Shown here in pieces: positions 1-10,674 of a DNA stretch of 10,674 nt. The DNA comes from Acanthopleuribacteraceae bacterium (lineage in GTDB: Bacteria > Acidobacteriota > Holophagae > Acanthopleuribacterales > Acanthopleuribacteraceae). Location of the stretch: positions 1 through 10,674 of the forward strand of contig JBGTRP010000180.1 of assembly GCA_041940685.1 (NCBI GenBank), in the 5' to 3' direction. Positions within the stretch are counted from its first letter, which is position 1. Each line of letters opens with the position of its first letter. A program made the position numbers and the translations under genes. Below the pieces are notes generated by a model, which did no database searches, had not been told where the DNA came from, and was given only the letters and a program-made list of their open reading frames with translations.

Positions 1-30
1 TGGCAAAAGACCGGCGCTAAGGTGAGGGAG

Positions 31-450
31 ATGCTTGCCAAACGAGCCACCCATGTGTACCTGCTGGAGCCGGTCGAGGCCGGGGACCGCTTTCCCGATC
101 GGTTAGAACGACCGGTCGATCCAAAAAAGCCAGGCGTCGTGCTTGCCCAAGTCTTCCTAGCGGATGGGGATATGGCGCAACTGGCAAGGCGGCTTCGTGC
201 TAGGCTAGTACCTGTACTTGAGCGGCGGGGCGCGCGTTTTCTCGGCCTGTTCCGGAGCAGCGACGAGGAAAATAACTTCCCCTACTTGCCCGTGATTCAG
301 GATAAGCGGGTGGTCGTGTGTTTTGCCAGTTTTGAATCGCGAACGATGTGTGAGCGCGTTCGCCAAGCCTGGCGTGGCGTTGCGGAACCCTTGGAAAGTT
401 TCCTCTTGGAGCCGGGACCGCGATCCAGGCTGTATCACCGCGGGGAATGA
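31..450 (+). CDS. Small alpha+beta protein (~140 aa). It weakly resembles the NIPSNAP/dimeric alpha-beta-barrel family, so its function is uncertain. It is translationally coupled to the downstream TetR gene.
   Basis: The ORF track gives 22..450 with a GTG start. An in-frame ATG at 31 sits 5 nt after AAGGTGA (19-25), a good Shine-Dalgarno sequence, so 31 is the likelier start. The C-terminal stretch VVVCFASFESRTMCERVRQAW has the hhhhW/F-x-Y/F-x-S-xxx-R pattern of NIPSNAP/Dabb-like barrels. The stop TGA (448-450) overlaps the ATG of the next gene (447-449). Confidence 0.55.
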   Translation: MLAKRATHVYLLEPVEAGDRFPDRLERPVDPKKPGVVLAQVFLADGDMAQLARRLRARLVPVLERRGARFLGLFRSSDEENNFPYLPVIQDKRVVVCFASFESRTMCERVRQAWRGVAEPLESFLLEPGPRSRLYHRGE

Positions 451-1052
451 GGCAGGCATTGACAACCCTTTCGAGCAAAAGGCGGCGCGGCTCACTTTCA
501 AGCCGCGACCGTTTAATCCAATCCGCGGCCACGCTTTTCTATGAAAGCGGAATCCACCAGACGAGCGTGGACGCGGTGGTTGCCCACGCGGGGTTGACCA
601 AGCCGACCCTTTACGCCCATTTTCCCTCCAAGGATGATCTGATTGAAGCGGTGGCCGAATACCGGGATAAAAATTGGCATGCCGCCATCGAGGCGCGGGT
701 AACCGAGGCCCAAACGCCGGCGGGCAAGTTGTTGGCCGTTTTCGAATTCCTCGAAGATTTTATCGAGGACAGCGGCTTTCGCGGTTGCGCCTTGGTCAAT
801 CTTGCCGTTGAGATTCACAACCCGGTTGGACCGGGCAAGGGCGCCGCCCGCTCGAACAAACAAAAAAACCGCGCCCGCATCAAGCGGCTTGTGCGGGAAG
901 CGGGCCTGATGGAATCCGCGGCGTTGGCCTCGGCGCTTTCCCTGCTGTTCGAGGGGGCGATTGTGACCGCCTATGTTGAGGGCGACGCCGGAGTGGGCAG
1001 AACCGCCCGCCAGGCTGCCGAACACCTGATCCGTAACCGGAGCGAATCGTAA
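447..1052 (+). CDS. TetR/AcrR-family transcriptional regulator
   Basis: The N-terminal helix-turn-helix RDRLIQSAATLFYESGIHQTSVDAVVAHAGLTKPTLYAHFPSKDDLIEAV is the canonical TetR_N signature (T-[ST]-[VI]-xx-[IV]-a-xxaGvs-kgtlY-xhFxsKe-xL). Its length (201 aa) and helical C-terminal ligand domain fit the family. The ATGA overlap with the upstream gene suggests one transcript. Confidence 0.9.
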   Translation: MRQALTTLSSKRRRGSLSSRDRLIQSAATLFYESGIHQTSVDAVVAHAGLTKPTLYAHFPSKDDLIEAVAEYRDKNWHAAIEARVTEAQTPAGKLLAVFEFLEDFIEDSGFRGCALVNLAVEIHNPVGPGKGAARSNKQKNRARIKRLVREAGLMESAALASALSLLFEGAIVTAYVEGDAGVGRTARQAAEHLIRNRSES

Positions 1053-1092
1053 CCAACTCCGGATCGCCCCGCCTGAACGCGGAGTGAGTTCA

Positions 1093-1185
1093 AGAAGAGC
1101 GTTGATCTCGAAATGATCGCCATCCGTTTCCGTGAGCAAGATGCGGGTTCGTTGGCGATGGCGCTTCCCGGGTTGGAAGCAGCAT
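1093..1185 (-). CDS. Candidate 30-aa small ORF (MLLPTREAPSPTNPHLAHGNGWRSFRDQRSS) in the convergent intergenic gap. It is speculative.
   Basis: A perfect AGGAGG (revcomp of 1191-1196) lies 5 nt before an ATG (1185..1183). The reading frame stays open for 30 codons to a TGA. I recognise no homology, and the ORF is shorter than the ORF track reports. Confidence 0.15.
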
Positions 1186-1436
1186 AGAGTCCTCCTGAGA
1201 TCATTGAGGATTTTAGTCATGGAAAGGTTTCCACTTGGACCCAACTGACTCAGCAATTCCCGCACGGGATGATGGTGGTTTCGGCCTTGAAAATCACCTA
1301 TCGGTCATCACGGTTTCCCGTCGGGAAGAAGGTTGAAAGGCCGCTCGCGGTCCGCGATGAGAATGGCGCTGTATTTGAGAGGAAGGGAGGGCGTTGCGCC
1401 GCTTTTCCTCGATGTCTCGGTCATTCTCTTTCAGGG

Positions 1437-4400
1437 CTAATCCTTAGCGGGTTTTGGTCTTGCGGTTTTTTGGGCGCGTCTGGGTTTGGGAGGGTCCAGT
1501 TTTTCGAGAACCTTTTTGAGGTAATCGATGATCAGGCCATGGGTGCCCAGGGAAGCCTTGACCGCGCTTTGTAACTGGCTCACTTGTTTGTCCTGATCGC
1601 GGATGGCCTCGTAGGTGGGTTTGAGCCAGTGCTGCATGATGGTGAACTGCTGGCGAACCACCCGCAGCAGGAACTTGGCTTCTCGGGCGGTGAGCGGCTC
1701 GCCCGCCTCGGCCGTCGGCTGCCGCGAATCCGCTTCTTGCTCCGGGGGCGCCGCTTGTTGCGGCAGGGATTCCACTATGCGCGTGAGGGCTTCCAGGGTG
1801 GGTTTTGAAAGCGCGGTATAGGTACGCATGGGCTTCTTGATACGTTCATTTTCGGCTTCCCTGGAGAGCGCCTGCAAATCGCGCAATTCTTCGATTCCCT
1901 TGTGAAGCGTATCGCGGATGGAGGTGAGCCCCGTACCGAAACCGCTGAGTTGGGCGATCACCTTGCCCATCTTGTCGCCCGATTCGATGCCGAAGAATTG
2001 CTGGCGCCGCTGAAACTCGGTTTTAATTTCTTCCCAGCGGGCGTTTTCCGCCTCAGTCAACACGCCCAGCAGCTCCCTGAACTTGAGCAGATTGGCTTCC
2101 GCCCCGCTGGTAAGCGTTTGCGCCTCGTTTTCGTAGTGCGTGAAGATCAGATTCTCGAGCTCCTCCTCGTTCATGACGGGCAGAACCTTTTCCGAGATTT
2201 TGTTCATGTTGCGGTAGGAGCCCTGCAGCTTGAAGGACGGCTCGGTGCGGTAGGCGTCCTCCTGAGCGGCGGAGCGAATATAGGCCTGGTTCACCCTGAG
2301 GATGACATCGCGCACCCGATAGAGTTTTCGGAGCACGTTGACGAACTCGTTGATTTCCTCGGGCGCGTAGTTGGCTTCCAGCTCTACGCCCTCCCGACTG
2401 CCGGACTCCGCGATGGACATGAGCCCATGCACGTCCTTTTGGCCGTGTGCGGCTAACCTGTTGAGCACCTGATTGGACGTGAGGCTGTTTTCCACATAGC
2501 TCTGCTCGAAGACGGTGGCGTGCTCGCCGATGATATCGCCCAGATTATAGGTGTCCGCGCGGTTGGCCAGCATATCGGGAATCTGAAACTTCTCGCCGCT
2601 TTCGGTATAGGGGTTGCCGGCCATGACCACGCATACCTTTTTGCCGCGCAGGTCATAGGTCTTTGTGCGCCCCTTGTAGACGCCCTCAATCTTGCGTTGC
2701 GCATCGCAGAGTGAGATGAATTTTTGCAGGAATTCGGGATTGCAATGCTGGATATCGTCTAGATAGATCATGATGTTGTCGCCCATTTCCAGGGAAAGGT
2801 TGAGCTTGGCGAGCTCTTCGCGCGCGCTGGAGTGCCGGGCGGTGGCGGGGTCGAGCGCCGTGGCCTCATGACCGATGGCGGGGCCGTTGATTTTCATGAA
2901 AATCAGGCCCAGCCTGTTGGCCACGTACTCCATGAGCGTGGTTTTCCCATAGCCCGGCGGGGAAACCAGCAGCAGCAGGCCCATGCGGTCGGTCCGTTTT
3001 TGGTCGCCGGCCGCGCCGATCTGCTTGGCGAGGTTATCGCCGATCAGGGGAAGGTACACCTGGTCCAGCAATCGGTTGCGCACGAAGGAGGTAAGCACGC
3101 GCGGCTTAAACTCTTCGAGGCGCAACTCGTTTGTAAAGCGCTCTGTCATGGTCTTTTTGAGAGAAACATAATGTTGGAAGGCGGGTAAGGATTCGCGCTT
3201 GAAGCGGGCCAGCTTGCTCATGAAACGGTTGTAATTGAGTCGGTAGACCCCCTTTTTCAGGATTGGGTGATCCCCCTTGAGACCCTCGATGGTTACGGAA
3301 ATCGGGATCTTGCATTCCTGATGGCCGTCGTAGTGGCCGCAAAAGAGCAGGGCCGCCGCCTCGTCGCGGAAGTCCATGCTGTCGGGATGTTTCTCGGCGA
3401 TGTAGGCCGCGGCCCATTCCCGGGTCAGGGCAAAGGCGCGCGCGGGGTCTTTGCCAAGGTCCTTGAGCGCCGACTCAAAATTTTCGTGAGCACCTCGATG
3501 CTTGAGATAGTGAACCAGGCCGCGGTAGATTTCTCCGGCCTCCATGCTCACGGCGAAGCTTGGACCGGCCATCAACTGGTGGAACAGGTAGACCGAGGCT
3601 TCCGGGGCCAGGGAAGCGTCGAAAAGCCGCGAGGTCTCGAGAAAGCGTTCGATCAACCCTCGCAATTCCGCGCCCTGGTCTCCCGCGCCCGCCCCTTCCG
3701 GAAACACGGAGCGCATGGCTTTCAATCCACCGAGGCTGGCTTGAATGCCGCTTTTGGCGCCTTGAGGGCAAAACGCGAACCAAAATACGGCCGCGCAGGC
3801 GCGGGCCTCGGGCGCGTGGGTCAGGAGGCCCAGGGCCTTTTTCATGGCGATTAGCCGCTCCAACAACAGCGCGGCATCCTGGTCGTGAACTCCCTTGGAG
3901 TAGCCCTCCTCGTAGCGTGGCCCCATGAAGCGCCGGACCAGCGCGGTCAGGTCCTCGTGACTCATGGCGGCGTTGGCTTTCAGGCCGGGCTCTTCTCCCT
4001 TTTCAAGGGCTTGCAGCAGGGTGTAGGCCAGAAATTCCGCGCGGTAGACCTCGCCATCTTCCGAGGGCGTCTCCATGCCCCAAACCGGCCTGGTCTCCAG
4101 GAAGGCCGGCTCCTTGATTTCCTCGAAGAAGTTGGTCCCAGTGAGATGGAAAAACTGGTTCTGATCGCGGGCGACCACGGTCAATGCCAAGGACTGGACG
4201 TTCACGGAAAAACGGTGCCGGCCCAGCTTGATGAGGCTGCCGCCCTCCTCGAAGATTTCCCGCTTGTCCTTGAGTTGGCGGACCGCCTCTTCCTTGAGCG
4301 TCTTCAGCCGGCCGCGCACATCGTCGGCCTTGACCGAGTCTTCGAGCTGAACCAGTTGTTCGACGATGTCGCGCACCTTTTCGATCATCATGTCGCCGGC

Positions 4401-6782
4401 GAAGTAGCCATGGATTTCGCTGACGGTTTCAAAGCGAGCCGCCCGGCTTTGGATGCCTTGGAGGATACGTTCGGCCGCGCCGAGCAGCGAGGCGGCCCGT
4501 TTGTTGCGCGATTCAACCAACCTCACCCGGCGCGCCTCGAAGGCGTTGTAAATTTCCTCGCGTTTCTCCGTGAGCAAGCCGATAAATTCGTCGAACTCGG
4601 AGAATTTCCCCTCGAGCTCCTCGATTTGCACCAGCAGTTTGGTGAGGTAGGTTTCGCATTTCTCCGGTTCGTCGCAGATATCCAAATAGTTGATCACACC
4701 CTGGTCGATCAGCTTCATTTGGGCGTTGAATTCGGCCACGCCCTCGGCCTGGCCCAGCTCCTGTCCGCGGTTTTTCAGCGCGGCCCTCGCCCGGTTGAGG
4801 ATGGCGTATATGGCGGAGATGCGATCGATGATGCGGGTCGTTTCGGTGGCGTCCTCGATCTTGAGATTGCTGACGACTTCGATCAATAGCTCAAGATCGG
4901 CAGCGGCTTGATCCAGCTCACGTCCCAAATCATTGGCGGCGCTGGCCCTTTCGATGCCTGGAACGCCCGCCTCCAGCTTTTCGATGCGTTGTTGGTAGGG
5001 ATCGAGCGCCGCGTCTTCCAACAGGAAGGACACGCATCCGGAAGAAAGCTTTTCGGTTTGGGCCAGAGCCTCTTTTTCCAATTGCGCGACCTTCTCCTGG
5101 TCCGCGTAACGCCGCTCTCCACTGGCGATGACCTCGCCGCGCAAACCGCGGAGTTCTGCGAGAAAGCCAACAAACTCCTCGATCCCCGTCAAACCGGCCC
5201 GCGCGATCTGACCGAAAAGCTGCTTGGCCTTTTCCGTCACGCGCGCGACCTCTTCGGCCGACGCCTTTTTGAGGCGATTCATCTTGTCGAATTCCTCGAT
5301 GGCGTTGCCGGCGGTCCTTTTGAGCTCCAGCAGCGTTTCTCTCAGGTTGCAGGCCGCGGGTTCCGCCAGCCAGAAATAAGCATCGTTAATGGCCGTGGTC
5401 TTCTTGACCAGGTCCAGGTACAGATTCGGGTAGGGGTCCTGGCGACGGAGCAGGCTCAGCACCTCGTGGCACTCTGCCATGCAGCGCACCACATCTTTGT
5501 TGCCGATCTTGTAGAGCTCGGATTCCTGATGAGCCGGAGGCTGATAGTTGGGGCTGACGTAGGGGGTTTGCCAGACCTGGAGGGCGTGGTGTTTCTGGGG
5601 TTCCTCCTCGGGTTTGAAAAAAATCAAAACGCCGTCCTGAAAAATGCTGTAACCGCCGCAGACGATGGGCGCTTCGACCTTTTGTTCGATGAGGTTGTAA
5701 GAAAGCAGAATGTAGAGGCCCTCATAGCGGTTGTAGAAGACGTAGAGGTAGTCCTCGCCGTTGGGAGCGGCGATGCGCTTCTCGAAAACCATGTCGCGCA
5801 AATGGCTGTCGAACTGTTTGAGCTCGCCCGAAATGAGATAGTAGCCACGGGGAAAGATCAGGCCATGGTCGTCGGGCAGGAGCACGCAGGAGTCCGCGAT
5901 GGCGTCGATTCGGTTGGCTTCCTGAAGATTCTCGTTGTAGAGGTAAAATCGATGGTCCTTTTCCTGGTAGGGGAGAATTCTCAAGAGGATGATCGGCCCT
6001 ATGGTGGCATAGGCGATTTCGGCGTCGTCGAGGGTTTGGTCCTGGTTTTCCACGGGCTCGCTCAAGATGCCCGAGCCCGTATCCGTATTGTCCTCGATCT
6101 TGATGGTGAGATCGCCGCCCGTGGTTTCCACGAAGAGTCGATCCTCGATGGACACATGCGGGAAACGGCCCATGCGTTGGTCGTCGCGGCGCGCCCGTTT
6201 CCACTCGAATTCGTGTTGAGCCGGGTAACGGAGCTCGTGATCGCTGCGGTTGTCCAGGTAGACCAGGGCGCCGTCCTTGATCAACCATTTAAAGGTTTTA
6301 AAATCGTTGATGGATTTGCCCGTGCGGAATTTCATGAACAGATGCGGGCCGATGATCGAGAATTTGGCGAATTCGGTGTCGCGGTAATACTTGTATAGCC
6401 CGAGAAAGTCGCGCTCGAAATCCGAGTTCCGGATCAGGTCCAAATCCAGCTCGTGAAATTCTTCTTCGCGGAATTCGTAAACCGCGAACACATCCTTGAG
6501 CCCAAGCCCGGAGCGAAGGCCCATGTGAACGTTATAGCCGAAAATGAACTTGCCGCCGATGGAGACGATGTCCCTGGACTCGCAATTGTTGGAGGTCGTG
6601 ATGCGTTGGCTGCTCTTGAGTTGCGTCTCGATGGAGCCGAAGGCCTGCTTGCGGGCCAGGTTTAGGTCTTCCAGCCGTTTCCCCAAGATCCTGGCTTGTT
6701 TCTCCAGCCGGCCTCGGATCACCTCGTAGGTGCCCCCTTCCATTTGGCCATCCGGGATAGGTTTTTTGGGTTGATCAGCCAA
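1437..6782 (-). CDS. Giant (1781 aa) soluble protein with one MoxR/AAA_5-type AAA+ ATPase module. The N-terminal ~450 aa are beta-rich, and ~500 aa of coiled-coil/helical sequence follow. The C-terminal ~330 aa are helical and end in a Pro/Lys/Arg-rich tail. Function unknown.
   Basis: A single uninterrupted 5.3-kb ORF. The Walker A motif is LLLVSPPGYGKTTL (Lys1280, nt ~2943-2945). The Walker B motif is NIMIYLDDIQH (Asp1342/1343, nt 2754-2759). Downstream, KVCVVMAGNPYTESGEKFQIPDMLANRADTYNLGD matches the MoxR/AAA_5 pattern (h-h-h-A-T-x-NP ... P-x-x-L-x-DR-F), i.e. sensor-1 Asn plus Arg finger. I saw no transmembrane segments. The tool start is TTG at 6782, preceded by GGGAG 7 nt upstream. The alternative ATG at 6743 (Met14) has a weaker ribosome-binding site. 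Confidence 0.9.
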   Translation of the reverse strand: MADQPKKPIPDGQMEGGTYEVIRGRLEKQARILGKRLEDLNLARKQAFGSIETQLKSSQRITTSNNCESRDIVSIGGKFIFGYNVHMGLRSGLGLKDVFAVYEFREEEFHELDLDLIRNSDFERDFLGLYKYYRDTEFAKFSIIGPHLFMKFRTGKSINDFKTFKWLIKDGALVYLDNRSDHELRYPAQHEFEWKRARRDDQRMGRFPHVSIEDRLFVETTGGDLTIKIEDNTDTGSGILSEPVENQDQTLDDAEIAYATIGPIILLRILPYQEKDHRFYLYNENLQEANRIDAIADSCVLLPDDHGLIFPRGYYLISGELKQFDSHLRDMVFEKRIAAPNGEDYLYVFYNRYEGLYILLSYNLIEQKVEAPIVCGGYSIFQDGVLIFFKPEEEPQKHHALQVWQTPYVSPNYQPPAHQESELYKIGNKDVVRCMAECHEVLSLLRRQDPYPNLYLDLVKKTTAINDAYFWLAEPAACNLRETLLELKRTAGNAIEEFDKMNRLKKASAEEVARVTEKAKQLFGQIARAGLTGIEEFVGFLAELRGLRGEVIASGERRYADQEKVAQLEKEALAQTEKLSSGCVSFLLEDAALDPYQQRIEKLEAGVPGIERASAANDLGRELDQAAADLELLIEVVSNLKIEDATETTRIIDRISAIYAILNRARAALKNRGQELGQAEGVAEFNAQMKLIDQGVINYLDICDEPEKCETYLTKLLVQIEELEGKFSEFDEFIGLLTEKREEIYNAFEARRVRLVESRNKRAASLLGAAERILQGIQSRAARFETVSEIHGYFAGDMMIEKVRDIVEQLVQLEDSVKADDVRGRLKTLKEEAVRQLKDKREIFEEGGSLIKLGRHRFSVNVQSLALTVVARDQNQFFHLTGTNFFEEIKEPAFLETRPVWGMETPSEDGEVYRAEFLAYTLLQALEKGEEPGLKANAAMSHEDLTALVRRFMGPRYEEGYSKGVHDQDAALLLERLIAMKKALGLLTHAPEARACAAVFWFAFCPQGAKSGIQASLGGLKAMRSVFPEGAGAGDQGAELRGLIERFLETSRLFDASLAPEASVYLFHQLMAGPSFAVSMEAGEIYRGLVHYLKHRGAHENFESALKDLGKDPARAFALTREWAAAYIAEKHPDSMDFRDEAAALLFCGHYDGHQECKIPISVTIEGLKGDHPILKKGVYRLNYNRFMSKLARFKRESLPAFQHYVSLKKTMTERFTNELRLEEFKPRVLTSFVRNRLLDQVYLPLIGDNLAKQIGAAGDQKRTDRMGLLLLVSPPGYGKTTLMEYVANRLGLIFMKINGPAIGHEATALDPATARHSSAREELAKLNLSLEMGDNIMIYLDDIQHCNPEFLQKFISLCDAQRKIEGVYKGRTKTYDLRGKKVCVVMAGNPYTESGEKFQIPDMLANRADTYNLGDIIGEHATVFEQSYVENSLTSNQVLNRLAAHGQKDVHGLMSIAESGSREGVELEANYAPEEINEFVNVLRKLYRVRDVILRVNQAYIRSAAQEDAYRTEPSFKLQGSYRNMNKISEKVLPVMNEEELENLIFTHYENEAQTLTSGAEANLLKFRELLGVLTEAENARWEEIKTEFQRRQQFFGIESGDKMGKVIAQLSGFGTGLTSIRDTLHKGIEELRDLQALSREAENERIKKPMRTYTALSKPTLEALTRIVESLPQQAAPPEQEADSRQPTAEAGEPLTAREAKFLLRVVRQQFTIMQHWLKPTYEAIRDQDKQVSQLQSAVKASLGTHGLIIDYLKKVLEKLDPPKPRRAQKTARPKPAKD
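2560..3070 (-). other. AAA+ ATPase core of the giant protein (Walker A, Walker B, sensor-1/Arg-finger region)
   Basis: Motif positions were read directly from the translation and are listed in the feature above. The family assignment (MoxR/AAA_5-like rather than classic-clade AAA) rests on the GNP...DMLANRAD arrangement. Confidence 0.75.
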
Positions 6783-6893
6783 CTCGTTGCTCCCATCGCG
6801 GGCCGCCGCCCCGCGAAGTGATTGGCGGCGCGGCCCCGGTTACGCGCGGCGCGGATTTTCCGCTAGCCGCTTTTGGATTCGGGTGTGGACGCG

Positions 6894-8966
6894 TTACTTT
6901 TCGATGATTTCCGCGGAGTGCCCACCCAGACCCAGTTTCTCTACCCAGGAGAGGATCTTTTTCAGGCCCTCGCGTTCTGAATCCTTTTCGGTGAGTCCGA
7001 TCCATTTGGAGATCAGGGCGGCAAGCGAAATGTTTTTCAGGTCCTCGGAGCTCATCCCGAATTTGGAGACAAAGCTTCTGAGTTGCTGCTTGAATTCCTC
7101 GCCGTCGCCGGTAAAGAAGGTTTCCTTGATATCGCCCAAGACCCGGCTATTGTCCACCAGCCTGTCCACGGACTTGCCCTGGGTGACGGCGCCCACAATC
7201 TTCTCGAAGAACATGGATTCTCCGCCCACGATATCGATCTTGGCGGCCTTGAGCGCCTCGCGGATCACCGATGCCTGAGCCTCGGCGATTTCTTTCTGGA
7301 TGCCGATCTGCGAGAGCTCGATTTCCTTTTCCTTCATGAGCCTGAGCTTAAATTCCTCGTGATCGCGGCCCGCGCCGTCGAAAAGGCGCATGGCCTCGGC
7401 CTTTTCCTTGATGCCGGTGGCCTCTGACTGATATTTCTTGAGCAGCACATTGGCCTCGGTTTCGCCCTCGCGCTCCTTGGCCTCCGCCTTGGCCTGAATG
7501 CCACTGGCCTCGGCGAGGTATTTCTTCTCCAGTACCGTGGCTTCGGCGATGCCCTGCATCTCGGTGGCGTGGGCCTTGGCCTCCATCACTTGAGTTTCCG
7601 CGAGCCCGATGGCGGCCTCCTCCGCGGCTTGGGCCTCTGCAAGGAACTTACGCGCCTCCGCGTTCTTGTCCGCGGCCTTCTGGCCGGCTTCCGCCTCGAT
7701 GATTTTTTGTTCGGCCTCGAGCTCCGCCGCCCGTTTCTCGGCCTCGGCCGCCTTGATCGTTTTGACCAGGGACTCCTCGGCTTCCTTTTGCGCTTGTGTG
7801 ACGGCCACCTGCTTGCCGCGGTCGGCTTCCGCGAAGGCTCGCGTATCCTTGATCTTTTCCTCTTCCTGGACGACCGCCTTTTCCACCACCACCCGTTCGC
7901 GAATGACGTCCTGGATGTTTTTGCGCTCCTCTTCCACCGCCTTTTCTTTCTCGATATTGGCCAGGGTGACGATTCGTTCGCGCTCGACCACCTCCAGCAG
8001 GCGGTCTTTTTCGATGCGCTCGGTTTCGATGGACTCGGTGCGCTGCTTATTCTTCTGCGCCACGATCACCTGGCGTTCCTGGTTTTGGGTGGCGACCTGC
8101 ACCTCTTCATCCGTCTGGATGCGGGCCAACTCGGCCTTGCGCCGTTCTTCCTGTTGGATGCGTTTGGTCTCCGCCTCTTCACGCGCCTTGATGGACTCGA
8201 TTTCCCGCTGTTGCTTCTGTTTGCTCTCCGCCAACTGACGGTCGAGCTCCAGGATGGCCTCCGCGGCCTCCACATCCTGCTGTTTAATGGTCTTGGCGCG
8301 GTCGCGGTCGATTTGGTTGGACAGCACCTTCTGGCGGGAGGTGAGCTCGGTGATTTTTTTGATGCCCTCGGCGTCGAGAATATTGTCGGGACTCAGGTGG
8401 CCGAGCTCCGTTTGCTCCAGGTAATCAATGGCGCAATCCTCGAGCACATAACCGCTGAGATCGGTGCCGATCACCTGGAGGATCTCCTCCTTGAAGCGCT
8501 GGCGCGATTGATAGAGCTCCACGAAATCGAAGTTCTTACCCACGGTTTTAAGCGCCTCCGAGAACTTGGCGTCGAACAGCTCTTCCAGGGCGGACTGATT
8601 GGAGGCGCGCTGGGTGCCGATGGATTGGGCGACGTCCATGACCGATTGTTCGGTGTTGTTGATGCGCATGAAAAAGGCGACCTTGATGTCGGCGCGCATA
8701 TTGTCCCGGCAAACAAGGCCGTCGGTGCCGCTGCGCTGTATCTCGATGCGCTTGACGGAAATGTCCATAATCTCCAGCCGCCGAAAAATGGGGATCACCA
8801 GGAGCCCGCTGAAGGAAACCTTGGGTTTGGCGCCTCCGGTAAGGATCAGCGCCTTGCCCTGCTCGGCCTTGACATAAAACTTCTTGTAAAAGGCCGCGAT
8901 GCCTATCAGCATGAAAACAATGCTAACGCCGATCACAATAAAGAGATTTCCGAATAATTCCGCCAT
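6894..8966 (-). CDS. Flotillin-family SPFH/band-7 protein (YqiK/FloT-like), unusually long at ~690 aa
   Basis: The N-terminal hydrophobic segment LFGNLFIVIGVSIVFMLIGIAAFY is a membrane anchor. An SPFH domain follows (ALILTGGAKPKVSFSGLLVIPIFRRLEIMDISVKRIEIQ...DNMRADIKVAFFMRINN...). After it comes a very long Glu/Ala/Lys-rich coiled coil with flotillin-type EA repeats. The ORF track starts at TTG 8987, but the in-frame ATG at 8966 (MAELFGNLF) sits 6 nt after GGAGG, so I place the start there. That start is 1 nt downstream of the nfeD stop (TGAcATG), which indicates translational coupling. Confidence 0.9.
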   Translation of the reverse strand: MAELFGNLFIVIGVSIVFMLIGIAAFYKKFYVKAEQGKALILTGGAKPKVSFSGLLVIPIFRRLEIMDISVKRIEIQRSGTDGLVCRDNMRADIKVAFFMRINNTEQSVMDVAQSIGTQRASNQSALEELFDAKFSEALKTVGKNFDFVELYQSRQRFKEEILQVIGTDLSGYVLEDCAIDYLEQTELGHLSPDNILDAEGIKKITELTSRQKVLSNQIDRDRAKTIKQQDVEAAEAILELDRQLAESKQKQQREIESIKAREEAETKRIQQEERRKAELARIQTDEEVQVATQNQERQVIVAQKNKQRTESIETERIEKDRLLEVVERERIVTLANIEKEKAVEEERKNIQDVIRERVVVEKAVVQEEEKIKDTRAFAEADRGKQVAVTQAQKEAEESLVKTIKAAEAEKRAAELEAEQKIIEAEAGQKAADKNAEARKFLAEAQAAEEAAIGLAETQVMEAKAHATEMQGIAEATVLEKKYLAEASGIQAKAEAKEREGETEANVLLKKYQSEATGIKEKAEAMRLFDGAGRDHEEFKLRLMKEKEIELSQIGIQKEIAEAQASVIREALKAAKIDIVGGESMFFEKIVGAVTQGKSVDRLVDNSRVLGDIKETFFTGDGEEFKQQLRSFVSKFGMSSEDLKNISLAALISKWIGLTEKDSEREGLKKILSWVEKLGLGGHSAEIIEK
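7400..7600 (-). repeat. Intragenic tandem duplication (~33 codons x2) in the flotillin coiled-coil tail
   Basis: Protein repeats TEATVLEKKYLAEASGIQAKAEA and TEANVLLKKYQSEATGIKEKAEA. The corresponding DNA units are both of the form ggcctcgg...gtatttcttc/gag...ggcctcc. Confidence 0.6.
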
Positions 8967-8967
8967 G

Positions 8968-9654
8968 TCAGTCCTCCCACGCATCAAAATGTTCTACATA
9001 ATAAAAATTCGCGGCCGCATCCTTCTCGATGATCAGGGCCCGGCTCCCCTTGGGGAGCTTTTCACCAGGGCGCGTTCTCACGTTCACCACGAAGGGCGAG
9101 CCATCCGTGATGACCCTGCCTTGCGCCAGGCGAGACTCATCCGCGTCCGACAACAGAGTGCAAACCTGACCTTGCACGCTGCTGAGAGCCTTGCCGCCCA
9201 CTCCCGCGAATAGCTTCGCCAACGGCGTGGTTACCAGCTTGGTGAGCAAGACGCCGCCCAATAAAATGGGGATATAAGTCAGGAACGCCACCCAATCGAG
9301 GGGCGCCGGCCACGCGATCCGGATGACCATGGCAAGGGTCCAAAGGCTCAGGCTGAAAATACTGATGACCACCATGAACGGGATCGCGCCGATATTGAAA
9401 AAGGTAAGCACATCCGCCAGGTGGCCCGGATCGGCATGCAGATCGGCGTCCGCGTCAAGGTCCGAGTGGAGATCCATATCGGCATGAAGGTCTACATCCA
9501 AATCAGGACCCTGATGGCCGTCCAAATGAAAATCGAGGAAATCCAGGTCCAGCGCGCCGATAATGACCCCCAGCCAATAGACCATCACCAGGCCAAGGAA
9601 CAGAGTAAACGGCAGGTTTATGGTGGTCGTGGCCGCCTGCCAGAGCTCCAGCAT
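8968..9654 (-). CDS. NfeD/YqiJ-like inner-membrane protein. It is the short NfeD form, with an OB-fold C-terminus and no protease domain. It is the upstream partner of the flotillin gene.
   Basis: There are three predicted transmembrane helices (TTTINLPFTLFLGLVMVYWLGVIIGAL; VLTFFNIGAIPFMVVISIFSLSLWTLAMVI; WVAFLTYIPILLGGVLLTKLV). The C-terminal soluble domain GQVCTLLSDADESRLAQGRVITDGSPFVVNVRTRPGEKLPKGSRALIIEKD is typical of the NfeD beta-barrel. Gene order, with nfeD directly upstream of and overlapping a flotillin gene, matches the yqiJ-yqiK and nfeD2-floT pairs. The ATG at 9654 is preceded by AGGAGGAG. Confidence 0.85.
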   Translation of the reverse strand: MLELWQAATTTINLPFTLFLGLVMVYWLGVIIGALDLDFLDFHLDGHQGPDLDVDLHADMDLHSDLDADADLHADPGHLADVLTFFNIGAIPFMVVISIFSLSLWTLAMVIRIAWPAPLDWVAFLTYIPILLGGVLLTKLVTTPLAKLFAGVGGKALSSVQGQVCTLLSDADESRLAQGRVITDGSPFVVNVRTRPGEKLPKGSRALIIEKDAAANFYYVEHFDAWED

Positions 9655-9657
9655 AGT

Positions 9658-9665
9658 CTCCTCCT
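9658..9665 (-). promoter_or_regulatory. Shine-Dalgarno sequence (AGGAGGAG) for the nfeD-like gene
   Basis: The sequence is the revcomp of ctcctcct. The spacer to the ATG at 9654 is 3-5 nt. Confidence 0.7.
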
Positions 9666-9959
9666 GATAAATGGCGACCTCCGCGCCGGGACGAGCGCTT
9701 CCTCCTGGGGACTCCTCCGCCTTGGCGGCGGAAAGCCGTGCTCGGGGTTTGGAGATCGTTTCGCATGCCCTTACCCGTCCCCGAGCCTTCTCTTCTGGAA
9801 GAAGGACGGAAAAAAGAGATCACTATGAGTTAAGTGTAAAAGAGCCAGGAATCATCTCATCCGCGAGGGCCGTTTTATCACCGGGCCGCGGGGGCTGAAT
9901 CCATGGGAGCGCGTTGAAATTTCGGCCGTTCCCGATAGCCCCATGAAGCCGGGTGGGCG

Positions 9960-10674
9960 CTATTCGTACATGGACTCGATCACGGATGTGTACTTCTGGT
10001 TGACCACCTTGCGCTTGACCTTCATGCTGGGCGTGAGCTCGCCGCCCTCCACGGATAGAATTTCCGGGATGATGGTGAATTTCTTGACCCGCTCGTAGTG
10101 GGCGAACCCGTTCATCTGTTTTTCGATCTCCGTCTCAATGAGCTTCAGAAAATCGGGGTTTTGAGAGAGGGCGATGGGGTCGGTTGGCCAAGCCTTGGCC
10201 GGGGCCCACTCCTCGACGTTCTCCCAAGGCGGCATAATGAGCGCCGAAACGAAATTGCGTTTGTCGCCGATGATGACGGCCTGCTCAATCATGGGGCTCA
10301 GCTTGAGGGCGTTTTCCAGGGGCTGTGGCGCAATGTTCTTTCCTCCCGAGGTGACGATGAGATCCTTTTTGCGGTCCGTGATGGTGAGGTAGTTGTCCTC
10401 GTCCAGGACACCAATATCGCCGGTATGAAACCAGCCGTCCACGATCGCCTCGGCCGTGGAGGAGCAGGCCGCGACCACGAGCGAGATCGCTCGCTCGGGA
10501 AGAAACTCGACGTGAAACAGCTTCTCCGAGAGTGAAACAAATGGATTCGTCGGCAACCCTGGCTGCGACGGCGTGAGCATCCACGTGAGCAGTTCCCAGC
10601 GTGAGACTCGGTCCACCGGTCCCGGGGCGCTGCTGTAGATCGTGTGTGCAAAGAACGCAGCCAGGAACGCAACT
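9960..10674 (-). CDS. Long-chain fatty-acid--CoA ligase (AMP-dependent synthetase), C-terminal ~235 aa only. The gene continues beyond the window edge.
   Basis: The C-terminal-domain motifs [10 protein letters not shown]...[26 protein letters not shown]...[21 protein letters not shown]...[13 protein letters not shown]...[10 protein letters not shown] are conserved in ACSL/FadD-type enzymes. The frame stays open to 10674, so the ORF-track start at 10616 is an internal GTG. Confidence 0.8.

Follow-up and report, generated by a model that had tools for sequence, protein, structure and literature searches.

A giant DUF3686 AAA+ ATPase encoded with a YqiJ/YqiK-type NfeD-flotillin pair: a PspA-less member of an already described operon family

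An operon joining an NfeD-like protein, a flotillin and a very large AAA+ ATPase has been described in a comparative-genomics study of membrane-stress systems (Ravi et al. 2024, mSystems 9:e00847-23; PMC11237479). In Bacteroidota this trio was found together with CesT/Tir and PspA, in the order CesT/Tir-PspA-YqiJ/YuaF-Band-7/flotillin-(beta-propeller + coiled-coil + AAA+). Abbreviated operons without PspA were reported to be 'more widely distributed', and chaperone-like assembly roles at the inner leaflet were proposed (PMC11237479). The description takes one paragraph and contains no census, structure or experiment. The ATPase is linked there neither to the MoxR/dynein clade nor to Pfam DUF3686, a term not found in the one supplementary file searched. 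A pair homologous to the first two core genes, in the same order, is also known as yqiJ-yqiK in E. coli and yuaF-floT in B. subtilis (SPFH2 group; Hinderhofer et al. 2009, PMC2636767). In E. coli, yqiK is followed by the sib/ibs toxin-antitoxin loci and hldE, with no giant AAA+ gene.

The stretch of DNA analysed here (10,674 nt, hereafter the window) carries on its minus strand a YqiJ-type NfeD gene, then a YqiK-type flotillin gene, then the gene of a 1781-aa giant protein. The features of the locus are listed below.

8968-9654, minus strand: NfeD-like ORF, 228 aa, YqiJ/DUF1449 type
9550-9615, minus strand: NfeD-like TM1
9421-9549, minus strand: NfeD-like acidic D-x-D repeat loop
9217-9405, minus strand: NfeD-like TM2 and TM3
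8977-9183, minus strand: NfeD-like C-terminal beta-rich soluble domain
8964-8970, minus strand: TGAcATG stop/start junction from the NfeD-like to the flotillin-like gene, preceded by a GGGAGGA ribosome-binding motif
6894-8966, minus strand: flotillin-like ORF, 690 aa, ATG at 8966, stop at 6894
8886-8954, minus strand: flotillin-like N-terminal TM
about 8322-8879, minus strand: flotillin-like SPFH domain
about 7287-8321, minus strand: flotillin-like long E/A/K-rich coiled coil
6897-7286, minus strand: flotillin-like conserved C-terminal region
6783-6893, minus strand: GC-rich intergenic spacer between flotillin and giant, 111 nt (150 nt with the ATG at 6743 as start)
1437-6782, minus strand: giant ORF, 1781 aa, TTG start, GGGAG Shine-Dalgarno-like motif 8 nt upstream
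447-1052, plus strand: TetR-family regulator gene (Pfam TetR_N, E=2e-16), convergent

The window shares with the operon of Ravi et al. the three core genes, their order and their domain architectures: a 3TM YqiJ/YuaF-type gene lies immediately upstream, and the protein in the middle combines a TM, a Band-7/SPFH domain and a coiled coil. The author of a preliminary description of this DNA knew of no described flotillin-associated giant ATPase of this architecture; that claim of novelty falls, since the trio, including its abbreviated form, is already in PMC11237479. The full form has the CesT/Tir-PspA dyad upstream, whereas phmmer searches with Bacteroidota queries found no CesT/Tir, PspA or LexA-like regulator within the 10.7 kb of the window. 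The 10.7-kb contig is the whole view of this genome, and the absence of PspA holds for the window alone. Bacteroidota loci, including those of Flavobacteriaceae, reproduce the full form. Their equivalence to the Dokdonia donghaensis exemplar is inferred from identical order and architecture in five Flavobacteriaceae loci (L037, L042, L049, L069 and L077). The window locus is thus an ordinary member of an already described family, in its PspA-less form.

The gene calls and coordinates of the preliminary description agreed with ours, as did the 111-nt gap and the convergent TetR gene. The TGAcATG that it gave between the NfeD-like and flotillin-like genes is also real: direct reading of the junction gave ...GGGAGGAC TGA C ATG.... 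The flotillin-like ORF is identical to public gene call P0121, and the public call for the giant (P0001, 1768 aa) takes the in-frame ATG at 6743 (residue 14) as start. In the spacer 6783-6893, neither a sigma-70 promoter consensus nor an intrinsic-terminator consensus was found, the folding energy was no better than that of shuffled sequence (z=-0.11), and no Rfam family or tRNA was detected. The TetR gene is context only; it marks the downstream end of the operon and is not conserved beside the trio in other loci.

Profile comparison assigned the first two proteins to the YqiJ/YqiK type, as had been proposed. The NfeD-like profile (27 orthologues) aligned to E. coli YqiJ over 177 columns (hhalign probability 96.7%, E=3.6e-10), and the protein matched Pfam YqiJ_N weakly (E=0.008). 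The sole PDB match of this profile was the soluble domain of B. subtilis YuaF (2k14, E=0.23). The protein has three hydrophobic segments, as in YqiJ/YuaF-type members, and its Hymenobacter orthologue is annotated 'DUF1449 family protein'. The flotillin-like protein gave no Pfam, NCBIfam or PADLOC match, with the Band_7 and Flot models below significance, so its identity was shown by comparison with E. coli YqiK. Its profile (28 orthologues) aligned to YqiK with a probability of 100% (E=1.2e-40, 393 columns, 31% identity) across the TM, the SPFH domain and the coiled coil. One N-terminal TM anchor, an SPFH domain and an E/A-rich coiled coil follow the YqiK/FloT layout. At 690 aa, the window protein is longer than E. 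coli YqiK (553 aa) and too divergent for Pfam Band_7/Flot; a few close homologues carry Band_7 (PF01145), and NCBI, UniProt and JGI name its homologues 'flotillin family protein / YqiK'. The SPFH protein QmcA (8z5g) was a weak PDB match (E=7e-4). Solved SPFH relatives form large assemblies, such as the QmcA-YbbJ 26-mer (as cited in PMC13086221) and a flotillin 44-mer (PMC13000311). By analogy with them, the window flotillin would form a large oligomeric cage or microdomain.

Starting from the giant, we quantified conservation of the trio in 80 genome loci from at least eight phyla. A flotillin-like gene lies directly upstream on the same strand in 62 of the 65 loci with at least 2.4 kb upstream (about 95%), and an NfeD-like gene is present too in 55 of the 61 with at least 4.5 kb. 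The adjacency of giant, flotillin and NfeD is far beyond chance, and the module proposed from this one locus is a conserved one; the missing enrichment beside SPFH/NfeD genes that the preliminary description named as refuting it was not observed. A search starting from flotillin likewise found the giant downstream in Calditrichia. Across related loci the NfeD-to-flotillin gap has a median of 38 nt (<=100 nt in 49/57), and the flotillin-to-giant gap a median of 177 nt (<=200 nt in 36/69). The tight spacing (TGAcATG in the window, short median gaps in the family), the census and the lack of a terminator or promoter consensus in the spacer all count for the trio as one membrane-maintenance operon. 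Unrelated small genes, whose identity varies by locus (in some loci AbiEii, PD-(D/E)XK, DUF559 or DMP19), separate flotillin and giant in 27/69 loci. Tight co-translation of these two genes is therefore not required. The giant stands alone, with no flotillin beside it, in 3/65 loci (L020, L022 and L038), and the NfeD-flotillin pair occurs without the giant in a Cloacimonetes locus (L085) and in E. coli; therefore neither side strictly needs the other.

Upstream of the trio in Bacteroidota we found PspA in 19 loci, CesT_Tir_1 in 17, and a divergent LexA-like regulator, a CI/LexA-like HTH-S24 repressor, in 17. In annotated records of Hymenobacter and of the Pseudomonas megaplasmid pQBR103, which carries one copy, genes for a CesT/Tir-type chaperone and PspA likewise precede the trio. 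The flanks otherwise hold ordinary metabolic and regulatory genes; no conserved candidate client gene was found beyond PspA and CesT, and no VWA/MIDAS partner was seen among the window proteins or the annotated neighbours. Homologues were absent from 50,697 phage records and present in 13 of 72,556 plasmid records, mostly megaplasmids, chromids or mislabelled chromosomes.

The giant had been described as soluble, with one MoxR/AAA_5-type ATPase module, and both points held. No membrane segment was predicted (highest 19-residue Kyte-Doolittle mean 1.39), and the AAA/AAA_5 match occurs once, at residues 1270-1395. Its Pfam matches are DUF3686 (E=2.8e-178), DUF7902 (E=8.6e-28), AAA (E=2.7e-6) and AAA_5 (E=1.4e-5). 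More than 4900 homologues were found at E<=1e-10, and identity across phyla is 50-62% over about 1700 residues. AlphaFold2 models covered residues 1-880 (mean pLDDT 85.7) and 840-1660 (mean pLDDT 84.8). The parts of the giant are as follows.

5568-6623, minus strand: N-terminal beta-propeller, residues 54-405, about 27 strands, preceded by a helix at residues 13-48
4254-5519, minus strand: all-helical stalk, residues 422-843, about 420 residues, helices of up to 58 residues in the AlphaFold2 model
4761-5009, minus strand: Pfam DUF7902 within the stalk, residues 592-674
3339-4043, minus strand: alpha-helical domain between stalk and ATPase in the AlphaFold2 model, residues 914-1148
2265-3074, minus strand: AAA+ module, residues 1237-1506, alpha/beta core and helical lid
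2937-2963, minus strand: Walker A, SPPGYGKTT, in the AAA+ module
2745-2771, minus strand: Walker B, MIYLDDIQH, invariantly Asp-Asp rather than Asp-Glu
1440-1835, minus strand: poorly conserved C-terminal tail, residues 1650-1781, with a Pro/Lys/Arg-rich end

The giant is thus a cytoplasmic protein in which a beta-propeller is followed by a stalk and a further domain, both helical, and by a single MoxR/dynein/midasin-like AAA+ module. Foldseek matched the propeller to WD40, Kelch, prolyl-oligopeptidase, CyRPA and clathrin-terminal-domain propellers in the PDB (E=1e-5 to 1e-4, probability about 1.0). The giant also matched IFT-A and clathrin at TM-scores of about 0.1; the propeller alone probably accounts for these matches. 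For the helical domain at residues 914-1148, no specific structural neighbour was found. In the fold search the AAA+ core was most similar to MoxR, dynein and midasin, with CbbQ and NorQ as the closest structural relatives. Its model has a beta-hairpin before sensor 1 (residues 1364-1377) and, at the position expected for a helix-2 insert, a 14-residue loop with no hairpin; sensor 1 is Asn1390, and Arg1408 is the candidate arginine finger. The tail shows no conservation in the alignment consensus; the shorter orthologues in Bacteroidota, about 1630 aa long, lack it, and alignments to Bacteroidota homologues span only 91% of the query. An SMC/Rad50/SbcC/RecN-like identity was also considered and rejected: the module is a single AAA+, not ABC, and no coiled-coil-split ABC heads were found.

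The giant differs from its relatives in several ways. MoxR proteins (CbbQ, NorQ, RavA) are about 250-500 aa long and usually accompany a VWA/MIDAS protein, whereas the giant has about 1230 extra N-terminal and 275 extra C-terminal residues, carries DD rather than DE in Walker B, and shows no evident MoxR helix-2 insert in its model. Midasin (Mdn1/Rea1) and dynein concatenate six AAA modules per chain, the giant has one; its binding domain is an N-terminal beta-propeller rather than a C-terminal MIDAS or microtubule-binding domain, and no sequence relationship is detectable outside the AAA core. The Asp-Asp Walker B could mean weak or regulated hydrolysis. By analogy with DnaA-type Walker B motifs, the invariant Asp-Asp pair may point to a slow, switch-like ATPase, not a fast motor.

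We consider it somewhat better than even (about 55%) that the trio serves membrane stress and maintenance, with the ATPase remodelling assemblies of flotillin and, where present, PspA; the mechanism is drawn from analogy. NfeD and flotillin would assemble at the cytoplasmic side of the inner membrane into a large SPFH scaffold or cage, of the kind solved for QmcA-YbbJ, HflK/C and flotillin-1/2. The giant would oligomerise via the ATPase module, a hexamer bearing six propeller-tipped arms being the probable form, and its propellers would dock on the scaffold. It may then spend ATP on opening, dismantling or recycling the flotillin assembly (and PspA where present), or on extracting clients from that assembly under envelope stress. 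It would be to flotillin and PspA in function what Vps4 is to ESCRT-III, with a midasin-like build of binding domain, long linker and AAA+. As with Vps4 and ESCRT-III, the operons with PspA, a member of the ESCRT-III superfamily, couple an AAA+ ATPase genomically to a membrane-remodelling polymer, and Ravi et al. discussed such a role for other PspA-linked ATPases (PMC11237479).

ATP-driven remodelling of flotillin scaffolds, which the preliminary description had suggested, is a reasonable inference by analogy, to which the linkage with PspA, seen in Bacteroidota and on pQBR103, lends further weight. In B. subtilis an SPFH protein links PspA to the membrane (PMC8581546). FloA-NfeD needs no ATP to stabilise unfolded proteins (PMC11222466), and an ATP-dependent partner could still have a place beside it. 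The cross-phylum conservation, absence from phages and rarity on plasmids fit a cellular machine. The lone giants (3/65), the giant-less pairs, the insertions in 27/69 loci, the lack of PspA in the window and the Asp-Asp Walker B count against this reading. A bolder form of it, less likely than not, is that the DUF3686 giant represents a new class of membrane-scaffold remodelling ATPase: a MoxR/midasin-like ring with propeller-tipped helical arms that take hold of flotillin cages and, where present, PspA/ESCRT-III polymers, and open or recycle them mechanically. As a more remote possibility, the propeller-plus-helical build might act as a coat-like membrane element.

The direction of action may instead be reversed, with the flotillin/NfeD scaffold as a platform that recruits and gates the giant, and other membrane clients as its substrates. 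The giant could mature membrane complexes, insert cofactors into them or extract them, as MoxR ATPases do, or the scaffold could select clients, as the HflK/C cage does for FtsH. The gene linkage fits this equally well, a beta-propeller is a generic client-binding module, and the relatives CbbQ and NorQ act by remodelling particular client complexes. Partnerships of an SPFH scaffold with a membrane AAA+ enzyme are established for HflK/C-FtsH and prohibitin-m-AAA (as cited in PMC2636767 and PMC13220708), and the trio is comparable to these by analogy. However, FtsH and m-AAA are membrane-anchored classic-clade proteases inside the cage, and the giant has neither TM anchor nor protease domain and carries a MoxR/dynein-like module. 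With no conserved client candidates beyond PspA and CesT, and the VWA/MIDAS partner of typical MoxR systems missing, we regard the reversed direction as rather unlikely.

Two other readings are less probable still. An anti-phage or conflict system that senses membrane perturbation by infection and triggers remodelling or abortive infection, an idea close to the phage sensing raised in the preliminary description, has in its favour the 'phage shock' name that the PspA linkage recalls, the AbiEii, PD-(D/E)XK, DUF559 or DMP19 insertions, the HTH-S24 repressor of Bacteroidota and the pQBR103 copy. But the inserted genes differ between loci, conservation across phyla is very high, unlike that of fast-evolving defence genes, and the flanks are ordinary. 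Among PADLOC-DB v2 models the only match was IetA (E=0.0026), limited to 29 residues of the giant's Walker A region, with none for the flotillin-like or NfeD-like protein. Together with 0/50,697 phage genomes, the few plasmid records and the lack of a defence link in the literature, this makes such a system improbable, and the phage-sensing idea was not borne out. That the giant is a DNA repair ATPase whose flotillin adjacency is irrelevant is very improbable. NCBI, UniProt and Pfam do call it 'DNA repair ATPase' or 'ATPase involved in DNA repair', RuvB_N and the NCBIfam RuvB model match weakly, over the Walker A region only and far under the cut-off (24.7 bits against 282), and a LexA-family regulator adjoins Bacteroidota loci. 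However, PF12458 is a DUF with no experimental basis, and our literature search found no mention of DUF3686 or PF12458. a profile search of PDB sequences matched nothing beyond the Walker A segment in proteins such as p97 and RuvB, with no SMC, Rad50, RecN or nuclease; fold searches returned propellers and MoxR/dynein AAA+ modules with no DNA-binding domain; and the conserved neighbours are all membrane proteins. The database name is without support.

Flotillins and PspA hold a central place in how bacteria organise and repair their membranes, and the strongly conserved giant ATPase that thousands of genomes encode alongside them is an obvious candidate for the activity that disassembles or regulates them. 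The module has been noted only in passing in one comparative-genomics paper, and its public database name is misleading. The present analysis adds a quantitative census, assigns the folds (propeller, stalk and a MoxR/dynein-like AAA+ module whose Walker B is Asp-Asp), finds copies in hosts that are tractable by experiment (P. fluorescens SBW25 pQBR103, Proteus mirabilis, Hymenobacter and Flavobacterium) and makes the case for correcting the 'DNA repair ATPase' annotation; with these additions the question becomes directly testable. If the bolder form of the remodelling reading is true, the DUF3686 giant would be the first machine dedicated to ATP-driven disassembly of an SPFH scaffold, and would account for how bacteria of at least eight phyla turn over flotillin microdomains and PspA assemblies.

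Three adjacent genes on the minus strand of the window encode an NfeD-like protein, a flotillin-like protein and a 1781-aa AAA+ protein of the DUF3686 family (the giant protein). The window, a complete public contig of 10,674 nt, has the following features:

9960-10616, minus strand, 3' part of an acyl-CoA ligase gene
8968-9654, minus strand, 228-aa ORF (NfeD-like), about 300 nt past the acyl-CoA ligase gene
6894-8966, minus strand, 690-aa ORF (flotillin-like)
1437-6782, minus strand, 1781-aa ORF (giant protein)
447-1052, plus strand, TetR-family gene, converging on the end of the giant ORF
22-450, plus strand, 142-aa ORF upstream of the TetR gene and overlapping its start by 4 nt

No Pfam match was obtained for the 142-aa ORF at E<=0.01. 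The junction of the NfeD-like and flotillin-like ORFs reads ...GGGAGGAC-TGA-C-ATG..., in agreement with the preliminary description. The giant gene has two possible starts. One is the TTG at 6782, which follows a GGGAG motif and leaves a spacer of 111 nt to the flotillin-like gene (6783-6893). The other is an in-frame ATG at 6743 (residue 14), chosen in the public gene call (P0001, 1768 aa), which gives a gap of 150 nt. N-terminal extensions of the giant homologues vary (about 15-20 residues). The best named relatives of the giant protein, at 58-62% identity, come from an Acidobacteriota MAG, Sulfidibacter corallicola and Acanthopleuribacter pedis.

The identity of the flotillin-like protein was settled by profile comparison, and the other searches did not suffice. 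Neither NCBIfam nor PADLOC had a match to the protein, and neither did Pfam, even at E<=10; only marginal matches to PDB sequences were obtained by single-sequence and profile search, the profile weakly matching QmcA. Its conserved C-terminal region (residues 572-660, window 6897-7250) gave a weak, possibly spurious single-sequence match to Listeria Lmo0547 (PDB 4r9n, E=8e-4). When a profile of 28 orthologues from related loci was compared with E. coli K-12 YqiK (from NC_000913.3) by hhalign, the match reached a probability of 100% (E=1.2e-40, 31% identity over 393 columns) and took in the membrane anchor at the N-terminus, the SPFH domain and the coiled coil. Close homologues are publicly named 'flotillin family protein' or 'YqiK', and Pfam Band_7 was found in a few of them. 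Similarly, a 27-sequence profile of the 228-aa protein matched E. coli YqiJ end to end (hhalign, probability 96.7%, E=3.6e-10); its sole PDB match was a weak one to the soluble domain of B. subtilis YuaF (E=0.23), and the Hymenobacter orthologue is named 'DUF1449 family protein' by NCBI. The NfeD-like protein has three hydrophobic segments and a loop with an acidic D-x-D repeat, and the flotillin-like protein has one N-terminal anchor. The profile matches therefore identify the two proteins as a divergent NfeD-flotillin pair of the YqiJ/YqiK type, which is the SPFH2 group of Hinderhofer et al. 2009 (PMC2636767), where no third gene beside the pair is mentioned.

The giant family is large and unusually conserved, with more than 4900 clusters at E<=1e-10 and, across phyla, an identity of 50-62% along some 1700 residues. 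A search with just the N-terminal 880 residues retrieved, at E<=1e-30, 377 representatives of clusters made at 50% identity, and nearly all of the full-length members among them are 1550-2040 aa long. Scanning one genome per species gave at least 568 confirmed loci, and the best 80 of them were used (Bacteroidota 36, Verrucomicrobiota 19, Planctomycetota 12, Clostridia 5, Desulfobacterota 4, Kiritimatiellota 1, Omnitrophota 1, unclassified 2). Their six-frame ORFs were searched with the NfeD-like and flotillin-like proteins of the window. A flotillin-like gene lies directly upstream of the giant gene on the same strand in 62 of the 65 loci having at least 2.4 kb upstream, and an NfeD-like gene is detectable too in 55 of the 61 loci having at least 4.5 kb upstream. 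These results bear out the three-gene module proposed in the preliminary description. The three remaining loci (L020, L022 and L038; 3/65) carry unrelated genes upstream. Starting from flotillin, we found the giant gene immediately downstream in two Calditrichia-type contigs, and the pair without the giant gene in one Cloacimonetes contig as well as in E. coli. At 38-43% identity, more distant homologues of the giant protein were seen in records labelled Proteus, Vibrio, Halomonas, Photobacterium, Pseudomonas (pQBR103), Deinococcus, Streptomyces and Nonomuraea. The EukProt protein set of the dinoflagellate Durusdinium trenchii also contains a homologue (P0112; 1711 aa, 55% identity), which reflects either bacterial contamination or horizontal transfer. 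DUF3686 is also listed in eukaryotes by Pfam.

The spacer between the flotillin-like and giant genes (6783-6893) showed no sigma-70-like promoter and no intrinsic-terminator-like site, and thus no site for independent transcription of the giant gene was seen in its sequence. It matched no Rfam family and folded no better than shuffled controls; a structured RNA, terminator or attenuator was ruled out by these checks. In related loci, the median gap is 38 nt between NfeD and flotillin and 177 nt between flotillin and the giant gene. The latter spacer is 400-2400 nt long and contains unrelated small genes in 27 of 69 related loci (for example L009:8484-9964, L015:7953-9451, L029:9353-9964, L036:9479-9985 and L018:6831-8338). 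The inserted genes differ by lineage and encode DMP19-like plus DUF3997 proteins, an AbiEii toxin, a PD-(D/E)XK (PDDEXK_3) protein, a DUF559 endonuclease-like protein or a lipoprotein. This spacer looks like an insertion hot spot within an otherwise conserved operon. A conserved fourth gene in the gap was ruled out, since the inserts are heterogeneous and cluster only among close relatives.

No membrane segment was predicted in the giant protein. Its Pfam domains are DUF3686 ('ATPase involved in DNA repair', residues 33-470, E=3e-178), DUF7902 (592-674) and AAA/AAA_5 (1270-1395). AlphaFold2 models built on 50-sequence alignments had a mean pLDDT of 85.7 for residues 1-880 and 84.8 for residues 840-1660. 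In these models, a helix at the N-terminus is followed by a beta-rich domain with some 27 strands (54-405) and a long all-helical stalk (422-843). After a small unit of beta structure come an alpha-helical domain (914-1148), the AAA+ module (about 1237-1506) and further C-terminal helices. The Foldseek neighbours of the beta domain are beta-propellers (WD40, Kelch, prolyl-oligopeptidase, CyRPA and the clathrin terminal domain); for the ATPase, RuvB ranked top by E-value and NorQ/CbbQ by target TM-score. The Walker A motif SPPGYGKTT, the sensor-1 Asn1390 and Arg1408 are invariant in the homologues. In the Walker B motif (YLDDIQH, residues 1338-1346, window 2745-2771), Asp replaces the usual catalytic Glu in 50/50 aligned homologues, which may cause slow hydrolysis. 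Two giant homologues, P0054 and P0110, carry ankyrin repeats (PF12796, PF13637 and related) besides DUF3686/AAA, which suggests interchangeable partner-binding modules.

Clustering of flanking ORFs in related loci revealed three recurrent extra genes, all in Bacteroidota. PspA/IM30 (E ~1e-41) immediately precedes the NfeD-like gene in 19 loci, and a CesT_Tir_1 chaperone (E ~1e-54) lies upstream of PspA in 17. The third, present in 17 loci, is a divergent regulator with HTH and peptidase-S24 domains (LexA/CI-like). Examples are L007:3965-6096 and L088:2580-4690, the latter on the Hymenobacter plasmid NZ_CP010056.1, whose annotated record shows the same gene string. The regulator hints that the Bacteroidota operon is de-repressed through its self-cleavage. 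On pQBR103 of P. fluorescens SBW25 (L087, NC_009444.1 84452-105326), the trio closes a run of ten genes in the order YjfI, PspA, rhomboid, DUF2491, DUF350, DUF1190, glutathionylspermidine synthase, NfeD-like, SPFH and 'DNA repair ATPase'; the 217-aa 'hypothetical protein' matched the NfeD profile with a probability of 99.6% (E=2.5e-24). As a well-studied megaplasmid, pQBR103 offers a tractable experimental host. Extended and abbreviated operons with the trio have been described by Ravi et al. 2024 (mSystems; PMC11237479; bioRxiv posting 2020), whose supplementary row for Dokdonia donghaensis has the same gene order, and the pQBR103 cluster fuses two PspA operon classes that these authors kept separate. 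Popp et al. 2022 (PMC9239133) reported PspA with band-7/FloT and NfeD in Acidobacteriota. The window therefore adds one more example of the abbreviated operon, the trio without PspA, and the gene association itself was already known. The preliminary description was right about the module and the ATPase class, but its statement that no flotillin-associated giant ATPase had been described was wrong. The literature search found no experimental work on the association.

Our results established a conserved linkage, two membrane partners, a cytoplasmic multi-domain ATPase of MoxR/dynein-like type and a recurrent coupling to PspA and CesT. By analogy with the dome of the flotillin 44-mer (PMC13000311) and with the QmcA-YbbJ 26-mer (cited in PMC13086221), we propose that NfeD and flotillin would assemble into an SPFH cage or scaffold at the cytoplasmic face. 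The giant protein may oligomerise via its AAA+ module, and its propeller-tipped arms may reach the scaffold. ATP turnover would open, disassemble or recycle flotillin/PspA assemblies, or extract clients. This proposal fits the reported tethering of PspA to the membrane by an SPFH protein in B. subtilis (PMC8581546), the stabilisation of unfolded proteins by FloA-NfeD independently of ATP (PMC11222466), and the remark of Ravi et al. that how PspA homologues that have no associated ATPase regulate assembly is unknown. Its weak points are that the giant gene or the pair can occur alone, that 27/69 loci carry unrelated inserts, and that hydrolysis may be slow with an Asp-Asp Walker B. The main rival assumes the same complex but inverts the roles: the scaffold would serve as a platform that gates the ATPase, and the ATPase would act on different clients, as it does in MoxR systems or HflK/C-FtsH.

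Two other roles are poorly supported. A defence role, including the phage sensing raised in the preliminary description, gained no support from PADLOC, the literature or phage genomes, in which no giant homologue was found. For DNA repair there is the database name 'DNA repair ATPase', but this appears to be an unsupported label, because PDB profile and fold searches found nothing like SMC, Rad50, RecN, a DNA-binding or a nuclease domain, and the literature search found no paper naming DUF3686 or PF12458, nor one joining flotillin to 'DNA repair ATPase'. By the profile and fold searches, a repair function was set aside as an apparent annotation artefact. The name may have arisen from coiled-coil similarity to SbcC-type COG names.

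The giant protein did not fall into a well-characterised family with an unrelated role. This locus would be unsurprising to a specialist, and the public annotation of the giant protein is misleading. Returning to scaffold remodelling, the DUF3686 family is a good and testable candidate for the ATP-driven regulator, so far missing, of flotillin/PspA assemblies in bacteria.

Follow-up and report, generated by a model that had tools for sequence, protein, structure and literature searches.

How bacterial flotillin assemblies function, and how they are built and dismantled, is an unsettled question. SPFH scaffolds are known to host client proteins, and in HflK/C-FtsH and in the prohibitin-m-AAA protease system such a membrane scaffold is coupled to an AAA+ ATPase. 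An operon that places a flotillin next to an AAA+ protein has already been described from comparative genomics: it encodes YqiJ-like and band-7/flotillin partners together with an ATPase composed of DUF3686, DUF7902 and a single AAA+ module, its full version includes a CesT/Tir-PspA dyad, an 'abbreviated' version occurs as well, and a role in sub-membrane assembly and dynamics was proposed for it, alongside an analogy to Vps4 for PspA-linked AAA+ proteins generally (Ravi et al., 2024, PMC11237479).

Here, we analysed a window of 10,674 nucleotides (the whole stretch of DNA under study, from an Acanthopleuribacteraceae bacterium) which encodes a member of this ATPase family together with both partners (Table 1). 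It differs from the described operon in that CesT-PspA is missing from the roughly 1 kb upstream and in that the ATPase ends in a basic, Pro-rich tail. Other described systems resemble the ATPase in part. As in HflK/C-FtsH and the prohibitin-m-AAA protease system, an SPFH membrane scaffold is linked to an AAA+ ATPase, here genetically; unlike FtsH and the m-AAA protease, the ATPase has neither a protease domain nor a transmembrane anchor, and the SPFH protein, unlike HflK/C or prohibitin, belongs to the flotillin/YqiK type and comes with a YqiJ/NfeD partner. With Vps4/ESCRT-III it shares, in Bacteroidota and on pQBR103, linkage to a gene for PspA, a member of the ESCRT-III superfamily; no MIT domain was detected in the ATPase, however, its AAA+ clade is different, and PspA is absent from the window. 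Dynein and midasin likewise combine AAA_5-type modules with long helical extensions, but they carry six AAA+ modules per chain instead of one, and the rod of the ATPase lies N-terminal to its module rather than being inserted in it. Unlike in SMC/Rad50/RecN ATPases, the P-loop is C-terminal to the rod and the fold is AAA+; no Pfam or NCBIfam match to an ABC-type head (SMC_N, AAA_23) was obtained.

Table 1. Features of the ATPase gene, its product and the two partner genes, in window coordinates.
Feature	Position	Strand	Details and basis
Giant DUF3686/AAA+ ATPase gene	1437..6782	-	1781 aa from TTG 6782; stop codon 1437-1439
N-terminal long helix, residues 15-48	6639..6740	-	packs with the helices after the propeller in the model
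Beta-propeller-like domain, residues 54-405	5568..6623	-	~27 strands; core of Pfam DUF3686
Helical bundle after the propeller, residues 422-492	5307..5519	-	helices 409-479 in P0001 numbering
Rod of long amphipathic helices, residues ~464-846	4245..5393	-	sequence evidence: periodicity, low Pro/Gly
Pfam DUF7902 (PF25472) within the rod, residues 592-674	4761..5009	-	E 8.6e-28
Short conserved beta-looking segment GGSLIKLGRHRFSVNVQSLALTVVARDQNQFFHLTGTNFFEEIK, residues 847-890	4113..4244	-	sequence pattern and conservation
Compact all-alpha domain before the ATPase module, residues 942-1222	3117..3959	-	AlphaFold2 model residues 50-330
Single AAA+ alpha/beta core, residues 1237-1432	2487..3074	-	Pfam AAA, AAA_5; beta-hairpin before sensor 1
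Walker A SPPGYGKTT (K1280)	2937..2963	-	SPPGYGKT invariant in 67 divergent family representatives
Walker B MIYLDDIQH (D1342, D1343)	2745..2771	-	Asp-Asp, never Asp-Glu
Sensor 1 and candidate arginine finger VVMAGNPYTESGEKFQIPDMLANRAD (N1390, R1408)	2553..2630	-	motif conservation
Lid and post-AAA helical region, residues 1438-1596	1995..2471	-	invariant QGSYRNM at 2205-2225
C-terminal long helices, residues 1604-1762	1497..1973	-	model helices 712-752, 807-870
Basic, Pro-rich tail DPPKPRRAQKTARPKPAKD	1440..1496	-	predicted disordered, pLDDT <50
Partner gene 1, YqiK-like flotillin	6894..8987	-	TM helix 15-33, SPFH, charged helices, family-specific C-terminal domain
Partner gene 2, YqiJ/NfeD-like membrane protein	8968..9654	-	three hydrophobic segments; hydropathy, synteny

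The ATPase gene and its family

The open reading frame proved real, with 1781 codons counted from the TTG, and all the motifs that a sequence-only reading of the window had quoted from it were recovered at their residues. A GGGAG lies 7 nt upstream of the TTG, and the N-terminus that it would give, 'MA...P...ME.GTYE', fits the homologue consensus 'MAxxxxxxxxxxPxxxLExGTYE'; on this pattern the TTG is a plausible start codon. The database version of the protein (P0001) starts at M14, i.e. at ATG 6743, and has 1768 residues. No transmembrane segment was predicted in the ATPase, compared with one in the flotillin and three hydrophobic segments in the YqiJ-like protein. The product belongs to the DUF3686 family and is most likely soluble and cytoplasmic; its gene comes third in a conserved operon, after those for the YqiJ-like protein and the YqiK-like flotillin.

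More than 4,900 homologues from at least 435 species were retrieved, forming 705 clusters at 50% identity and carrying the NCBI name 'DNA repair ATPase'. They are 51-61% identical to the query over ~1,800 aa across phyla (the closest relative 61%) and align over 91-100% of its length. Among 150 listed entries, nearly all full-length ones (1,600-1,900 aa) contain the N-terminal domain (residues ~10-500), and the architecture of DUF3686, DUF7902 and one AAA+ module in ~1,600-1,900 aa is fixed; the query conforms to it. The domain arrangement had been put forward as unusual, a view that finds no support in a catalogued family of this size. Literature searches for DUF3686, PF12458 or 'DNA repair ATPase' together with SPFH or flotillin returned no match, and a paper on Shewanella SO1376/SO1377 and one on a P. 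aeruginosa SPFH protein do not involve this ATPase. The DUF3686 ATPase family is widespread, catalogued and known in silico only, and the window itself is a modest result: one more member of a family already noted by computation. Members were also seen in Proteus mirabilis, Vibrio campbellii, Pseudomonas fluorescens SBW25 (pQBR103), Streptomyces, Deinococcus, Gimesia and Hymenobacter.

Domain organisation of the ATPase

From the N-terminus, the protein consists of a helix, a beta-propeller closed by its helical bundle, a helical rod, a short linker with a beta-like sequence pattern, an all-alpha domain of ~280 residues and the single AAA+ module, after which long helices lead into a basic, Pro-rich tail predicted to be disordered. 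The models cover the residues before 494 and after 892, and the rod is predicted from sequence. The N-terminus had been described as rich in beta-strands and devoid of a recognisable motif. The strands are borne out by an AlphaFold2 model of the first 480 residues (pLDDT 90.6, pTM 0.90), which contains about 27 of them, and the lack of a motif was mistaken: residues 33-470 match Pfam DUF3686 (PF12458) with an E-value of 2.8e-178 (593.5 bits against a cutoff of 25), covering profile positions 2-448 of 448. Neither end of the protein was assigned to a characterised family.

Heptad-like helices had been placed at residues 470-1000. A possible course of this region alongside the flotillin coiled coil had been suggested as well. 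Heptad-like helical character indeed sets in at about residue 464, with the first ~30 rod residues overlapping the helical bundle, but it ends at about 846 and not at 1000: the hydrophobic 3.5-residue periodicity is enriched only between residues 401 and 850 and is lost at 847-890. The Pro/Gly content of the rod is low, and the stretches that no conserved Gly, Pro or indel interrupts measure 85, 40, 85, 24, 18, 50, 15 and 54 residues. Because of these lengths the rod looks like several long helices and not like one continuous coiled coil. The all-alpha domain that precedes the ATPase core was modelled with pLDDT values mostly above 95; the top 50 Foldseek matches in the PDB were AAA+ chains, none of them specific to this domain.

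The C-terminal helices are broken by low-confidence linkers (pLDDT <50 at model residues 751-764 and 781-805). The basic, Pro-rich tail noticed in the earlier reading is real, but it is not a property of the family, since a net charge of at least +4 in the last 25 residues was found in only 26 of 185 homologues; the tail DPPKPRRAQKTARPKPAKD is restricted to close relatives. The idea that the basic tail anchors the protein to membrane or DNA was dropped as a family property, given its rarity among homologues.

The AAA+ module

Both the single AAA+ module and its AAA_5/MoxR-like character, as read from the motifs, were upheld. Pfam finds one AAA stretch and the model contains one alpha/beta core, in which strands b1-b5 are followed by the lid helices and a pre-sensor-1 hairpin occupies model residues 472-485. 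AAA_5 matches with 25.5 bits against a cutoff of 22 over 126 of 139 profile positions, and the best structural neighbours of the core are the MoxR proteins NorQ and CbbQ (target-normalised TM-score 0.55-0.57, versus 0.35 for RuvB), an assignment with small margins, the sequence scores being just over their cutoffs. Vps4 was a structurally weaker match than NorQ. Searches of the PDB with sequence and profiles returned only matches of ~40-80 residues around the P-loop, and no solved structure of the family.

With the MoxR proteins (NorQ, CbbQ, RavA; Pfam AAA_5/AAA_3) the module shares the 'GNP...G....P..L.NR' sensor-1/arginine region and the pre-sensor-1 beta-hairpin. It departs from them in that the protein is roughly six times the size of a typical MoxR protein, that the P-loop SPPGYGKTT resembles that of classical AAA/RuvB proteins, and that Walker B ends in Asp-Asp. 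Between beta-2 and helix 2 the model shows only a conserved loop, NGPAxGH...LDP, and the MoxR-type helix-2 beta-hairpin was not seen.

Conservation was assessed in the 67 divergent representatives. The stretch after Walker B, VVMAGNPYTESG...IPDMLANRAD, is where the earlier reading had placed it, and its GNPYT and PDMLxNR motifs are near-invariant, with one Y to F and one D to E exchange among all 67. N1390 and R1408 are invariant, the latter being a candidate arginine finger, and R1524 in QGSYRNM is a candidate sensor-2 residue. In Walker B the two Asp, the Gln and the His are found in 67/67 sequences and the Ile in 66/67. Where hhhhDE is expected, the protein reads MIYLDD, and the position of the catalytic Glu is occupied by Asp in all 67 representatives. 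This invariant pair suggests slow, switch-like hydrolysis, and could even mean that hydrolysis is weak or does not occur.

Association with flotillin and YqiJ-like proteins

The neighbouring flotillin, also proposed from the sequence, was substantiated by a Band_7 match (E 1.6e-10) to residues 1-240 and by 30% identity to E. coli YqiK over 444 aa (E 3e-48); its true start is probably ATG 8966. The full-length protein gave no match in the Pfam scan, whereas the N-terminal 240 residues alone did; perhaps the HMMER bias filter responds to the long charged helical region. One weak PDB match of the flotillin, to Lmo0547, was taken as irrelevant. The YqiJ-like protein reached E 0.0077 for YqiJ_N, which is under the Pfam cutoff, and E 4e-5 against E. 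coli YqiJ.

Of the 71 loci whose upstream DNA is long enough, 70 encode a YqiK-like flotillin upstream of the ATPase on the same strand, and 66 of the 71 also have the YqiJ-like gene. One locus (L020) has ample upstream DNA and no flotillin, and at 19 of the 70 loci flotillin and ATPase are separated by at least 600 bp or by extra genes. In a plasmid collection, 306 records contain a YqiK-like SPFH domain; the 13 best matches (42-60% identity) are exactly the 13 records that bear the ATPase, and identities beyond these do not exceed 32%. The C-terminal 137 residues of the flotillin occur in the ATPase-bearing records only. Linkage of the ATPase to a dedicated flotillin subfamily is near-obligate.

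Further genes vary between lineages. CesT-PspA lies immediately upstream at 22 Bacteroidota loci, and PspA without a detectable CesT was found at two more, once downstream on the opposite strand. At 23 loci an HTH-S24 gene lies just upstream on the opposite strand. On pQBR103 the three genes are preceded by YjfI-PspA-rhomboid-DUF2491-DUF350-DUF1190-GspS. In the window, a truncated AMP-binding gene lies upstream of the yqiJ-like gene; since the ~1 kb that the window covers on that side shows no CesT/Tir-PspA dyad, we consider the locus an 'abbreviated' three-gene form. A GC-rich hairpin in the flotillin-ATPase intergenic region was no more stable than shuffled sequence (z = -0.11), and promoter and terminator scans stayed at background level.

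Proposed role and alternatives

The ATPase is encoded right after a dedicated flotillin and a YqiJ-type partner and, because of this, most likely acts on a membrane scaffold rather than in DNA repair. We infer, on balance and with some reserve, that it is an ATP-driven remodeller of flotillin/PspA membrane assemblies. Its AAA+ modules would oligomerise, probably into a hexamer, and the propeller, helical bundle and rod would extend to the cytoplasmic side of the flotillin/YqiJ assembly and bind there, with the subfamily-specific C-terminal domain of the flotillin as the likeliest docking site. ATP binding and hydrolysis could then drive assembly, disassembly or remodelling of the SPFH scaffold, of its clients or of PspA polymers working with it, under membrane stress or in membrane maintenance, by analogy with Vps4 acting on ESCRT-III or with FtsH and its HflK/C cage. 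Several observations count against a flotillin remodeller: the YqiJK and SO1376-77 systems of E. coli and Shewanella work without such an ATPase, the MoxR-type VWA partner is missing from the inspected loci, the Asp-Asp in Walker B could stand for weak or absent hydrolysis, and the flotillin is lacking at locus L020 and set apart from the ATPase at 19 of 70 loci. A more specific version is tentative and, as a whole, rather doubtful: an ATPase ring that docks through propeller and rod on the cytoplasmic apex of a closed flotillin/YqiJ cage, with ATP opening or disassembling the cage or feeding it with clients in cooperation with PspA polymers.

The kinship with NorQ and CbbQ and the AAA_5 match would also fit a chaperone of the MoxR kind that helps a specific membrane complex or cofactor to mature, with the flotillin as platform and not as substrate, in keeping with the hosting of clients by SPFH scaffolds. 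We consider this unlikely. MoxR-type ATPases are usually paired with a VWA partner, and neither the window nor the annotated surroundings of six loci from six phyla revealed a VWA/MIDAS gene; the operon offers no conserved client candidate other than the flotillin, the YqiJ-like protein and, in some phyla, PspA, and the MoxR-typical helix-2 insert is not seen in the model. We give a similarly small chance to a nucleotide-switched tether or scaffold whose rod would link flotillin microdomains to another structure of the cell, ATP being the switch and not the fuel. The ~380-residue helical rod, the long C-terminal helices and the invariant replacement of the usual Asp-Glu by Asp-Asp in Walker B are consistent with it, and the ankyrin repeats found at the N-terminus of some homologues (P0054, P0110) point to docking. 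The one direct point against it is that sensor 1 and the candidates for arginine finger and sensor 2 are invariant throughout, more than a pure binding switch is expected to need.

Defence systems often include giant ATPases with propeller or repeat sensor domains, a PLD-family gene and the HTH-S24 regulator accompany some loci, and the module is found on megaplasmids such as pQBR103. An anti-phage or abortive-infection module in which the ATPase senses infection and the membrane proteins are the effectors is nonetheless quite improbable. A search of PADLOC-DB 2.0 with the three proteins gave only a 29-residue P-loop match to IetA (E 0.0026), 50,697 phage records contained no match, and the ATPase occurs in 13 of 72,556 plasmid records, several of which are chromosomes or chromids. 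Conservation is unusually strong for such a system (51-61% identity over 1,800 aa across phyla, in a fixed architecture), and the neighbours are metabolic or housekeeping genes and not defence islands.

An SMC/Rad50-like or RuvB-like motor on DNA is very improbable, for although the NCBI and Pfam name 'DNA repair ATPase', weak P-loop matches to RuvB, the locally basic tail and the adjoining HTH-S24 (LexA-like peptidase) regulator gene in Bacteroidota speak for it, the RuvB matches span ~50 residues around the P-loop (24.7 bits against an NCBIfam RuvB cutoff of 282, with RuvB_N under the Pfam cutoff), Pfam and NCBIfam scans revealed neither an SMC/ABC-type ATPase nor a nuclease or DNA-binding domain, membrane proteins make up the conserved neighbourhood, most homologues lack the basic tail, and literature searches gave no link between the family and DNA repair. 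The annotation is without visible support.

If the version with a ring docked on a closed cage is correct, the ATPase would be the first dedicated energy-consuming partner of bacterial flotillins and a bacterial equivalent of Vps4 or p97 that acts on SPFH membrane microdomains. The family is an obvious candidate for the missing energy-dependent factor of flotillins, because it is strongly conserved, its catalytic motifs are invariant, and it pairs nearly one-to-one with its own flotillin subfamily and sometimes with PspA. Since members occur in cultured or genetically tractable organisms, this role is directly testable.

Three database entries were set apart. Two apparent fusions, of flotillin with the ATPase (P0236) and of an NfeD protease with the ATPase (P0129), were rejected: because their linkers are junk, we took them as frameshift or gene-calling artefacts and not as Rosetta-stone evidence. 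One eukaryotic match, from Durusdinium trenchii (P0112), is 55% identical to the query and probably reflects contamination or recent transfer.

Gene and domain organization of the giant ATPase

The giant ATPase gene was read from a TTG codon with GGGAG located 7 nt upstream, and the resulting N-terminus ('MA..P...ME.GTYE') agrees with the consensus of 102 homologues ('MAxxxxxxxxxxPxxxLExGTYE'), so the coordinates given in the sequence-only reading are reasonable; in the database, the identical protein (P0001) starts at Met14 and is 1768 aa long. That reading had also described a beta-rich, possibly propeller-like N-terminus, a long coiled coil, one AAA_5/MoxR-like module and a basic, Pro-rich tail in a protein regarded as unusual. 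The architecture was largely right; the protein, however, is no oddity but typical of a catalogued family, and the operon context of that family is already in the literature.

Features of the window and of the giant ATPase
Feature	Position	Strand	Remarks
142-aa ORF	22-450	+	stop overlaps TetR start by 4 nt; no family match
TetR-family regulator	447-1052	+	TetR_N, E 1.9e-16; convergent with 3' end of giant ATPase gene
Giant ATPase ORF	1437-6782	-	1781 codons counted from TTG
YqiK-like flotillin	6894-8987	-	697 aa; immediately upstream of ATPase gene; one N-terminal TM helix
Flotillin C-terminal region	residues 561-697 (6897-7307)	-	137 residues
YqiJ-like gene	8968-9654	-	three hydrophobic segments; E. 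coli YqiJ match, E 4e-5
Gap ahead of three-gene operon	9655-9959		305 nt; expected promoter place; sigma-70 promoter scan found none
AMP-binding (acyl-CoA ligase-type) enzyme, C-terminal part	9960-10616	-	upstream of yqiJ-like gene; probably continues beyond the window
DUF3686 (PF12458)	residues 33-470		Pfam, E 2.8e-178
DUF7902	residues 592-674		Pfam, E 8.6e-28
AAA	residues 1270-1395		Pfam, 28.3 bits
AAA_5	residues 1270-1395		Pfam, 25.5 bits (cutoff 22); 126/139 profile positions
Loop after strand beta-2	residues 1297-1310 (2853-2894)	-	K-I-N-G-P-A-I-G-H...L-D-P
Compact all-alpha domain	first in 893-1781 model		~280 residues; pLDDT >95
One AAA+ alpha/beta core	after all-alpha domain		beta-hairpin precedes sensor 1
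Lid helices	after AAA+ core
Two very long C-terminal helices	after lid		low-confidence linkers between
Predicted disordered tail	last in 893-1781 model

The first 480 residues were modelled confidently by AlphaFold2 using 102 homologues (pLDDT 90.6, pTM 0.90) as a long helix followed by ~27 beta-strands and four or five helices. A Foldseek search of this model against the PDB gave 176 matches at E<=1e-3, the best 50 of which were mostly beta-propeller proteins from many families (identity up to 12%, TM-scores 0.1-0.4). Model and Foldseek matches together identify the N-terminus as a divergent propeller that a helical bundle closes off; Foldseek singled out no characterised PDB protein as its specific relative. 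The earlier propeller guess was right. Sequence analysis showed residues ~464-846 to be poor in Pro and Gly and enriched in a 3.5-residue hydrophobic periodicity, and the helical region contains runs of 85, 40, 85, 24, 18, 50, 15 and 54 residues without conserved Gly, Pro or indels, which fits a rod of several long helices. The second model, covering residues 893-1781, reached a pLDDT of 83.7. A net charge of at least +4 in the last 25 residues was found in only 26 of 185 homologues, and the basic, Pro-rich tail is confined to close relatives. A search for hydrophobic segments of TM strength in the giant protein found none. In some homologues (P0054 and P0110) ankyrin repeats are N-terminal to the DUF3686 domain, an arrangement consistent with protein docking by the N-terminus.

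Nucleotide-binding motifs and AAA+ class

The motifs previously quoted are each at their stated residue: Walker A SPPGYGKTT (K1280), Walker B MIYLDDIQH (D1342 and D1343), VVMAGNPYTESG...IPDMLANRAD and the tail DPPKPRRAQKTARPKPAKD. Among 67 divergent full-length representatives (N-terminal domains 29-54% identical to the query), SPPGYGKT, DDIQH, GNPYT, PDMLxNR and QGSYRNM were invariant or nearly so, the exceptions being single conservative exchanges at three positions only. The ATPase is soluble, and its nucleotide-binding motifs are intact and invariant. Walker B was Asp-Asp in every representative and Asp-Glu in none, which may make the ATPase a slow, switch-like enzyme. The loop after strand beta-2, nearly invariant family-wide, sits where pore loop 1 or the helix-2 insert would be; it contains no aromatic residue and may be the family's substrate-contacting element.

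The MoxR-like assignment is supported: the AAA_5 score exceeds its cutoff, and among PDB structures the ATPase model lies closest to NorQ and CbbQ, both MoxR proteins (TM-score normalised to target 0.55-0.57), followed by RuvB (0.35), Vps4 and ClpA/B. Sequence and profile searches of the PDB with the giant protein returned P-loop matches only and no family member with a solved structure.

Distribution of the family

More than 4,900 homologues were found in a word-indexed search. The best 120 share 51-61% identity with the query, align across 91-100% of its length and come from Acidobacteriota, Planctomycetota, Bacteroidota, Desulfobacterota and other phyla; the nearest relatives are the Acidobacteriota Sulfidibacter and Acanthopleuribacter (58-61%). 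An exhaustive HMMER search of 1.84 billion cluster representatives yielded 705 clusters (E<=1e-3). Nearly all full-length entries (1,600-1,900 aa) of the 150 listed have the domain at residues ~10-500; the shorter entries look like fragments. At least 435 species carried the family in a one-genome-per-species GTDB scan. The EukProt protein set of the dinoflagellate Durusdinium trenchii contains a homologue of 1711 aa (P0112) sharing 55% identity with the query, probably through bacterial contamination or recent transfer. Literature searches turned up neither experiments on the ATPase nor a paper that mentions DUF3686 by name.

A dedicated flotillin subfamily

The full-length flotillin gave no match in a Pfam scan; residues 1-240 alone matched Band_7/SPFH (E 1.6e-10), and over 444 residues the protein shares 30% identity with E. 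coli YqiK (E 3e-48). The listed TTG start (8987) gives a 20-nt overlap with the yqiJ-like gene (window 8964-8990). An in-frame ATG at 8966, 1 nt past the stop codon of the yqiJ-like gene (8968-8970) and just ahead of the TM helix, is the likelier start, and this spacing suggests that the pair is translationally coupled.

In 71 of the fetched loci the DNA ahead of the ATPase gene extends for 3.3 kb or more; 70 of these have the flotillin gene upstream on the same strand, and a YqiJ-like gene was detectable in 66. The only locus to show neither gene nearby despite 10 kb of upstream DNA came from a Desulfobacteraceae MAG (L020). A YqiK-like SPFH domain occurs in 306 PLSDB records; the 13 best SPFH matches (42-60% identity) were exactly the 13 ATPase-carrying records, and identity beyond them was at most 32%. 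For the last 137 flotillin residues, matches came from ATPase-bearing PLSDB records only. Taken together, these two observations argue that the ATPase travels with its own flotillin subfamily. This C-terminal region is 36-62% identical among ATPase-linked loci, gave no Pfam match and no alignment to E. coli YqiK, and weakly matched Lmo0547 in the PDB (E 8e-4).

PspA-linked neighbourhoods

A comparative genomics study described an operon including CesT/Tir-PspA and a 3TM YqiJ/YuaF-type protein, with abbreviated operons lacking PspA being widely distributed (Ravi et al., 2024, mSystems, PMC11237479); the fetched locus L004 represents the full version and the window the abbreviated one. CesT-PspA is directly upstream in 22 Bacteroidota loci. 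In two more, PspA is present but no CesT was detected, and in one of these two PspA lies downstream and on the opposite strand. In 23 Bacteroidota loci the opposite strand carries an HTH-S24 gene just upstream. In some Bacteroidota (L004, L029, L072 and L081) a DUF4178/unknown/DUF350/spermine synthase-like cluster follows the giant ATPase gene; such a polyamine-linked PspA neighbourhood is also found in Ravi et al. (PMC11237479). The Pseudomonas fluorescens SBW25 megaplasmid pQBR103 (L086, NC_009444.1 84437-97641) carries a complete yjf-type PspA cluster before the three genes, in the order YjfI-PspA-rhomboid-DUF2491-DUF350-DUF1190-glutathionylspermidine synthase, joined to the yqiJ-like, SPFH and giant ATPase genes.

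Proposed mode of action

The ATPase is inherited together with its own pair of flotillin and YqiJ-like protein and in some cases with PspA too. We favour, at somewhat better than even chance, an oligomeric ATPase that docks on a flotillin scaffold and remodels it, its clients or PspA with ATP. Oligomerisation would occur via the AAA+ module, and the propeller and rod would extend to the membrane-proximal SPFH assembly, where docking would most plausibly involve the C-terminal domain specific to this flotillin subfamily; ATP would be used for assembly, disassembly or remodelling of the scaffold, clients or PspA polymers, in a mode likened to Vps4 on ESCRT-III or to the FtsH-HflK/C pairing. A client chaperone of the MoxR style, with the flotillin serving as platform only, is unlikely, and we rank a nucleotide-switched structural tether just as low. 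A defence module is quite improbable: phage genomes contained no match to the giant ATPase, and PADLOC defence models gave nothing except one P-loop match. Homologues, where named, are usually called 'DNA repair ATPase'; this name looks unfounded, and we consider a true DNA-repair role very improbable. The environmental megaplasmid pQBR103 offers a ready-made genetic system for study of the family.
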